Source of the DNA: an uncultured Actinomycetes bacterium
GTDB taxonomy: Bacteria; Actinomycetota; Acidimicrobiia; Spongiisociales; DATADW01
Reading direction: 5' to 3'
Length of the DNA stretch: 64,000 nt
Assembly: GCA_963824995.1 (NCBI GenBank)
Contig: CAWGRK010000006.1
Span: 442,273-506,272, forward strand
Part shown: positions 1 to 64,000 of the stretch, in pieces
Layout of the letters: each line of letters starts with the position of its first letter
Numbering within the stretch: the first letter of the stretch is position 1
The notes under the pieces: generated by a model
Seen by the model: only the letters and a program-made list of their open reading frames with translations
Databases searched by the model: none
Told to the model about the DNA's origin: nothing
Made by a program: the position numbers and the translations under genes

Positions 1-670
1 GCCGAACCTCCCGAGGTCGCAGAGGGTGCCGCTGCCGTTGGCTTCCCTGACGATGTACCCGGCCGGACAACCGGAGGTGACGCAGCGGCCGAACGCGACG
101 ACGCGCCACCCGACGATGCTCGACCACCGCCCCGGCTATCGAGCAAGCAGAACCGGACGGCCATCACCGCTCGGCCCGACGACCGACGGCCCGGCAACGA
201 CGGGAGGACGAGGTGCCGTGCCTCGCAACCCTCGCCCATCGACCTGCCCTGGCCGAGCGCAGCGGAGACGCCCGCGGCCAGCGACCGAGGCGGCGGCTTG
301 GAGCATGGGCGCCGACAGGTCGGGCACTTCCGGGTGGGGCGCGCTATGGCGGCAGTCTGCGCAAGGATGGGTTGAGGATCCGGCGGGCCGCGCCGTCTGG
401 CGTCCAATCGTCACCACCTCGGCCACGCTGTCCGAGTGGGAGGTCGACACCTATCTCGGGCTGGTCACCGGTGAATTGGCGATCTCCGCGACAACCTCGA
501 GGCGGTCTCCGTTCCGCCCGACAGGATGCGGTCGAGCGCATGGTCGACGATGCCCTGGCGCGGGGCGCCCATGCCGTTATCGGCGGTTTCCGTCGACCTG
601 GTCGAGGTTGCGGGACGGGTGGTCGTGTCGGCCGCAGGGCACCGCGGTCACGCTCAAGACCAGCGAATGA
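1..670 (+). CDS. 5'-truncated protein with C-terminal YbjQ/UPF0145-like domain (frameshifted)
   Basis: Segments in three frames join to IVTTSATLSEWEVDTYLGLVTGE...LRSARQDAVERMVDDALARGAHAVIG-VSVDLVEVAGRVVVSAAGTAVTLK, the YbjQ pattern; stop at 670. Confidence 0.65.
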   Translation, partial: PNLPRSQRVPLPLASLTMYPAGQPEVTQRPNATTRHPTMLDHRPGYRASRTGRPSPLGPTTDGPATTGGRGAVPRNPRPSTCPGRAQRRRPRPATEAAAWSMGADRSGTSGWGALWRQSAQGWVEDPAGRAVWRPIVTTSATLSEWEVDTYLGLVTGELAISATTSRRSPFRPTGCGRAHGRRCPGAGRPCRYRRFPSTWSRLRDGWSCRPQGTAVTLKTSE

Positions 671-673
671 GCA

Positions 674-1883
674 TCATCCAGACGCGAAGGGGAGGTCCCT
701 GTCGGGACACGGTTCACCTGGCAGGCCCAGCACCCGCTCGGCGATGATGTTCATCTGCACCTCGTCGGTGCCGCCGCCGATACGCAGACCCGGTGCCCCG
801 AGGAATGCGGACATCCACTCGGCGGCCTCCCCGCTGACCCGCGAGAGCGTCAGGGCCGAGAAGGTCGAGTCCCAACCGGTATGCGTCATCGAGGAACCGC
901 GTGGCGAAAAGCTTGACCACCGAGCCCTCGGGCCCAGGGCGTCGGCCATGGGCGAGCGAGGTGAGCAGCCGCAACTTGTGGAACTGGATGATGCGGGACC
1001 CTATGGCGACTCGGGCGAATCGCTCCCGGACCTGCGCGGCGGTCGCCGGCGCCGGTCTGGCTGATCAGTTCCTTGAGCGCCTCCACCAGCCCCTCGGTGT
1101 CGAAGATGACCCCCATCCTCTCGAACATGAAGGTGGTGATGACCACTGCCCAACCCTGGCCGACTCCACCGACCACGCGGTCATCGGGCACCACGACCTC
1201 GTCGAGGAACACCTCGTTGAAGTTGGAGGATCCGGTCATCTGGACCAGCGGGCGGCATCGCACCCCGGGGTGGCGCATGTCGACCACGAAGGCGGTGAGC
1301 CCGCGATGCTTGGGGACCCCGGGATCGGTTCTGGCGATGCAGAGCCCCCAATGGGAACGGTGGGCGAACGTGGTCCAGACCTTCTGGCCGGAGAGCACCC
1401 ACTCATCGCCGTCCCGAACCGCACGGGTCCTCAGCCCGGCCAGATCGGATCCGGCGTCGGGCTCCGAGAAGAGCTGACACCAGACCTCATCTCCGCGCAG
1501 CAATGGTGGGAGCAAGCGGTCCCGCTGCTCATCGCTCCCGTGGACGAGGACGGCCGGGCCGCACCATCCCAGCCCGACCGCAAGCGCATCGCGGGGCAGG
1601 TCGAACCGCATCTCCTCCTCGTCGAAGATCACCGACTCCACGAGCCCGGCACCGCGACCCCCGTACTTCGTCGGCCATGAGATCCCGGCCCACCCGTCGT
1701 TGGCCTTGAGACGCTGCCAGTCGACCGCTGCCTGGAACCGGGCCTCCTCTTCATCGGGTGACCACTCGGAGACGATCGCCGAAGGTGCTATCGCCGGCCC
1801 GGATCGCAGCGGGCGTGATCCTCGAGCCAGCTTCGCGCTTCGGCGCGGAAGGCGGCCTCCTGCTCGGAATCCCTGGGATCCAC
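674..1883 (-). CDS. acyl-CoA dehydrogenase, FadE family (frameshifted)
   Basis: WCQLFSEPDAGSDLAGL, GQKVWTT, FNEVFLDEV, RIGGGTDEVQMNIIAERVLGLP; reconstructed GTG start at 1883 (VDPRDSEQEAAFRAEARSWL). Confidence 0.88.
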
Positions 1884-1893
1884 CCAAGGGAGG

Positions 1894-2683
1894 CTAGAGC
1901 CGGTTCCGTCGGTGGCAGCTCAGACGGCGACGTACCCTGAGGTCGCCGGACACCGATTTGAAGTTGAGCCGGGCGGAGCGCTCCACCAGCTGCTCGGCCG
2001 GCGCCGGGTCGGGGAGGACCACCCGTCCCGACATCGTCCTCGCTTCGAAGGCCAGTTCGGTGCCGGAGGGGATCCCAACGGTGAAGTCGCCGCTCACCGT
2101 CTTGACCGAAAGCCCGGCGCCGGTGAACTTCGCCACCCGCGACGTTTCCGCTTGCGGTCTTGATCTCGGTGGTGCCGTCGGCTTGTTCGACGACCACGTC
2201 GCCGGAGGCGGTGCGCAGCCAGCCGCTCACCAGGCTGCCGACTCGGAGTTCGCCGGAAGCGGACGAAGAGCGGAGTTCGCCACCGACAGCATCGACCCTC
2301 ACGTCACCCGATGCCGTCTTCACATCACCATCACCGCTGATGGCACCGAGCCGGACATCGCCGGAAGCGGTTTCCGCCTGGAGCGATTTGAGCGGTAGCT
2401 CCGCCACCAGGTCGGCCGAGGCGAGCGACGCCTCCAAACCCGAGCCTTCCGGGGTCACGATCGACAAACGATGAGCGCCGCGACCGATCGTCTGCCACGA
2501 CCCGGGCTCCTGTCGCACGATGACGGACGACCCGGTTTGGGCGATGACGAACTGATCGGGGTGGGGTCCGTCTATTGTCACTTCAACCGAGCCTTCGGGT
2601 CCCTTGACCACCTTGACCTCGCCCGAGCGGAACGAGACCTCGATCAAGGGGGCCTTGTCGACCGTGAACTGCTCGCGCCTCAT
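1894..2683 (-). CDS. DUF4097 family beta-strand repeat protein (frameshift ~2140)
   Basis: Repeated (T/S)ASGD(V/L) units: LASADL, TASGDV, SASGEL, TVSGDF, SVSGDL; start overlaps the upstream gene's stop. Confidence 0.85.
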
Positions 2684-3135
2684 AGCCGGATGGTGCCTTT
2701 CATCGCCCGTCCCGAACCGGTCTGCTGTTCGGCTTCCCGCTGGGAAGCGGCCAGGGTCCGCACGACGAACGAGTTGACCGAATCACCGAGCTGCTGGGCG
2801 GCCGACTCCACCGCCTGCTTCAGGTGGGCGGGTACCCGAAGCGTGATCCGGGCGTCGAGGTCGTCCGGGTCGAGCACCTCACCGGTGGCGGCGTACCGGA
2901 CACGCAGTACCGGCTCTCCGTCCTCGAGGACGACGTCCACTTCCTTGCCGGGAAGTTGGGCAGCGACCTCGTGGGCGGCTTGTTGCGCCAACTCGTATGC
3001 CACCTGGCGGAATGCCGGCCTGAGAGCGGTGAGCAGCGCTTGCGACGCCTGCTCGACCGATGGGTCGCTGCCGGTCAATGCCATGTGGTCGGCTACTGCG
3101 CCCTCGATCTGGGTGAGTGCGCCCGCTGTGTCCAT
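2680..3135 (-). CDS. HicB-like antitoxin family protein with C-terminal ribbon-helix-helix domain
   Basis: QAAHEVAAQLPGKEVDVVL and ARITLRVPAHLKQAVESAAQQLGDSVNSFVVRTL (RHH); actinobacterial family commonly paired with DUF4097. Confidence 0.8.
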   Translation of the reverse strand: MDTAGALTQIEGAVADHMALTGSDPSVEQASQALLTALRPAFRQVAYELAQQAAHEVAAQLPGKEVDVVLEDGEPVLRVRYAATGEVLDPDDLDARITLRVPAHLKQAVESAAQQLGDSVNSFVVRTLAASQREAEQQTGSGRAMKGTIRL

Positions 3136-3138
3136 CGT

Positions 3139-3312
3139 TCAGTTCCCCCGCTCCACCGCGCCCGGCGATGGCGGACGGCGGTCCTTTGGACGTGTCGAGT
3201 CGGGCCGGCGCGAGGCGAGCCGCCCCTGACGCCCATGGGGACGCTGGTTCCTAGCTGCGGTGAGTTGGCGCACCTTCTCGGCGTGGAACCGGTCGGTGAA
3301 TCCCAGGTACAT
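3139..3312 (-). CDS. small basic hypothetical protein (57 aa)
   Basis: GGAGGAG RBS just upstream of ATG 3312; ends 3 nt before the RHH gene start. Confidence 0.5.
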   Translation of the reverse strand: MYLGFTDRFHAEKVRQLTAARNQRPHGRQGRLASRRPDSTRPKDRRPPSPGAVERGN

Positions 3313-3327
3313 GCTGACTCCTCCCGT

Positions 3328-3375
3328 TGACACAAACTGACAGCACCATGATGTCACAATGATGTCACGCTGTCA
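3328..3375. promoter_or_regulatory. TGACA/TGTCA repeat array, candidate operator of the RHH protein
   Basis: TGACA at 3328 and 3338; ATGATGTCAC direct repeat at 3348 and 3359; TGACAGC (3338) and GCTGTCA (3369) form an inverted repeat. Confidence 0.6.
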
Positions 3376-3468
3376 AGAGCAAGATTTGTCGGAAGACGGA
3401 AGACGGAAGTCAAAGGCGCTGCCGACGGCGCGCTCTGTCCGCTGCATGTCGCCAGCCACAGTCAGAAC

Positions 3469-3489
3469 CGGGCTTCCCTCGGAGGCCCG
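3469..3489 (-). terminator. possible GC-rich terminator hairpin after the M15 peptidase gene
   Basis: CGGGCCTCC-GAG-GGAAGCCCG (one mismatch) just after the stop codon. Confidence 0.35.
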
Positions 3490-3491
3490 CC

Positions 3492-4331
3492 CTAGATCTC
3501 GAGGAGAGCTTTCCAGGTGTCGGGACCGACCACGCCGTCGACATCGATGGAGGCAGCGGCCTGGAGATTGCGGATGGCGGTCTCTGTGTTCTTGCCGAAC
3601 GATCCGTCCACTTCAAGCGGTGACCGGGTGTTGAGAAGCGCCTGCAGGGCCTTGACCGGCGTGCCCTTGTCTCCGTTGCGGAGATAGGGCAAGTCGACTT
3701 GGACGGCGGCCCGTTTGGCCGACGCGATCTTCGACACCACCGTGGTGTCAGGTGTGACAGCACGCTGACCGGCGACACCGTGTCTCAGCTCATCGGGGTG
3801 ACAGTCGATCTGAAAGTGCATCAGGTCGGCGTCCGGCCGCCAATGTCCTCCCCACTTCCACACCCTGACCCCCCTCGTGGTGACGATGGCGTCCACCGCC
3901 GCGATCTGATCGGGAGTGAACCTCGTCTGGTGCCACCCGGACCAGGGCACATAGGGATTGGAAGCCGGGTCGAGGTCGATGGCGATCCCATAGCTGTGCA
4001 GGCTTGGAAGGCTGCTACCCGCGATATTGCGCACGTTGTATGCCCAGGAGGACTGCGGTGTATAGCCCCCGGCGCGCAATGCCTCCTCGAGGGCGGCATA
4101 CGCCGGAGCGGCCACCGTCGGGACGCCCCCTACTCCCCCGCCGAAGAACTTGACGTCGGTGAACTCGGACTTGCCTGCGTACCAGGGAGCCCACCAAGAG
4201 CGGAGCGTCGATGTAGGAGCCCGGTGCTCTTCCTCGAGCCATTTCTTGACATCCGGATCGGAGCGCTCGGCGCCATCCGGATCCATCGTCGCCGCCAACT
4301 CCTCCGGCGGCTCATATGGGACTTCAGCCAC
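3492..4331 (-). CDS. M15 family metallopeptidase with C-terminal peptidoglycan-binding domain
   Basis: SLHSYGIAIDLD and DLMHFQI zinc motifs; C-terminal LRNGDKGTPVKALQALL...VDGSFGKNTETAIRNLQ...DGVVGPDTWKAL (PG_binding_1). Confidence 0.88.
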   Translation of the reverse strand: MAEVPYEPPEELAATMDPDGAERSDPDVKKWLEEEHRAPTSTLRSWWAPWYAGKSEFTDVKFFGGGVGGVPTVAAPAYAALEEALRAGGYTPQSSWAYNVRNIAGSSLPSLHSYGIAIDLDPASNPYVPWSGWHQTRFTPDQIAAVDAIVTTRGVRVWKWGGHWRPDADLMHFQIDCHPDELRHGVAGQRAVTPDTTVVSKIASAKRAAVQVDLPYLRNGDKGTPVKALQALLNTRSPLEVDGSFGKNTETAIRNLQAAASIDVDGVVGPDTWKALLEI

Positions 4332-4368
4332 AGATCACCTCCCCACGGCGGGAACCTTACGCCCGCAC

Positions 4369-6262
4369 CTATCGACTCGGCGGGACCGCAATCTCGTCGA
4401 GGATCTCGTAGGTGGTCGAACGCCGAGCGGGGACGCGGTTGGCGGCGAGGATCGTCTCCTCGAAGTCGGACGGAGTGACCTCCTGGCCGTGGGCGGCGCC
4501 GGCCGAGCGGGTGATGATCTCGCCCATCAGGGTGCCGCCGAGGTCGTTGCACCCGGCGTCGAGCAGCCGGGCGCCACCGTCGAGTCCGAGCTTGACCCAC
4601 GAAGCCTGGATGTTCGGAATGAGGCCGTCGAAGGCGATTCGGGCGACCGCATGGACCAGCACGACCTCGTCCCAGGTCGGGCCGGGCCGGGACCTGCCGC
4701 GGAGGAAGATCGGTGCACCCATGTGGACGAACGGGAGAGGGCACGAACTCGGTGAATCCCCCGGTGCGACGCTGGATCGGCTCGCAGCACTTCGTAGGTG
4801 CTTGGCCCACGAGGACGGCCCGTCGATGTGACCGAACATCAGGGTGGCTGTGGCCCGCAGACCAAGCTCGTGGGCGGTGATCATCACCTCGGCCCACTCG
4901 GCGGTCCGGATCTTGTCCGGGCACAGATGGTGGCGGACACGATCGTCGAGCACCTCGGCGGCGGTCCCCGGGAGGCTCCCCAGCCCGGCATCGTGGAGCC
5001 GGTGAGGAAGCTGGCGCACCGGCACACCCAGCGTCTGCGGCGCCCTGCCACATCTCGAGCGGGGTGAAGCCGTGGATGTGCATCGCCGGCAGCGCGCCTT
5101 GATCGCCTCCACCACGTCGGACGTAGAAGTCACCGGTGAAGTCGGGGTGGATCCCTCCCTGGAGGGTCACCTCGGTCGCCCCGCGGTCCCAGGCCTCCTG
5201 AGCCCGCGCACGATCCCTTCGACGCGCATCAGGTAGGGCTCGCCCCGCAGGTTGAGCGCGCGGGGGCCCTTGGAGAAGGCGCAGAAACCGCAACGGAAGT
5301 AGCACTGGTTGGTGTAGTTGATGTTGCGGTTGATCACATAGGTGACCGTCTCGCCGTCGGTCCGTCTCCGCAACTGGTCGGCCGTCCAGGCGATGGCGTC
5401 GACCTGATCGCTGCGGGCACGGAACAGCGACTCAACCTCGGGCTTCGTCGGTGCGATGCCGTCGAGCGACCGCTCCAGGATGGAGCGAGTTCGCCGGCAC
5501 CGTCGAGCTCTCTGGGCGGCCGGCCCTCCACCCACAACGAATCGCCCCACTCCGCCGAGAGGCGCTCTGCCCGGCACCGGGAGCGGCTCCTCGAGGCCCG
5601 GTGCCCAGCGGTAGCGCGGGCGGGCGGCGCCCGAACCGTCGGTCTGGCTGAGCCATGCGGTGAAAAGCGGTGCCGGGAGAGCGGAGCGCACCTCGTCTGT
5701 GTCGATGCCCACGGGCAGAGCGGTCCGCTCCACCGAACGTGTGTGGAGCGAGCGCAACCCTGAGCGCCGCCAACTGGTCCACGCCCCAGTCGCGGAGCAG
5801 CAAGTCCCCTGCTCCAGCCTGCGACCGCGGTCACGCCGTCCTCGACGGTGTCCACGAAAACGGAGACGGTCGCGGTCAAACCGGGCAGCCCCGCCAAATC
5901 GGTCGCCTCCGCCACACGGCTTCTCCCGGTCCTGAGGAACGCCGCCCCCGACCGGGCCAGGGCGTCGAGCACCACCTCGCGGGGGCCATCGTCGGCCACC
6001 GTGAGCCGGAACCAGGCGATCCCGCCGTCGGAGAGCTCGAGCGCCGTCGCCGGAGCCGCCACCCAAGCCCCCGGGACCGCACCCCGACTGGGTCGCCGGT
6101 CTCCACCGGAAGAACGCCGCCCGATACTGCGGCAGCAACATCGGAGTCGCGTAGTCCGGCGACCTCGAGCGTGGTCGTACCTTCCCGCCTCCGGGTGGAG
6201 GCCGACAGTTCGATGATCCGCTCGGCGGGTCGAACACGCAGATAGCTGATGATGCGGCGCAT
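4369..6262 (-). CDS. cofH: FO synthase CofH with ~260-aa N-terminal extension (several frameshifts)
   Basis: VTYVINRNINYTNQCYFRCGFCAFSKG, LQGGIHP, SLPGTAAEVLDD, NIQASWVKLG, GCNDLGGTLMGEIITRSAGA; ATG 6262 in TGATG overlap with the cofG stop. Confidence 0.85.
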
Positions 6263-7402
6263 CAAGCCGCTCCTTCCAACTGTGGGGCAAGGGCGTATCC
6301 ATCGGCGTCGATCGCTCCCCGGACCTTTTCCAGCAGCGACGGGTCGATCCACGACGGATCGATGTACTCCGGATAGACCGGCAAACGCGGCATCAGTCTG
6401 AATCCGGCTGCCTCGGTGCGCTGCCGCAACTCCTCGAGGTGTGGCCAGGGGGCTTCGGGGTTCACCCAGTCGATGGTGAGCGGCGAGACACCACCCCAAT
6501 CGCTTATCCCGGCATCGAGGTACTGCTCGAAGCGCTCGGTGAGGTTGGGGGGCACCTGGAGGTTCATCTCGGGCCCGAGGATCCACCGGGCCACGGCGAC
6601 CACCAGGGCGAACCGAGGCAGGGACCGGCTCAGCATGCCGCCGCATCCGGGTGTCGGCCTTGGCCCTGAAGTTCTGCACGATCACCTCCTGGATGCACCC
6701 CCAGCTCCGCTGCAGCCCGGCCAGGGCGAAGAGCGAGTCGATCACCTCGTCGCGAACGCTCCCCGATCCCGACCAGGATCCCGCTGGTGAAGGGGACGCT
6801 CGCCTTCCGGCAGCTTCGATGGTCGCCACCCGCAACCCCGGTTCCTTGTCGGGACAGTCGTGGTGGGGCATGCCCGGCTTCATCAGCCGAGGGGAGATGT
6901 TCTCCAGCATGAGCCCCATCGACGGGTTGAAGGGGCGGAGCGAGCGGATCTCGGTTTCGGTCATCACACCCGGGTTGGCGTGAGGAAACAGCTTTGTCTC
7001 GGCGACAACGCGTTGTGACATGGCGACCACGTAGTCCATCGTCGTGGTGTAGCCGTGGCGGTCGAGGAAGGCGCGCGCCGCGGCCAGCGCTCCTCGGGCC
7101 GGTCACCGAGGGTGAACAGCGCCTCCGTGCATCGGTGAGCTTCGCCCGCCCGCGCCACGGCCATGACCTCTTCCGGTTCGAGGTAGGCGCCACCTGCACC
7201 GGGGGGCTTGGCAAAAGTGCAATATGCACAGCGGTCGCGGCACAGCGTGGTCAGGGGGATGAAGACCTTGCGGCTATACGTGACCGTTCGGCCCCTGCCC
7301 TCATCGCGGCAACCGCCTGGCTTCGGCGAGGAGCGGGCCAGGAGGGCGCGTGCCATCGAGATACTCCAGGGCGAGCCCGGGATCTGGAGCAGGGTGGACC
7401 AT
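6262..7402 (-). CDS. cofG: FO synthase subunit CofG (several frameshifts)
   Basis: [85 protein letters not shown]. Confidence 0.88.
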
Positions 7403-7480
7403 GAGAGGCGGCACGCTAGTCACGGTGTCCGCGCCGTCCGACCACGCGTCGCCAGACGGCGGCCCTATACCCTCGGCTCG

Positions 7481-8372
7481 ATGGTCATCCGGCTCCTCGT
7501 CTTGCTGATCCTCCTCGCCGGGTGCGTTCCCGATGGCGCCACCCCAACGACGAATCAGCCGGCAAGGACCACGACCACCCGTCCGGCAGCAACCCCCACG
7601 GTGCCCGGCCCGCCACCGACCACGGCGGCCGCCGCACCCCCTTGTCTCGCCGGCGACGAACCGTTCACCTCACTGACGACGGGTCTGGTGGGGAGGCCCG
7701 AGGGCGACGCCGCCGCCATCGCCGGCCTCCGCTGGGAGGACTTCGAGGTGTGTCAGCGTGTGGTCGTATCGCTCGCCACCACCGACCAGGCACCCGCAAC
7801 CCGGAGCGGTCAGGTCGAGGTGTCCGTTCGATCCGATTTGGGGGTGGTCAGGATCGACTTCGGCAACGAGGTGGAGCACACCGCGCTCGGCGGATGCGGT
7901 GATGGACACCAGTCTCGTTGCGGGCGCATTCGTGGTGCGGGACATCGAGGGTGGCCTCTTCATCGACCTGCATACCGAGACCGCGGTCGAGGTGAGGGCG
8001 ATGACACCCGGTGCACCGGCGCGCGTCGTGGTGGACCTACGGCCTGCTGGCTCGAGCGAGTCGGCTTCGCCGGTCACCGGACCGATTGCGGTCCTTTTGA
8101 CACCCAATGGACCGGCGACGTCCTACCCGATCGAGGTGAGCGGTTACGCCAGGACGCCCGAGGCGACGGTGGTGATCCGTTTCGCGGTGGACGGAGAGCA
8201 GGTGGCCACGCTCGGGACACCCGCCGCCGACTGGCTGGAGACATGGGGGGTATACGCCGCAACCATCCAGGACGGGCCACCCGGTGAAGGCGAATTGACG
8301 GTCGGGGACGGGTCCGATCTGGACACCGCCTTCGAGTTCACGGTTCGAGAAGGCCCCGAAGCTCGGCGATGA
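7481..8372 (+). CDS. lipoprotein with AMIN-like and Ig-like (Gmad2-type) domains (frameshift ~7890)
   Basis: MVIRLLVLLILLAGC lipobox, Thr/Pro-rich linker, RVVVSL...PARVVVDL, PIEVSGYARTPEATVVIR. Confidence 0.6.
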
Positions 8373-8844
8373 GCACCGAACCACCGGCGAGATCCACCTC
8401 GGGGACCAGCGCTTCGACGAATGGGACTTCGAAGCGGCCGTCGGCGCGCTCTATCACCAGCCGGTCCTGGGCGCCACCGAGAATCACATCCACGACCCGG
8501 CCCACCACCTCGCCATCGCCGGTGTGAGCCTCGAGCCCGACGAGGTCCTCGGGCCAGTACTCACCGGCATCGAGCGACCGGAGATCGTCCTGATCGACGG
8601 TTAGCTCGGCGTTGGCCAGCTCCTCGGCTGCATTTATGGTCACCACCCCAGCGAAGCTGACCAGAAGCGCTCCCCTATGGGGGCGGATGTCGGAGACCGT
8701 GAGCTGGCGCGGTGGCCGCATCGCCGCCGTCATCCGTGCGCCGGTGACAAAGCGCTCCGGGTTGTCGGTGTCGGGGAAGAGGACGAGTTCGCCGTTCAGA
8801 CCGTGAGGCCGACCCAGCCGCCCAACCGTCACCCGCTCGCCCAT
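8338..8844 (-). CDS. rimM: ribosome maturation factor RimM
   Basis: VGRLGRPHGLNGEL, EYWPEDLVGL, AQDRLVI, EVPFVEALVPEVDL; follows rpsP-khpA. Confidence 0.95.
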   Translation of the reverse strand: MGERVTVGRLGRPHGLNGELVLFPDTDNPERFVTGARMTAAMRPPRQLTVSDIRPHRGALLVSFAGVVTINAAEELANAELTVDQDDLRSLDAGEYWPEDLVGLEAHTGDGEVVGRVVDVILGGAQDRLVIERADGRFEVPFVEALVPEVDLAGGSVLIAELRGLLEP

Positions 8845-8848
8845 CGCC

Positions 8849-9103
8849 TCATTCGTCGAGGAACTCGACTCCTGCCTGGAGCCCTTCCTCATCCGCTGCG
8901 GCTTGCGCCAGGGTGCGGATGGCCCTAGCCACCCGGCCGCGCCTACCGATGACCCTGCCCATGTCACCTCGTGCGGTGGTGACTTCGACCACAACGTCTT
9001 CCGGTCCCTGCTCGACCACATCGAGACGGACCGCCTCGGGCTTGGAGACGATCTGGGAGACGACGTATCCCACGACGCGTTCGGTGATGTCGCTCCTGCT
9101 CAC
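8849..9103 (-). CDS. khpA: KH-domain RNA-binding protein KhpA
   Basis: [19 protein letters not shown]; lies between rpsP and rimM. Confidence 0.93.
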
Positions 9104-9390
9104 GATCCCGCCACGGTGTGAATCTCGCCCTTCGCCACTTTGAAGCGCGCCCAGGCGCCGGACACTTCGAGCAGCCTCCGCACCGGCTCGGTCGGTTGCG
9201 CTCCCTTGCGGAGCCAGTCGACAGCCTTCTCGTTGTCGATCTCGATGAGCGTCGGCTCCTGGCGGGGGTCGTACCGACCAATCTGCTCGATGTAACGGCC
9301 GTCCCGCGGGGTGCGCCCGTCGGCCACAACCACGCGGTAAACCGGCTGCTTCTTCTTACCCATTCGGATGAGGCGGATCTTCACCGCCAT
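9100..9390 (-). CDS. rpsP: 30S ribosomal protein S16
   Basis: [42 protein letters not shown]...[10 protein letters not shown]. Confidence 0.98.
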
Positions 9391-9457
9391 CGCATCACCA
9401 TCCTGTCCCATATAAGTCGGGCACCTGTCCATCGGCGCTTGCCGCGCCCTGTCCAAA

Positions 9458-10794
9458 TCAGCGCTTGCGACGCTTGCCGCCGAGCAACCCGGGGAGCCCT
9501 GGTATGGCCCGGCCCTCCGCCACCATCTTCATGAGCCGTTGTGTTTCGCCGAACTGCTTGAGCAGTCCGTTGACCTCCTGCGAGGTGGTGCCCGACCCCG
9601 ACGCGATTCGCCGCTTCCTGCTGCCGTTGATCAGCTTGGGGTTGTGGCGCTCGTCGGGCGTCATAGATCTGATGATCGCTTCGACCCGTCCCACGTCGCG
9701 GTCCGAAACCTCGACATTGCGGAGGAGGGACCCGGCGCCCGGCAGCATAGCAACCACCTGGTCTAGCGACCCCATCCGTCTCACCTGCTGGAACTGGTCC
9801 AGGAAGTCTTCGAAGGTGAAGCTGGCGGTCCGCATCTTGTCGGCGAGCTTCTCGGCCTGCTGGGCATCCCAGGTCTGTTCCGCCTTCTCGATCAGGGTCA
9901 GGACATCACCCATGCCCAGGATCCGAGATGCCATGCGGTCGGGATGAAACACCTCGAAGTCGTCGAGCTTCTCCCCCACCCCGGCGAACTTGATCGGGCT
10001 CCCCGTCACCTCGCGCACCGAAATGGCGGCACCGCCCCTGGCGTCGCCGTCGAGCTTCGAGAGGATGATCCCGGTCAGCTTCACGTATTCGAGGAATCCC
10101 TTGGCCACATTGACCGCGTCCTGCCCGTCATCGCGTCAACGACGAGCAATGTCTCGGTGGGGTTGGAGGCCTTGTTCAGATCGGCCAACTCGCCCATCAG
10201 CTCGCGGTCGATCTGCAGCCTTCCCGCCGTGTCCACCACGACCACGTCGCGGCCCAATCGGTTCGCCTCCTTGAGGGCGGCCTTGACCAGCCGCGCCGGC
10301 CGCTGGGTACGGTCGGTGAAAACCGGGACGCCGATGCGCTCGCCCAGTGTCTGCAGTTGCTCGATGGCGGCGGGGCGCTGTAGATCGGCCGCCACCAGCA
10401 TCGGCTGCTTTCCCTGGCGGACGAGATGACGAGACAGCTTGGCCGCCGACGTGGTCTTTCCTGACCCCTGCAGACCGACCATCAGGATCACGGTCGGTGG
10501 CTGAGAGGCTATTGAGAGCCGTGCCGGCTCGGTCCCGAGGGTGGTCACCAACTCCTCGTTGACGATCTTCACGACCTGTTGGCCCGGGGTGAGGCTCTTG
10601 GTCACCTCGGTGCCCACGGCGCGCTCTTTCACCCGCTTGAGCAGATCGCGGGCCACGGCGACGTTCACATCCGCTTCGAGCAGGGCGAGCCTGATCTCGC
10701 GGAGCGAGGCGTCCACGTCGGCCTCTGAGAGCCGGCCCTTGCCTCGCATCCGGTCGAAGATCCCGCCGAGTCGCTCGGTGAGTGTGTCGAACAC
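9458..10794 (-). CDS. ffh: signal recognition particle protein Ffh (frameshift ~10120, probably a sequencing error)
   Basis: [63 protein letters not shown]. Confidence 0.95.
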
Positions 10795-10899
10795 GTTCCG
10801 GATGTTACGGCCATCGTGGAAATCCCAGGCTGTGCTAAGAATGACATCTCTTTGCCGCGGGCTCAGCCGTGGGATGCCAGGGGGAATCGGTGGAAATCT

Positions 10900-11716
10900 A
10901 TGGATAACCTCTGGGTGGTCGTCTTGGCGGCCGCGGTTGCGCTCGTCCTCGGGGGCGTTGCCGGGTATGCGCTGGCCTACTTCCGGCTCCGGCACCTCGA
11001 GGAGCGCTGGCGCTCATTCGTGGCAAGGCACAAACGTGAGGCCGAGATCGCCCAGGCGCTGTGTCATCGAGTTGACCCACCGATTGGAAACTGCCCAGTC
11101 GAGTGCTGACACCCGGGACCTCCAGGCTGCACTGGAAGAGAGCCAGGGCAAGCTGTTGGACGCCGAGTCCAAGATCGCCCTCCTCAGACCTGAGGTCGAT
11201 GCACTTCATCGCCTCCTCACCGAGAAGGAGCAGGAGATCCTCCTGCTCAAGGAATCTGCCAGGGCGGCTGGCCCCACCGTCGAGGCGCCGGCATCTGTCG
11301 TCGATGCGTCGATGCCTGCCATCGCGAAGGCCGGCGGAGATGGGTCGCCTGACACCGGAGACGCCAGATCGGACTCCGAGATCGATGCCGCACCGACGGC
11401 AGATGGTGCCCGTCCGCCGGCCGAGTTGCCCCCTGAGTTCGCCCCTCCAACTGCGTCAGGAGATCCGAGCAGCACCGCGGGGGGAGTCAGGACAAACGGG
11501 CTGGCCGAGGATGACCTGACCGCCATCGCCGGTATCGGGCCGGCGACGGCACGACGGCTCCGCCAAGAGGGCCTGACGAGCTTCGCCCACATCGCGGCGC
11601 TCAGCGACGAAGCGATCGACGAACTCGCACCCAAGCTGAAGAACGCCGCGGTGCGCATCAGAAGTGACCGCTGGGTCGAGCAGGCGAGGAAGCTGGTGGC
11701 GGAACGCACCGATTGA
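10900..11716 (+). CDS. membrane-anchored coiled-coil protein with C-terminal helix-hairpin-helix (DUF4332-like) domain (frameshift ~11060)
   Basis: N-terminal TM helix, coiled coil, Ala/Pro linker, DDLTAIAGIGPATARRLRQEGLTSFAHIAAL...WVEQARKL. Confidence 0.7.
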
Positions 11717-11744
11717 TCGTCGCCGCAATGCACCCAGAGCCGGT

Positions 11745-14472
11745 ATGACTGGCGAATCTGACCGGGACGAAGCGCTGCGCGCCGACATCCGCCGGCTCGG
11801 CACCCAGTTGGGTGAGGCACTGGCCCGCCAGCACGGAACAGGGTTGCTCGACCTGGTCGAGAAGGTGCGGGCCCTGTGCAAGGCGATACGCCACGACCAC
11901 GACCCCGAGGCGACATCGCAACTCGATGCAGCTCTTAGCTCGATCGACCTCGGCACCGTCATCCAACTCGTCCGCGCCTTCACCGCCTACTTCTACCTGG
12001 CCAACGTTGCCGAGCAGACTCATCGGGTGGGCGAAATGGTCGAGGAAGACCGCAGGTTCGAAGCGACCGTCGATCGGATCATCGAATCCAGAGTCGACAG
12101 CGAACTGATCTCATCGGTGGTTTCGCGCCTCGAGCTGCGCCCGGTGTTCACGGCCCACCCCACCGAAGCCGCCCGGCCGACCACCCTCAACAAGCTTCGC
12201 ACGGTCGCCGACCTGCTCGATGACCGGCTCGACCCACGCGCCACTGCCGCGGACCGGCAGCGGATCGACCGGCGGGTCGCCGAAGTGATCGACCAGCTCT
12301 GGGAGACCGACGAGCTTCGGATGGAGAAACCGGAGCCGGTGGACGAGGCCCGGTCGGCGATCTTCTACTTCGACAGGCTCGTGAGCGACGTCCTCCCGGA
12401 CCTGGGCGAGGAGTTGGCGCTACAACTCGACCGGCTCGACCCCTACCGCGATCGCAACCGGGCACCCATCCGATTCGGGACATGGGTGGGTGGCGACCGT
12501 GACGGCAACCCATCGGTCACCGCAGACGTCACCAGACGGGTCCTCGAGTTGCAGCACGACCACGGTCTCAGGCGTTTGATCGAGGCCGTCGAGCGGCTCG
12601 CCGAGGATCTGTCCATATCGGACAGGACGTGGGATGTGTCGCCCGATCTGGTTGCTTCGCTCGAGGGCGACCGCGAGTTACTCCCCGCAACCTGGCAGCG
12701 GTTCCACGGACTCAATGCCCATGAGCCTTACAGGCTCAAGCTCGCCTACATCCACAGCCGTCTTGGCGCCACCCGCACGAGAATCCGCGAAGGCGCCCGG
12801 CATCAGCCCGGTGTCGACTATTCGGGGCCATCGGAGTTGGCAGCCGAGCTGGAGTTGCTGCGGTCCTCGCTCTTCGAGAACGCCGGCGAACTGATAGCCG
12901 AGGGATCGGTGATGCGGCTCATCAGGGTGGTGTCCACCTTCGGATTCCATCTCGCCACCTTGGACGTCCGCGAGCACGCCGACCGGATACATGATGTTGT
13001 GGGCCAATTGCTCGAGCGCGTCGGTACCTCCTATGCAGACCTCAACCCCGAGGAGCGCTTCGACGTGCTCTCCGGGGAGCTGGCGGGGGGCAGGCCACGG
13101 CAACCCCCGCAGCCCGGCTGGGCGAGGGGGCCGAGGAGACGATGGCGACCTTCGCCGGGATGGCATCCGCCCTCGACAGGTACGGGCCGGCGGTGATCGA
13201 GTCGTACATCGTCTCGATGACCCGGGGAGCCGACGACATCCTCGCCGCCACGGTGCTTGCCAGGGAGGCCGGGCTCGTGGACCTGCACGATGGCCTGGCC
13301 CGCATCGGGTTCGTTCCGCTCTTTGAGACGATCGACGAGCTGAGACGCAGCGGCGAGATCCTCGACCGGCTTCTCTCCGACCGTTCCTACCGCCGGGTGG
13401 TCTCGCTGCGGGGCGACCTCCAAGAAGTGATGTTGGGGTACTCCGACTCGAACAAGCAGGGTGGGATCACCACCAGCCAATGGGAGATCTACAAGGCGCA
13501 GCGTCAGTTGCGCAACATGGCACGCCACCACGGCGTCACGCTCCGTCTCTTTCACGGTCGCGGTGGCACCATCGGCCGAGGTGGCGGACCGACCCATCAA
13601 GCGATCCTCGCCCAGCCTTTCGGCACCATCGACGGGCCGCTCAAGGTCACCGAGCAGGGCGAGGTGATCTCCGACAAGTACGGGCTCCCCGGGCTTGCAG
13701 CGCGCAACCTGGAACTGGCGGCAGGCTCGGTCCTCGAGGCCTCGCTGCTCCACCGCGCCTCGTGCCAGCCCAAGGAGGTGCTCGACCGCTGGACCGAGGC
13801 GATGGAGGTGGTATCGGAAGCGGCCCACGCCGCATACCGCACCCTGGTGGACGATCCGGGGATGGTGCGGTTCTTCCTCTCCGCCACTCCGGTCGAGGAG
13901 TTGGCGTCGATGAACATAGGGTCGTGTCCCTCGCGCAGGCCGGGTAGCGGGGCCGGGCTCGATGACCTGCGAGCCATCCCCTGGGTCTTCGGGTGGACGC
14001 AGTCGCGCATGATCATCCCCGGGTGGTACGGGGTGGGGACCGGTCTGGCCATGGCGCGGGAACGTGCGGATATGGCGAGGTGCTCGACGAGATGCACGAG
14101 CAGTGGTCATTCCTCCAGACCTTCGTGTCGAACGTCGAGATGACGCTCACCAAGGCCGACCTGGGCATCGCCAGGAGGTACGTAGAGGAACTGGTCGACC
14201 CGGCAGTCCAGCCGCTGCTCGACATGATCCTCAAAGAGCACGACAGGACCATGGGCGAGGTTCTCAGGCTCACCGATCGCCCAGGGCTGCTGGCCACCAA
14301 TCCCCTGCTCCGCCGCACCCTCGAGGTGCGCGACGTCTATCTCGACCCGCTCAATTACCTCCAGGTCTCGCTGTTGGCGCGGAGCAGGGCAGGTGAGACC
14401 GACCCTCTGCTCGAGCGCGCCCTCCTGCTCACCGTCAACGGCATCGCCGCCGGGATGCGCAACACCGGATGA
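11745..14472 (+). CDS. ppc: phosphoenolpyruvate carboxylase (frameshifts ~13100 and ~14065)
   Basis: [70 protein letters not shown]-terminal GMRNTG. Confidence 0.96.
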
Positions 14473-14698
14473 CGGGCTCCGGGTCGGCACGATGAGCAGG
14501 CGCGAAATTTCTCGTGCAAGCATGGATCTGAGAACGACGGTGTGACTCGACCCGGACATCCTCCTTTCAGTTGAGGAGTTGCGCTGTGAGCGTGGCCTTC
14601 GCACCAGCGAGTCCATCAATTACCGCGCCGGGCCCCGCGATCTGGCTGCCGTCCGCCATCTGGATCTCGGTACCCTGCGGCAGCCGAGGAGGCGAGCC

Positions 14699-15319
14699 GT
14701 GCCCCTGACCGTCGTAGAGCACCCGTTGGCACGCCACTATCTGTCGATACTCCGTCGCGCCGACACAGGCTCGGAGCTCTTCCGGGAGACCACCCGGCGC
14801 CTCGCATACACGCTGGTCATGGAGGCGACCTCGGACCTGTCCGTCGTAGAGGTACCTATCGAGACCCCTCTCGAGCCGGCAACCGGCTACCGATTGGGAA
14901 AGGACCTGGTGGCTGTGGCGGTGCTGCGAGCAGGTCTGGGGCTTCTCCAGGCGGTCCTCGACCTGCTTCCCGGGATCAAGGTCGGCTATGCCGGGGTCCA
15001 GCGCGACGAGGAGACTGCTCTCCCCCTCGAGTACTACACCAAGCTCCCCACCCTGGATGAGGCTCGCGTCCTGGTGCTCGAGCCGATGCTCGCCACCGGC
15101 GGGTCGTTGTCCTGGGCCATCGGGAAGGTGAAGGAGGGCGGTGCCCGCGACATCGTGGCGCTGTGCGTGGTGGTGGCGCCGCAGGGTGCAGACGTGATCG
15201 AGCGCGACCATCCCGACGTGAGGGTTGTCGCCGCCTCGCTCGACCGCGACCTGGACGATCACTTCTACATCCGTCCCGGCCTCGGTGACATGGGCGATCG
15301 GCTCTTCGGCACCCTGTGA
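14699..15319 (+). CDS. upp: uracil phosphoribosyltransferase
   Basis: VLRAGLG, EPMLATGGS, YIRPGLGDMGDRLFGT; GGAGG RBS before GTG 14699. Confidence 0.97.
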   Translation: MPLTVVEHPLARHYLSILRRADTGSELFRETTRRLAYTLVMEATSDLSVVEVPIETPLEPATGYRLGKDLVAVAVLRAGLGLLQAVLDLLPGIKVGYAGVQRDEETALPLEYYTKLPTLDEARVLVLEPMLATGGSLSWAIGKVKEGGARDIVALCVVVAPQGADVIERDHPDVRVVAASLDRDLDDHFYIRPGLGDMGDRLFGTL

Positions 15320-15597
15320 CCTCGTCGTTCCGCGACGCTGCGATAGGTGTGGTCGCCGGGTTGGGCCCCGGAGAGGTCGTCTCCTATGGCGAGGTGGCCG
15401 CCCAGGCGGGCAGGCCCGGTGCGGGCCGCGCCGTGGGGCGCATCCTCGCCGAGGTCGAGGGCCCGATCCCCTGGTGGCGGGTTGTGGGCCACGATGGCCG
15501 GTTGCGCTCCCCGTCGGCGCACCGACAGGCCGAGCGGCTGGCCAAGGAGGGCGTCATCGTCAGCGCAGGGCGGGTGATCCCCGGCCGGGGACATTGA
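15316..15597 (+). CDS. alkyltransferase-like (ATL/MGMT family) protein
   Basis: GEVVSYGEVA..AGRPGAGRAVGRIL..IPWWRVV (Trp replaces the catalytic Cys of PCHR). Confidence 0.9.
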   Translation: MTSSFRDAAIGVVAGLGPGEVVSYGEVAAQAGRPGAGRAVGRILAEVEGPIPWWRVVGHDGRLRSPSAHRQAERLAKEGVIVSAGRVIPGRGH

Positions 15598-15717
15598 AGG
15601 CACTTTTGGCGTCAGAAGGCGGGGCAATGACCGCCTTTGGTGACGCCAAAGCCGGCCGACCCGGCAATCCGACCGTGGTCCGTTGAAGCGCCACCTACGA
15701 TCGTCCATGGTTCCCCT

Positions 15718-17559
15718 ATGACGACTCGTGAGTCGCCCCTGCAGGTCTTGCGCGACGGCTACCGCTTGGTCGCCGAGTTCGTGCGCGCCCACCCGGTCTC
15801 TTTCCTGGTGGCGGTGAGCGGCGCGGCCATCTTCGCCTCGGGCGTCATTCTCTCGGCGTGGGTCATCGGCCGGGCAACCGACCAGCTCATCATCCCAGTA
15901 CTCGACGAGGGGGCTTCACCCTCTGGCCTGGTGCTCCCAGTCGTCCTCGCCATCCTGGCGGTGGCAGTCTGGAAGGCGGCCGGGATCGTCCTTCGCCGCA
16001 CCGGTGCAGGCTGGCTCCAGTTCCAGACCAGGGCCGATGTCCGCAAGAAGCTGATCGCGCACCAACTCCGGCTCGGGTTGAGCTGGTTCCGTCGCCAGTC
16101 GGTGGGCGATCTCCTGGCGGTGAGCGAGACCGATGCCAGCCAGGGGACCTTCATCCTCGCTCCGCTCCCGTTCGGCACCGGCTCGGTTCTGCTCCTCGTG
16201 GGCACGATCGTTTTGATCTTCTTCCTCGACCCGATCCTCGCCCTGCTCACCTTTGTTGCGCTCGTTGTGGCGACGGCAGTGGACATTCGCGGCTCGTGGA
16301 AGCTGTTCGAGGCCTTCCAGGAAGTTCAGCGGCTGCGGGGTGAGACCAGCTCGGTGGCGCACGAGAGCTTCGACGGTGCCCTGACGATCAAGGCGCTGGG
16401 AAGAGAGGACTTCGAGACCGAGCGATTCTCCCTGACGGCACACCGACTGCGGGACAAGGTGATCTCCGTCGAGCGGGCGGCGGCGACCTACCGGTCGGTG
16501 GTCGAGTCGTTCCCCGCAGTGACCACGGTTCTCGTGCTGACCATCGGGACGATGCGAATCGCCGCCGGAGCCATCACGCCCGGAGAGTTGGTCTCGGTTG
16601 CCTACCTGCTCTCGCTCATCTCGGTCCCCATGCGGCTGATCGGCTATGTGTTGTGGGACTTGGCCGAGAGCCTGGCGGGGTGGCGACGGGTGCGCGAGGT
16701 GCTCGACGCCGACGAAGTGGTCGAGCACGGTTCCTTGCGAGCGCTAGAGGACGACTCCGGGGCGAGGGTCGGCGGGGAGGACATAGGGTTCGGGTACGAC
16801 GAAGGTGACACGGTCATCTCCGAGCTCGAGCTGGACGTCCCACCCGAAAAAGTGGTTGCGATGGTGGGCCGCACCGCTTCGGGCAAGTCCACCCTCGCCG
16901 TCCTGCTCGCCCGGCTCTGGGACCCCTCGACCGGGATCATCCATCTCGATGGCCGCGACCTGAGATCGTTCGCCCGCTCCGAACTGGCAAGAGAAGTCGC
17001 CTTTGTGTCCCAGGAGACGTTCCTCTTCGACGACACGGTGCGGGGCAACATCACGCTCGGCCTCACCATCCCCGACGACGAGGTGCACGAAGCCGCCCGC
17101 CTCGCAGGTGCTGACGAGTTCATCAGCCAGTTGCCCGCCGGCTACGACACCAGGATCGGAGAGCGTGGCACGTCGCTGTCCGGCGGACAGCGGCAACGGC
17201 TGGCATTGGCGCGTGCCCTGGTGCGCCGTCCTCGTCTCCTCATCCTCGACGACGCCACCTCGGCCGTGGACCCCTCGGTCGAGGCCGAGATACTGCGGGG
17301 TCTGCGCCACGCCAGGCTGCCATCCACCGTCGTCGTTGTGGCCTACCGGCGCTCCAGCATCTTGCTGGCCGACGAGGTGATCTACATCGAGGACGGCCGA
17401 GTAGTGGCGCAGGGAAGCCACCGCGAACTGCTGGAAAGGGCCCCCGGGTACGCCCTGCTGCTGCGCGCCTATGACGAGGACGCCGCCGCCCGTAGGCAGG
17501 AGGCAAGGGAGCGAACGCTCGACCCCCTCCATCGGGCACCCGACGAGGTGCGGACATGA
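15718..17559 (+). CDS. ABC exporter TMD-NBD subunit (degenerate Walker B/switch)
   Basis: Hydrophobic TMD, GRTASGKST, LSGGQRQR, ILDDATSAVD. Confidence 0.92.
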   Translation: MTTRESPLQVLRDGYRLVAEFVRAHPVSFLVAVSGAAIFASGVILSAWVIGRATDQLIIPVLDEGASPSGLVLPVVLAILAVAVWKAAGIVLRRTGAGWLQFQTRADVRKKLIAHQLRLGLSWFRRQSVGDLLAVSETDASQGTFILAPLPFGTGSVLLLVGTIVLIFFLDPILALLTFVALVVATAVDIRGSWKLFEAFQEVQRLRGETSSVAHESFDGALTIKALGREDFETERFSLTAHRLRDKVISVERAAATYRSVVESFPAVTTVLVLTIGTMRIAAGAITPGELVSVAYLLSLISVPMRLIGYVLWDLAESLAGWRRVREVLDADEVVEHGSLRALEDDSGARVGGEDIGFGYDEGDTVISELELDVPPEKVVAMVGRTASGKSTLAVLLARLWDPSTGIIHLDGRDLRSFARSELAREVAFVSQETFLFDDTVRGNITLGLTIPDDEVHEAARLAGADEFISQLPAGYDTRIGERGTSLSGGQRQRLALARALVRRPRLLILDDATSAVDPSVEAEILRGLRHARLPSTVVVVAYRRSSILLADEVIYIEDGRVVAQGSHRELLERAPGYALLLRAYDEDAAARRQEARERTLDPLHRAPDEVRT

Positions 17560-19334
17560 GCACGATCACCCCCGCGGCGACGACAAGCTCTGCTCTGTCC
17601 CGCGCCTTCCGACTGGCACCTGCGCTTGGCCGCGGGCTTTGGTTCACCATCTTGCTCGCCTTTGTCGGCAGCGCCTCGCAGGTGGTGGTGCCGATCGTCA
17701 TCCAGCAGATGACCGACAACGAGATCCTCGGAGAGGGCGGCGTTGACATCAGCGGCGCACTCACCCTCGGTGGGCTCGCCTTGCTCGCCATAGCCGCCGG
17801 GGTAGCTGCGCAGCGAGCGGCACTGGCACGGCTCGCCACCTCGTCGGCCACCGGGCTGGCCGATCTCAGGGTCGGCACCTTCCGCCATCTCCATCAACTT
17901 TCGATGCTCCACGTCCAATCGCAGCGGCGCGGCGCCCTCGTGGCGCGGGTGACATCGGACCCTGAGACCATCCAGGACTTCATGGGCTGGGGTGGTGTGG
18001 GCATGCTCGTGGGATCGGCGCAGGTGGTCCTCGCCTTCACCGTGATGGCCATATACCGCTGGTATCTGGCGCTGCTCGTCCTCGGTGGCGTCGTGCTTTA
18101 CGCACTGCTGCTGCTCTGGTTCCAGCGGATCCTCCGGCGGGCACACGACCACGTCAGGGAGCGGGTGGCCGACAGCCTCTCGGCGCTCAGCGAGGCCATT
18201 GCAGGTCTCCCGGTGGTACGCGCCTACGGAGCGGAGAGGGCGACGACCGCCAAGGTCGAGGGGGCGCTCGATGCCCAATTCGATGCCGAGTTCCGCACCG
18301 CTCGGCTTGGCGCTGGGCTGTTCTCTTCGGCCGATCTCTTCGCCGGAACGCTGACCGCAGCGGTGGTTGCGGTCGGGGTGATCACCGGGGTCGCCGACGG
18401 CACCTCTGCGGGGACACTCATCGCCTTTCTCTTCCTTCTGAACCTCCTGGTGGAGCCGGTCCAGATCCTGGTAGAGACGCTAGACCAGGCGCAGACAGCC
18501 GGTGCCGGGCTGAGGAGGATCCTCGGGGTTCTCGACACCCCCGTGGACGTGGCCGACCCCACCGATGGGGTGGACCTCCCCGAAGGTGGACTGGACGTAT
18601 GGATGGAGGGGGTCAACTACCGCTACCCCGACGGCGGTGACGACGTTCTCCAGAACGTCTCGGTTCGGATCGAGGCGGGGAGACGGGTTGCGGTCGTGGG
18701 AGAAACCGGTTCGGGCAAGACGACTTTCGCCAAGCTCGTGACCCGACTATTCGACCCGACCGAGGGTGAGGTGGCTGTCGGAGGGATCCCAGTGAACCGG
18801 GTCAGGTTCGCCTCGCTCCGCTCCCGTGTGGCATATGTACCCCAGGAGGGCTTCCTGTTCGACGCCTCCGTGGCGGACAATGTGCGCTATGGACGCCTCG
18901 CCTCCAGCGAGCAGGGAGTGCGCGCCGCCTTCTACGACCTCGGGCTCGACGAGTGGATGGATTCGCTGCCAGACGGCCTCGACACCCTCGTCGGAGAGCG
19001 CGGTGGCCGGTTGTCCGCCGGAGAGCGCCAGTTGGTAGCCCTGGTGCGCGCCTGGATCACCAACCCCGATCTCCTGGTCCTCGACGAGGCGACCTCGGCG
19101 GTCGACCCTGCGCTCGAGGTGCAGCTTCGGCGCGCCATCGAGAGGCTCACCGCCGGTCGGACCTCGATAACCGTCGCCCACCGCCTCTCCACCGCCGAGG
19201 CAGCGGACGAGGTCCTGGTCTTCGACCAGGGGGGTCTCGTCGAGAGAGGCAACCACGCCGAGCTGCTCGAGAGGAACGGCGTCTACGCCCGTCTCCACGC
19301 CGACTGGGCTGCGGGCACCGCCAGCGTCGCCTGA
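17556..19334 (+). CDS. ABC exporter TMD-NBD subunit
   Basis: GETGSGKTT, LSAGERQL, VLDEATSAVD, VAHRLST; ATGA overlap with its partner. Confidence 0.92.
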   Translation: MSTITPAATTSSALSRAFRLAPALGRGLWFTILLAFVGSASQVVVPIVIQQMTDNEILGEGGVDISGALTLGGLALLAIAAGVAAQRAALARLATSSATGLADLRVGTFRHLHQLSMLHVQSQRRGALVARVTSDPETIQDFMGWGGVGMLVGSAQVVLAFTVMAIYRWYLALLVLGGVVLYALLLLWFQRILRRAHDHVRERVADSLSALSEAIAGLPVVRAYGAERATTAKVEGALDAQFDAEFRTARLGAGLFSSADLFAGTLTAAVVAVGVITGVADGTSAGTLIAFLFLLNLLVEPVQILVETLDQAQTAGAGLRRILGVLDTPVDVADPTDGVDLPEGGLDVWMEGVNYRYPDGGDDVLQNVSVRIEAGRRVAVVGETGSGKTTFAKLVTRLFDPTEGEVAVGGIPVNRVRFASLRSRVAYVPQEGFLFDASVADNVRYGRLASSEQGVRAAFYDLGLDEWMDSLPDGLDTLVGERGGRLSAGERQLVALVRAWITNPDLLVLDEATSAVDPALEVQLRRAIERLTAGRTSITVAHRLSTAEAADEVLVFDQGGLVERGNHAELLERNGVYARLHADWAAGTASVA

Positions 19335-19356
19335 GACCGGGATAGCCTCCGCCGGC

Positions 19357-20661
19357 ATGAACGCCGTCGAGCTGATAGAGGCGAAGCGCGACCGGGGCGC
19401 CCTCACCGCCGACCAGATCCGCTGGTTCATCACAGGCGTCGCCGACGGGAAGATTCCCGACTACCAGGCGGCGGCGATGCTCATGGCGGTGTTCATCAAC
19501 GGGATGGACGAAGAAGAGCTGGCGGCCTGGACCGACGCCATGCTCCACTCCGGAGAGGTGCTCGACCTCTCGTCGATCGACGCCCCCAAGGCGGACAAGC
19601 ACTCCACCGGCGGTGTCGGTGACAAGGTGAGCATCCCGCTCGCCCCCATCGTCGCTGTCTGCGGGGTGGCGGTACCCATGATGAGCGGACGGGGCCTGGG
19701 GCACACCGGTGGCACCCTCGACAAGCTGGAGTCGATCCCCGGATTCACCACGGCGCTCGACCCGGACCGGTTCAAGCAGGTGCTCGCCTCCGAGGGCATG
19801 GTCCTCGCAGGACAGTCGCAGACCCTCGTTCCTGCCGACCGGCGGCTCTACGCGCTCCGGGACGCCACGGGCACCGTGCCGTCGATTCCACTGATCGCCT
19901 CCTCGATCATGTCGAAGAAGCTCGCCGAGGACCTCGACGCGCTGGTGCTCGACGTCAAGGTGGGGTCCGGTGCGTTCATGGCCGATATCGACCGCGCCCG
20001 AATGCTGGCCGAGACCATGGTCGGGCTGGGCGCGGCACACGGTCTGGCGGTCGAAGCAGTCCTGACCGACATGAGCGAGCCGCTCGGGCAAGAGGTGGGC
20101 AATGCCAACGAGATCGCCGAATCGATCGAATTGCTGCGCGGGGAAGGTCCCGACGACCTCATCGAATTGGTGACCGGCCTCGCCGCTCGCATGCTCATCA
20201 CGTCCGGCGTGACCGAGTCGCCCGACGAGGCCGCCCTCTCGGTCGCCGGTGCTGTTGAGTCCGGCGCCGCTCTCGACACCTTCCGCCGTATCGTCGCCGC
20301 GCAGGGTGGCGACCCCTCGGTGGTCGATGATCCGAGTCGGCTGCCATCGAGCCCCGAAACGGCAGAGGTTCCTGCAGAACGCGACGGTTGGGTGACGAGG
20401 TGTGATGCCCGCACCGTCGGCGTGGCTGCGATGCGGCTTGGTGCGGGGAGGGAACGCAAGGAGGACGATGTGGACCACGGTGTCGGGATCACGCTCCTCG
20501 CCAAGGGGGGCGATTGGGTGGAAAAGGGACAGCCGGTGGCCAGGGTGCGTTACCGCTCCGAGGACCGGTGGGAGGACACGGCCTCCTTCCTGGCCGGGGC
20601 GTGGCAGATTGATGACGAAGCCCCAGACCCGAGGACTCTCGTGATCGAACGAGTCGGTTGA
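19357..20661 (+). CDS. pdp: thymidine/pyrimidine-nucleoside phosphorylase
   Basis: DKHSTGGVGDK, SGRGLGHTGGTLDKLESIPG, SIPLIASSIMSKK. Confidence 0.95.
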   Translation: MNAVELIEAKRDRGALTADQIRWFITGVADGKIPDYQAAAMLMAVFINGMDEEELAAWTDAMLHSGEVLDLSSIDAPKADKHSTGGVGDKVSIPLAPIVAVCGVAVPMMSGRGLGHTGGTLDKLESIPGFTTALDPDRFKQVLASEGMVLAGQSQTLVPADRRLYALRDATGTVPSIPLIASSIMSKKLAEDLDALVLDVKVGSGAFMADIDRARMLAETMVGLGAAHGLAVEAVLTDMSEPLGQEVGNANEIAESIELLRGEGPDDLIELVTGLAARMLITSGVTESPDEAALSVAGAVESGAALDTFRRIVAAQGGDPSVVDDPSRLPSSPETAEVPAERDGWVTRCDARTVGVAAMRLGAGRERKEDDVDHGVGITLLAKGGDWVEKGQPVARVRYRSEDRWEDTASFLAGAWQIDDEAPDPRTLVIERVG

Positions 20662-21509
20662 TGCCACCCGAGCCACATCCCGCCGCCAGATTCGAGGCGG
20701 TAAGGGCTGCAGCAGATCTGATCGTCGAGCGCACCGGGAGAACCCGGCACGACCTGGCACTCGTGTTGGGCAGCGGGCTAGGCGGCTATGCCGCCACCCT
20801 GTCCGACCCGATCGAAGTCGGGTACCACGAGATCCCGGGGATGCCGGTGCCCGGAGTCGAGGGGCACGGCGGCGTCCTCGTATCAGCGATGGCCGGTGGT
20901 TACCCGGTGCTCGCCTTCACCGGACGGGTTCACGCCTACGAAGGGTGGGACCTGGCCGAGGTGGTGTTCGGGGTGCGTTCGGCGATCCTCGCCGGCTGCC
21001 GCACTGTCGTCCTCACCAACGCCGCCGGCGGTATCGGTGAAGGACTGTTCCCGGGGGACCTGGTCGTCATCCGCGACCACATCAACCTCACTGGGCGCAC
21101 CCCGCTCCGGGGCAGCAACGATGAAAGGCTCGGGCTGAGGTTCCCCGACATGACCGAGGTGTACACCACAGGTCTCCGCCAGCGCCTCGAGGAGACGGCG
21201 GCGGGTCTGGGCGAATCGATCGGTACCGGGGTCTACGCCTGGCTGCTCGGTCCCGCCTACGAGACGCCCGCCGAGGTGGAGATGGCGCGCCGTCTCGGTG
21301 CCGACCTGGTGGGCATGTCGACCGTGCCCGAGGCTGTCGCCGCCCGGCACATGGGGGCGCGGGTTGTCGGCATCTCACTTGTGACCAACCTCGCCGCCGG
21401 GATGTCGGCCAACCCGCTATCGCACGACGAGGTGCAGGAAACCGCCACCGCCGCCAAGGAGCGGTTCACGCGGTTGCTCGACGCCGCCCTCCCCGTCCTC
21501 GTGCCCTGA
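20661..21509 (+). CDS. punA: purine nucleoside phosphorylase (trimeric type)
   Basis: LVLGSGLG, GRVHAYEG, LTNAAGG, GPAYETPAE, LVGMSTVPE, VTNLAAG. Confidence 0.93.
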   Translation: MPPEPHPAARFEAVRAAADLIVERTGRTRHDLALVLGSGLGGYAATLSDPIEVGYHEIPGMPVPGVEGHGGVLVSAMAGGYPVLAFTGRVHAYEGWDLAEVVFGVRSAILAGCRTVVLTNAAGGIGEGLFPGDLVVIRDHINLTGRTPLRGSNDERLGLRFPDMTEVYTTGLRQRLEETAAGLGESIGTGVYAWLLGPAYETPAEVEMARRLGADLVGMSTVPEAVAARHMGARVVGISLVTNLAAGMSANPLSHDEVQETATAAKERFTRLLDAALPVLVP

Positions 21510-21511
21510 TC

Positions 21512-22297
21512 TCAGATACCGAGTACCTCATCGAGGCCGACGGCGACGCCGACGGCTCCCACCACGTGCCGGATGGCCAGAACCGCACCGTGGGCGAACG
21601 ACGAGTAAGAGGTGCTCTGGTGGGTCACCGAGAACAGCTCACCGCTGTTGGAGAAGGCGACCTCCTGAGACGAGATGACACCTTCGAGGCGGACTGAGTG
21701 GACTCGCACACCGCCCACGTCGGCACCCCTCGCCCCACCGACGAGTTCCGAAGAGGCGGTCGAGGAGGATCCTCCGGCAGCTGCTATCCGCGAGGCGGTG
21801 TTCAGAGAGGTGCCCGAAGGGGCGTCGGGCTTGTCGGCGTGGTGGCGCTCGATCACCTCTGCTTGCTCGAAGTGAGGAGCAGCCAGCTCGGAAAAGCGCG
21901 CCATCAGCACCGCTCCCACCGCGAAGTTGGGCACCACCAGACAGCCCGGCCTTTCGTCCCCCCAGAGCCGGCGCAGCTCGTCGAGCCGCTCTTCGGTGAA
22001 ACCGGAGGTCCCGACCACGGCTCCAAACCCCCGCCAGCGCCAAGCGCGCAGGTTATCCATCACCACCGTCGGGTTGGTCGACTCGACCATCACGTCGGCC
22101 TCGATCTCGTCGGGGTCGGCGACCACCTCCAACCCGGCAAAAGAGCTGCCGACGCGCTTGGGGTTGTAGGCGCCGCTTAGCTCGAGGTCGTCTGCAGCCT
22201 CGACTGCCTCGGCCACCGCCGCGGCGAGACGGCCGCCGGCTCCGGAGATCGCGACGCGTATCAGGCAGGCTCCCCCATCGGCGGCCGACAGTACCAT
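21512..22297 (-). CDS. dapB: 4-hydroxy-tetrahydrodipicolinate reductase (start uncertain)
   Basis: GAGGRL, VVGTSGF, VVPNFAVG, ERHHADKPDAPSGT, VHSVRL. Confidence 0.9.
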   Translation of the reverse strand: MVLSAADGGACLIRVAISGAGGRLAAAVAEAVEAADDLELSGAYNPKRVGSSFAGLEVVADPDEIEADVMVESTNPTVVMDNLRAWRWRGFGAVVGTSGFTEERLDELRRLWGDERPGCLVVPNFAVGAVLMARFSELAAPHFEQAEVIERHHADKPDAPSGTSLNTASRIAAAGGSSSTASSELVGGARGADVGGVRVHSVRLEGVISSQEVAFSNSGELFSVTHQSTSYSSFAHGAVLAIRHVVGAVGVAVGLDEVLGI

Positions 22298-22326
22298 CCG
22301 GGGTCATCGCGACCCGGAGCGTCCTG

Positions 22327-23439
22327 GTGCCAGACCTACCGCAGACCGCTGCCGTCGTCGTGGTCGGTGGAGGCGTGACCGGTACCAGTGCCCTCTACCA
22401 CCTGACGGTGGCGGGATGCCAGGACGTGGTGTTGTTGGAGCGGGACACGCTCTGCTCGGGCTCCACCAGCAAGGCGGCAGGCGGCATCCGCGCCCAGTTC
22501 TCCGACGAGCTCAACATCAGGATGGCGCTGGAGAACATCCGTCGCTTCGAGCGGTTCGGTGACGAGATCGGGGTGGACATCGACTTCAAGCAGTGGGGCT
22601 ACCTGATCATGGTGGGACCGGGCTCGCTGCCGCAGTTCCAGGAGGCGCTCGACCTGCAGCACCGGCTCGGCGTCCCGTCCGAGCTGCTCGGTCCCGCCGA
22701 GATCGCCCGGATCGTCCCCCAACTGGCCACTGATGATCTCGCTGGAGCCACCTTCTGTCCCATAGACGGTTACGCCACCCCCGAAAGCGTGGGCCAGGGA
22801 TATGCCGGGGCTGCGGCGCGCCGCGGGGCGCGGGTGATCCAGGGCTGTGAGGTCACGTCGGTGACCATCGAGGAAGGGAGCGTCACCGGAGTGGCCACGA
22901 CGATGGGCACGATCTCGTCACCTCTTGTGATCCTCGCCGCCGGGGTGTGGTCGGTGGAACTGGCTGCGGCGGCGGGGCTCCACCTCCCGGTGACAGCGGA
23001 GCCGCGCTACGTCTGGTTGACCGAGCCAGGAGACCCTCTCCCCCACGAGCTTCCGCTGACGATCGACTTCGATACCGGCTTCTACTTTCAGCGCGAGGGC
23101 CAGTCCTTGCTCTTCGGCGGACGTCAGCAGTCGCTGGAGGAGTTGGCACCATTCGCCACCCACCGTTTGCCGCTGCTGGCGGATCTCGGGATCCGCCCCG
23201 GCTGGTGGGGCTACTACGAGATGAGCCCCGACCACAACGCCGTCGTCGGCGCCGCGACCGAGCCCAATGGGTTGCTCTACGGCACCGGGTTCTCCGGTCA
23301 CGGCTTCCAGCAATCGCCCGTGGTCGGCGAGTACCTGGCCTGCCTGGCGCTCGGATTGGAACCGCCACTCGACCTCGGCGCCCTATCCGTGGATCGATTC
23401 GCCGCGGCGTCCGCCAAGCCGGAGACCTATGTGATTTGA
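22327..23439 (+). CDS. FAD-dependent oxidoreductase (sarcosine oxidase beta / D-amino acid oxidase family)
   Basis: VVVVGGGVTG, GSTSKAAGGIRAQF, GYYEMSPDHN, GFSGHGFQQSP. Confidence 0.88.
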   Translation: MPDLPQTAAVVVVGGGVTGTSALYHLTVAGCQDVVLLERDTLCSGSTSKAAGGIRAQFSDELNIRMALENIRRFERFGDEIGVDIDFKQWGYLIMVGPGSLPQFQEALDLQHRLGVPSELLGPAEIARIVPQLATDDLAGATFCPIDGYATPESVGQGYAGAAARRGARVIQGCEVTSVTIEEGSVTGVATTMGTISSPLVILAAGVWSVELAAAAGLHLPVTAEPRYVWLTEPGDPLPHELPLTIDFDTGFYFQREGQSLLFGGRQQSLEELAPFATHRLPLLADLGIRPGWWGYYEMSPDHNAVVGAATEPNGLLYGTGFSGHGFQQSPVVGEYLACLALGLEPPLDLGALSVDRFAAASAKPETYVI

Positions 23440-23454
23440 GCTGGCGTGTCGAGG

Positions 23455-24333
23455 TCAGAGGTAGACGAGGGGGTCCTCCTCGAACCGCCGCTGGCACCCG
23501 GCGGCGCAGAACCAATAGGTTGCCCCATCGTGCTCGGCCGAGAACCTGGCGGTTGCCGGGTCGACCTCCATCCCGCAAACCGGGTCGATCGACACCTCTG
23601 GGAGCATCACTGCAGGCGCGGCGGAACCGGCGGCGGCCCGAAGCGCAACCAACTCGGCGAGCACCGCCACCGCCACCTCCTCGTGGGTGGTGTGGCCCAG
23701 GTCGAGACCGGCGGGGGCGCGCACCCTGGCAAGCTGCTCCTCGTCCATCCCCTCCGCCCGCAGTGCCTCGAGCACCGATGAGGCCCGCTTCTCCGATGCC
23801 ACCAAACCGATGAACGCTGCCGGGGCCGCCAAGGCAGCTTTCAACGCCGGCTCGTCGTAGTGGCCCTGGGTGGCGACGACGACGAACCCGCCCTCTCCGA
23901 CTTGCCCGAGGTCGGGGCTGTCCACCGAGCGCGACCGCCACCCCAGGACCGCTGCCATCTCGACCAGTACCACGACCATCGGTGAGTCGCCCACCACCAC
24001 CAGTTCGGGGGTGGGGAGCACCGGTTCCAGATAGACCTCCATGGCTCCCTCCGACTCGCACGCCATCGGCACCACCTCGACCCCCTCGCGCGAATCGTGC
24101 TCACCGAGCACGAGCACCCGCGGCCGGCCGTCCTCGAGCGACTCGAGGGCACGCCTCACCACGGTGGGGGCGGCGCAGGCCCCACCCAGCCACCCCTCGA
24201 CGCTCCCGTTTGCGCTGATGATCGCCTTCGATCCCTGCCGCCCCGAAGACGGCGCCCGCCGCCACACCACGGTGGCGAGCACGAATGGCTGACCCGACTC
24301 AGCCAGCTCGGCGGCTCGCCGCAGGGTGCTCAA
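23455..24333 (-). CDS. XdhC/CoxF-I family molybdenum cofactor maturation protein with C-terminal YHS domain
   Basis: GWLGGACA, MACESEGAMEVYLEP, FIGLVASEKR, APAGLDLG; DPVCGMEV...YWFCAAGCQRRF (YHS). Confidence 0.9.
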   Translation of the reverse strand: MSTLRRAAELAESGQPFVLATVVWRRAPSSGRQGSKAIISANGSVEGWLGGACAAPTVVRRALESLEDGRPRVLVLGEHDSREGVEVVPMACESEGAMEVYLEPVLPTPELVVVGDSPMVVVLVEMAAVLGWRSRSVDSPDLGQVGEGGFVVVATQGHYDEPALKAALAAPAAFIGLVASEKRASSVLEALRAEGMDEEQLARVRAPAGLDLGHTTHEEVAVAVLAELVALRAAAGSAAPAVMLPEVSIDPVCGMEVDPATARFSAEHDGATYWFCAAGCQRRFEEDPLVYL

Positions 24334-24352
24334 CGACCTGCCATCGGCCGGG

Positions 24353-26722
24353 TCAAGGAGTCACCTCGACACCGTTGAGGGCGCCCCACACCCGGTGCGG
24401 CAGGACCGGCATGTCGATGTTCTCCACACCGGCTGACCAGAGGGCGTCGATCACCGCGTTGACGTAGGCGGCGGGCGAGCCGACGGTCGCCGACTCCCCG
24501 ACGCCCTTCGCCCCGATGGGGTGGTGCGGCGACGGTGTGACGGTTGCGCCGAGCTCGAACCGAGGGGTCTCCCACGCGGTCGGCACCAGGTAGTCGAGGA
24601 AGTTGGTCCCGATGCAGTTGCCCTCCTCGTCGAAAGTGATCCACTGGTTGGTGGCCTTGGCGAATCCCTCGGCCAGGCCTCCGCGAATCTGACCGGCGAC
24701 GATCATCGGGTTGATCCGGACACCGCAGTCGTCCACTGCCACCATCCGGAGGACCTCCCAGGTGCCGTCCCCTGGATCCACCTCGACCACCACCACGTAG
24801 GTCCCGAACGGGTAGGTCATGTTGGGCGGGTCGTAGTAATGGACGCCCTCCAACCCGGCCTCCATCCCGTCGGGGAGGTTGGTGTAGGCGGCGAACGCCA
24901 CGTCCTGGATGGTCACTCCCTGGTCGGGTGATCCCTTGACGAAGAACCGCCCCGGCTCCCACTCCAGGTCCTCCTCGGCTGCCTCGAGCAGGTGGGCGGC
25001 GATCGCCTTCGCCTTCTCCCTGATCTTGCGGGAGATGACGGCAGTGGCGGCGCCGCCGACCGGGGTCGAGCGCGAGGCGTAGGTTCCCAACCCGTACGGG
25101 GTGTTGTCGGTGTCCCCCTCCTGCACCATGATGTCGCCCGCCGGGATCCCCAGTTCCTCGGCGACTATCTGGGCGAAGGTGGTCTCGTGCCCCTGGCCCT
25201 GGCTCTTCACCCCCAGCTTGAGGATCGCCTTGCCGGTGGGGTGGATCCGAAGCTCGGCGGAGTCGAACATCTTGAGCCCGGCGATGTCGTAATCCTTGGA
25301 GTGCCCTGCGCCGACCACTTCGGTGAACGATGCGATGCCGATGCCGATCAGCTTGCCTTCGGGATGAGGCTCGGCCTTCTTGCGCTGCCAGCCCTCGTAG
25401 TCGGCCATCTCCAGCGCCAGGTCGAGGGCGGCGTGGTAGTCACCCGAGTCGTAGACGAAACCCGTCGCCGACTTGTAGGGGAACTGGTCGGATCGGATGA
25501 AGTTGCGCCTGCGGAACTCGACGGGGTCCATCCCCAACTCGTACGCCGCGTTCTGCACCAGTCTCTCGACCAGGTACGACGCCTCGGTGACCCGGAACGA
25601 GCACCGGTAGGCGACCCCGCCGGGCGCCTTGTTGGTGAACACGCCCTTGGCGGAAACATGAGCCACCGGGATGTCGTAGCTGCCGGTGCAGATGTGGAAC
25701 AGCCCGGCGCGGAACTTGGATGGCTGGGCGTCGGCGTAGAAGGCGCCCTGGTCGGAGAGGATCGATGCCCGCATCGCCAGCATCCGGCCATCGGCATCGA
25801 GCGCCAGTTCGCCCCTCATGTAGTAGTCGCGGGCGAACCCGGTGGATATCAGATTCTCCGACCGGGACTCCACCCACTTCACCGGCTTCCCCAGCAGCAG
25901 CGAGGCGGCGGTGGCCACCACGTATCCCGGGTAGATGGGCACCTTGTTCCCGAAACCGCCGCCGATGTCGGGAGAGATGATCCGGATGTTCTGCTCGGGC
26001 AACCCGGCCACGAGGGCGAACAGGGTCCGGTGGGCGTGCGGCGCCTGGCTGGTGAGGTAGATCGTCGCCTGCCCTGTCGCCGGGTTGATGTCAGCGATCA
26101 CCCCGCAGGTCTCCAGCGGCGATGGGTGCGACCGCGGGTAGAAGGTATCGAGCGAGACCACCTTGTCCGCTGCCGAGAAGGCGGCGTCGGTGCCTTCCTT
26201 GTCCCCGGTCTCCCAGGTGTAGGCGACGTTGTCGGTCTGGCCCTCCTTCTCGTCACGGATCAGCGGAGCGTCGGGCTCGAGCCCACGCTGCGGGGTGACG
26301 ATGACCGGCAACTCGTCGTAGTCCACGTTGATCAGCGCCAGCGCGTCGCGGGCGATGTACGGGTCGGTGGCGATCACCGCGGCGACTTCCTGGCCCTGAT
26401 AGCGGACCTTGTCGGTGGCGAGCACCGCCTGGGTGTCCCCCGACAAGGTCGGCATCCACGCCAGATTGTGCGCCGCCATCAACTCGCCGGTGACCACGGC
26501 GACCACTCCGTCGAGTGCCTCGGCCTCGCTCGAGTCGATCGACACCAGCCTTGCGTGGGCAAGTGGGGACCGCAGGATGGCCATGTGGAGCATCCCGGGG
26601 AGGACGATGTCGTCCACGTAGCGACCCGCCCCCTGGATGAAGCGGTCATCCTCCTTGCGCCGCACGGAATGGCCGATGCCACCGATCTCGGCAGTGGTGC
26701 GAGGTTCCATGGTCGTCGTCAT
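24353..26722 (-). CDS. coxL: aerobic carbon monoxide dehydrogenase large subunit, form I
   Basis: Active-site loop VAYRCSFR (form I signature AYxCSFR), [25 protein letters not shown] 26722 in ATGA overlap with coxS. Confidence 0.97.
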
Positions 26723-27234
26723 GCCATCTCCTCGATCCTCTCGGCGGCCATCGTCTCGGCGGCCAGCTTCTCGGCGGCCAGCGTCCCACCCGCCGCCTGG
26801 ATAGCGGTGACGATGGTCGTGTACCCGGTGCAGCGGCAGATGTTGCCCGAGATCGCCCAACGGACCTCGTCATCGGTCGGTGAGGGATTCTCCTCGAGCA
26901 GCGCAGTGCCGACCAGCATCATCCCCGGCGTGCAGAAGCCGCACTGAAGCCCGTGGTGCTCTTTGAAGGCGGCCTGTATCGGATGGAGCACGCCGTTCTG
27001 CTTGAGGCCCTCGACGGTGCGAAGCGAGGACCCGTCAGCCTGTACCGCCAGCATGGTGCACGACTTCATCGGGACGCCGTCCACCAGCACGGTGCACGCG
27101 CCGCAATTGGTGGTGTCGCAACCGATATGGGTGCCGGTCAGACCCAGGTCGCTCCGTATGAAGTCGACCAGGAGCTTGCGAGGCTCGACGTCGCGCTCGT
27201 AGGCGGCCCCGTTCACAGTCACCGAGACCTGCAT
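26719..27234 (-). CDS. coxS: CO dehydrogenase small [2Fe-2S] subunit
   Basis: [29 protein letters not shown]. Confidence 0.96.
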
Positions 27235-28112
27235 CACGCCACCTCCTGCTGCGCCGCGGCCAGCGCCTTGGCGAAACCCCGCTCCGTGTAGGTCTTGACC
27301 ACGGCCCGCTTGTACGCGGCGGGCCCGCGCACATCGTCCTCGGGACCGCACATCATCGAGGCGAGATTCCCCACCTCGGCGAACAGTTCGTGGGTGGGCT
27401 CCTCGCCCTCCATCATCCGGGAGGCCTCGGCTACGGCGATGTTGATCGACCCGACGCTGGTGAGCGCCAGCCCGGCCGATGCGACCTTTCCGCCGTCGTC
27501 GAGGGCGATCTGGGTTGCCACTCCCACGGTGGCGTAGTCGCCGATCTTCCGCTCCAGCTTGAGGTAGGCCCCACCGGAGCGTGGCCCGTCCTTGGGCACC
27601 TCCACTCCGACCACCATCTCCCCGGGCTGCAGCGAGTTGGTGAAGAAGTCGACCACGAACTCGGAAATCGGGATGCGGCGCTCGCCGCCCGACGACCGGG
27701 CCACCACGTTGGCGCCCAGAGCCAGCAGCACCGAGTTCCAGTCACCCTCTGGATCGCAATGCGCCACCGACCCGCACAGCGTCCCCCGGTTCCGCACCAG
27801 CGGGTCGGAGATCCATGGGGCGGCGCTCGCCATGAGCGAACTGTGCTCGGCGACCAGATCCGAGGCCGCCACCTGGGCATGGCGGACCAGGGCTCCGATC
27901 ACAAGATGCCCGTTCTCGGTGCCGACCCGGTCGAGGTCGGGGATACGGTTGATATCCACCAGGTGTGCCGGCTGGGCCAGTCGGAGCTTCATCATGGGGA
28001 TGAGGCTCTGGCCACCGGCTAGGACCCGCCCCTCCTCGCCCACCTCGGCCAGTTGCGCCAGTGCCTCGTCGAGGCTGCGTGGCGCCGTGTACTCGAAAGG
28101 CGCGGGGTACAT
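27234..28112 (-). CDS. coxM: CO dehydrogenase medium (FAD) subunit
   Basis: [37 protein letters not shown] gene order. Confidence 0.93.
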
Positions 28113-28217
28113 CGCCTACCTCCTCCTACCGCGGCGACCCCCTCCCAACGACGATAGCGGGAGGAGGGTTTTGACGTGGCTGAGCGACGGAATTGGTGAC
28201 TCGCCGAGGCGTGACGG

Positions 28218-29102
28218 CTATGCGCTGCGGTCGGCCACGAGATGACCGGGCGCGATCTCCACGAGCCGAGGTGGAGGCTCGTTCCCATCGGATGGGATCT
28301 CGGGCACCGCGATGCGATCGTCCGACCACTTTGTATGCACCCGAGGCACGGAAGCAAGAAGCTGCTTGGTGTACTCGTGGGCAGGCCGGGCGAACACGGC
28401 CTCCGTGGGGCCCAGTTCAACGGCGCACCCGCGATGGAGGATGACGGTCCTATCGCTGATGTAGTGACCGAGCGAGAGGTCGTGAGTGATGAACAAGACC
28501 CCCAGTTGCCGCTCCCTGAGGTCAGCCAGCAGGTTGAGGACGTCGATCCGGGTCGATGCGTCGAGCATGCTGATGATCTCGTCGGCGACGAGCACCCTGA
28601 TGTCGAGTATCAACGCCCTCGCCACCAGCAGCCGCTGAAGCTGCCCGCCGCTGAGTTGGTGGGGGTACTTGTGGAGACACTGCGCCGGGTCGAGATTCAC
28701 CCCTTCGAGCGCCGCGGCCACCCTCGACCGCCACTCACTATCGCTGGTCCCCGAGAAGTAGCCCTCGCGCAGCAGGCCGAATATGTGCTCGACTTTGAAC
28801 ACGGGGTTGAACGAGCTGAAGGGGTCCTGGAAAACCCCCTGGACCTTGCCGTAGTAGGAACGCAATTGGCGCTTGCCAAAGCGCGAGATGTCAGCCCCAT
28901 CGAACGTGATCGATCCGCTCGTGATCGAGGAGAGCCGAAGGATCATCTTGCCGATGGTGCTCTTGCCACTCCCGCTCTCGCCTATCAGCGACACCACCTC
29001 GCCTGGTCGGACGTCGAAGCTGACTCCGCGCACCGCCACCAGTTCCGATCCGCCGAAGGCACCAACCTTGTAGGTCTTGAAGACGTCGTCGAGCCGGAGC
29101 AT
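28218..29102 (-). CDS. peptide/oligosaccharide ABC transporter ATPase (OppF-like)
   Basis: GESGSGKST, VFQDPFSSFNP, YPHQLSGGQLQR, ADEIISMLDAS. Confidence 0.92.
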   Translation of the reverse strand: MLRLDDVFKTYKVGAFGGSELVAVRGVSFDVRPGEVVSLIGESGSGKSTIGKMILRLSSITSGSITFDGADISRFGKRQLRSYYGKVQGVFQDPFSSFNPVFKVEHIFGLLREGYFSGTSDSEWRSRVAAALEGVNLDPAQCLHKYPHQLSGGQLQRLLVARALILDIRVLVADEIISMLDASTRIDVLNLLADLRERQLGVLFITHDLSLGHYISDRTVILHRGCAVELGPTEAVFARPAHEYTKQLLASVPRVHTKWSDDRIAVPEIPSDGNEPPPRLVEIAPGHLVADRSA

Positions 29103-30055
29103 CAGGCGACCTTCCAACAGGCGACATGGTGATCCGGGGCGATTTCCACAAAGGGCGGTTCTTCCAGGCACTTGTCGAAGGCGAACGGGCACCGGTCTCG
29201 GAAGCGGCAGCCCACCGGCGGGTCGAGCAGCGACGGCGGTCTGCCCGGAATGCCCTCGAGCCGCTGATCCTCGTAGCGAACGCCCGACCTCGGGGAGCGA
29301 TGAGATGAGCATCTGCGTGTAGGGGTGAAGGGGTGTATCCACCACCACATCCACCGCCGCCTTCTCCGCCAGCCTCCCGGCGTACATGATCATGACCGTG
29401 TCGGCGACCTGGTAGAGGATCGAGACGTCGTGCGAGATGACGATCATGCTCTTGACGAAGTCGCGCTCGCGGAACTCGACCAGCATCTCGGCGACAGCTC
29501 TCTGGGTGGTGACATCGAGAGCCGAGGTGATCTCGTCGGCGACCAGCAGCGACGGGTTGAGCAGCGTGGACAAGCACCATCACCACCCGCTGCTTCATCC
29601 CACCGGACAATTCGATCGGATAGCGGTCGAGGACCTCGGTTCCGAGATTGACAAGGTCGAGGCGTCGCTTCAACTCATCCGCAATGCCCTTGTAGGCGAC
29701 ATCGCGCTGACTGGAGAAGCTCGGCGATCATCGGCCCGATCTTGCGCGTCGGGTTCGAGTGCGCTCATGGCGTACTGGGGGATGATCGAGACCTCGTTGT
29801 AACGGAAGTCGTCCATCTGGTCGTCGTCCCAGATGGGGAGCTCCTTTCCGTCCAACTCGACCCGGCCACCGATGTACATCATGCGTGAGCTGAGCCGGAC
29901 GAGACTGTTGCCCAGAGTGGACTTGCCACAACCGGATTCCCCGCCAGGCCCATGATCTCGCCGTCGGCCACGGTGAAGGAGACACCGTCCAGCGCCTGAA
30001 CGTCACCGCTGAATGTTCGATAGCGGACTTCGAGCCGATCGACGACGAGGCTCAT
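29102..30055 (-). CDS. peptide/oligosaccharide ABC transporter ATPase (OppD-like; several frameshifts)
   Basis: Fragments MSLVVDRLEVRY, IPQYAMSAL, YPIELSGGMKQR, ADEITSALDV, GCRFRDRCP, HVACW. Confidence 0.88.
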
Positions 30056-30056
30056 C

Positions 30057-30963
30057 TCACATCTCTCGCAACTTGGGGTTGAAGACCTCGTCGAGCCCAA
30101 CGTTCATGATGTAGAGCGACCCGACGATGGCGGTGATCGCCAGGCCCGGGCGGAATGAACCACCACCACATGCCGAGGTGGAGAGCGCTCCAGAGGACGG
30201 CGTTGTTCATCATCAGCCCGAGCGACGACCCGTCGGTGGGACCGAGGCCGATGAAGTCGAGTGCGGCGGCGATGAGGATCGACCCACCGAAGAGGAGGAT
30301 GAAGACCATCACCAGGTAGGAGCCCATGTTGGGCGCGATCTCGGTGGCGATTATCCGCCACGTCCGCAGCCCGGTGAGCCGGGCCAGGTCTACGAACTCC
30401 CGCGAGCTCAACGAGAAGGTCTGCGCCCGGACCGCCCGAGCGACCCACGGCCAGGATGTGAGCCCGATGAGCAGCGCCTGGGTGAGTGTCCCCCGCACCG
30501 GGAGATAGGCAGCCACGATGATCAGGACCGCCAGCGTCGGGATCACCAGCACCACGTTGGTCACCATGGTCAGCGCCTCGTCCACCAGCTTGCCGCGGTA
30601 ACCGGAGATGAAACCGATGGACATGCCGATGATGCCGGCGATGGCTCCGCCGAGCAGACCCACCATGAACGTGGATCCGAGCCCATGGGCGAACTGGGCG
30701 AACACGTCCTGTCCGAAGGTCGTAGTGCCGAACCAGTACTCGGCTGATGGAGGTGCCCCCGACGGACCGACGTAATCGTTTGGCGGTGCGTCGCTGATTC
30801 GCGGGCCGACGATGGCGATGGCCACGAAAAATAGGATCACCACCGCCCCGATCCGCAGCTTCCAGTTCCGCAGCGCGAAATGGAGGTTGTCGCCGCGCCG
30901 TGTCACCACCATCGGGACCGCCCCAGCCGGAGCGACCGCCGCCACCTCCATCTCGGGAGCCAT
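30057..30963 (-). CDS. ABC transporter permease (OppC-like; frameshift ~30145)
   Basis: YWFGTTTFGQDVF, REFVDLARLTG, MWWWFIPPG, GLDEVFNPKLR. Confidence 0.9.
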
Positions 30964-31004
30964 CACCGGCGAAGGGGATTCGATGCGGCGGGGATCGGGG
31001 GCGG

Positions 31005-31997
31005 TCAGGTGACACCGCCCTGCATACCGGTCCTCGTCCGGGGGTCGATAACGATGTAGACGAGGTCGATGATGAAGTTGGCGAGAAGCACCCCGATGAT
31101 GATGAACAGGAATGCTCCCTGGAGCAGGAAGAAGTCCCGGTTGTTGATCGCCTGGAGCGTCATATAGCCGATTCCCGGATACGAAAAGACGATCTCGGTG
31201 AGGAGAGCACCCGCCACGATCACACCTAGCTGAAGAGCCAGCCCGGTCAGCTGGGGAAGGAGCGCGTTCCTGTATGCGTATTTCCGGATCAACTTCTGCG
31301 GGGCGCCCAGAGCCTCGAGGTAGTTGCAGTAGTCGGCCTCTAGTTCATAGATGATCAAGTTCCTCATTCCTATCGCCCAACCACCGAACCCGACGAGGAA
31401 AAGGGTCAGGAATGGCAGGAACCAGTGCTGGAGCAGGCTGCCGGCAAATGCCAACGACCACGCGGGTCGTAGGGTGAGCCCGTATGCCCCAGAGATGGGG
31501 AACCAGCCGGCGAGAAAGGCCAGCGACCAGGCGAGCAGCAACGCCAGCCACATGTATGGGGTCGCGGTGAGGATGTAACCGAAGGGGAGAAGCGTGTTGT
31601 CGAACCACCTCCTCCTTGCCGCGTATGCGCCGAACTTGTTGCCGGCGATCCAGCTCAAGATGATCGCCGGGAGCAGGAGAGCCAGCGTGTAGGGGACCGC
31701 GGCAAGGAGCACTCGCGAGACCGGTTGCGGGAAGAGCCAGATGCTGGTTCCGAGGTCGCCTTGGAAAAGCGACTTCCAGAAATTGAGATACTGCTCCCAG
31801 ACCGGGACATCGAGGCCGAAGACACCTGTGTAGTACTGGTACATCCGCTCCGACGCCTCCGGACGGAGCGAAGCCCTGGCGAGCATGGTGCGGATCGGGT
31901 CCCCGGGCATGAACCGGGGAATCATCCAGTCGATGGTGACTGCGATGAAGAAGGTGAGCGCGTATGTGAACAGTTTCCGTGTGAAGAAGGGGCGCAC
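31005..31997 (-). CDS. ABC transporter permease (OppB-like)
   Basis: PRFMPGDP, GDLGTS, LTEIVFSYPGIG, DLVYIVIDPR. Confidence 0.93.
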   Translation of the reverse strand: MRPFFTRKLFTYALTFFIAVTIDWMIPRFMPGDPIRTMLARASLRPEASERMYQYYTGVFGLDVPVWEQYLNFWKSLFQGDLGTSIWLFPQPVSRVLLAAVPYTLALLLPAIILSWIAGNKFGAYAARRRWFDNTLLPFGYILTATPYMWLALLLAWSLAFLAGWFPISGAYGLTLRPAWSLAFAGSLLQHWFLPFLTLFLVGFGGWAIGMRNLIIYELEADYCNYLEALGAPQKLIRKYAYRNALLPQLTGLALQLGVIVAGALLTEIVFSYPGIGYMTLQAINNRDFFLLQGAFLFIIIGVLLANFIIDLVYIVIDPRTRTGMQGGVT

Positions 31998-32029
31998 ACG
32001 TTCTCCAGTGGGAGGCGACCGTAGCAGCG

Positions 32030-32063
32030 GGTCCCGCCCCCCTCCTGAGAGAGGGACGGGACC
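32030..32063 (-). terminator. intercistronic stem-loop downstream of the substrate-binding protein gene
   Basis: Minus strand GGTCCCGTCCCTCTC-TCAG-GAGGGGGGCGGGACC, 15-bp stem; its two G-U pairs form only on the coding strand. Confidence 0.7.
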
Positions 32064-32071
32064 TGCCGGGC

Positions 32072-33925
32072 TCAGCCGGCCGGGACGGGCTCTAGTTCGG
32101 TGAGCATCAGGATCCCGGTCATGTTCCAGTAGTTGTTCCAGGTCACGGGGAGGTAGTTGTTCTCACCCTCCGCCGACGGCCAGTTGGTCCAGGCCGTGGT
32201 GTTGGCCTGCGACCAAGCGCCGTTGTACCAGAGCGGTATCAACGGCAGTTCGGTGAGATGGATCCTCTGCAACTCCGACGAGATCCTGCGGACCGCCTCC
32301 ACGTCGTCCTTCGGGGTGCGGTCGAGTTCCTGAACCAGCGCCCAGGCCTCCTCGTTCTCGTACCGACCGAAGTTCGAGCTGACCTGCTGCTCGTCGATCG
32401 GCAGCGAGAAGATGTAGTCGTAGTAGGCCCACGGCGTGCTACCCATCTGCCGGTCGTTGTTGATCACCATGTCGAAGTTGCCGCTGTTGCGGGCATCGAG
32501 CAGCGCGGTGAAGTCGGGGAATTCGGGCACGACGTTTATCCCCACTGCCTGAGCACCCTCGGAAACCACCCGGATCGACTCCATCCAGTCGGTCCACCCG
32601 TTGGGCACGATCAGCGTCAACTCGATGGGCGACCCATCGGGCATCTCAACGAAGCCATCACCGTCGCTATCGGCGTAGCCCGCGTCGGCGAGCATGTCAC
32701 GCGCCAGGTCCGGGTCGTAGCTGTATCCGAGCTCGTCAACCACCTGTTGGTCGATGTACTCGTCCCAAACCGGCAACAGACCGGTCGGGTTGGCTGGTTC
32801 GACCATGTTCGAGTAGGGCCCGTTGACGATGCGACTGACGTCGATCGAGTTGGCCAGCGCCTTGCGGAAGGCGGGGTCGTCCATCGGCGGCTTGGTTGTG
32901 TTGAGCACGAGCCATGCCGTGTTCGCCGGGATCATGTACGGAGGTTCCGGGTAATAGGTGGACAGCCCGTAGCCCCCCTCGACCAGCGTCGAGATACCTG
33001 GTAGGAAGTTGTTGTTGAGGTCGATGTCACCCTGCAGTACCTGACCCAGGGCGACGTTGTTGCTGATGTTGACCAGGTCCACCACCCGCTCAGGGGCGAC
33101 CTCGAGATCGAGGATCTCCTGCCCCCACCAATCCGGGTTCTTGACCCAGACCATCCGGGTCTGGTCATGACTCTCGTACATGTATGCGCCCGAGCCAACG
33201 GGGTTCTCGTTGGCGCCCGTCGACACCTCTTCCTCGGTTCGCTCGGCCCAGATGTGTGCCGGGAGGATGGGCACGTCGTAGAGCCTCTCGCCCCATTGCT
33301 GGTACAACGGGTCCTGGAAGCTGAAGGTGACGGTCAGGTCGTCAACCGCCTCTACTCCAACCAGGGAGCCGCCGTTTGACTCCCACATGCCGCTGAAGCG
33401 GGTCGAGGGGTACTCGAGCAACTCGAACGTGGTCACCACGTCCTCGGAGGTGAGGGGCTCTCCATCGCTCCATGTGATCCCGTCGCGCAACGTGACCTGG
33501 TACTCCGTGTCGCTCGTCCAGTCACCGCTCTCCGCCAGCCAGGGGATGTACTCGTCGTTGAGCGGGTTGAACAGGAAGAGCGTCTCGTAGAGCAGACCCA
33601 GCGTGCCGGTCACGTAGTCGGGCCAGACCGGGTTCCAGTTGGCGGGGGGCCCCCATTGCTTCCCGCCGGTGTACAGCGTCGTCGCCCGATCGAAGCTGGC
33701 AGGCGCAGCCGATGGGGCAACCGTGGTCTCGGTGACCGGCGCCACCGTCGTTTCCGGAGCAGCCGCCGCAGTGGTTTCGGTGACAGGTGCAGCCGTCGTG
33801 GCCGGCGCTGCCGTTGTGGCCGGTTCGGCGGCTGCGGTGGTCACCGTTCCCGTGCCTCCGGTGCAAGCGGCTGCCACCAGCGCCAGCACCATCAGCAGTA
33901 GCCATGGCCTCAATCCCTTGCGCAT
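32072..33925 (-). CDS. family 5 ABC substrate-binding lipoprotein, probably for cello-/beta-oligosaccharides
   Basis: LVAAAC lipobox, Thr/Ala linker, YETLF..PWLAESG..WSDGEPLTSEDV, VPNGWTDW; located in a GH1/LacI locus. Confidence 0.88.
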   Translation of the reverse strand: MRKGLRPWLLLMVLALVAAACTGGTGTVTTAAAEPATTAAPATTAAPVTETTAAAAPETTVAPVTETTVAPSAAPASFDRATTLYTGGKQWGPPANWNPVWPDYVTGTLGLLYETLFLFNPLNDEYIPWLAESGDWTSDTEYQVTLRDGITWSDGEPLTSEDVVTTFELLEYPSTRFSGMWESNGGSLVGVEAVDDLTVTFSFQDPLYQQWGERLYDVPILPAHIWAERTEEEVSTGANENPVGSGAYMYESHDQTRMVWVKNPDWWGQEILDLEVAPERVVDLVNISNNVALGQVLQGDIDLNNNFLPGISTLVEGGYGLSTYYPEPPYMIPANTAWLVLNTTKPPMDDPAFRKALANSIDVSRIVNGPYSNMVEPANPTGLLPVWDEYIDQQVVDELGYSYDPDLARDMLADAGYADSDGDGFVEMPDGSPIELTLIVPNGWTDWMESIRVVSEGAQAVGINVVPEFPDFTALLDARNSGNFDMVINNDRQMGSTPWAYYDYIFSLPIDEQQVSSNFGRYENEEAWALVQELDRTPKDDVEAVRRISSELQRIHLTELPLIPLWYNGAWSQANTTAWTNWPSAEGENNYLPVTWNNYWNMTGILMLTELEPVPAG

Positions 33926-33996
33926 TGCGTCTCCTCCCTGGGCGGTTGCTCGCCCTCTTTCGTTCAATCACCCGTACATGGCGGGATCCCATTCCC

Positions 33997-35007
33997 TCAG
34001 CCGGCGTTCACACCTCCCACCGTCGATTGCCGGATCACCAACTCGGTTGGCAGGACCACACGGCGCGGCCCACCCTCCGGATCGCGTAGAAGCTCGAGAA
34101 GGGCCCTGGCCGCCTGCTCGCCCTGCAGTTGGACCCCCTGGCGGATGGTCGTCAGCGGGGGCTCGAGCTGGCTGGCGAATTCGAGGTCGTCGAAGCCGGC
34201 GAGTGCCACGTCTTCGGGTACTCGCAAACCTCGGATACCCAGCACGTCGAGGGCGCCGTGGGCCATGGCGTCATTTGCGCAGAAGATGGCGTCCACGCCG
34301 GCGTCGAGCAGCGCCGGTGCCATCGCCCGGCCGGAGGTCCGGTTGAACGAGCCTTCGACCACCAGCCCGTCTGTGGAGAGCTTGGCCCGTTCCATCGCAC
34401 GGCAATAGCCCATGAGCCGATCCTCGCCCGCCACGGTTCCGCGCCTGCCGGTGATGTGCCCGATCCTCTCCCGGCCGACCTGGACGAGATGGGTGGTGAT
34501 CGTGTCGGCAGCCTGGACGTTGTCGACGTCCACATAGCTGGCGGCGAGGTCGGCGCGCCGATGACCGACGAGTACGGTCGGCAGATCGGACCCGAGCAGC
34601 CCGTCCACCAGCGAGTCGTCGAGGTTGTCGGCGGTGACGATCACACCGTCGAGCAGCCCGATTCCGAGGATGGCGTCGAGTGTCTCCTCTTTGGAGCGGT
34701 TCCCCAACCACAGCATCATCCCGGCTGCCTGGTCGGCGAGGGCATCGCTCATCCCATGGAGAAGGAGGGCGAAATATGGGTCCTCGAACAGCAGACCGGC
34801 GGGCACGTGCATCACGACCCCCACGACCCCGGTGCGGCCCGAGGCCAAACTCCGGGCAGCCAGATTGGGTCGATAGTTCGAGCGGTCGAGGACTGCCTGG
34901 ACCCGCTGTCTCGTGCTCGCCGAGACGGGTCCACCGTTGATGACCCGGGACACGGTGGCTCGCGAGACACCGCTCATCTCCGCCACTTCATCAAGGGTCC
35001 TGCCCAA
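33997..35007 (-). CDS. LacI family transcriptional regulator (CebR/CelR-like)
   Basis: TLDEVAEMSGVSRATVSRVIN, VPEDVALAGFDD, PPLTTIRQ. Confidence 0.94.
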   Translation of the reverse strand: MGRTLDEVAEMSGVSRATVSRVINGGPVSASTRQRVQAVLDRSNYRPNLAARSLASGRTGVVGVVMHVPAGLLFEDPYFALLLHGMSDALADQAAGMMLWLGNRSKEETLDAILGIGLLDGVIVTADNLDDSLVDGLLGSDLPTVLVGHRRADLAASYVDVDNVQAADTITTHLVQVGRERIGHITGRRGTVAGEDRLMGYCRAMERAKLSTDGLVVEGSFNRTSGRAMAPALLDAGVDAIFCANDAMAHGALDVLGIRGLRVPEDVALAGFDDLEFASQLEPPLTTIRQGVQLQGEQAARALLELLRDPEGGPRRVVLPTELVIRQSTVGGVNAG

Positions 35008-35041
35008 GGCCTCCCCCGCCGTAAGGAAACGGTGCTTCGGT

Positions 35042-35055
35042 TGGAAGCGCTCTCA
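35042..35055. promoter_or_regulatory. CebR/CelR-like LacI operator 1
   Basis: TGGAAGCGCTCTCA versus the known cellobiose operator TGGGAGCGCTCCCA; abuts the -10 of the lacI promoter. Confidence 0.8.
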
Positions 35056-35082
35056 CTATATCGTTGAGATCCGCTCTGTCAA
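35055..35082 (-). promoter_or_regulatory. sigma70-type promoter for the lacI-ABC operon
   Basis: Minus strand TTGACA-N16-TATAGT. Confidence 0.7.
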
Positions 35083-35114
35083 TCAAAACTGGGTGGTATG
35101 TTGGCGCAGTTGTC

Positions 35115-35128
35115 TGGAAACGCTCTCA
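35115..35128. promoter_or_regulatory. CebR/CelR-like LacI operator 2
   Basis: TGGAAACGCTCTCA (13/14 identical to operator 1), just upstream of the GH1 RBS. Confidence 0.75.
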
Positions 35129-35142
35129 AAGGGAGGCTCATA

Positions 35143-36468
35143 GTGAGCAGAAAGTTCCCCCCCGACTTCATCTGGGGGGCGGCCACCGCCTCCTATCAGA
35201 TCGAAGGTGCGGCTGACGCCGATGGCCGCGGTGAGAGCATCTGGGACCGGTTCGCCCACACCCCGGGACGGGTACGCGACGGGCACACCGGCGATGTCGC
35301 CTGCGACCACTACAACCTCTATCGCGAGGACGTAGCTCTCATGGTCGAGTTGGGTCTCAACGCCTACCGGTTCTCGGTCGCCTGGCCGAGAGTCATCCCC
35401 AACGGCAGAGGAGAGATCAACGCCGCCGGGCTCGACTTCTACGACCGGCTGGTTGACGAACTACTCGCCAACGGAATCGAACCGTTCATGACCCTCTACC
35501 ACTGGGACCTGCCACAGGTGCTCGAGGACGCCGGGGGCTGGCCGGTGCGCGCCACGGCAGAAGCCTTCGTCGAGTACGCCTCGGTCGTGGCTGGCAGGTT
35601 GGGAGACCGCGTCCGCCACATCGTCACCCACAACGAGCCACACGTCGTCTCCAACCACGGCTACCGGGCGGGAGAGCACGCCCCGGGACGCACCGATTCG
35701 AACGCAGCGGTAGCCGCGGCACATCACCTGCTCGTCGGGCACGGTCTCGCGGTTGAGGCGATCAGGGCGGCGGCCCCGCAAGCTCAGGTCGGGATCGTGC
35801 TCAACTTCACACCCAAGCACCCTGCCACCCTCCATCTACTCGATCAGGAGGCGGCAGCGGTGGCCAACGACCAGGAGAACCGCTGGTACCTCGATCCGCT
35901 GACGGGGCGCGATTACCCGGCGGACGGGCTCCGTGACTGGGGATGGGACCGCAGCGAGATCCTCGACGGCGACATGGAGTTGATCGCCAGCCCGATCGAC
36001 TTTCTCGGGGTCAACTACTACACCAGGAACTGGGTACGGTCTCCGCTCCTCCCCGCCGTGGAGCAGGATGAGATCGAGCGGACTTTGATGGGGTGGGAGG
36101 TCTACCCGGAGGGACTCACCGAGGTCCTCGAGTTCGTCGCTTCGCGAACGGGAGACCTGCCCCTCTTCATCACCGAGAACGGCGCCGCCTACCCGGCCGA
36201 CGAAGCCGTGCCCACCAAGGACCCGAAGCGGGTCAGCTATCTGCGCAGCCACCTTGGCGCCGCCCTGGATGCGATCGAGCGGGATGTCCCTTTCCGCGGC
36301 TACTTCGTCTGGTCGCTCTTGGACAACTTCGAGTGGTCACACGGTTTCCACCAGCGGTTCGGCATCGTCCACGTCGATTACGACACCCTCGAGCGCAAGG
36401 TGCGAGACAGTGGGCGGTTCTGGAGCGAAGTGGCGCGCAGCGGGGAGTTCACCCCAGCGTCGAGATGA
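35143..36468 (+). CDS. GH1 beta-glucosidase
   Basis: WGAATASYQIEG, TLYHWDLPQ, THNEP (acid/base), ITENG (nucleophile), WSLLDNFEW. Confidence 0.96.
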   Translation: MSRKFPPDFIWGAATASYQIEGAADADGRGESIWDRFAHTPGRVRDGHTGDVACDHYNLYREDVALMVELGLNAYRFSVAWPRVIPNGRGEINAAGLDFYDRLVDELLANGIEPFMTLYHWDLPQVLEDAGGWPVRATAEAFVEYASVVAGRLGDRVRHIVTHNEPHVVSNHGYRAGEHAPGRTDSNAAVAAAHHLLVGHGLAVEAIRAAAPQAQVGIVLNFTPKHPATLHLLDQEAAAVANDQENRWYLDPLTGRDYPADGLRDWGWDRSEILDGDMELIASPIDFLGVNYYTRNWVRSPLLPAVEQDEIERTLMGWEVYPEGLTEVLEFVASRTGDLPLFITENGAAYPADEAVPTKDPKRVSYLRSHLGAALDAIERDVPFRGYFVWSLLDNFEWSHGFHQRFGIVHVDYDTLERKVRDSGRFWSEVARSGEFTPASR

Positions 36469-36538
36469 CTGCCTGACGCCGAATCGGGCCCCGGCTGGGC
36501 AGTTACCATCGCCGCCCGATCCAAGGAGCGATCCATCG

Positions 36539-37297
36539 ATGCAGGTGGTGGTGTGCGTCAAGCAGATCCCGGACCCGGCAAGCCCCTCGAGGCTCGACCC
36601 TGAGACCCATCTCCTGGTCAGACCGAACGAACAGGTGCTCGATGACACCGACCGCTACGGGGTGGAGATGGGTCTGCAACTGGCGGCCGCCACCGAGGGC
36701 ACCCTCACCCTGCTGAGCATGGGCCCGGCGGGATCGCTGCAGGGGATCCGCCAGGCGCTGGCGATGGGTGCCGACAAGGCTGTGGTGATAGACGATGAGG
36801 CGTTGAAGGGAGCCGACGCCCTGACCACCGCCAGGGTGCTCGCCGCTGCGGCGCAGCGTGAGGGATTCGACGTGCTGATCGCAGGCACCGAGTCGACCGA
36901 CGGATACTCGGGTGTCGTCCCCCAGCAGGTGGCCGAGTTGCTCGACGTACCCGCTCTCACCTACGCCAACCACGTCGAGGTCGATGGCGAGACGGTCCGG
37001 ATCCACCGCCAGACCGATCGCGGCTACGACGTCGTCGAGGCCTCCACCCCCGCCCTGGTCTCGGTGACTGCCGGGGTGGTCGAGCCGAGGTACCCGACCT
37101 TCAAGGGGATCATGGACGCCAAGAAGAAGCCGATCGACCAGCTCGTCGCTGCCGACCTCGGTGCCGAGATCGACGTCGGCCAAGAGGTCGTCGGGGTGTC
37201 GGCGGCGCCGGAACGGGAGGCGGGCGAGAAGATCGACGACAGCGGCGATGCCCATCTCCGGATCGTCGAGTTGTTGGAACGGGCGAAGGTGATCTGA
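36539..37297 (+). CDS. etfB: electron transfer flavoprotein beta subunit
   Basis: MQVVVCVKQIPDP, ALAMGADKA, EPRYPTFKGIMDAKKKP. Confidence 0.95.
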   Translation: MQVVVCVKQIPDPASPSRLDPETHLLVRPNEQVLDDTDRYGVEMGLQLAAATEGTLTLLSMGPAGSLQGIRQALAMGADKAVVIDDEALKGADALTTARVLAAAAQREGFDVLIAGTESTDGYSGVVPQQVAELLDVPALTYANHVEVDGETVRIHRQTDRGYDVVEASTPALVSVTAGVVEPRYPTFKGIMDAKKKPIDQLVAADLGAEIDVGQEVVGVSAAPEREAGEKIDDSGDAHLRIVELLERAKVI

Positions 37298-37298
37298 G

Positions 37299-38258
37299 AT
37301 GGCGTTGTCAGCCGTCTGGGCTTTCGTCGAGGAGACCGAAGGCGCGCCCGGCGCGCTGGGGCTCGAGTTGCTCACCAAGGCATCCGAGCTGGGCGACGAG
37401 GCGGCGGCGGTATACCTGGGCGCCGGGTCGGATGAGGCGTTCGCCGTGCTCGGGGCCCACGGCGCCAAGCGCGTCTTCCACATCGAGACCGGGGACTCGC
37501 TCCCGGCCGCACCCGCGGCCGCTGCGATCGCCGGGCTGATCGAGCAACACGACCCGGACCTGGTCCTCTTCGGCCAGTCGTACACCGACCGGGACGTCGC
37601 CGGCCGGCTTTCCGCCCGGTTGAGCCGCTCGGTCGTCTCCAACGCGGTCGATGTCACCCAGGGCGACGACGGCCTCACCGTCACCAACGAGATCTTCGGC
37701 GGCACCCAACTGGTGACGACCAGGTTCACCGGGGAGGCGCCCTACCTGGTGGTGGTGCGCCCCAAGTCGTTCCCCGCCCAGGCTGGCGAGGCCGCCGCAC
37801 CTGAAGTCGTTCCCGTGGACCTCCCAGAAGCCGGCCGCTCGGGCGGGCGGATCGCGGAGAGCCATGTCGAGGAGCGCGAGGGTCCCCAACTCGAGGATGC
37901 GGCCGTGGTGGTGACCGGCGGGAGGGGGCTCGGCTCGGCAGAGGGCTACCAGTTGATCGAGGACCTGGCCAAGGTGCTTGGCGCCGCCAGCGGCGCCACC
38001 CGGGCAATCGTCGACTCCGGATGGGTCCCGTACGCCAAGCAGGTGGGGCAGACCGGCAAGACGGTCAAGCCAGACGTCTACATAGCAGCCGGCGTCTCTG
38101 GGGCGATGCAGCATCTCGTCGGGATGAAGGACTCCAAGCTCATCGTGGCGATAAACAAGGACCCAGAGGCCCCCATATTCGGCATCGCCGATCTCGGGGT
38201 TGTGGGTGACGTCCACAAGGTCGTCCCCAAGCTGATCGAGGCACTGGGACAGCGCTGA
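37299..38258 (+). CDS. etfA: electron transfer flavoprotein alpha subunit
   Basis: [41 protein letters not shown]. Confidence 0.96.
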
Positions 38259-38273
38259 CCGGATCGGGTCGGT

Positions 38274-39371
38274 CTATCCGATCTCGACCCTCGCACCCTC
38301 CGATGGCCGGACGGCGCGGGCCGTAGCCCTGATCCCGGTTTCGTCGCGATAGCGGGAGGCGATCCTCTCCCCCAACCCGTCGGCCGCATCGGCGTCCACC
38401 AACGCCACGATCGCTCCGCCGAAACCACCGCCGGTGAGCCGGGCGGCGACCGCCCCCTCATCAACGGCGATGTCAACCAGCAGGTCGATCTCGGGAAGCG
38501 ACACCTCGTAGTCGTCCCTGAGACTGGCGTGGCTCTCCTCGAAAAGCCTCCCCAGCACCCCCCGGGCCGGACCCGATTCGGCGGTCAGGGCACCCACCGC
38601 CCGGCGGACCCGGTCGTTCTCGCTGACCACGTGACGGACCCGGCGGTAGAGAAGGTCGGGTACGCCGGCAGGACGGTCCGGCAGATCTGCCGGTGACAGG
38701 TCCGATGGCCGGTCGATCCCCATGGCCTCGAGACCTTCCTCGAGTTGACTGCGCCGTTGGGCATAGCCCGATTGCTCGAGTTGCCTGGCGATGCCCGAAT
38801 CCACCACCAGCATCGCCATCGTCGGTGGCATGGGGACCAATCGGTACTCGAGCGACCCGCAGTCCAACATCACCGCCTGACCATCGCGGCCGAGAATCGA
38901 CGCCGCTTGGTCCATGACACCCACCGGCACCCCCACCGCCCGCTGCTCGGCGCGCTGACAGAGGAGGGCGAGCTCCATCGGGGCCGGATGGGCGTCGGCG
39001 GCGGCGCAAAGCACGTAGGCGACCGCGACCAGCAGTGCCGCCGACGAGGAGAGACCGGCGCCCTCTGGCAGGTCGGACACGATGGCGCCGTTGAAACCGA
39101 CGGGTGAGCGACCCCACTCGGCCAACTCGGCGACCACCGCTGCCACGTATCGCCCCCATCCAGCCTGTGGCGTTTCCCCCTCACCCGTTGCAGGCAGCCG
39201 AACCTCGCCGTCTTGGGTCTCGGATCGAAACGCAATCTCGTCGCCTCCCGGGTCGCCGACCACGGTCACTCCGAGGTCAATGGCCGTCGGGAGCACGAGA
39301 CCGCCGCTGTAGTCGGTGTGTTCGCCGATCAAGTTGACCCGCCCGGGGGCATGGGCGGAGATCGGTCCCAT
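38274..39371 (-). CDS. galK: galactokinase
   Basis: APGRVNLIGEHTDY, PEGAGLSSSAA, GVMDQ, ARLTGGGFGG. Confidence 0.93.
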   Translation of the reverse strand: MGPISAHAPGRVNLIGEHTDYSGGLVLPTAIDLGVTVVGDPGGDEIAFRSETQDGEVRLPATGEGETPQAGWGRYVAAVVAELAEWGRSPVGFNGAIVSDLPEGAGLSSSAALLVAVAYVLCAAADAHPAPMELALLCQRAEQRAVGVPVGVMDQAASILGRDGQAVMLDCGSLEYRLVPMPPTMAMLVVDSGIARQLEQSGYAQRRSQLEEGLEAMGIDRPSDLSPADLPDRPAGVPDLLYRRVRHVVSENDRVRRAVGALTAESGPARGVLGRLFEESHASLRDDYEVSLPEIDLLVDIAVDEGAVAARLTGGGFGGAIVALVDADAADGLGERIASRYRDETGIRATARAVRPSEGARVEIG

Positions 39372-39763
39372 CAGCCCCTCTCGAGGGTGAACCCGTGGGG
39401 GAGCAACTCCTCCAACGAGTGCTCCCTCGTCTCCCCGTCGCCGCCGCTGACCAATACACGGGGCACGCCGAACTCGAGCAGGATCTGCCTGCAGCGCCCA
39501 CATGGGTAGGCGGCGTCCACATTCGGTGCATCGATGCAGGCCACCGCCACGGCGCGGAATCGGCGTGCCCCGGCGGACACCGCCGCCCCGACCGCGGTGG
39601 CTTCGGCGCACGACGACGAAGGGTATGCGGCGTTCTCGACGTTGACGCCGGTGTACACGGTTCCGTCATCGGCGAGCAGTGCCGCCCCGACCCTGAACCC
39701 GGAGTAGGGGGCGTACGCCCGCTCGGCGGCGCGGCGGGCCTCGTCCACCAGTGGATCGGTCAT
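39371..39763 (-). CDS. cdd: cytidine deaminase
   Basis: AYAPYSGFRVGAAL, NVENAAY..CAE, PCGRCRQILLEF. Confidence 0.95.
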   Translation of the reverse strand: MTDPLVDEARRAAERAYAPYSGFRVGAALLADDGTVYTGVNVENAAYPSSSCAEATAVGAAVSAGARRFRAVAVACIDAPNVDAAYPCGRCRQILLEFGVPRVLVSGGDGETREHSLEELLPHGFTLERG

Positions 39764-40776
39764 GCCTCGACCAAGAGCGCATCCACGTAGGTGTCCGGCT
39801 GGAACCGGACCAGGTCGTCGACCCGCTCCCCCACCCCAACCAGCTTGACCGGGACACCCAGTTCCTGCTCGACCGCGATGGCGATTCCACCGCGGGCCGT
39901 CCCGTCCATCTTGGTGAGCACGATCCCGGTGATCCCAACCGTCTCTGCGAAGACCCGGGCCTGCGTCAGCCCGTTCTGACCTGCCGTCGCATCTAGAACG
40001 AGGAGCACTTCGTCGATCGACCCGGCCTCGCGTTGCAGCACCCTCACCACCTTGCCCAACTCCTGCATGAGGTTGTGCTTGGAGTGGAGCCTCCCCGCAG
40101 TGTCCACGACGAGCACGTCGGCTGCGCGTCCCTTGGCGGCGTTGTAGGCATCGAAGGCAACCGCTGCCGGGTCCGACCCTGGCTGACCCCCCACCACATC
40201 GACCCCCACCCTGTCGGCCCAGGTCCGCAATTGGGCGTCCGCGGCGGCGCGGAAGGTGTCGGCGGCGCCGAGGAGTGCCCGCCGTCCGTCGTTCTCGACG
40301 AGGGCGGCCAGCTTGGCGATCGTCGTGGTCTTGCCAACGCCGTTCACCCCGACCACGACGATGACCGAGGGCTTGGAGAGCAGCCTCAGGTCGCGATCGC
40401 CACTTTCGAGCGCGGCGAGCAACTCGGCCCGCACCGCCTCGAGCGCCGCCTGCGGGTCCTCCGGTCCCCTCTCCCGGGCCCGCTCCACCACACCCAGGCT
40501 GGGGGCGACCCCCACATCGGCGGCAATCAAGGCGTCCTCGACCTGTTGCCAGAAGCCGTCGTCCAGATCACTGCGACGGAAGACGTCACCGAAAGCATCC
40601 CCCAGCGCTCGGCTCGCCTTGGCCAGACCACCGGCCAGGCCAGCCCGCGGCTGTGCTGCTGCGGGCGCCGGCTCGGGTGCAGCCGGTCGCCGGCGGCGTC
40701 GCCAGACCAGGTACCCGACGATGACCACCGTCACCACCAGGGCGACGCCTGCCACGACGTAGAGGATGGGATCCAC
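39760..40776 (-). CDS. ftsY: SRP receptor FtsY with N-terminal TM helix
   Basis: GVNGVGKTTTIAKLA, DTFRAAA, DTAGRLH, TKMDGTARGG. Confidence 0.96.
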   Translation of the reverse strand: MDPILYVVAGVALVVTVVIVGYLVWRRRRRPAAPEPAPAAAQPRAGLAGGLAKASRALGDAFGDVFRRSDLDDGFWQQVEDALIAADVGVAPSLGVVERARERGPEDPQAALEAVRAELLAALESGDRDLRLLSKPSVIVVVGVNGVGKTTTIAKLAALVENDGRRALLGAADTFRAAADAQLRTWADRVGVDVVGGQPGSDPAAVAFDAYNAAKGRAADVLVVDTAGRLHSKHNLMQELGKVVRVLQREAGSIDEVLLVLDATAGQNGLTQARVFAETVGITGIVLTKMDGTARGGIAIAVEQELGVPVKLVGVGERVDDLVRFQPDTYVDALLVEA

Positions 40777-40858
40777 CGAGCGCCGAGTCTACGGAACACC
40801 GGCGCCCGTTCCTGGCGGGTAGGTGCATCATTGGCATCCACTTGCGACAAGGAGCAGC

Positions 40859-41269
40859 ATGAGTGTCTTCACGGCAGACGAGATCGAATACCTCGAGTCG
40901 AACACTCTGGGGAGGCTGGCCACCGTCGGCCCTGACGGCCAGCCACACGTCATTCCTCTGTCCTACCGCTTCAACCAGGACGAGGACACCATCGACCTCG
41001 GTGGCATCGCATTCGGCGAGGGGAAGAAGTGGCGCGACGCCGTCAACCATCCTCTTGTCACCTTCCTGGTGGACGACGCCGACTCCGAAGGGGCCCGGGC
41101 GGTCGAGGTCCGTGGGGCCGCCGAACTCCATGAAGAGGGTGGAGACTCGATCAACCCGCGGTTCCCCAACTTCGCCCCCGAGTGGCTCCGACTCCGCCCG
41201 ACCCACATCGTGAGCTGGGGTGTGGACGGCAGCGGGGAATTCAAGCCCTATTCACGCCCCGTGGAGTGA
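40859..41269 (+). CDS. PPOX-class F420-dependent oxidoreductase
   Basis: MSVFTADEIEYL..LGRLATVGPDGQPHVIP, VEVRGAAE, HIVSWG; AAGGAG RBS. Confidence 0.88.
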   Translation: MSVFTADEIEYLESNTLGRLATVGPDGQPHVIPLSYRFNQDEDTIDLGGIAFGEGKKWRDAVNHPLVTFLVDDADSEGARAVEVRGAAELHEEGGDSINPRFPNFAPEWLRLRPTHIVSWGVDGSGEFKPYSRPVE

Positions 41270-41276
41270 GCACGAG

Positions 41277-44200
41277 TCAAAGCTGGGTGGCGACTTCCTC
41301 ACGCATCCGGCGGGAGACCACCGATGACGACCCGCCCGGTTCCATGGTGACCCCGTAGAGGGTGTCGGCGACCTCCATCGTCTGCTGCTGGTGGGTGACT
41401 ATGACCAATTGGGCTCTGCCGCGGAACCGTTCGACCATCCGGAGGAAGCGACGAAGATTGGCGTCGTCGAGCGCCGCTTCCACCTCGTCCAGGACGTAGA
41501 AGGGCCCGGGACGGGCTTCGAACACGGCGAAGAGGAATGCGAGCGCCGCCAGCGAGCGCTCACCGCCGGACAGCAGTGAGAGCCGGCCGACCTTCTTTCC
41601 CAGTGGTTGGGCCTCGATCTCGACCCCGCTGCCCAACAGGTCGTCCGGGTCGGTGAGACGCAGCCGGCCCCTGCCTCCCGGGAAGAGCACGTCGAAGTGG
41701 GCCTCGTAGGCCTCCCGAATCTCGTCGAAGGCGGTGAGGAACAGCCCCGAGATCTCGTCGTCCAGGGCCGAGATCACACGGCGGAGCTCACCACGGCTCC
41801 TTTCCAGGTCGTCGACCTGCGAACCGAGGAACTGGTGGCGCTCTGACAGTTCGGCGTGCTCCTCGACCGCCAGAGGGTTCACCGGACCGAGCCGCCTACG
41901 CAGCGCCTCGAGAGCGGCGAGCCGCTCCCCCGGGTCCGTGTCGTCGGGGAGAGAGGGTCGCGGCGACGCCAATGCCTCTTCCTCGCCGGCATCGGAATCG
42001 CGCCGGAGGGCCTCGGCAACACCCTCCAGCCTGACAGCCAATTCGGCGGTCTCCACCGCCAGACGCGCCATGACCTCGCGGTTGTCGTCGATCACGTCCC
42101 GCGCCGTGTTGTGTCGCTGCCTCTCCTGACGGAGGCGGCCCACCACTTCGGCAAGCGCCGATCTTCCCTCGGCCTGTCTGGCGCGAAGCCGTCCCAGATG
42201 GAGGTGGACCGATTCGAGCCCGCGCCGCGCCGCGTCCTCGACCGCCTCGAGACGGCCAACCTCGGTGGGGTCGGCGGGGGAAGCGAGCAGCGCCGACAAC
42301 TCCTCCCGAACCTGAGTAAGCCTCCGCTCGGTCTGACTTCGGCGCTCCTCCACCGCCCCCCGGCCGGCTGCAGCGGCGCCTTTTGTGCGCTGCGCATCGG
42401 CCCGGCGTACCGCCGCCTGCCGCCTCATCTCGGCAAGTCCCTCCCACGCTGCCACCCGATCCGCCTCTTCCCCCTCGAGCGCGTCAAGACGGTCGCGCAA
42501 CGTCCCGAGCTGGCGTGTCCTTTCCTCCTCTTCGGTGGCGATCGCAGAGAGCCGCTGTTCGAGGCGTTGTCTCTCCTCGGATCGGTTGCCCCGGGCATGC
42601 TCCAGATGCTGCGAAGCCTGTGCCGCACCGGCGAGCCGGGCCTCGATCCCCTCCAGCGCCTCGAGGGCGGCACGCTCGTGTTGGCGAGCCATCTCGAAAG
42701 CGCGCCGCGCCGAGGTGTGCAGGCTCTCGGCGCGGGCCAGTTCCACATCGGCTTCCTCGGCAGCGGCAGACGCCACGGCGAGGACGGCGGGCGAGGCTCC
42801 TTCGGGCAGGACGAGATCCACACCGGCCGCCGTGATCAGATCTCCGGAAAGGGTAACGGCGCGCAGTCCGGGGTTCTCGGTCACCAAGGACCAACCTTCC
42901 GACCATGTCCCCACCAGCACGACGTCGCCCAGGACGGCGCGGGCCAGCGCCCGGTCGGCAACCGGACCGAGGCGGCTGGTGAGCGGCGTGGTACCGGTAG
43001 GAATCGTCGTGGGGCGCCCGGCGGTAGGGGCCACGACCGCCAAGCCACCGAGCCCGCCTTCGGTCAGATCGCCCACCACAAGGCCGATGTCCGCCGCACC
43101 GCCAACGGCGACCGCATCGGACCATCTCCCCAGCGCTGCACCTACCGCCGCCGCCAGCGTGGGCGGGACATCGAGCCGCTCGAGGAGCGGACCGCTCACT
43201 TCGGGGCGGTCCAGCGCCCTTGCCCTGGCTCGCGGATCGGCCAGACCTTCGACCACGGCCTGGAGTGCATCGACTCGGGCCGCCGCTCCGGCGGCGGCCA
43301 CCCTGTTCTCGGCCAGCCGCTGTTCGGCGGTTTCCAACGCGTCCTGGTCGAGACGACTACGTCCACGTGCCGCTTCGTACGTCGCTTGGGCCGTGCCGGC
43401 TTCGACGTCCGCCGACCGGACCTCGTCTCCCAATTCGGCCAATTCCTGATCGATCGAGGTGATCTGTGCGGCGATCACCTCCAGACGACGCCGGATGTCC
43501 TCGGCCTCGCGACGGTCGCGGTCGGAGGCGGCGATGAGCGCCCTCAGGTCGCCGCGCACCACCGCTGCTGCCCCTTCGGCGGGCAGGTCGCCCTGATCGG
43601 CGAGCGAGCGCTCCTCGGCTTCCATCGCCAGCAGCAGATCCTCGGCCCGTGCCTCCTCGACCCGGGCCGCATCGAGTTCGGCGGTGGACTCCAACAATGA
43701 CCGGGAAAGATCGGCCGCTTCAGCCTCGAGATCGGACCGCCGCTCCCCGGCGGTCTCGAGCCTGGTGACGAGCGCCCGTTTCCGCTCCTGGGCGACCTGG
43801 GCGACTCTGCGCAGTCTCTCCACAGCCGTCTCCAAACGTGCGGCGGATGCCGTGTCGCCTTCGACCGATGCTCGCAACTCGGCCTCGGTCCCACCGAGTG
43901 CCTCGATTTCGGCCGCCGACCCGTCGAGCTCTATCTGGGCTTCGTCAACGAGGGCGCCCGCCCGCCGCTGCTCTTCGGCACACTCGGCCTGTCGGCCGGT
44001 GAGCCGCCGCAGGTCCTCTCCACCCATCCACAGTCTCAACGCCTTCATCTCGGCCGCCACCTCTTCGTGGCGCCCGGCGGCTTCGGCCTGCCGGCGGAGA
44101 GGGCGAAGCCGTCTCTCGATCTCCCCGACCAGATCGCCGAGCCTCACGAGGTCTGCCTCGGTCCGCTCCAACCGGCGCAACGAACGCTCCTTGCGGAGCT

Positions 44201-44711
44201 TGTGCTTGAGGACCCCGGCGGCCTCCTCGATGATCGATCGGTGCTCTTCGGGGCCGGCATTGAGGATCGAGTCCACCTGACCCTGCCCGATGATGACGTG
44301 CTGAGTTCGTCCCACCGAGGCGTCGGCCAGTAGTTCCTGGATGTCGAGCAGCCTGCAGTCGACGCCGTTTATCTCGTAGTCACTGGTCCCGTCGCGGTAG
44401 AGCCGGCGGGTGATGGCGACCTCGTCGAGGTCGAGCGGCAGTTGGCGCGAGGCGTTGTCGAAGGTCAGAGTCACCTCGGCCCGGCCCAGCGAGGGCCGGG
44501 TTGCGGTCCCGGCGAAGATGACGTCATCCATCCGCTGGGTGCGCAGCGCCGTCGGAGCCTGGGTACCCATCACCCATGCGACGGCGTCCACCAGGTTCGA
44601 CTTCCCGGTGCCATTTGGCCCGACCACCACGGTGACGCCCGGCCGGAATTCGAGCCGGGTGCGGTCGGCGAAAGATTTGAACCCGACCAGGCGGAGTGAT
44701 TTCAGGTACAT
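41277..44711 (-). CDS. smc: chromosome segregation protein SMC
   Basis: GFKSFA, GPNGTGKSN, long coiled coils, LGPVN, LLSGGE, LDEVEAALDD. Confidence 0.96.
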   Translation of the reverse strand: MYLKSLRLVGFKSFADRTRLEFRPGVTVVVGPNGTGKSNLVDAVAWVMGTQAPTALRTQRMDDVIFAGTATRPSLGRAEVTLTFDNASRQLPLDLDEVAITRRLYRDGTSDYEINGVDCRLLDIQELLADASVGRTQHVIIGQGQVDSILNAGPEEHRSIIEEAAGVLKHKLRKERSLRRLERTEADLVRLGDLVGEIERRLRPLRRQAEAAGRHEEVAAEMKALRLWMGGEDLRRLTGRQAECAEEQRRAGALVDEAQIELDGSAAEIEALGGTEAELRASVEGDTASAARLETAVERLRRVAQVAQERKRALVTRLETAGERRSDLEAEAADLSRSLLESTAELDAARVEEARAEDLLLAMEAEERSLADQGDLPAEGAAAVVRGDLRALIAASDRDRREAEDIRRRLEVIAAQITSIDQELAELGDEVRSADVEAGTAQATYEAARGRSRLDQDALETAEQRLAENRVAAAGAAARVDALQAVVEGLADPRARARALDRPEVSGPLLERLDVPPTLAAAVGAALGRWSDAVAVGGAADIGLVVGDLTEGGLGGLAVVAPTAGRPTTIPTGTTPLTSRLGPVADRALARAVLGDVVLVGTWSEGWSLVTENPGLRAVTLSGDLITAAGVDLVLPEGASPAVLAVASAAAEEADVELARAESLHTSARRAFEMARQHERAALEALEGIEARLAGAAQASQHLEHARGNRSEERQRLEQRLSAIATEEEERTRQLGTLRDRLDALEGEEADRVAAWEGLAEMRRQAAVRRADAQRTKGAAAAGRGAVEERRSQTERRLTQVREELSALLASPADPTEVGRLEAVEDAARRGLESVHLHLGRLRARQAEGRSALAEVVGRLRQERQRHNTARDVIDDNREVMARLAVETAELAVRLEGVAEALRRDSDAGEEEALASPRPSLPDDTDPGERLAALEALRRRLGPVNPLAVEEHAELSERHQFLGSQVDDLERSRGELRRVISALDDEISGLFLTAFDEIREAYEAHFDVLFPGGRGRLRLTDPDDLLGSGVEIEAQPLGKKVGRLSLLSGGERSLAALAFLFAVFEARPGPFYVLDEVEAALDDANLRRFLRMVERFRGRAQLVIVTHQQQTMEVADTLYGVTMEPGGSSSVVSRRMREEVATQL

Positions 44712-44812
44712 GGGAATGACATGGGTGTGATTCGACCGGTGAGGCTATCAGAGCGGCGTTCACCAGCCTGGTTTGGCGGGAAGTTGACGGAGTTGGTTGT
44801 GTTGTAGGCAAC

Positions 44813-45877
44813 GTGCAACTGCCGGTGATGCCTCCCCTCAAGCCGATGCTGGCCAAGTCGCATCCGGCGATCCCCGAGGGCATGTCCTACGAGCCGAAAT
44901 TCGACGGGTTCCGTTGCATCGTCTTCCGCGACGGCGACGAGATCGAGTTGGGAAGCCGCAACGAGCGCCCCCTGACCCGCTACTTCCCCGAGTTGGTCGA
45001 GGCACTCCGTGAGCAGTTGCCGGAGCGATGCGTGGTCGACGGCGAGATCGCGGTGGCCATCGATGGCGAACTCGACTTCTGGTCGCTCCAGCAGCGGATC
45101 CACCCGGCGGCGTCCCGGGTGCAGATGCTGTCGCGCAAGACCCCTGCGTGGTTCATCGCATTTGACCTGCTGGCACTCGACGACGTCTCGTACATCGAAT
45201 CTCCCTTCTCCGAGCGGCGGGGCGCTCTGGATTCGGCGTTTCGAGGCGTGACCCCTCCGGTGTACGTGGCCCCGATCACCGACGACATCTCTCTGGCCCG
45301 GGGTTGGTTCGAGCGCTTCGAGGGGGCTGGACTCGACGGGATCGTCGCCAAGCCCCACGACCTCCGGTATGTCCCCAACAAGCGGCTCTGGGTGAAGGTG
45401 AAGCACGAGAGGACGGCCGATTGCGTGGTGGCCGGCTTCAGGTGGTTCCGAAGCGATCGCGTGGTGGGCTCGCTGCTCCTCGGCCTCTACGACGCCGCCG
45501 GAGACCTGCACCCGATCGGTGTGATCGGGGCATTCAGCGCCCTACGCCGCCGCCAGTTGCTCGACGAGATCGCCCCGTACCGGTTGGAGGACGGCGAGTC
45601 GCACCCGTGGACCTCCAACCCGGAGTGGCAACAGGGCGCCGGGCAGCCCGGATCGCGCTGGAACTCGGACAAGGACCTCTCCTTCGAGCCGCTCCGCCCG
45701 GTGCTGGTGGTGGAGATCGCCTATGACTGGATGGAGGGTGACCGGCTCCGCCACACCGGTCAGTTCCGCCGCTGGCGGCCCGACCGCGAGCCCGAATCGT
45801 GCACCTTCGACCAACTCGACCGACCGAAGAGCTTCGACGTGAGCGACGTGCTGTCGCCACCGAGTGACCTGTCGTGA
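44813..45877 (+). CDS. ligC: ATP-dependent DNA ligase, LigC type
   Basis: MQLPVMPPLKPMLAK, YEPKFDGFR, GAGLDGIVAK, KVKHERTADCVV, RWRPDREPESC. Confidence 0.92.
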   Translation: MQLPVMPPLKPMLAKSHPAIPEGMSYEPKFDGFRCIVFRDGDEIELGSRNERPLTRYFPELVEALREQLPERCVVDGEIAVAIDGELDFWSLQQRIHPAASRVQMLSRKTPAWFIAFDLLALDDVSYIESPFSERRGALDSAFRGVTPPVYVAPITDDISLARGWFERFEGAGLDGIVAKPHDLRYVPNKRLWVKVKHERTADCVVAGFRWFRSDRVVGSLLLGLYDAAGDLHPIGVIGAFSALRRRQLLDEIAPYRLEDGESHPWTSNPEWQQGAGQPGSRWNSDKDLSFEPLRPVLVVEIAYDWMEGDRLRHTGQFRRWRPDREPESCTFDQLDRPKSFDVSDVLSPPSDLS

Positions 45878-47145
45878 CCACCACGTCGCTCCCGTCGGCG
45901 CGGCGGGTGCAGTTCACCTATCTGTTGCTCACCCTGCTCTCGACCCTCGCCGCCTCGTTCATCTGGGGCATCAACACGCTGTTCCTGCTCGATGCCGGGC
46001 TGAGCAACACCGCAGCGTTCGCCGCCAACGCCTTCTTCGCAGTCGGCCAACTCATCTTCGAGGTCCCCACCGGGGTGGTAGCCGACGTGTGGGGGCGGCG
46101 CGCCTCGTTCCTTTTGGGCTGCGCCACCCTGCTCGTGTCCACATTGCTCTACCTCTACATGTGGGACGTGCAGGCGGGCATGTGGGGATGGGCCATCGCC
46201 TCGATCCTGCTCGGTCTCGGGTTCACCTTCTTCTCGGGGGCGGTCGAGGCATGGCTGGTGGACGCCTTGAACGCCACCGGATTCGAAGGACGTCTGGAAT
46301 CGGTGTTCGGCCGGGCCCAGGCGGTGAGCGGGGCGGCGACCCTGATCGGGTCGGTCGCCGGGGGCTTCATCGCCCAGGAGACCAACCTCGGCGTGCCTTA
46401 CATATTGAGAGCCGTGGTCCTTGCCGTCACCTTCGCGGTGGCGTTCTTTCTGATGCGGGACCTGGGCTTCTCGCCGCAGCGCGGCGAGCGGGTGACCAGC
46501 GAGGTGCGACGGGTGGTCAAGGGCTCGATCGACAGCGGGTTGCGCAACCCGCCGGTCCGTTGGTTGATGCTGGGCTCACCCTTCATCGCCGGCGTCGGCT
46601 TCTACGCCTTCTACGCCTTCCAGCCCTATCTGCTCGAGTTGTACGGGGACGAGGGCGCCTACGGAATCGCCGGTCTTGCCGCCGCAGTCTTCGCCGTTGC
46701 CCAGATCGTGGGCGGTCTCGCCTCGCCGTGGGTGCGTGGGCTCTTCGGCCGCCGCACCACCGGGTTGATCGCGGCCTCGGTGGTGGGAGTGGCTTCACTG
46801 TTCATCGTCGGATCGACCGATAGCTTCTGGGTAGCGGTGACGATTCTGCTGTTGTGGAGTCTCGTCATCGCGGCGACCATCCCGCTTCGGCGGACATTCA
46901 TCAACGGGATGATCCCATCGGCGCAGCGTGCGACAGTCCTCTCCTTTGACGCTCTGCTCGGCTCCGGTGGGTCAGCCGTTCTCCAACCGATCCTCGGCCG
47001 GGTGGCCGACGTTTCCGGCTACGCCGCTTCCTACCTGGTGAGCGCCGTCATCGCCGCCGCCGAACTCCCCTTCCTCTGGCTAGCCCGCCGCGAAAGGGAC
47101 CCGGCCGATGTGGTCGACAACGATGAGGGAAGTCCCGCGCAATAG
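45874..47145 (+). CDS. MFS transporter
   Basis: About 12 hydrophobic segments, FEVPTGVVADVWGRR. Confidence 0.92.
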   Translation: MTTTSLPSARRVQFTYLLLTLLSTLAASFIWGINTLFLLDAGLSNTAAFAANAFFAVGQLIFEVPTGVVADVWGRRASFLLGCATLLVSTLLYLYMWDVQAGMWGWAIASILLGLGFTFFSGAVEAWLVDALNATGFEGRLESVFGRAQAVSGAATLIGSVAGGFIAQETNLGVPYILRAVVLAVTFAVAFFLMRDLGFSPQRGERVTSEVRRVVKGSIDSGLRNPPVRWLMLGSPFIAGVGFYAFYAFQPYLLELYGDEGAYGIAGLAAAVFAVAQIVGGLASPWVRGLFGRRTTGLIAASVVGVASLFIVGSTDSFWVAVTILLLWSLVIAATIPLRRTFINGMIPSAQRATVLSFDALLGSGGSAVLQPILGRVADVSGYAASYLVSAVIAAAELPFLWLARRERDPADVVDNDEGSPAQ

Positions 47146-47162
47146 CTCCGCAGTTTGCGGTA

Positions 47163-47450
47163 TCAGCTCGGTAGGGGAAGTAGGCAAGCCCTGCAAGGCA
47201 CGTACCCCTCGTCCTCGGCCCGCACTCGACTCACCTTCCGCGGTGTGTGGGTGCGGAAGCCGAGCCTGTTCGCATAGTCCTGGCCCTTTCGAAGCCACTC
47301 GCAGGTCTCCCTGGCGTGATAGGCCGCGCCACCATCGGTGATCCACACGGATTGGGGGAGCCGGCTCGAGCAGATGCTGCATTGGCTGCCGGGAAGGCCA
47401 TGGATGCAGTCCTGGTCTCCGCCGGATTGGGTTGCCGATTGCGAGGTCAT
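47163..47450 (-). CDS. small Cys/His-rich putative double zinc-finger protein
   Basis: CIHGLPGSQCSIC and VWITDGGAAYHARETC...GYVPCRAC; ATGA overlap with the ARH-NADAR stop. Confidence 0.75.
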   Translation of the reverse strand: MTSQSATQSGGDQDCIHGLPGSQCSICSSRLPQSVWITDGGAAYHARETCEWLRKGQDYANRLGFRTHTPRKVSRVRAEDEGYVPCRACLLPLPS

Positions 47451-48985
47451 CGAGCCACTCCGTCGACGGTCGCCAGCGGGGCAACCTCGGCGCGGATCCC
47501 CATCAAGAGCCTGCCTAGCCGGTTCTGGCCAATGCCATCGACCTTGCCCCAGAAGTTGTCACCCCACCAGTTCTCCTCGATCAGCTCGGCCGATCCCGTC
47601 GCAGCCAGCACGTCAGCGAGCCTCGTCCCGGGCATGAACTTGGCGCGAAGGATGCGCTCCATGATCCCCAGCTTCATGTCTTCCCAGCCGGGCCTCAGCG
47701 CCACTCGATTGCCCAAGACCATGGCGCCCCACGGCGTGGGTAGCAGTCGTATCCGCTCGGCATCATCTGGCTCGAGCGCCTTCGCCGCTTGGTAGGCGTG
47801 CTCTGCCGTGGGGTACCGGCGCCCCTCGAAGATGAACGGACTACGGCTGAAGTTGGAGAGGAGGCCGAACTCCCCCTCGAAACGACCGACTCGGGACGGT
47901 GTTGGAGAGGGCTCGACCCCCACCTCCGGGGAAGTGCCTCCGGCGAGAGCCATAAGCCCATCCGCGACGTCCCGGATCCCGTCTGCGTACTCGAGTCCAG
48001 CGAGCCACCGGCTCGGCAGCCTCGACTCTCCGACATATGCGCCGGCGAGGTTGCCGGCCATGGCAGCCACCGTGTCGGCGTCGTAACCCATGTTTGCCGC
48101 GGTCACGATCACACGCTCAGAATCCTCAGGTGTCCGGAGGAAGCACCAGATCGCAGCGGGGAGCGATTCGAGCACGAATGCCCCGTTGTGAGTCATGGCG
48201 AATAGGCGGTCGGGCGGCCAGTCGAGGTTGCTTGCGACGAAGAGGATCCGATCCACCAAACGCACCGGGTGACCCGATGCGCCGGGCTTGCGCTCGGGAT
48301 GACCGGGATCGTCGATGTGGTCGAGCAGGGTCGAGAGTTCGCTCATCAACTCGGTCACATCGAGCGTTCCAAAGGGGGTGTTCACCAGGCGGGCCACCAG
48401 GAACGCCTGTGCGACCGCGGAGGCGACCGCCATGGCGTCATGGTGGGTGATCACTGTGCTCAGCGCGGCGTCGTGGACCAGCATCGCGGTGTCGGTCGGG
48501 TTCGCCAGCCCGACCGGGGCTGCCCTCATGGCGGCGCCGTTGCCGGCCGATGCAATGCCGGATTCGTACCACGGGAGGCCGCGTCGGAGGTTCTCGCACC
48601 CGGCAATACACGTATGGCCACGGCCGCGGCCCACGAGCTCCCAAGCCTCGAACCTCGCCGCGAGATCCTCGGGAACCAGACTCCCGCTCTCGAGATAGCT
48701 CTCCGCGATGCAGAGCGTCATCTCGGTGTCATCGGTGAAGGTCCCTTCGGGCCCTCCTATCCAATGTCGGTGAGGGATGAAGTCGCGGACCTCTCCGGGG
48801 AAGATCGACCGGATCCTCTCGACCGACTTGCCCTCCATGGGCCGACCCAGTGCATCCCCGATGGCGCCTCCGAGCAGGCACCCGCGGTAGTCGTCCGGCG
48901 TCCCCATGAGCGAGTTCGGCAGCAGTGCCGGGATTGGCAGTTTGACCCACCACTGCCCCAAGTTCATGCCCGCTGACCCGTCCAT
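47447..48985 (-). CDS. ADP-ribosylglycohydrolase (ARH/DraG) fused to a C-terminal NADAR domain
   Basis: AIGDALG, FTDDTEM, GNGAAMR, DADTVAAMAGNLAGA (ARH); LSNFS..YPTAEHAYQAAK..KF..LIEENWWGDNFWG..GQNRLGRLLM (NADAR); AAGGAGAAGG RBS; single uninterrupted frame. Confidence 0.92.
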   Translation of the reverse strand: MDGSAGMNLGQWWVKLPIPALLPNSLMGTPDDYRGCLLGGAIGDALGRPMEGKSVERIRSIFPGEVRDFIPHRHWIGGPEGTFTDDTEMTLCIAESYLESGSLVPEDLAARFEAWELVGRGRGHTCIAGCENLRRGLPWYESGIASAGNGAAMRAAPVGLANPTDTAMLVHDAALSTVITHHDAMAVASAVAQAFLVARLVNTPFGTLDVTELMSELSTLLDHIDDPGHPERKPGASGHPVRLVDRILFVASNLDWPPDRLFAMTHNGAFVLESLPAAIWCFLRTPEDSERVIVTAANMGYDADTVAAMAGNLAGAYVGESRLPSRWLAGLEYADGIRDVADGLMALAGGTSPEVGVEPSPTPSRVGRFEGEFGLLSNFSRSPFIFEGRRYPTAEHAYQAAKALEPDDAERIRLLPTPWGAMVLGNRVALRPGWEDMKLGIMERILRAKFMPGTRLADVLAATGSAELIEENWWGDNFWGKVDGIGQNRLGRLLMGIRAEVAPLATVDGVAR

Positions 48986-49001
48986 CGATTCCTTCTCCTT
49001 G

Positions 49002-49022
49002 TTTTAGTCGTTGTGACTATAA
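49002..49022. promoter_or_regulatory. putative NrtR operator overlapping an extended -10 of the ARH-NADAR gene
   Basis: TTTTAGTC-GTTGT-GACTATAA 21-bp near-palindrome; minus-strand TGnTATAGT at 49016-49024. Confidence 0.78.
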
Positions 49023-49031
49023 CATCGGTTC

Positions 49032-49799
49032 TTGTCAAAGCGACCTTTACCGTCAATACTCAACAGAATCCGCGCCAGTCCCCCACCGGACTACGACCCC
49101 GACGCCTTCCCTCGGGTCGCCGTGACAGTGGACCTCGCGATCCTGACGTTCAATGAAACCTTCGAGGTTCTGCTCGTCGAACGAGGCGCCGACCCCTTCG
49201 CCGGCTCTTGGGCTCTACCCGGGGGATTCATCAAGCCCGACGAGTCTCTGGAGGAAGCCGCCAGGCGGGAACTCGCCGAGGAGACCGGGGTCACCGCACC
49301 GTCCACGCTGACCCAGTTCGGTGCATATGGCGATCCCGACCGCGATCCCCGCATGAGGGTGGTGACTGTGGCCTTCATGGCAGTGATCCACGATGACGTC
49401 GAGCCGGTCGGGGGCAGCGATGCCGCCTCGGCGTCATTCATGCCGCTCAGTGATCTCGTCGGACGAGGGGCGGGGACTCCTCTTGCGTTCGACCACAAGA
49501 TCATCCTCGGCGACGCACGGCGGCGGCTCATCAGTGACCTCGAGACCACTCCCCTCGCAACGGCTTTCCTGGATCGGCGATTCACGATCTCGGAATTGCG
49601 TTCGGTTTACGAGGCGGCGATCGGACGCCCTCTCGAGCCCGCCAACTTCCGCCGGAAGGTCCTCTCGATCAAAGGGTTCATCAAGCCCACCGGAGTCCAT
49701 GCCACTCCCGATGTCGAGGGCGGTAGGCCGGCCGAGTTGTTCGAGCGAGGACGCGCCGGCGTCTTGTCGCCGCCACTCCGGTTCGCCACACAAGAGTGA
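49032..49799 (+). CDS. nrtR: NrtR family Nudix-wHTH transcriptional regulator (start codon uncertain)
   Basis: [21 protein letters not shown], Nudix box [60 protein letters not shown]. Confidence 0.9.
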
Positions 49800-49815
49800 C
49801 GCTGCGCCGAGTGGG

Positions 49816-50112
49816 TCAGCTGACTCGCAGAAGCTCCCTGCTGAGGATCGCTTCGGCGTGATCGGCCTGGAGGGCCGCCAACTTTTCGTTGTACTGCCCC
49901 GCCGCGATCGGTGCGTATATGGCCACCCCGATCGTCGCCAGCAACCAGGCGACTCCATCTGTGCCCGCACCGAGTAGGGCGGCACCGATGACCATGACGA
50001 TCACCTTCCCCGGAGTCGTCACGTAGAAGAGCCCGAGCGGGCCGAAGAAGAACCCGAGCGCGAGCGCAGCGAGCTTCGATTTCGGCCGGCTGTGAACCGT
50101 CGGCTCGATCAT
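49816..50112 (-). CDS. small membrane protein (TM2-like N-terminus)
   Basis: KSKLAALALGFFFGPLGLFY plus two further hydrophobic segments; AGGAGG RBS. Confidence 0.7.
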   Translation of the reverse strand: MIEPTVHSRPKSKLAALALGFFFGPLGLFYVTTPGKVIVMVIGAALLGAGTDGVAWLLATIGVAIYAPIAAGQYNEKLAALQADHAEAILSRELLRVS

Positions 50113-50179
50113 GTGTCAGTTCCTCCTATTGATGCGGACCACGACGTCCGAGACTTCGATGTCAGGCATCATCTCTGGA

Positions 50180-50191
50180 GGGTGTGACAAA
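50180..50191. repeat. 12-bp direct repeat GGGTGTGACAAA, copy 1
   Basis: Identical to 51601-51612; the two copies bracket the DUF222-HNH gene. Confidence 0.85.
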
Positions 50192-50280
50192 AGGACCTCG
50201 GCGGCAGCCGAGTCGACACCAAATGAGCCGATCGACCTACAAACAGAATCTGGCGCGTGTACCCGCGCATCGCCGGGCCA

Positions 50281-51551
50281 TCAGGGTGGGTCCGGTCCCG
50301 TGGTGTATTCGTGTCCCAGTGGACTGGTCCAGATGATGGTCCCGTTGGGTCCGGTTCGCATCCTCCACCCGGCCTCCTTGAGCCGGTGGTCGTGGCGGCA
50401 CGCCGGGTTGAGGTACTCCACCAGGGTGGGTCCCCCCTTGGAGTGGTCGACCACATGGTCGATGTCCGAGCGGGTGGCGGGCATGCGGCACCCGGGGAAG
50501 ACACAGGTGGGGTGACGGCGCCTCGACATACCTGCGTTGCGCGCCTGGTGGGTCTCCTCCTGGTGGTCCCGTCCCAGAGGACGGCACCACTGTCGGGGTG
50601 GGTGACCGCCACCCGCCACACCGAGCCCACCTGGGTGGCGGCCACCCGGCGGGCGATGTCGGCCACCACCGGCCCGTACCCCGGTATCTCCCCCGGGTTC
50701 TCCGACAACCGGGTGAGGGTGGCCAGGTCCACTCTGAGGTCGATGACACCTCTGCCGTCCGCAACCGTCCCCGCAGTCCAGGAGGTCCAAGAGGACGTCG
50801 CAACGCACCTGGTCGATGCTGCGGGGGTCGTCCTCTCCCTTGGCCACCCCGGCCAGGGAGTCCAAGCGGCCGAAGGCGGCGTTGGCCCGCTCGGGGGGCA
50901 AGGACCAGGCGATGAGGTTGGCGGTGCCGTCGGGGTTGGCCGACAGTTCCACCCTTCTTCCCTCCACTCCCCGCTGGTAGCGCTCCTGGGCTGCTGCGGG
51001 GTCGACGGTGAGCACCAGGCGGCGTGTCCGCGCTCCCAACTGGCCGGTGGTCTGCGAAGAAGCCCGCTCCAGACCACAGAGACCACCGCTTGGGCCTCCT
51101 CGTCGTCCAGGGTGGCCACCTCGCTGCACACCACCCGGGCCCGGGGGAGGTCGATCGACCCGGAGCGGAGCGCCGCGACCAGCTCGGGGAGCCTCTCCAG
51201 GTCCCGGGCCAGTTGCAGCAGCGACACCGCCGCTCTCCGGGTGAGACAGAGAGCGGCCCGGATCTCGTCGGCGGCGAACTCGTCGTCGTCGTCGGAGACC
51301 AGGTCGCTCGCCTCAGAAGAGGCGTCGGCCACCCGGGCCACCAGACCCAACAACTCGGCCTGCTGATGGGACACCTGGCGGGCGTGGGCGGCCATCACCA
51401 CCACCAGATCGAAACCGGGGAGGGAGTCCAGGTCGATCCCGGCCAGTACCCGGGCAAGCTCGGGACCGGGGGGCATCTCCTCGAGACCGTCGGGGAGGAG
51501 CGAGGGTGGCGGTGGTGGCCACAGCTCCGAGATCACTTCCCCTGCCAGCAT
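50281..51551 (-). CDS. DUF222 (REP13E12-like) HNH endonuclease domain protein (frameshifts ~51065, ~50765, ~50530)
   Basis: FAADEIRAALCLTRRAA, GSIDLPRARV, GEIPGYGPV, CVFPGC..DIDH..GGPT...L.PACRHDHRLK..W, WTSPLGHEY. Confidence 0.88.
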
Positions 51552-51588
51552 GATCACTCCAATGGTTCACGGTGGGGAAGTAGGTCAC

Positions 51589-51612
51589 AACCTATCAGCG
51601 GGGTGTGACAAA
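51589..51612 (-). promoter_or_regulatory. RecA-NDp/PafBC-type DNA-damage promoter, containing direct repeat copy 2
   Basis: Minus strand TTGTCACAC-N8-TAGGTT matches the spacing of tTGTCRgtg-N8-TAnnnT. Confidence 0.6.
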
Positions 51613-51615
51613 CTG

Positions 51616-51631
51616 GCGAACACATGTTCGA
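51616..51631. promoter_or_regulatory. LexA (SOS) box
   Basis: GCGAAC-ACAT-GTTCGA matches the actinobacterial consensus TCGAAC-N4-GTTCGA except at the first base. Confidence 0.8.
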
Positions 51632-51646
51632 CTCTGCCCGAGCGGC

Positions 51647-52123
51647 TCAGGGACGCTGCTTGATCCCCCGCTCGAGAAGGCTGACCACCTCGACGATTCG
51701 ATCGGCCCTCAACTCGGGTCGTCGCTTTGTCGAGTCGATCCAACGCAGATAGGCATTTCGGTAGAACTGCGCCAGCGAATCGAAGAACGCACCTGCCTCA
51801 GGTGAATCGTCGAGAGCCGCCTGGATGTCGGCGGCCAATCCATCTCGCTGGGGCCCTTCTGGGAACAGCGTCACCTCGACTAGGTCACCGGGGCCGATGC
51901 CACAGTCCCGCCGCCATGCCGGGCCGAGTGCGACGCCAAGCCCCTCTCCGAGCGGTTCGACCACTCCCCGATACCCCATCCCACCGATCGTCCCAGCAAC
52001 ATGGTGTCTCGGCTTCTTCCCCCACACCTCGTCCGGATCGAACGGCACGGGAACCATCACCCGTCCACTGTTGTCGGTGGTCACCTCGGTCGGATACGAC
52101 CTGACATTCAGTGAGTCGGGCAT
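51647..52123 (-). CDS. DUF1905 + YdeI/OmpD-associated (OmdA) protein
   Basis: VPFDPDEVWG, LGPAWRRDCG, FFDSLAQFYRNAYLRWIDSTKRRPELRADRI. Confidence 0.85.
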   Translation of the reverse strand: MPDSLNVRSYPTEVTTDNSGRVMVPVPFDPDEVWGKKPRHHVAGTIGGMGYRGVVEPLGEGLGVALGPAWRRDCGIGPGDLVEVTLFPEGPQRDGLAADIQAALDDSPEAGAFFDSLAQFYRNAYLRWIDSTKRRPELRADRIVEVVSLLERGIKQRP

Positions 52124-52147
52124 CCAGGCATCGTTGCACTCATTCGG

Positions 52148-53100
52148 TTACGGAGCGCTGTTGCGGAGGACGGATCGGACCTCGGGCACCGGATATGCGA
52201 TAACTTCCGACAGCACCGCCTCCCCCACCATCGGCTCCACACCGGACCACAAGGCACCGTCCCACCACCGGAACTCGCCGACCCAGGTCACTTGGACACC
52301 GAATGGGTAACCCTCGGCCAGGCCGGCGTCGTCGTGGCTGGTCTCATAGGTGTGCCTGGCGGGCGGGTCTCCCTCCGAACCCGCAGCAACGGGGGCATCC
52401 TCGAATTGATACGCAACCGATCCGCCGACGGCGCCATCGCCGAAGTCCCACTGATAGGTGGTGATCCAAGCCCACGCTTCTACCCCTATGGACAAACCGG
52501 TTAGCTCGTCAATGACCTCGAACCCGAATGGGTCGATCTGGGTATCACCCTCGTACCAAGCCCACGTTTCCAAGCCTGTGAGACCCCGAACGTGCGGGCT
52601 CTTCGACAATTCGGTTTGCGGGATCAACTCGGCGACCCGACCCCACACGTCTGCAGCCCACGTCTCGGAGACACACGTGTCATCGTGGACGAAACCATCC
52701 AACCCAAATGTGGCACCTGGAGGCCCACCGGGAACTGGTGCACCTGGGCCGGAGAACCGGGGAAGTGCAGAACGTTGACACGTTGACCCGCCCAGGCACC
52801 TTCGACCCAGTAGAGAAGCTCGAATTGCCAAGGGTCGGACGCCTTCGACATCCGGACAATCGCACACAAGATCCCACGACCCCAGTTCATGGTCCGTCCG
52901 ACATACTCGTCGAGATCCTCCGGATCTCCTGTCCTGGTCGTCTCGGTCTTGCATCCAGCTCGACTTCGGAAGCGAGCGTGCAAATGGATCGATGAGCCTC
53001 GGTCCGAGTTCAGATGGTCACCGCTTCGACGAAGTTGTCAACCAAGATCAGCCGGCATAGCGATCAGACCAACTGAGCTCATGGTTCGAAACTGGCTACC
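52148..53100 (-). CDS. secreted PKD-like domain protein (5' half disrupted, start unresolved)
   Basis: SPHVRGLTGLETWAW, YQWDFGDG, HTYETS, VQVTWVGEF, YPVPEVRSVL. Confidence 0.6.
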
Positions 53101-53109
53101 TCCAAATCC

Positions 53110-53751
53110 CAAACGAGCCACCGCCGTCATGCAACCGTCGGAAATCGATGTCGAAGTCCCGTGATCGCCAGCCAGGCAGACTCGTCAATCACTTCGCCAT
53201 CGCTGATTCCGAGCTACGCCACCTGGGACGTCGTAGCACAATCACGACGACCCTGCCGTCGTCGAGTTCATCGAGTTCGCTCAGCGACCCAAGCAGAAGG
53301 CTCGCCAGGGCCGGAGTGCGAAATCGTCACACCCTCTCGCACGAGATTCGCGCAGCCTCCGCGCTCGCGTGTCGCTGAACCGCGGCCCATCTGGGTGATA
53401 GACGGCTTCGAGAGTCTCTCGATCGTCGGTGGGGTTCTCGCCCAGCCAATCCTCGTAGCGGCTGAACTGGCGGAAGATCCGTTCCCATTCCTCGATGACG
53501 AATGTGTCCGATCGGGGGCGCATGTTCACTCGGGGAGGGCCGGCCTCCACCGGTACGGTCGTCGTCGGTTCCGCCGTGGTGGTGGGTGGGGCGACTGTCG
53601 TGGATGGTTGCGTCGCCGTGGTGGAGGGGACCGAGTCAGTGGTCGTCGGTGGGGAAGAGGTTGTCGGCGGTGGGGCGGTGGTGGTCGAGGCAGCGGGCGA
53701 AGAACATGCCACCACCGTCAGAGCCAACACCGCTAGCAAGGACCTTCTCAC
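53110..53751 (-). CDS. Thr-rich lipoprotein (3' part frameshifted, end approximate)
   Basis: MRRSLLAVLALTVVAC lipobox, poly-Thr/Pro linker, YEDWLGENP..LEAVYHPDGP. Confidence 0.6.
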
Positions 53752-53862
53752 CTTACGAGCGACCGTATCACTCGACGTTGTTCACCGCTACGGAGCCGTA
53801 CGTCGAGATTTCCCGAACCCGACGATGCCGAACTCCCGACGTCTTGGCGACGTCTTCTGATT

Positions 53863-54768
53863 GTGAACCCGCCCAGGCTGGCAGTCATCACTCTGACGGC
53901 TCTGATTGTGGCGTGCAACGCACCTCTCCCGCCCGAGGCGGCCCGACCGCTCCAGACGACGACCGTGGCACGGGACACAACCACCACCTCCACCGAGCCG
54001 AGCACGACTACCGCCGCCAGCCCAACGACAACACGCCCAAGACCAACGACAACGACGACCTCGGAGTTCGCCGCGCCTGATTGGCTCGGGACGAGAGTCC
54101 TGGAGATCGGCCCTAACGGCTACGGCCTGCCCCAGCCGACCCCGCCGGAGTTGGTCGATCGACGGATCGCGACCGAGGACAGGCTCGACCCGCCCAAGGA
54201 CGATCGGTTTATCGGGACCGTCGAGGCGGTGCCCTCAGGCGTTGCTCGCCGGTCGACCTGGAGGGAGGGCTGCCCGGTCCCGCTCGATGGGTTGCGTTAC
54301 CTCACCATCTCCTTCTGGGGGTTCGACGAGCGATTCCATACCGGTGAGTTGATTGTCCATGAGTCAGCCGCCGACGGCATGGTCGAGGTGTTCAGAACGC
54401 TCCACGAGATCAGGTTTCCGATCGAGGAAATGCGGATCGCCAGTCTCCGCGACCTGGACCGACCCCGCACCGGTGACAACAACGAGACGAGCTCGTTCGA
54501 ATGCCGGGCCGCAACAGGGTCGACCGGTTGGTCGATGCACGCCTACGGACTGGCCATCGACGTCAACACTTTCCACAACCCATACGTCAAGGGCGAACTC
54601 GTGCTGCCGGAGCTCGCCAGCGCCTACCTCGATAGAGAAGATGTCCGGCCGGGGATGATCCTCGCCGGCGACGAGGTCGTTGACGCATTCGCCGCCATGG
54701 GATGGGAATGGGGCGGCGAGTGGAACACCCTCAAGGACTACATGCACTTCTCCAGCAACGGTCGTTAG
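53863..54768 (+). CDS. M15 family D-Ala-D-Ala carboxypeptidase-like lipoprotein
   Basis: LIVAC lipobox, STWREGCPV, WSMHAYGLAIDVN..NPY, WGGEW..KDYMHFS. Confidence 0.9.
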   Translation: MNPPRLAVITLTALIVACNAPLPPEAARPLQTTTVARDTTTTSTEPSTTTAASPTTTRPRPTTTTTSEFAAPDWLGTRVLEIGPNGYGLPQPTPPELVDRRIATEDRLDPPKDDRFIGTVEAVPSGVARRSTWREGCPVPLDGLRYLTISFWGFDERFHTGELIVHESAADGMVEVFRTLHEIRFPIEEMRIASLRDLDRPRTGDNNETSSFECRAATGSTGWSMHAYGLAIDVNTFHNPYVKGELVLPELASAYLDREDVRPGMILAGDEVVDAFAAMGWEWGGEWNTLKDYMHFSSNGR

Positions 54769-54913
54769 ACCCCCGGCGCTACCAGTGCGGTTTGGGCATC
54801 TGACCAGGGAAAGCTTCAGGGCAGCGGTCTCGGCGTGGCCGGGCGCCGCGAAAGTCGACCTCGCATCCATCGAGGGCGTGCGAGCATCGAGGCCCGCAGA
54901 GGAGGGTGTTGAG

Positions 54914-55972
54914 ATGGTGCATTCCAGTGGCCGGGCCGAGTCCAGCGGATCTGGTCACGACCAAGACCGGCTCGGCGAGCTGGTCGATGGGATCGCCGCC
55001 GACGTGGGCCTGTCGGGTCTGATCCGGGTCGACCTCGATGGCAGCCTCGCCGTGCAACGGGCGTACGGCCTGGCGCACCGTGGTCTCGGCGTCCCGACGA
55101 CGGTCGACACGCAGTTCGCGATCGCCAGCGGCTCGAAGGGTCTCACCGCGCTGGCGGTGATGAGCCTCGTCGAGCGTGGCGAGCTCGGCTTGGACACGAC
55201 GGCCCGGTCGGTGCTCGGCACCGACCTGCCGCTGATCGACGACCGGGTCACCGTCGAGCAGCTCCTCGCCCACCGATCGGGAATCGGTGACTACCTCGAC
55301 GAGGACGAGGTGGCCGACAACAACGACTACGTGCTGACCGTGCCGGTCCACGAGCTGGCGACGACCGAGCAGTTCCTCGCCGTGTTGGACGGTCACCCGA
55401 TGAAGTACGAGCCCGGCGAGCGGTTCAACTACTGCAACGGCGGCTACATGGTGCTGGCGTTGCTCGCCGAGCGGGCATCAGGTGTCCCGTTCCATGATCT
55501 CGTCGACCAGCGCGTGTGCCGGCCGGCCGGCATGACCGACACGTCGTTCCTGCGATCCGACGAGCTGCCCGGCCGCGCCGCGCTCGGCTACCTCGACGAC
55601 GAGGGGTTGCGCACCAACGTCCTGCACCTCCCGGTGCGCGGCAACGGCGACGGCGGGATCTACACCACGGCTGCGGACGTCCACGCCCTGTGGGACGCCC
55701 TGTTCGCCGGGCGGATCGTCTCCACGGACACCGTTGCGGAGATGGTGCGCTCACGCAGCGAAGTGCCGGAGATGTCGATGAGTTACGGGCTCGGCTTCTG
55801 GCTCGACGACGCAGCGGACACGGTGTCGATGATCGGCGGCGACGCCGGCGTCGGTTTCGTCTCCACCCACCACCGCGATGACCGGTTCACCTCCACCGTG
55901 ATGTGCAACCAGACCCGGGGGGCATGGCCGGTCAGTCAACGCCTCAAGCAACTGCTCGTGCCATCGACCTGA
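54914..55972 (+). CDS. serine hydrolase, beta-lactamase class C-like family
   Basis: IASGSK (SxxK), LLAHRSG, FNYCNGGY (YxN), GDGGIYTT. Confidence 0.88.
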   Translation: MVHSSGRAESSGSGHDQDRLGELVDGIAADVGLSGLIRVDLDGSLAVQRAYGLAHRGLGVPTTVDTQFAIASGSKGLTALAVMSLVERGELGLDTTARSVLGTDLPLIDDRVTVEQLLAHRSGIGDYLDEDEVADNNDYVLTVPVHELATTEQFLAVLDGHPMKYEPGERFNYCNGGYMVLALLAERASGVPFHDLVDQRVCRPAGMTDTSFLRSDELPGRAALGYLDDEGLRTNVLHLPVRGNGDGGIYTTAADVHALWDALFAGRIVSTDTVAEMVRSRSEVPEMSMSYGLGFWLDDAADTVSMIGGDAGVGFVSTHHRDDRFTSTVMCNQTRGAWPVSQRLKQLLVPST

Positions 55973-56058
55973 CGACCAAAGCACGATGGGTTGCAGCCCC
56001 GAACCCGAACGTCACGGTGGTGACTGACTTCAACTCGTCGTGGTTGTCGGCCGCCGGT

Positions 56059-56622
56059 TCAACGATGCCGGCGGTACCGCAGTTCGACGATCCCGTTGCT
56101 GGAGGCGGTGGTGGAGACCAGGTCGAGCCGGTAGGACTTGGGGTCGCCGTCGAACAGCCGGGTTCCCTCGCCCGCAATGTAGGGGAACAAGGACAGGTGG
56201 ATCTCGTCGATCAAGTCGAGGCGCATGAGCGACCGCCAAAGGCTGACGCCGCCCCAGACCACGATATGGCCGTCGCCACCTCGCCTGAGCTTGTCGATCT
56301 CTTCTGTCGTGTCACCGGCGGCGATGGTGGTGTTGGCCCAGTCGGCCGTCTTCAGGGTCTGGGAGAAGACGACCTTGCGCGCCGCGTTCAAGATGGGGGA
56401 AAACGGGTGGTCGGTGGACGTTGTCATGGACCCGGCAATGCCCTCATAGGCGGTGCGGCCCATGATGTGCGCGTAGGCGCTCTGAATGAATTCGAGGTGC
56501 GCCGGGTCGTCGGGCTCACGGTTTTCGGGCAGGTCGAAGCAGAACTTCCAAAACTCGGTGCCCTCGTCGGCGAGAAGGCCGTCGAGCGAGTAGTTGAACA
56601 CCGTCGCTATCAGCTTCCGCAT
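56059..56622 (-). CDS. dihydrofolate reductase/RibD C-terminal family protein
   Basis: MRKLIATVFNYSLDG, MGRTAYE, KVVFSQTL, VWGGVSL, IAGEGTRLF. Confidence 0.88.
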   Translation of the reverse strand: MRKLIATVFNYSLDGLLADEGTEFWKFCFDLPENREPDDPAHLEFIQSAYAHIMGRTAYEGIAGSMTTSTDHPFSPILNAARKVVFSQTLKTADWANTTIAAGDTTEEIDKLRRGGDGHIVVWGGVSLWRSLMRLDLIDEIHLSLFPYIAGEGTRLFDGDPKSYRLDLVSTTASSNGIVELRYRRHR

Positions 56623-56765
56623 GATCAGAGCTCCAACGTCTCGGGTCGGGGCCACCGTGTTGCTGGGACCTTTGCCTCTCCCAGGTCCGGTGGTGTGCCT
56701 CTCGGTGAACGCTTTAGACGTCATTGCCACCCGAAAGTCATCGGTGCACGGTCAACAGGCCGGTT

Positions 56766-56784
56766 GCGCGGTCAGGGACCGCGC
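56766..56784. terminator. GC-rich hairpin, possible terminator
   Basis: GCGCGGTC-AGG-GACCGCGC perfect 8-bp stem between genes; no U-tract. Confidence 0.4.
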
Positions 56785-57029
56785 CCCTGCATTGACGCCT
56801 GACAGCACGCCCCGAGCGCAAACCCCGGGACGGCGGGATTCCGGTCGAAGCCAATCGGCAGGTTTGTGAAACAGGTCAGACGGACCGGGAATCAGAACGT
56901 ACCCGCGCTTGAATCCCACGGCCGACAGGGAAACCAACTAGTCGTCGCCTACGGGGACCTCTTGTCTATCGCCACGGGAACCGAAGCCCTCATCGCCCTC
57001 GACGTCGTGGGTCTCGTCCAGAGTGGCGG

Positions 57030-57401
57030 TCACATCACCGTATGTCGCCTGTCTCCCACGGCCAAGGTGTCGCCAGCGGTAGCAGCCGTGGTTGACACCA
57101 CGGTGGTTGCTGGCGGCACGGTGGATTCCGGAGTGGTTTCTGCTGCAGTGGTCGTCTCAGACACGTCTTCGGGTGCCGTCGTGCCTGTTGGACCGACCGT
57201 GGTGGCCGATTCAGGTGACGTCGTTTCGGAACCCTGTCCCACTGTGGTTCCGGTACCCGTATCGGGCTCTCCGCCGTCCCTCATCACCAGCCACACCACC
57301 AATAGCACAAGGGCAATCACCGCCAGAACGATGAACCAGGGGCGGTTCCAGATCCGTGGCTCCGGCGGGGGTGTCGTAGGTTCCATTCCGGACTCAGTCA
57401 T
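57030..57401 (-). CDS. single-pass membrane protein with Thr-rich tail (3' end probably frameshifted or truncated)
   Basis: AAGGAGG RBS; WNRPWFIVLAVIALVLLVVWLV TM helix followed by ETT repeats. Confidence 0.6.
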   Translation of the reverse strand: MTESGMEPTTPPPEPRIWNRPWFIVLAVIALVLLVVWLVMRDGGEPDTGTGTTVGQGSETTSPESATTVGPTGTTAPEDVSETTTAAETTPESTVPPATTVVSTTAATAGDTLAVGDRRHTVM

Positions 57402-57519
57402 AGGACCCTCCTTAGATGCCTGACCAATCCCTCGTCGAGACTACGCAATCGAACGGCGCCAACCCAGCCAGTAGCAAATCCGCCGGCCCGCGGCCGCGGT
57501 CCGCGTCACACTGACCGCG

Positions 57520-58236
57520 ATGGGTTCGCTCATGTGGGGAAAGGACATCGCCGAGATCTACGACGAGACCTCGGCTGCGGAGTTCTCGCCGTCGGTCCTC
57601 GAACCGATCGTTGACTTCCTCGCCGATCTGGCCGGAGTGGGTCCTGCTCTGGAGTTCGCCGTTGGGACCGGACGCGTGGCATTGCCGCTGAGTAAACGAG
57701 GAATCGCGGTACACGGCATTGAGCTATCCCCGCACATGGCGGCGCAGCTACTCACCAAGGAAGGCGCTGAGGCGGTGCCGGTGACCATTGGTGACATGAC
57801 GACCACCCATGTACCCGGCACGTTCAGGCTCGTCTACTTGGTGTGGAACACGATCATGAACGTGACCACGCAGGAAGAGCAGATCGCCGTCTTTACCAAT
57901 GCAGCCGCCCACCTAGGGACGGGCGGGTGCTTCGTGGTCGAAGTGGGCGTCCCTCAGCCCAGCAAGGTCCCGAGCGTCTTCGCCCTCGAGCCCGGCCATG
58001 TCGGGGTCGACACGTATGACGACCTGGTCGGGCAGATCATGTCGTCGCACCACTGGGTCGAGGAGGGAGGTCACCTGGTGCGCCACTCCGCCCCGTACCG
58101 CTACGTATGGCCATCCGAGCTCGACCTGATGGCGAAGCTGGCCGGCCTCCGGCTGCGGGAGCGTTGGGCGGGATGGGACCGCGCACCGTTCACCTCGGAG
58201 AGCACGACCCAGGTCGTCGTATACGAGAAGGCTTGA
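57520..58236 (+). CDS. class I SAM-dependent methyltransferase
   Basis: ALEFAVGTGRVALPL, GIELSPHM, VYLVWNTIMN, RYVWPSELDLMA. Confidence 0.9.
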   Translation: MGSLMWGKDIAEIYDETSAAEFSPSVLEPIVDFLADLAGVGPALEFAVGTGRVALPLSKRGIAVHGIELSPHMAAQLLTKEGAEAVPVTIGDMTTTHVPGTFRLVYLVWNTIMNVTTQEEQIAVFTNAAAHLGTGGCFVVEVGVPQPSKVPSVFALEPGHVGVDTYDDLVGQIMSSHHWVEEGGHLVRHSAPYRYVWPSELDLMAKLAGLRLRERWAGWDRAPFTSESTTQVVVYEKA

Positions 58237-58239
58237 TAA

Positions 58240-58776
58240 TCAACCTGCAGCCATCTCCGCCAGCTTGAGGACGGTCCGCCAGTTGCGGGCGGTCCCCGTC
58301 ACCCCGGCAGGGTCCTTGGCCATGGCGGCAGCCAGCGGGCTCCTCCCGAAGCCGTCGGGAGTGTTGAGGTAGAGCTCCTTCCCCACGGCCTTCACCTCGT
58401 CGGAGCCGATAGCTGACGCGGCCAACTTCTTCACCGCGGCAGCGCTCGCTGCCTTCTCGAGGAAGACGACGTGGAGAAGGCGCGGGTCGGAAGGTTCGGG
58501 GAACGGGTTGGCGGAGATCGCCGCGTCCAGCTGCTTGCGAGTCCGCACGATCACCGGGACCGCGAACCCGAAGCGGTCCTCGATCAGCTTCTCCAGTTCG
58601 GTGCGCAGAGCCGCGGCCGACTTCCCGCTGTCGAGGACGAGGTTGCCGCTCTGGATGTAGGTGGCCACATCCTCGAACCCGGCCTCGGACAGCGTTTCGC
58701 GCAGTGCGGGCATCGCCACCTTGCGGCGTCCCGCCAGGTTGATGCCACGCAGCAGAGCGATGTAGGTGGTCGCCAT
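58240..58776 (-). CDS. DUF1697 family protein
   Basis: YIALLRGINLAG, VATYIQSGNL, TARNWRTVLKL. Confidence 0.92.
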   Translation of the reverse strand: MATTYIALLRGINLAGRRKVAMPALRETLSEAGFEDVATYIQSGNLVLDSGKSAAALRTELEKLIEDRFGFAVPVIVRTRKQLDAAISANPFPEPSDPRLLHVVFLEKAASAAAVKKLAASAIGSDEVKAVGKELYLNTPDGFGRSPLAAAMAKDPAGVTGTARNWRTVLKLAEMAAG

Positions 58777-58851
58777 CACCAACCCTGTCCGATGATTCGC
58801 CTCCTCGGGCACAGTCTTAGGCTCTCAACGTAGACGGAAGGGAGACTCGAA

Positions 58852-59409
58852 ATGGCGAATCTGATGTACACGACGAACACAACGCTGGATGGCTACATCG
58901 AGGACGAGTCCGGCGGGTTCGACTGGTCTGAGCCCGACGAAGAGGTCCACCGCTTCATCAACGAACTAATGAGCAGCACGGGAACCCATCTGTACGGCCG
59001 CCGTCTCTACGAAGTCATGTCGGTGTGGGAGACCATGGACACGGTTCCGGGGCAGCAGCCCTACGAGGCTGAATTTGCCCGCATCTGGCAGGCCGCGGAG
59101 AAGGTCGTCTACTCGCGCACGCTCGAAACGGCCTCAACCGCCAACACCAGGATCGAGCGGGAGTTCGACCCCGAGGCTGTGCGCCAGATCAAACAAGAAG
59201 CGTCCTCGGACCTCTTCATCGGTGGCGCTGCGCTGGCCGGCGACGCGCTCAGAGGCGGGCTTGTCGACGAGATCCACCTTTTCGTGGGACCCATTCTGGT
59301 GGGAGGGGGCAAGAAGGCCCTCCCGGACCGGTTCCGACAGAGACTCGAACTGGCAGACGAGCGTCGCTTCAGTTCCGGGACGGTCTACCTCCGCTACCGC
59401 ACGGTCTAG
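58852..59409 (+). CDS. dihydrofolate reductase/RibD C-terminal family protein
   Basis: TLDGYIED, LYGRRLYEVM..WE, KVVYSRTL, GLVDEIHL, GGGKKALP. Confidence 0.9.
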   Translation: MANLMYTTNTTLDGYIEDESGGFDWSEPDEEVHRFINELMSSTGTHLYGRRLYEVMSVWETMDTVPGQQPYEAEFARIWQAAEKVVYSRTLETASTANTRIEREFDPEAVRQIKQEASSDLFIGGAALAGDALRGGLVDEIHLFVGPILVGGGKKALPDRFRQRLELADERRFSSGTVYLRYRTV

Positions 59410-59678
59410 CCACGGATCTCGAACGACGAGAGCGCGGGGTCGGTGGCCGTCGGTTCCACCGCCACCGATCGCACCAGCGCCCCCGGCGGGCCTGACGCCA
59501 GCCACTCTGCAAGCTCGTCGACGGCCGCGGGTTCACCCTGTGCCACCACGTCCACCGCCCCGTCCCATCGGTTGCACACCCATCCGGTGACCCCGAGCCG
59601 GCGGGCGGCCCGACAGGTGGCCACGCGGAAACCGACCCCCTGCACGTGACCGGTGACAATCGCTCTTATCGCCTTCAC
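59406..59678 (-). CDS. acyP: acylphosphatase
   Basis: VTGHVQGVGFR, GWVCN..DGAV, GPPGALV, SFEIR; GTGA overlap with mutM. Confidence 0.92.
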   Translation of the reverse strand: MKAIRAIVTGHVQGVGFRVATCRAARRLGVTGWVCNRWDGAVDVVAQGEPAAVDELAEWLASGPPGALVRSVAVEPTATDPALSSFEIRG

Positions 59679-60502
59679 CGCTGACAGACCGGGCACCAAT
59701 GGGTGGACCGGTCGCGCAGCACCGCCCTCTCGATCGGGGTGCCGCAGCGCCGGCACGGTTCACCGGCCCGTCCGTACACGGCGAGCCGGTCGAGGTGCTC
59801 GCCCGCCCGGCCGTCGGGGAGCAGGTAGGCAAGGTCCCCCAAGCTGGTCCCTCCGTCGGCCAGCGCAGCCGCCACCACCGGGGGAATCGCCTCGACCAGG
59901 CGGGCGATGTCCTCCTCGTCGAGCGAGCCACCGGGGCGGTGGGGTTTGATCCCGGCGCGGAACAGCGCCTCGTCGGCATAGATGTTGCCCAGGCCGGCGA
60001 CGATCCGCTGGTCGAGCAGCAGGGGTTTGATCGGGGCGGTGCGGCCCTTCAGGCGTGCACCCAACTCGGCGGCGGTGAGCGGTTGCTCCCAGACGTCGGC
60101 CCCGAGGAGCCGCAACGGTGAGTCGGCAATCTCCTCGTCGGTGTAGACCGCGGTGAAACCGAAGGTCCGGGGATCGATCAACCGCAGCTCGACCCCGGTA
60201 TCGAAACCCACCACCAAATGGGTGTGCGGGGTGCGCTCGGAGTCAGGCGGATCGAGCGAGACCCGGCCCGACATCCCGAGGTGGATGACCCAGGTGAAGT
60301 CGCCGACGTCGATCATGAGGAACTTGCCCCGCCGTCCCACCTTCTCGACCCTCCGCCCCACCAGTCGATCGACCAGGTCGGCCGGGTTCGGTTGGCGTCT
60401 TGCGGTGCGGGGATGCCCGACCTCGACCGAGATGACGGTTGCCCCCTCGATGCCCTCGGTGAGGTGACGGCGCACCGTCTCCACTTCGGGAAGCTCAGGC
60501 AC
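59675..60502 (-). CDS. mutM: formamidopyrimidine-DNA glycosylase Fpg
   Basis: MPELPEVET, RRGKFL, HLGMSG, GLGNIYADE, CRRC..WCPVCQ. Confidence 0.97.
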   Translation of the reverse strand: MPELPEVETVRRHLTEGIEGATVISVEVGHPRTARRQPNPADLVDRLVGRRVEKVGRRGKFLMIDVGDFTWVIHLGMSGRVSLDPPDSERTPHTHLVVGFDTGVELRLIDPRTFGFTAVYTDEEIADSPLRLLGADVWEQPLTAAELGARLKGRTAPIKPLLLDQRIVAGLGNIYADEALFRAGIKPHRPGGSLDEEDIARLVEAIPPVVAAALADGGTSLGDLAYLLPDGRAGEHLDRLAVYGRAGEPCRRCGTPIERAVLRDRSTHWCPVCQR

Positions 60503-60511
60503 GTCCCGTGG

Positions 60512-61210
60512 TCACCCCTCCGCCTGGAGTGACTCCAGGGCGCGGCGGGCGGCCTCCTGCTCGGCCTCTTTCTTGGAATGGCCTTCGCCCACCCCCATCA
60601 CTCGGCCCTCCGCCCGGAGCCGGGCGCGGAAGCTGCGCCGGTGATCGGGTCCTTCCCCCTCCACCAGGTAGACCGGACGAGACCCGCGGCCCGCCAGCAC
60701 CTCCTGCACCCGGGTCTTGTAGTCGCGCCTCCCGGGTTCTGAAGCCCTCTCGGCCACGCGATCCGCCCATTGGCCCACGATGAAGCGGCGCGCCGCTTCG
60801 ATGCCCCCATCGAGGTAGAGGGCGGCGAGCAGCGCCTCCATCGTGTCGGCCAGGATCGACCCCTTCTTGCGCCCGCCGGAGGCGTCCTCGCCCCGCCCCA
60901 GAAGCAGGTGGTCACCCAGGCCGATCCCCATCGCCACCTCGGCGAGTTCATCGCGGTTGACGGTGGCGGCGCGCACCTTGGCCATCTCACCCTCCACCAG
61001 GTGCCGGTAGCGGGAAAGGAGCAGATCGCTGACCACTAGCGATAGAACGGCGTCGCCGAGGAACTCGAGCCTCTCATTGGACGCCTCTTCGGGATGCTCG
61101 GCGGTGTAGGAGCGGTGGACGAGGGCGCGGTGCAGCAGTTCAGCGTCGGCGAACCGGTGACCGAGGAGCGACTCGAGTGGGTGTCCTCCGGCCGGAGAAG
61201 GACTGCTCAC
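60512..61210 (-). CDS. rnc: ribonuclease III
   Basis: ALVHRSY, NERLEFLGDAVL, DTMEAL, dsRBD with SKKEAEQEAA. Confidence 0.97.
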   Translation of the reverse strand: MSSPSPAGGHPLESLLGHRFADAELLHRALVHRSYTAEHPEEASNERLEFLGDAVLSLVVSDLLLSRYRHLVEGEMAKVRAATVNRDELAEVAMGIGLGDHLLLGRGEDASGGRKKGSILADTMEALLAALYLDGGIEAARRFIVGQWADRVAERASEPGRRDYKTRVQEVLAGRGSRPVYLVEGEGPDHRRSFRARLRAEGRVMGVGEGHSKKEAEQEAARRALESLQAEG

Positions 61211-62181
61211 CGGGCGGCGAGCCGGGCCGCCACCCGCCCCACGAGATCCTGGTCGATGCCGTTGCGCGCCAGAGCAAGGGCGTTGACGATGGCGGTGCTG
61301 GAGGAAGAGCCGTGGGCAATCACCGCGACCCCTTTCAGCCCGACCAGATGGGCGCCGCCGGTCGACTCGGAGTCCGTCAGATGGCGCACGCGACGAAGTG
61401 CGGGGAGCACCGCTTGCAGGTGGGTCTGCTCCAAAGTCCCCAGTGCTTCCATCGCCAGACCAATCACCCAGAGAGCGGCCCCCTCGGCGGTCTTGAGCAA
61501 GACGTTCCCGGTGAACCCGTCGGTGACGATCACATCTGCCTTGCCGGACGCCAGGTCGCGGCCCTCGATGTTGCCCACGAAGTTGATGGGAGCGGCTTTC
61601 AACATGTTGAACGCCGTCTTCTCCAGGTCCCGCCCTTTTGCCTCCTCCTCGCCGATGTTGAGCAGCCCGACCCGGGGCGTGTCCAGGCCCACGTAGATCT
61701 CGGCCACTACCGAGCCCATCACCCCGAACTGGGCGAGATGGTCGGGCTTGACCTCGGTGTTGGCGCCCGTGTCGAGGACAACCGTGGCGTTCCCAGGCGT
61801 GGGGAAGATCGTGGCGAGGGCGGCCCTTTGCACACCCTTGGCCCGACCGATCACAACCGATGCCGCCGCCATGGCTGCGCCGGTGGAGCCAGCCGAGACA
61901 AAGCCGGCCGCCTCACCTTGACGAACGAGGCGGGCACACCGCACCACGGATGCGTCGGGCTTCTCTCGAACTCCCTTGCCAGCGTCCTCCCCCATGCCGA
62001 TCACCTCGGAGGCATGGACCACAGGGATGGTGGCACCGTGCTCGCCGAGAAGGTCCTTGCAGATGACCTCGTCGCCCACGAGGACGACGTCGATTCCGTC
62101 ATTGGCTGCCATGACGGCACCGGCGACGATCTCCTCAGGGGCGTTGTCGCCACCCATGGCGTCGAGAGCGATCCGCGCCAT
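61207..62181 (-). CDS. plsX: phosphate acyltransferase PlsX
   Basis: IALDAMGGDNAP, VSAGSTGA, VGLLNIGEE..KG, VTDGFTGN. Confidence 0.96.
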   Translation of the reverse strand: MARIALDAMGGDNAPEEIVAGAVMAANDGIDVVLVGDEVICKDLLGEHGATIPVVHASEVIGMGEDAGKGVREKPDASVVRCARLVRQGEAAGFVSAGSTGAAMAAASVVIGRAKGVQRAALATIFPTPGNATVVLDTGANTEVKPDHLAQFGVMGSVVAEIYVGLDTPRVGLLNIGEEEAKGRDLEKTAFNMLKAAPINFVGNIEGRDLASGKADVIVTDGFTGNVLLKTAEGAALWVIGLAMEALGTLEQTHLQAVLPALRRVRHLTDSESTGGAHLVGLKGVAVIAHGSSSSTAIVNALALARNGIDQDLVGRVAARLAAR

Positions 62182-62199
62182 CAGCCTGCCGTCACCGGA

Positions 62200-62379
62200 T
62201 CAGGCTCCGGTGTTGACGACCTCACGGCCGCGGTAAATGCCGCAGTTCCGGCAAGCGCGGTGGGGCTGCTTGGGTGCATGGCACTGGGGGCAGGTCGAGA
62301 GGCGGGGCTTGTGCAGCTTCCACTCGGCCTTCCGTCGCCGGGTGCGCATTCGCGACATCTTCTTCTTGGGCACCGCCAT
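62200..62379 (-). CDS. rpmF: 50S ribosomal protein L32 (59 aa; absent from the ORF track)
   Basis: Translated by hand: MAVPKKKMSRMRTRRRKAEWKLHKPRLSTCPQCHAPKQPHRACRNCGIYRGREVVNTGA. Confidence 0.97.
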   Translation of the reverse strand: MAVPKKKMSRMRTRRRKAEWKLHKPRLSTCPQCHAPKQPHRACRNCGIYRGREVVNTGA

Positions 62380-62420
62380 TGGTGCGTGCTCCCTCGACTA
62401 GTCGGTCGGTGAACCAGGAC

Positions 62421-62939
62421 TCATCGGTCCAGTAGCTGCCCGAGTGCTGAAAACGGCGACGTCGGATCGGGAGGCGATTCGTCGTCATGGCCCGAGCAGG
62501 GCTCCACATTCAAGTCGGTTCCGCACACAGGACAAAGTCCCGCGCAATCGGGCCGGCAAAGCGGCGTCATGGGCAGCGCCAGCACGGCCTCGTCGTGAAC
62601 CACTTCGGAGAGATCGATCGATCCGTCCGGTTGGATCGGGTCGGCCTCCTCATCGAGCCGATCGGCGAAGACATGGACGAACCGAGCCGGCAGCCGCGCC
62701 TCCCACTCGACGAGGCAACGGTTGCAGGTCAGGTGGACGGGGACATCCAGGTCGACCGTCGCAACGATCCCGTCGACCATCGCCTCGAGGACGCCGGTCA
62801 CGGTGACGGCACTGCTCACCCGGGCCGATTCCAGGGAGCCCTCGACCTCCGCTTCTGTCGAGATGTCGCGCCGGGCGCCGACGCGGTGGAGCAGGTCGCC
62901 CACGGAAAAGCGGAGTGGGGATATCGTCTCCACGGTCAC
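62421..62939 (-). CDS. yceD: DUF177/YceD family protein
   Basis: CNRCL, IDLSEVVHDEAVLALPMTPLCRPDCAGLCPVCG; upstream of rpmF. Confidence 0.92.
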   Translation of the reverse strand: MTVETISPLRFSVGDLLHRVGARRDISTEAEVEGSLESARVSSAVTVTGVLEAMVDGIVATVDLDVPVHLTCNRCLVEWEARLPARFVHVFADRLDEEADPIQPDGSIDLSEVVHDEAVLALPMTPLCRPDCAGLCPVCGTDLNVEPCSGHDDESPPDPTSPFSALGQLLDR

Positions 62940-63466
62940 TCCGGTACCTCGTCGACTTGCCGCGCCTCGTAAAGCTCGGCGCGGGCATCGCGCAACTGGT
63001 TGACGACACCGGTGAACACCGCATCGAGGCGGACGAACCAGCGGTCGATCTCGTCCTCGGCCTCGAGCCTGATCCGGCTCCCCTCGGCTTCCGCCTGACG
63101 GATCAGTGCGTTGGCCTCCTCCACCGCTTCGGCCATGATGCGCGACTGAGAGACCAACTCGTTGGCCCGAGCACGGGCCTTGTCCATGACGTCGCGGGCC
63201 TTCTCGTTGGTGCGGCCGATGAAGGCCTCGCGTTCCCGCACCATCCACCTGGCGGCCCTCATCTCGTCGGGGAGGTCCTGGCGGAGGCGCTCGAGGTGGG
63301 CGAGGAACTGCTCGCGGTCCACCAGGACGTTGCTCGACAGCGGGACCGTCCGGGCCTCCTGCAACGCCACGACCATCTCGTCGACGAGCTCCTGCAACTC
63401 CCCGACCGAGGCGATCGGCACCCGCTCCTCCTCTACTCCTTCCTCGATGAGTTCGTCGTCAACCAT
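62936..63466 (-). CDS. coiled-coil SepIVA/DivIVA-like protein
   Basis: EARTVPLSSNVLVDRE..LPDEMRAARW; conserved position between coaD and DUF177. Confidence 0.8.
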   Translation of the reverse strand: MVDDELIEEGVEEERVPIASVGELQELVDEMVVALQEARTVPLSSNVLVDREQFLAHLERLRQDLPDEMRAARWMVREREAFIGRTNEKARDVMDKARARANELVSQSRIMAEAVEEANALIRQAEAEGSRIRLEAEDEIDRWFVRLDAVFTGVVNQLRDARAELYEARQVDEVPE

Positions 63467-63938
63467 CGGCGAGCTTCTCCGCTAGAGCCTTGGCCACCAC
63501 GCCGGGAACCAGGTCCTCGATCGAACCGCCGAGGCGGGCGATCTCGCGTACCAGCGATGACGAGAGATATCCGTACTCGGGATTGGTGGCGATGAACACG
63601 GTGTCGAACCCCTCGAGGCGGAAGTTCATCTGAGCCATCTGCAGCTCATAGTCGAAATCGCTCATGGCTCGCAGTCCCTTGACGATCACGTCCGCGCCCC
63701 GATCCCGGGCGAACTGCACCAGGAGCCCTTCGAACGAGGCTACCTCCACGTTGGGGGTATCGGCGAGCACTTCCTCGAGGAGCAGCACCCTCTCCTCGGT
63801 GGTGAACAGGGCCGACTTCGACGGGTTGCGGACCACGGCGACGACCACCTGGTCGAAGATGCTGGCGGCGCGCTCGATCACGTCAGCGTGCCCATGGGTG
63901 GGCGGGTCGAAGCTCCCCGGGCAGAGGGCACGGGTCAA
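63459..63938 (-). CDS. coaD: pantetheine-phosphate adenylyltransferase
   Basis: PGSFDPPTHGH, KGLRAMSDFDYELQMA, LSSSLVREIA. Confidence 0.97.
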   Translation of the reverse strand: MTRALCPGSFDPPTHGHADVIERAASIFDQVVVAVVRNPSKSALFTTEERVLLLEEVLADTPNVEVASFEGLLVQFARDRGADVIVKGLRAMSDFDYELQMAQMNFRLEGFDTVFIATNPEYGYLSSSLVREIARLGGSIEDLVPGVVAKALAEKLADG

Positions 63939-64000
63939 GGGCAGGTCTCCCGGCTACCCGACCGGGTGGCCACATTTGAGATCCTCACGTCGTCTCCTTC

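Follow-up and report, generated by a model that had tools for sequence, protein, structure and literature searches.

The question raised by this locus, a three-gene cassette of about 2.7 kb from a soil actinobacterium (47163-49799), is what an NrtR-type repressor controls when it stands beside a protein with two ADP-ribosyl hydrolase domains and no ADP-ribosyltransferase (ART). Phages and rival bacteria commonly attack by ADP-ribosylating proteins and nucleic acids; the "ARG-centric" systems, proposed to reverse such foreign ADP-ribosylation, are so far a prediction. The best explanation is that the locus is an "ARG-centric"-type cassette, repressed by NrtR and induced by ADP-ribose, whose two-headed hydrolase would act against foreign adducts, a reading to which we give an even chance of being right. 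The cassette is close to the simplest case in which that prediction could be tested, with one repressor, two putative operators and one candidate bifunctional enzyme, and natural relatives with and without it at the same chromosomal site add to its testability. It bears on whether an ADP-ribose-sensing repressor can drive product-induced repair, on how ARH and NADAR domains divide protein and nucleic-acid adducts between them, and on whether a two-zinc protein targets DNA. The features of the locus, numbered within the window (the whole 64,000-nucleotide stretch of DNA that was analysed), are as follows.

47146..49815, no strand: the variable cassette as a whole, from the stop of the MFS gene to the stop of the 98-aa membrane gene
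47163..47450, minus strand: gene of the 95-aa two-zinc protein (open reading frame; ATGA overlap with the upstream gene)
47447..48985, minus strand: gene of the ARH-NADAR fusion, 512 aa (open reading frame and profile matches)
48008..48883, minus strand: ARH (ADP-ribosylglycohydrolase) domain, residues 35-326 (PF03747, E 1e-72)
47486..47872, minus strand: NADAR domain, YbiA type, residues 372-500 (PF08719, E 2.3e-20)
48990..49000, minus strand: Shine-Dalgarno of the operon, AAGGAGAAGGA (read from the sequence)
49002..49022, no strand: predicted NrtR box 1, 21-bp palindrome with GT-N7-AC core (sequence and counterparts in relatives)
49016..49024, minus strand: extended -10 (TGnTATAGT) of the ARH-NADAR operon promoter, in box 1 (read from the sequence)
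49029..49049, no strand: predicted NrtR box 2, GT-N7-AC core (conserved in nrtR upstream regions)
49032..49060, plus strand: nrtR promoter, -35 TTGTCA, spacer of 17 nt, -10 AATACT (promoter scan)
49032..49799, plus strand: nrtR open frame, start uncertain (open reading frame and profile matches)

All three frames lie where the original prediction had placed them (47163-47450 and 47447-48985 on the minus strand, 49032-49799 on the plus strand), and the ATGA overlap that couples the fusion gene to the gene of the 95-aa Cys/His protein is present at 47447-47450. The nrtR gene is divergent from the fusion gene, and the 46-bp gap between its frame and that gene holds two 21-bp NrtR-type boxes. The fusion, of 512 aa, retains the catalytic motifs in both hydrolase domains. 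The full PF03747 (ADP_ribosyl_GH) model is covered by residues 35-326, and the match of residues 372-500 to PF08719 (NADAR) reaches 73.9 bits against a cut-off of 35.1; the AF2 model (mean pLDDT 76.9, pTM 0.85) has a low-confidence linker at residues 354-375. In the ARH domain, the motifs T84-D85-D86 and D302-x-D304-T305 were invariant across 12 fusions and aligned to MJ1187 and 6DRE, which together with DraG are its closest solved relatives; 6DRE is presumably the Tri1 immunity protein. Although the domain shares its fold and di-metal motifs with DraG and Tri1, it scored far under the cut-offs of both equivalog models (109.1 bits against 337 for DraG, TIGR02662; 94.5 bits against 490 for Tri1, NF041672), with no DraT or Tre1 partner in the window, so that these scores point to no particular ARH substrate. 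The NADAR domain matched E. coli YbiA (2B3W) with an E of 3.4e-21, PTAEHAYQAAK falling on PTSEHYFQAQK, and its E395-H396 aligns with the Glu-His of YbiA. This glutamate is the family-defining one of YbiA-type NADARs as described in PMC11125620, where all NADAR/YbiA proteins reported as tested, YbiA included, hydrolyse guanosine-ADPr. An assignment to the DarT1-associated (BC4488) NADAR antitoxins was rejected, the motif being of the Glu type and not the catalytic Asp, and no adjacent DarT was found in the window.

The identification of the regulator as NrtR was likewise borne out. Its product combines a Nudix domain (PF00293, E 8.9e-23) with a winged helix (PF21906, NrtR_WHD, E 1.4e-12), the latter in a single copy in the genome, and its closest solved relative is Shewanella NrtR 3GZ5 (E 1e-31, residues 19-237); the NCBIfam equivalog NF050029 gave 110 bits, under its cut-off of 400. 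The Nudix box GX5EX7REUXEEXGU is intact here and the signature is strict in 10/10 NrtRs of these loci, a state that correlates with ADPR pyrophosphatase activity in what Rodionov et al. (2008) report on this signature (PMC2330246). By analogy with soNrtR and syNrtR, as described in the same paper, ADP-ribose would relieve the DNA binding of this repressor.

Two boxes overlapping both divergent promoters are operator-like and of the NrtR type, since they match the 21-bp palindromes with a GT-N7-AC core that Rodionov et al. (2008) give for NrtR operators (PMC2330246). Box 1 (TTTTAGTC-GTTGT-GACTATAA) is the palindrome that the original prediction had noticed over the operon -10; it proved real, with 7/8 arm positions complementary, and was passed over by a repeat search with a seed of 6, its exact arms being 5 bp. 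On the minus strand it contains the extended -10 TGnTATAGT, about 24 nt upstream of the AAGGAG Shine-Dalgarno and ATG 48985; the Shine-Dalgarno, AAGGAGAAGGA, supports this ATG as the start of the fusion gene. The consensus promoter scan did not list this -10 because no -35 lies at 16-18 nt. Counterparts of box 1 were found at five related loci: L028, L057 (perfect 9-bp arms), L043, L059 and L125; TGnTAT(A/T)GT stands at the equivalent place in L028, L043 and L059. Box 1 is the sole site with at most one mismatch to the loose pattern TTAnnGTC-N5-GACnnTAA in the 2.9-Mb genome, and as shuffled genomes gave 0-1 such sites, what makes it convincing is where it lies and that relatives conserve it, and not rarity alone. 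Box 2 (TTCTTGTC-N5-GACCTTTA), missed in the earlier work, covers the -35 of the nrtR promoter, which was the only promoter-like site that the scan found in 47050-49950 (shuffles, 0.2 +/- 0.5). Its TTCTTGTCAA was invariant in all six aligned nrtR upstream regions, from genes whose proteins are 48-89% identical, and TTCTTGTC occurred in seven of nine nrtR upstream regions against 0.012 per kb genome-wide. Both boxes recur upstream of nrtR orthologues as little as 48-55% identical.

From these elements the following circuit can be proposed. The NrtR repressor, with its intact Nudix box, would bind the two boxes, thereby covering the hydrolase operon promoter at its extended -10 and the leaderless nrtR promoter at its -35, and would keep both off by default until free ADP-ribose releases it. 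Induction would then yield a single protein in which two unrelated ADP-ribosyl hydrolase domains are joined, of which the ARH domain may remove protein-linked (N- or O-glycosidic) ADP-ribose and the YbiA-type NADAR domain guanine-linked ADP-ribose from DNA or RNA. ADP-ribose from both reactions would feed back on the repressor, whose Nudix site may degrade it and so reset the switch. The substrates are most likely adducts of foreign enzymes, from phages or competitors, because no ADP-ribosyltransferase is coupled to the cassette. Several findings count against this explanation. Phosphatase and chaperone genes, which go with more than half of the ARG-centric systems in print, are missing from the cassette. 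The NADAR domain has YbiA as its closest match and falls just short of the riboflavin-intermediate N-glycosidase model (TIGR02464, 71.2 bits, cut-off 73.7). In nrtR an ATC stands for the ATG of five relatives, so that production of the repressor may be poor. The housekeeping surroundings and weak PADLOC matches, the low DraG and Tri1 scores, the NrtR orthologues without ARH and the fusion homologue without NrtR described below, the incomplete genome with its one sirtuin, and the lack of the zinc gene in the nearest relative weigh on the same side.

The cassette is a discrete unit of gain and loss, of 2.7 kb, within an otherwise syntenic stretch. In two genomes of the same genus the MFS and 98-aa genes are direct neighbours, separated by 79 bp in G002 and 16 bp in G004; the nearest relative, the 89%-identical G003, carries ARH-NADAR and nrtR at the same site without the zinc gene, and G000 carries all three, the zinc gene being in G000 only. 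These patterns indicate that nrtR and the hydrolase stay together and that the zinc gene is sporadic, and they narrow the supposed accessory block between smc and acyP: that region is syntenic within the genus, and only 47146-49815 is variable. Synonymous divergence was 0.40 for nrtR and 0.25 for the fusion, against 0.63-0.70 for the flanking genes. NrtR stands beside ARH genes in independent lineages. An NrtR_WHD ORF was no more than 6 kb away from the ARH match in six of 79 ARH loci; four of these are Acidimicrobiia-type divergons, and the others are a gammaproteobacterial nrtR-SPFH-x-ARH and a verrucomicrobial NADAR-nrtR-ARH-Tpt1/KptA. Elsewhere nrtR is divergent from two ARH genes (G009) or from ARPP-1 plus PP2C (G026), and NrtR orthologues of 54-55% identity lie beside a Zn-dehydrogenase-like gene, not ARH (G014, G034). 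Phosphatase or chaperone accessory genes are present in the related loci L059 (R-P phosphatase, TY-Chap3 and HD phosphatase), L029 (a fusion homologue whose 4.9-kb contig holds an HD phosphatase but no NrtR) and L124.

Within the window, no ART, SIR2 or NAD-salvage family was found among the 62 ORFs scanned (9 + 53, a set that excludes the smc ORF and 51825-52310), in agreement with the original prediction. Across the genome, which is 85% complete, neither Tpt1, ADPrib_exo_Tox, NadA nor NAPRTase was found, nor DarT in a weak search that, like that for Enterotoxin_a, had no positive control; given this completeness and these searches, an endogenous ART may still exist. One sirtuin (SIR2) gene lies on another contig. 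The cassette neighbours are housekeeping genes, not a defence island, and PADLOC gave weak matches only. Two RibD_C genes are located 7-10 kb from the cassette, outside it, and no riboflavin synthesis gene is adjacent.

This setting also suits a more domestic role, which we consider possible, if rather unlikely: the housekeeping recycling of NAD by-products, in which NrtR would read ADP-ribose as a sign of NAD consumption and the fusion would act on endogenous products (small derivatives of ADP-ribose, for instance O-acetyl-ADP-ribose from the cell's own sirtuin, or self-made ADP-ribosylated proteins), feeding the Nudix site for salvage. NrtR regulons mostly concern NAD metabolism, and nrtR-draG is filed under endogenous reversible ADP-ribosylation where PMC2330246 treats it; the SIR2 gene, the active-type Nudix box in all ten NrtRs checked and the housekeeping neighbours point the same way. 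However, the cassette is dispensable, being absent at its site in two genomes of the genus, the genome, as far as it is complete, offered no NadA or NAPRTase to be served, and the synonymous divergence of the cassette is below that of its flanks. Furthermore, the chaperone, ARPP and phosphatase add-ons of its relatives are typical of proposed conflict systems. Were NAD by-product recycling its only function, the cassette would be ordinary.

The 95-aa protein, on the evidence above, is a sporadic add-on to nrtR and the hydrolase. The original prediction had expected the three genes to occur together, and here the neighbourhood check was divided: the association of nrtR with the hydrolase held, but the zinc gene was not co-conserved, and its profile matched one of 79 ARH loci and none of 80 NADAR loci. 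The protein has two candidate zinc sites, C14/H17/C24/C27 and H45/C50/C86/C89; in nine family sequences C24, C27, H45, C50, C86 and C89 were invariant, and C14 and H17 were present in most. It matched no family in Pfam, NCBIfam or PADLOC. Its AF2 model (mean pLDDT 76) had N-Ada as its top match, with scores that are weak and within the range of chance matches (VIA Z 4.2, rmsd 2.8 over 49 residues of model 31-90; Foldseek E 1.7). The nearest named Atlas cluster was Ada_Zn_binding (0.77), and profile and sequence comparison with N-Ada (PF02805) gave no sequence-level link. In this protein, as in the N-Ada of E. coli Ada, a C-terminal CxxC comes after a ligand pair, but the 95-aa protein has His as its first ligand and an extra N-terminal CHCC site. 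The zinc domain belongs to a family of 995 representative clusters, with no Pfam match to the domain in the members scanned; fused forms with a Pfam partner numbered seven of the 34 scanned, and all partners were DNA-associated (UvrD helicase twice, TnsA-like, SWI2/SNF2-type I R, PC4, sigma-70 r4 and HTH_23). The domain occurs elsewhere on DNA helicases and transposase-like proteins, and the translationally coupled 95-aa protein probably helps the enzyme to find nucleic acid. A bolder version, which we regard as doubtful, makes it an Ada-like two-zinc lesion finder that brings the YbiA-type NADAR to ADP-ribosylated DNA. In that case the operon would encode a repair response, induced by its own product, that strips ADP-ribose from DNA modified by the guanine-specific ARTs of phages or soil neighbours while the ARH domain cleans proteins, and the zinc domain would represent a large unnamed nucleic-acid-targeting family shared with helicases and transposase-like proteins.

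The proposed circuit depends on a repressor that is made, and the start of nrtR is uncertain, because the TTG that opens its frame (49032) coincides with the -35 hexamer of the scanned promoter and the ATG of its relatives corresponds to ATC 49068. A later start at GTG 49116 was ruled out by the N-terminal YDPxAF motif, which aligns to 3GZ5. Six relatives have the same promoter layout followed by an ATG after 6-7 nt, and the ATG of five aligned relatives falls on ATC 49068, 7 nt past the -10, as expected of a leaderless mRNA. It is conceivable, though we think it quite unlikely, that a change of ATG to ATC has broken the switch in this genome, leaving little NrtR and a constitutive operon. Besides the position of the TTG, this is suggested by the divergence from G003 between TTG and ATC, which by eye falls on every codon position, as it would in non-coding DNA. 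Nevertheless, the nrtR frame is open and under purifying selection relative to G003 (dN/dS 0.15), and TTG 49032 would be usable from a transcript beginning within box 1. The ATC may also be a single-base assembly error, as split genes occur elsewhere in the assembly and none of the public contigs compared spans 48980-49073.

That the fusion is a left-over antitoxin or immunity gene, an orphan hydrolase that has lost a DarT1-, YarT- or Tre1-like toxin partner, appears very unlikely. NADARs are antitoxins of DarT1 and YarT in the pairs described in PMC11125620, 6DRE is among the solved ARH relatives, and no toxin gene is found now. Against this, the NADAR domain is of the YbiA and not the DarT1-linked BC4488 type, the Tri1 model is far from reached, and none of the six NrtR-linked ARH loci has a DarT-like neighbour, the sole ART-fold neighbour being the Tpt1/KptA of the verrucomicrobial locus (L106); a dedicated repressor with conserved operators, moreover, favours a regulated enzyme over a toxin-matched antitoxin. 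Metabolite damage control without ADP-ribosylation, in which the NADAR would be an N-glycosidase of the YbiA type for reactive intermediates of riboflavin, the ARH would have a different ribosyl compound as substrate and NrtR would be a neighbour by coincidence, is hardly credible despite the near miss of TIGR02464, YbiA as best solved match and the JGI name "ribA/ribD-fused uncharacterized protein" on a close homologue, given the conserved NrtR boxes on the operon promoter, the clustering of NADAR, nrtR, ARH and Tpt1 in an unrelated phylum, the reported hydrolysis of guanosine-ADPr by YbiA (PMC11125620) and the distance of the RibD_C genes, with no riboflavin synthesis gene adjacent.

The ARG-centric reading that we prefer can be placed among systems already described. 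With the DarT1-NADAR and YarT-YbiA pairs, as presented in PMC11543638 and PMC11125620, the fusion shares the YbiA-type fold and motif; in contrast to them, it has no ART partner, is joined to an ARH domain under NrtR, and is without the N-terminal DNA-binding extension ascribed there to DarT1-linked NADARs. The nrtR-draG regulon was predicted by Rodionov et al. (2008, NAR 36:2047; PMC2330246) as an "ADPR" regulon, represented in Streptomyces by nrtR1-draG-SCO1765 (NrtR group Actinobacteria-2a). There too, NrtR stands beside a DraG-like ARH with a predicted 21-bp GT-N7-AC site and a label of reversible ADP-ribosylation, but nrtR is the first gene of a single three-gene operon, whereas here a divergon carries two boxes, and NADAR goes unmentioned in that account of the regulon. 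In 2016 SCO1766 was still described as an uncharacterised DraG homologue (PMC5087735).

The closest precedent is that of Iyer, Burroughs, Anantharaman and Aravind (2022, Viruses 14:1977; PMC9503650), who in section 3.8 predict ARG-centric host systems that counter viral ADP-ribosylation: ART-less, with Nudix-HTH repressors, an occasional NADAR and a product-induced circuit against phage ARTs. The interpretation of our locus as such a circuit is reasonable, but the idea is theirs and not new; the class is itself a computational prediction, and membership means a match to a predicted class. According to that section, a Nudix-HTH or WYL negative regulator occurs in more than 42% of these systems and a phosphatase in a little over 55%, phosphatase and peptide-binding chaperone being frequent and not obligatory. 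Shared with them are an ARH/ARG hydrolase without coupled ART or sirtuin, the Nudix-HTH regulator, the actinobacterial host, NADAR as a second ADPr-processing domain, gain and loss of modules between close genomes and the proposed product-induced derepression; related loci also hold the R-P phosphatase, HD phosphatase, TY-Chap3 and ARPP-1 of that paper. The present cassette differs in being minimal, without phosphatase, chaperone, REase or ARPP, in having NADAR and ARG domain fused in one polypeptide, and in its DNA-associated small two-zinc protein, which section 3.8 does not list. The circuit idea and the nrtR-draG regulon, as set out in these papers, are thus already in print; what this locus adds is an ARH-NADAR fusion placed under NrtR, a DNA-associated add-on with two zinc sites and the ATC in place of the nrtR ATG of five relatives.

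The cassette lies in a window that covers positions 442273-506272 of contig C6 in an assembly (G000) of 2.9 Mb, with 66% G+C and 85% complete, whose public relatives carry the labels Acidimicrobiia or 'Actinomycetes' MAGs. Its genes and control elements are as follows:

47163-47450, minus strand: zinc gene, an ORF for a Cys/His protein of 95 aa
47447-48985, minus strand: ARH-NADAR fusion gene, 512 aa, with PF03747 and PF08719
49002-49022: box 1, 21 bp, GT-N7-AC core, TTTTAGTC-GTTGT-GACTATAA
49029-49049: box 2, 21 bp, GT-N7-AC core, TTCTTGTC-AAAGC-GACCTTTA
49032-49037, plus strand: TTGTCA of the nrtR promoter found by consensus scan, followed after 17 nt by AATACT, ending at 49060
49032-49799, plus strand: nrtR open frame, with PF00293 (Nudix) and PF21906 (NrtR winged helix)

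The 512-aa and 95-aa genes are coupled by an ATGA overlap. The ARH domain of the fusion protein (PF03747, residues 35-326, E 1e-72) keeps T84-D85-D86 and D302-x-D304-T305, invariant in 12 fusion homologues; its nearest solved structures are MJ1187, 6DRE, DraG and ARH3, and it scores far below both the DraG and the Tri1 equivalog cut-offs. The NADAR domain (PF08719, residues 372-500, E 2.3e-20) is of the YbiA type (E 3.4e-21 against 2B3W), has a Glu-His motif aligned to that of YbiA and narrowly misses the TIGR02464 cut-off. In an AlphaFold2 model of the fusion (mean pLDDT 76.9, pTM 0.85) both domains are folded, and residues 354-375 connect them as a linker of low confidence. The best solved relative of the regulator is the Shewanella NrtR 3GZ5 (E 1e-31, residues 19-237), and the cassette nrtR encodes the one NrtR winged-helix domain of the assembly. 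The strict Nudix signature is kept in all ten NrtRs checked; in the text consulted of Rodionov et al. (2008, PMC2330246), an intact signature correlates with ADPR pyrophosphatase activity.

Whereas the original prediction had treated the whole stretch between smc and acyP as an accessory block, comparison with three related genomes (G002, G003 and G004) confined the variation to the cassette. In G002 and G004 the order smc, ligase, MFS, 98-aa membrane gene, DUF222, OmdA ... acyP, mutM, rnc is kept, and the gap between the MFS and 98-aa genes measures 79 bp and 16 bp, respectively, with the cassette absent. At the same position, G003 has ARH-NADAR and nrtR without the zinc gene, and the source assembly (G000) has all three. 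The expected neighbourhood was thus recovered in G003 for nrtR with ARH-NADAR and not for the zinc gene. Given the clean flanking synteny in G002 and G004, the variable unit is the 2.7-kb cassette (47146-49815), inside which the zinc gene makes up an additional indel. Among 41 relatives, G003 is the only other genome with the full fusion, 89% identical. When G000 was compared with G003 (L028) from 44813-45877 through to 49799, synonymous divergence was 0.40 for nrtR and 0.25 for the fusion, against 0.70 for the MFS gene and 0.63 for the ligase gene; for this one genome pair, the lower values fit a cassette with its own history. By eye, the spacer between the MFS and membrane genes of G002 seems to retain a segment similar to the nrtR 3' end, which would imply loss in G002 rather than gain in G000. 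No direct repeats flanking the cassette borders were seen by eye.

In the DUF222/HNH-type gene beside the cassette, the N-terminal DUF222 part and the HNH-like C-terminal part fall in different frames (50169-51557 and 50281-51129); the relatives of this gene in G002, G003 and G004 align piecewise, at 42-82% identity. Elsewhere in the window, PEP carboxylase is encoded by a split gene of two ORFs that overlap (11664-14143), and the ffh ORF (9458-10108) covers the C-terminal part of SRP54 only. The split ppc and the short ffh ORF suggest indel errors in the assembly.

Both boxes lie in the 46-bp gap between the two start codons, and GT-N7-AC is the core described as common to NrtR operators in the text consulted of Rodionov et al. 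(2008, PMC2330246). The palindrome of box 1 was read by inspection, its exact arms of 5 bp being below the repeat-search seed of 6. An extended -10 element, TGnTATAGT, lies inside box 1 on the minus strand, about 24 nt 5' of an AAGGAG Shine-Dalgarno sequence and the fusion ATG. Together with the ORFs and domains, this confirms the three genes and the palindrome over the operon's -10 that had been proposed; box 2 is added as a correction to the control region. The nrtR promoter, whose -35 falls within box 2, is the only promoter-like site found in 47050-49950, against 0.2 +/- 0.5 in shuffles. When upstream regions of nrtR orthologues (48-89% protein identity) were compared, TTCTTGTCAA was invariant in 6/6 aligned regions and a box-1 counterpart was present in all six, that of locus L057 being a perfect palindrome (TTAGTGTCA-GAG-TGACACTAA); TTCTTGTC occurred in seven of the nine regions examined, against 0.012 per kb genome-wide. 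Such conservation of boxes and promoters across orthologues gives good support to the view that NrtR represses both divergent promoters through these putative operators. Six relatives share the layout of a -35 TTGTC(A/T), 16-17 nt, TAnnnT, 6-7 nt and ATG, from which their nrtR mRNA is predicted to be leaderless. Box 1 is the only genome site with at most one mismatch to a loose NrtR pattern; at two mismatches or fewer there are 17 sites, against 16-25 in shuffled genomes, and because these weaker sites are no commoner than in shuffles, no second regulon member is claimed. The best other strict-pattern match is at C10:357225, and two further TTCTTGTCAA sites in the genome are not NrtR-like and were discarded as targets.

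The position of the leaderless ATG in five relatives is occupied by ATC in the window (49068-49070). The nrtR frame is under purifying selection in comparison with G003 (dN/dS 0.15). The ATC may be a base error; other genes of the assembly are split (ppc, ffh and the DUF222/HNH gene), and no public contig spanning 48980-49073 was found in four DNA runs, which gave short, low-depth contigs. It may also represent a weakened allele, with the repressor poorly translated in G000, or the in-frame TTG at 49032, upstream of the ATC and coincident with the -35 hexamer, may serve as start on another transcript. The GTG at 49116 was rejected as too late, since the conserved N-terminal YDPxAF motif aligns to residue 11 of 3GZ5.

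Linkage of NrtR to ARH was also found in other genomes. Among 79 ARH loci taken from one-genome-per-species contigs, each 1.4-14 kb long, an NrtR winged-helix ORF was present at six, and its absence from the others is possibly due to the shortness of the contigs. One of the six is G003 (L028) and three are Acidimicrobiia-type divergons (L043, L057 and L059); the others are a gammaproteobacterial nrtR-SPFH-x-ARH (L098) and a verrucomicrobial (Chthoniobacterales) NADAR-nrtR-ARH-Tpt1/KptA series, all in one direction (L106:4259-7663). The latter is an independent NADAR-NrtR-ARH linkage with an ART-fold enzyme, the NAD-dependent RNA 2'-phosphotransferase Tpt1/KptA. The gene calls in L043 and L059 are crude, being longest ORFs in high-GC DNA; in both, the ARH ORF (L043:1817-3673, L059:3586-5358) extends about 230-260 aa beyond the ARH domain, without a Pfam match in the extension, and is followed by an HDAC-like (PF00850) gene. 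Besides these, L059 has TY-Chap3, an HD phosphatase and an R-P-type phosphatase with a second ARH. In six relatives NrtR has an orthologue that is full or near-full in length, and the neighbours there are the fusion (G003), two divergent ARH genes (G009), a divergent 551-aa ARPP-1 (PF20208) protein and then a PP2C phosphatase (G026:C35, L124:3-2550) or, in place of ARH, a Zn-dependent dehydrogenase-like gene (G014 and G034; nrtR identity 54-55%); in G001 nrtR is at a contig end. The G014 and G034 loci (L122 and L123) each have their own GT-N7-AC boxes upstream. The precedent claimed for NrtR beside draG-like genes holds: '#nrtR1-draG-SCO1765' of Streptomyces is described as an NrtR regulon of reversible ADP-ribosylation in the text consulted of Rodionov et al. 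(2008, PMC2330246).

The fusion itself is uncommon, both domains being present in 12 of the best 120 fusion homologues listed. A metagenome search with the NADAR part gave 80 loci, with ARH fused at none, NrtR at none and an ARH ORF directly upstream at one; the lack of fusion among these 80 indicates that the NADAR of the fusion is akin to common stand-alone NADARs. No record in the phage collection covered at least 80% of the fusion, and 466 matched one domain or the other. NADAR was found in 5/401 genomes of a phylum sample; three matches in large genomes are C-terminal in ORFs of 387-418 aa, with ARH and NrtR absent within about 6 kb, and these three do not explain SCO1765.

The zinc protein has three close homologues among 5.8 billion proteins. 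A zinc protein of 64% identity, P0123, is encoded on a 152-kb contig. A nine-sequence profile of its domain matched 995 representative clusters at E <=0.001 (287 at <=1e-10), most members being stand-alone proteins of 80-100 aa. C24, C27, H45, C50, C86 and C89 are invariant in the nine sequences, and C14 and H17 are found in most, a pattern that suggests zinc binding at two sites. The protein has no Pfam, NCBIfam or PADLOC match, none of the members scanned has a Pfam match in the domain itself, and a PDB sequence search gave nothing useful. Seven of 34 longer members scanned carry a Pfam partner, DNA-associated in every case: UvrD-type helicase (two), a TnsA-like endonuclease with RNAP alpha-CTD and HTH, an SWI2/SNF2 type I R-like protein, PC4, sigma-70 region 4 and HTH_23. 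We read the protein as a probable DNA-associated two-zinc domain. For its AF2 model (mean pLDDT 76), the Ada N-terminal zinc domain was the top match of both aligners, with weak scores: E 1.7 with Foldseek, which found nothing at E <=0.001, and Z 4.2 with VIA-align (rmsd 2.8 over 49 residues), its best and in the chance range. As to a possible relationship to Ada, the nearest named Atlas cluster is Ada_Zn_binding (0.77), and sequence profiles found no link. The zinc gene has an ARH neighbour in the window and also in L043, as an ORF of 100 aa that follows the ARH gene; in genome G114 it lies next to a different ARH, to which it is convergent. Its profile matched 1/79 ARH loci and 0/80 NADAR loci, and a metagenome search with the close alignment gave 91 pattern matches, none confirmed. 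The association with ARH is sporadic, so that of the proposed three-gene linkage the NrtR-ARH part stood and the zinc gene did not. At G000:C1:146018-146220 (L027), a PIN-domain gene is adjoined by a relative of the zinc gene that has a broken frame and is depleted in Cys.

We hypothesize that NrtR would keep both promoters shut and that ADP-ribose would open them. The ARH head of the fusion would strip ADP-ribose from proteins and the NADAR head from guanine bases; in the text consulted of PMC11125620, all NADAR/YbiA proteins tested removed ADP-ribose from guanine. The ADP-ribose set free would hold the operon open until consumed by the Nudix site or other enzymes. As had been claimed, no ART was found among the 62 ORFs scanned in the window, and none of four ART families was found in the assembly, the DarT and Enterotoxin_a searches having been run without a positive control; the adducts would therefore be of foreign origin. 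We give the whole model, an NrtR-gated and ADP-ribose-induced fusion acting on foreign adducts, an even chance; for the regulation by itself, the probability is considerably higher. The chief alternative, in which the cassette would serve endogenous recycling, appears unlikely to us. The assembly holds one SIR2 gene (C5:20283-20828), and the NadA, NAPRTase, Macro and Tpt1 families were matched nowhere in its 85%-complete sequence; genes for NAD synthesis may be among those that the assembly lacks.

The interpretation originally offered is thus partly supported, and the core of its circuit is already published as a prediction. In section 3.8 of Iyer et al. (2022, PMC9503650), ARG-centred systems are described in actinobacteria and other phyla without a coupled ART or sirtuin, with a Nudix-HTH or WYL repressor in more than 42% and a phosphatase in a little over 55%. 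In the proposal made there, the ARG sets free a few ADPr molecules that induce the operon against phage ARTs, the same product-induced circuit. No experimental follow-up on NrtR-linked ARH systems or SCO1765-1767 was found in the literature searched. The cassette is useful mainly as a compact test bed for such predicted ADP-ribose-removal systems, its interest being otherwise moderate. To the published systems the window adds a minimal form, an ARH-NADAR fusion under NrtR, a divergon with two boxes, the added zinc gene and the ATC.
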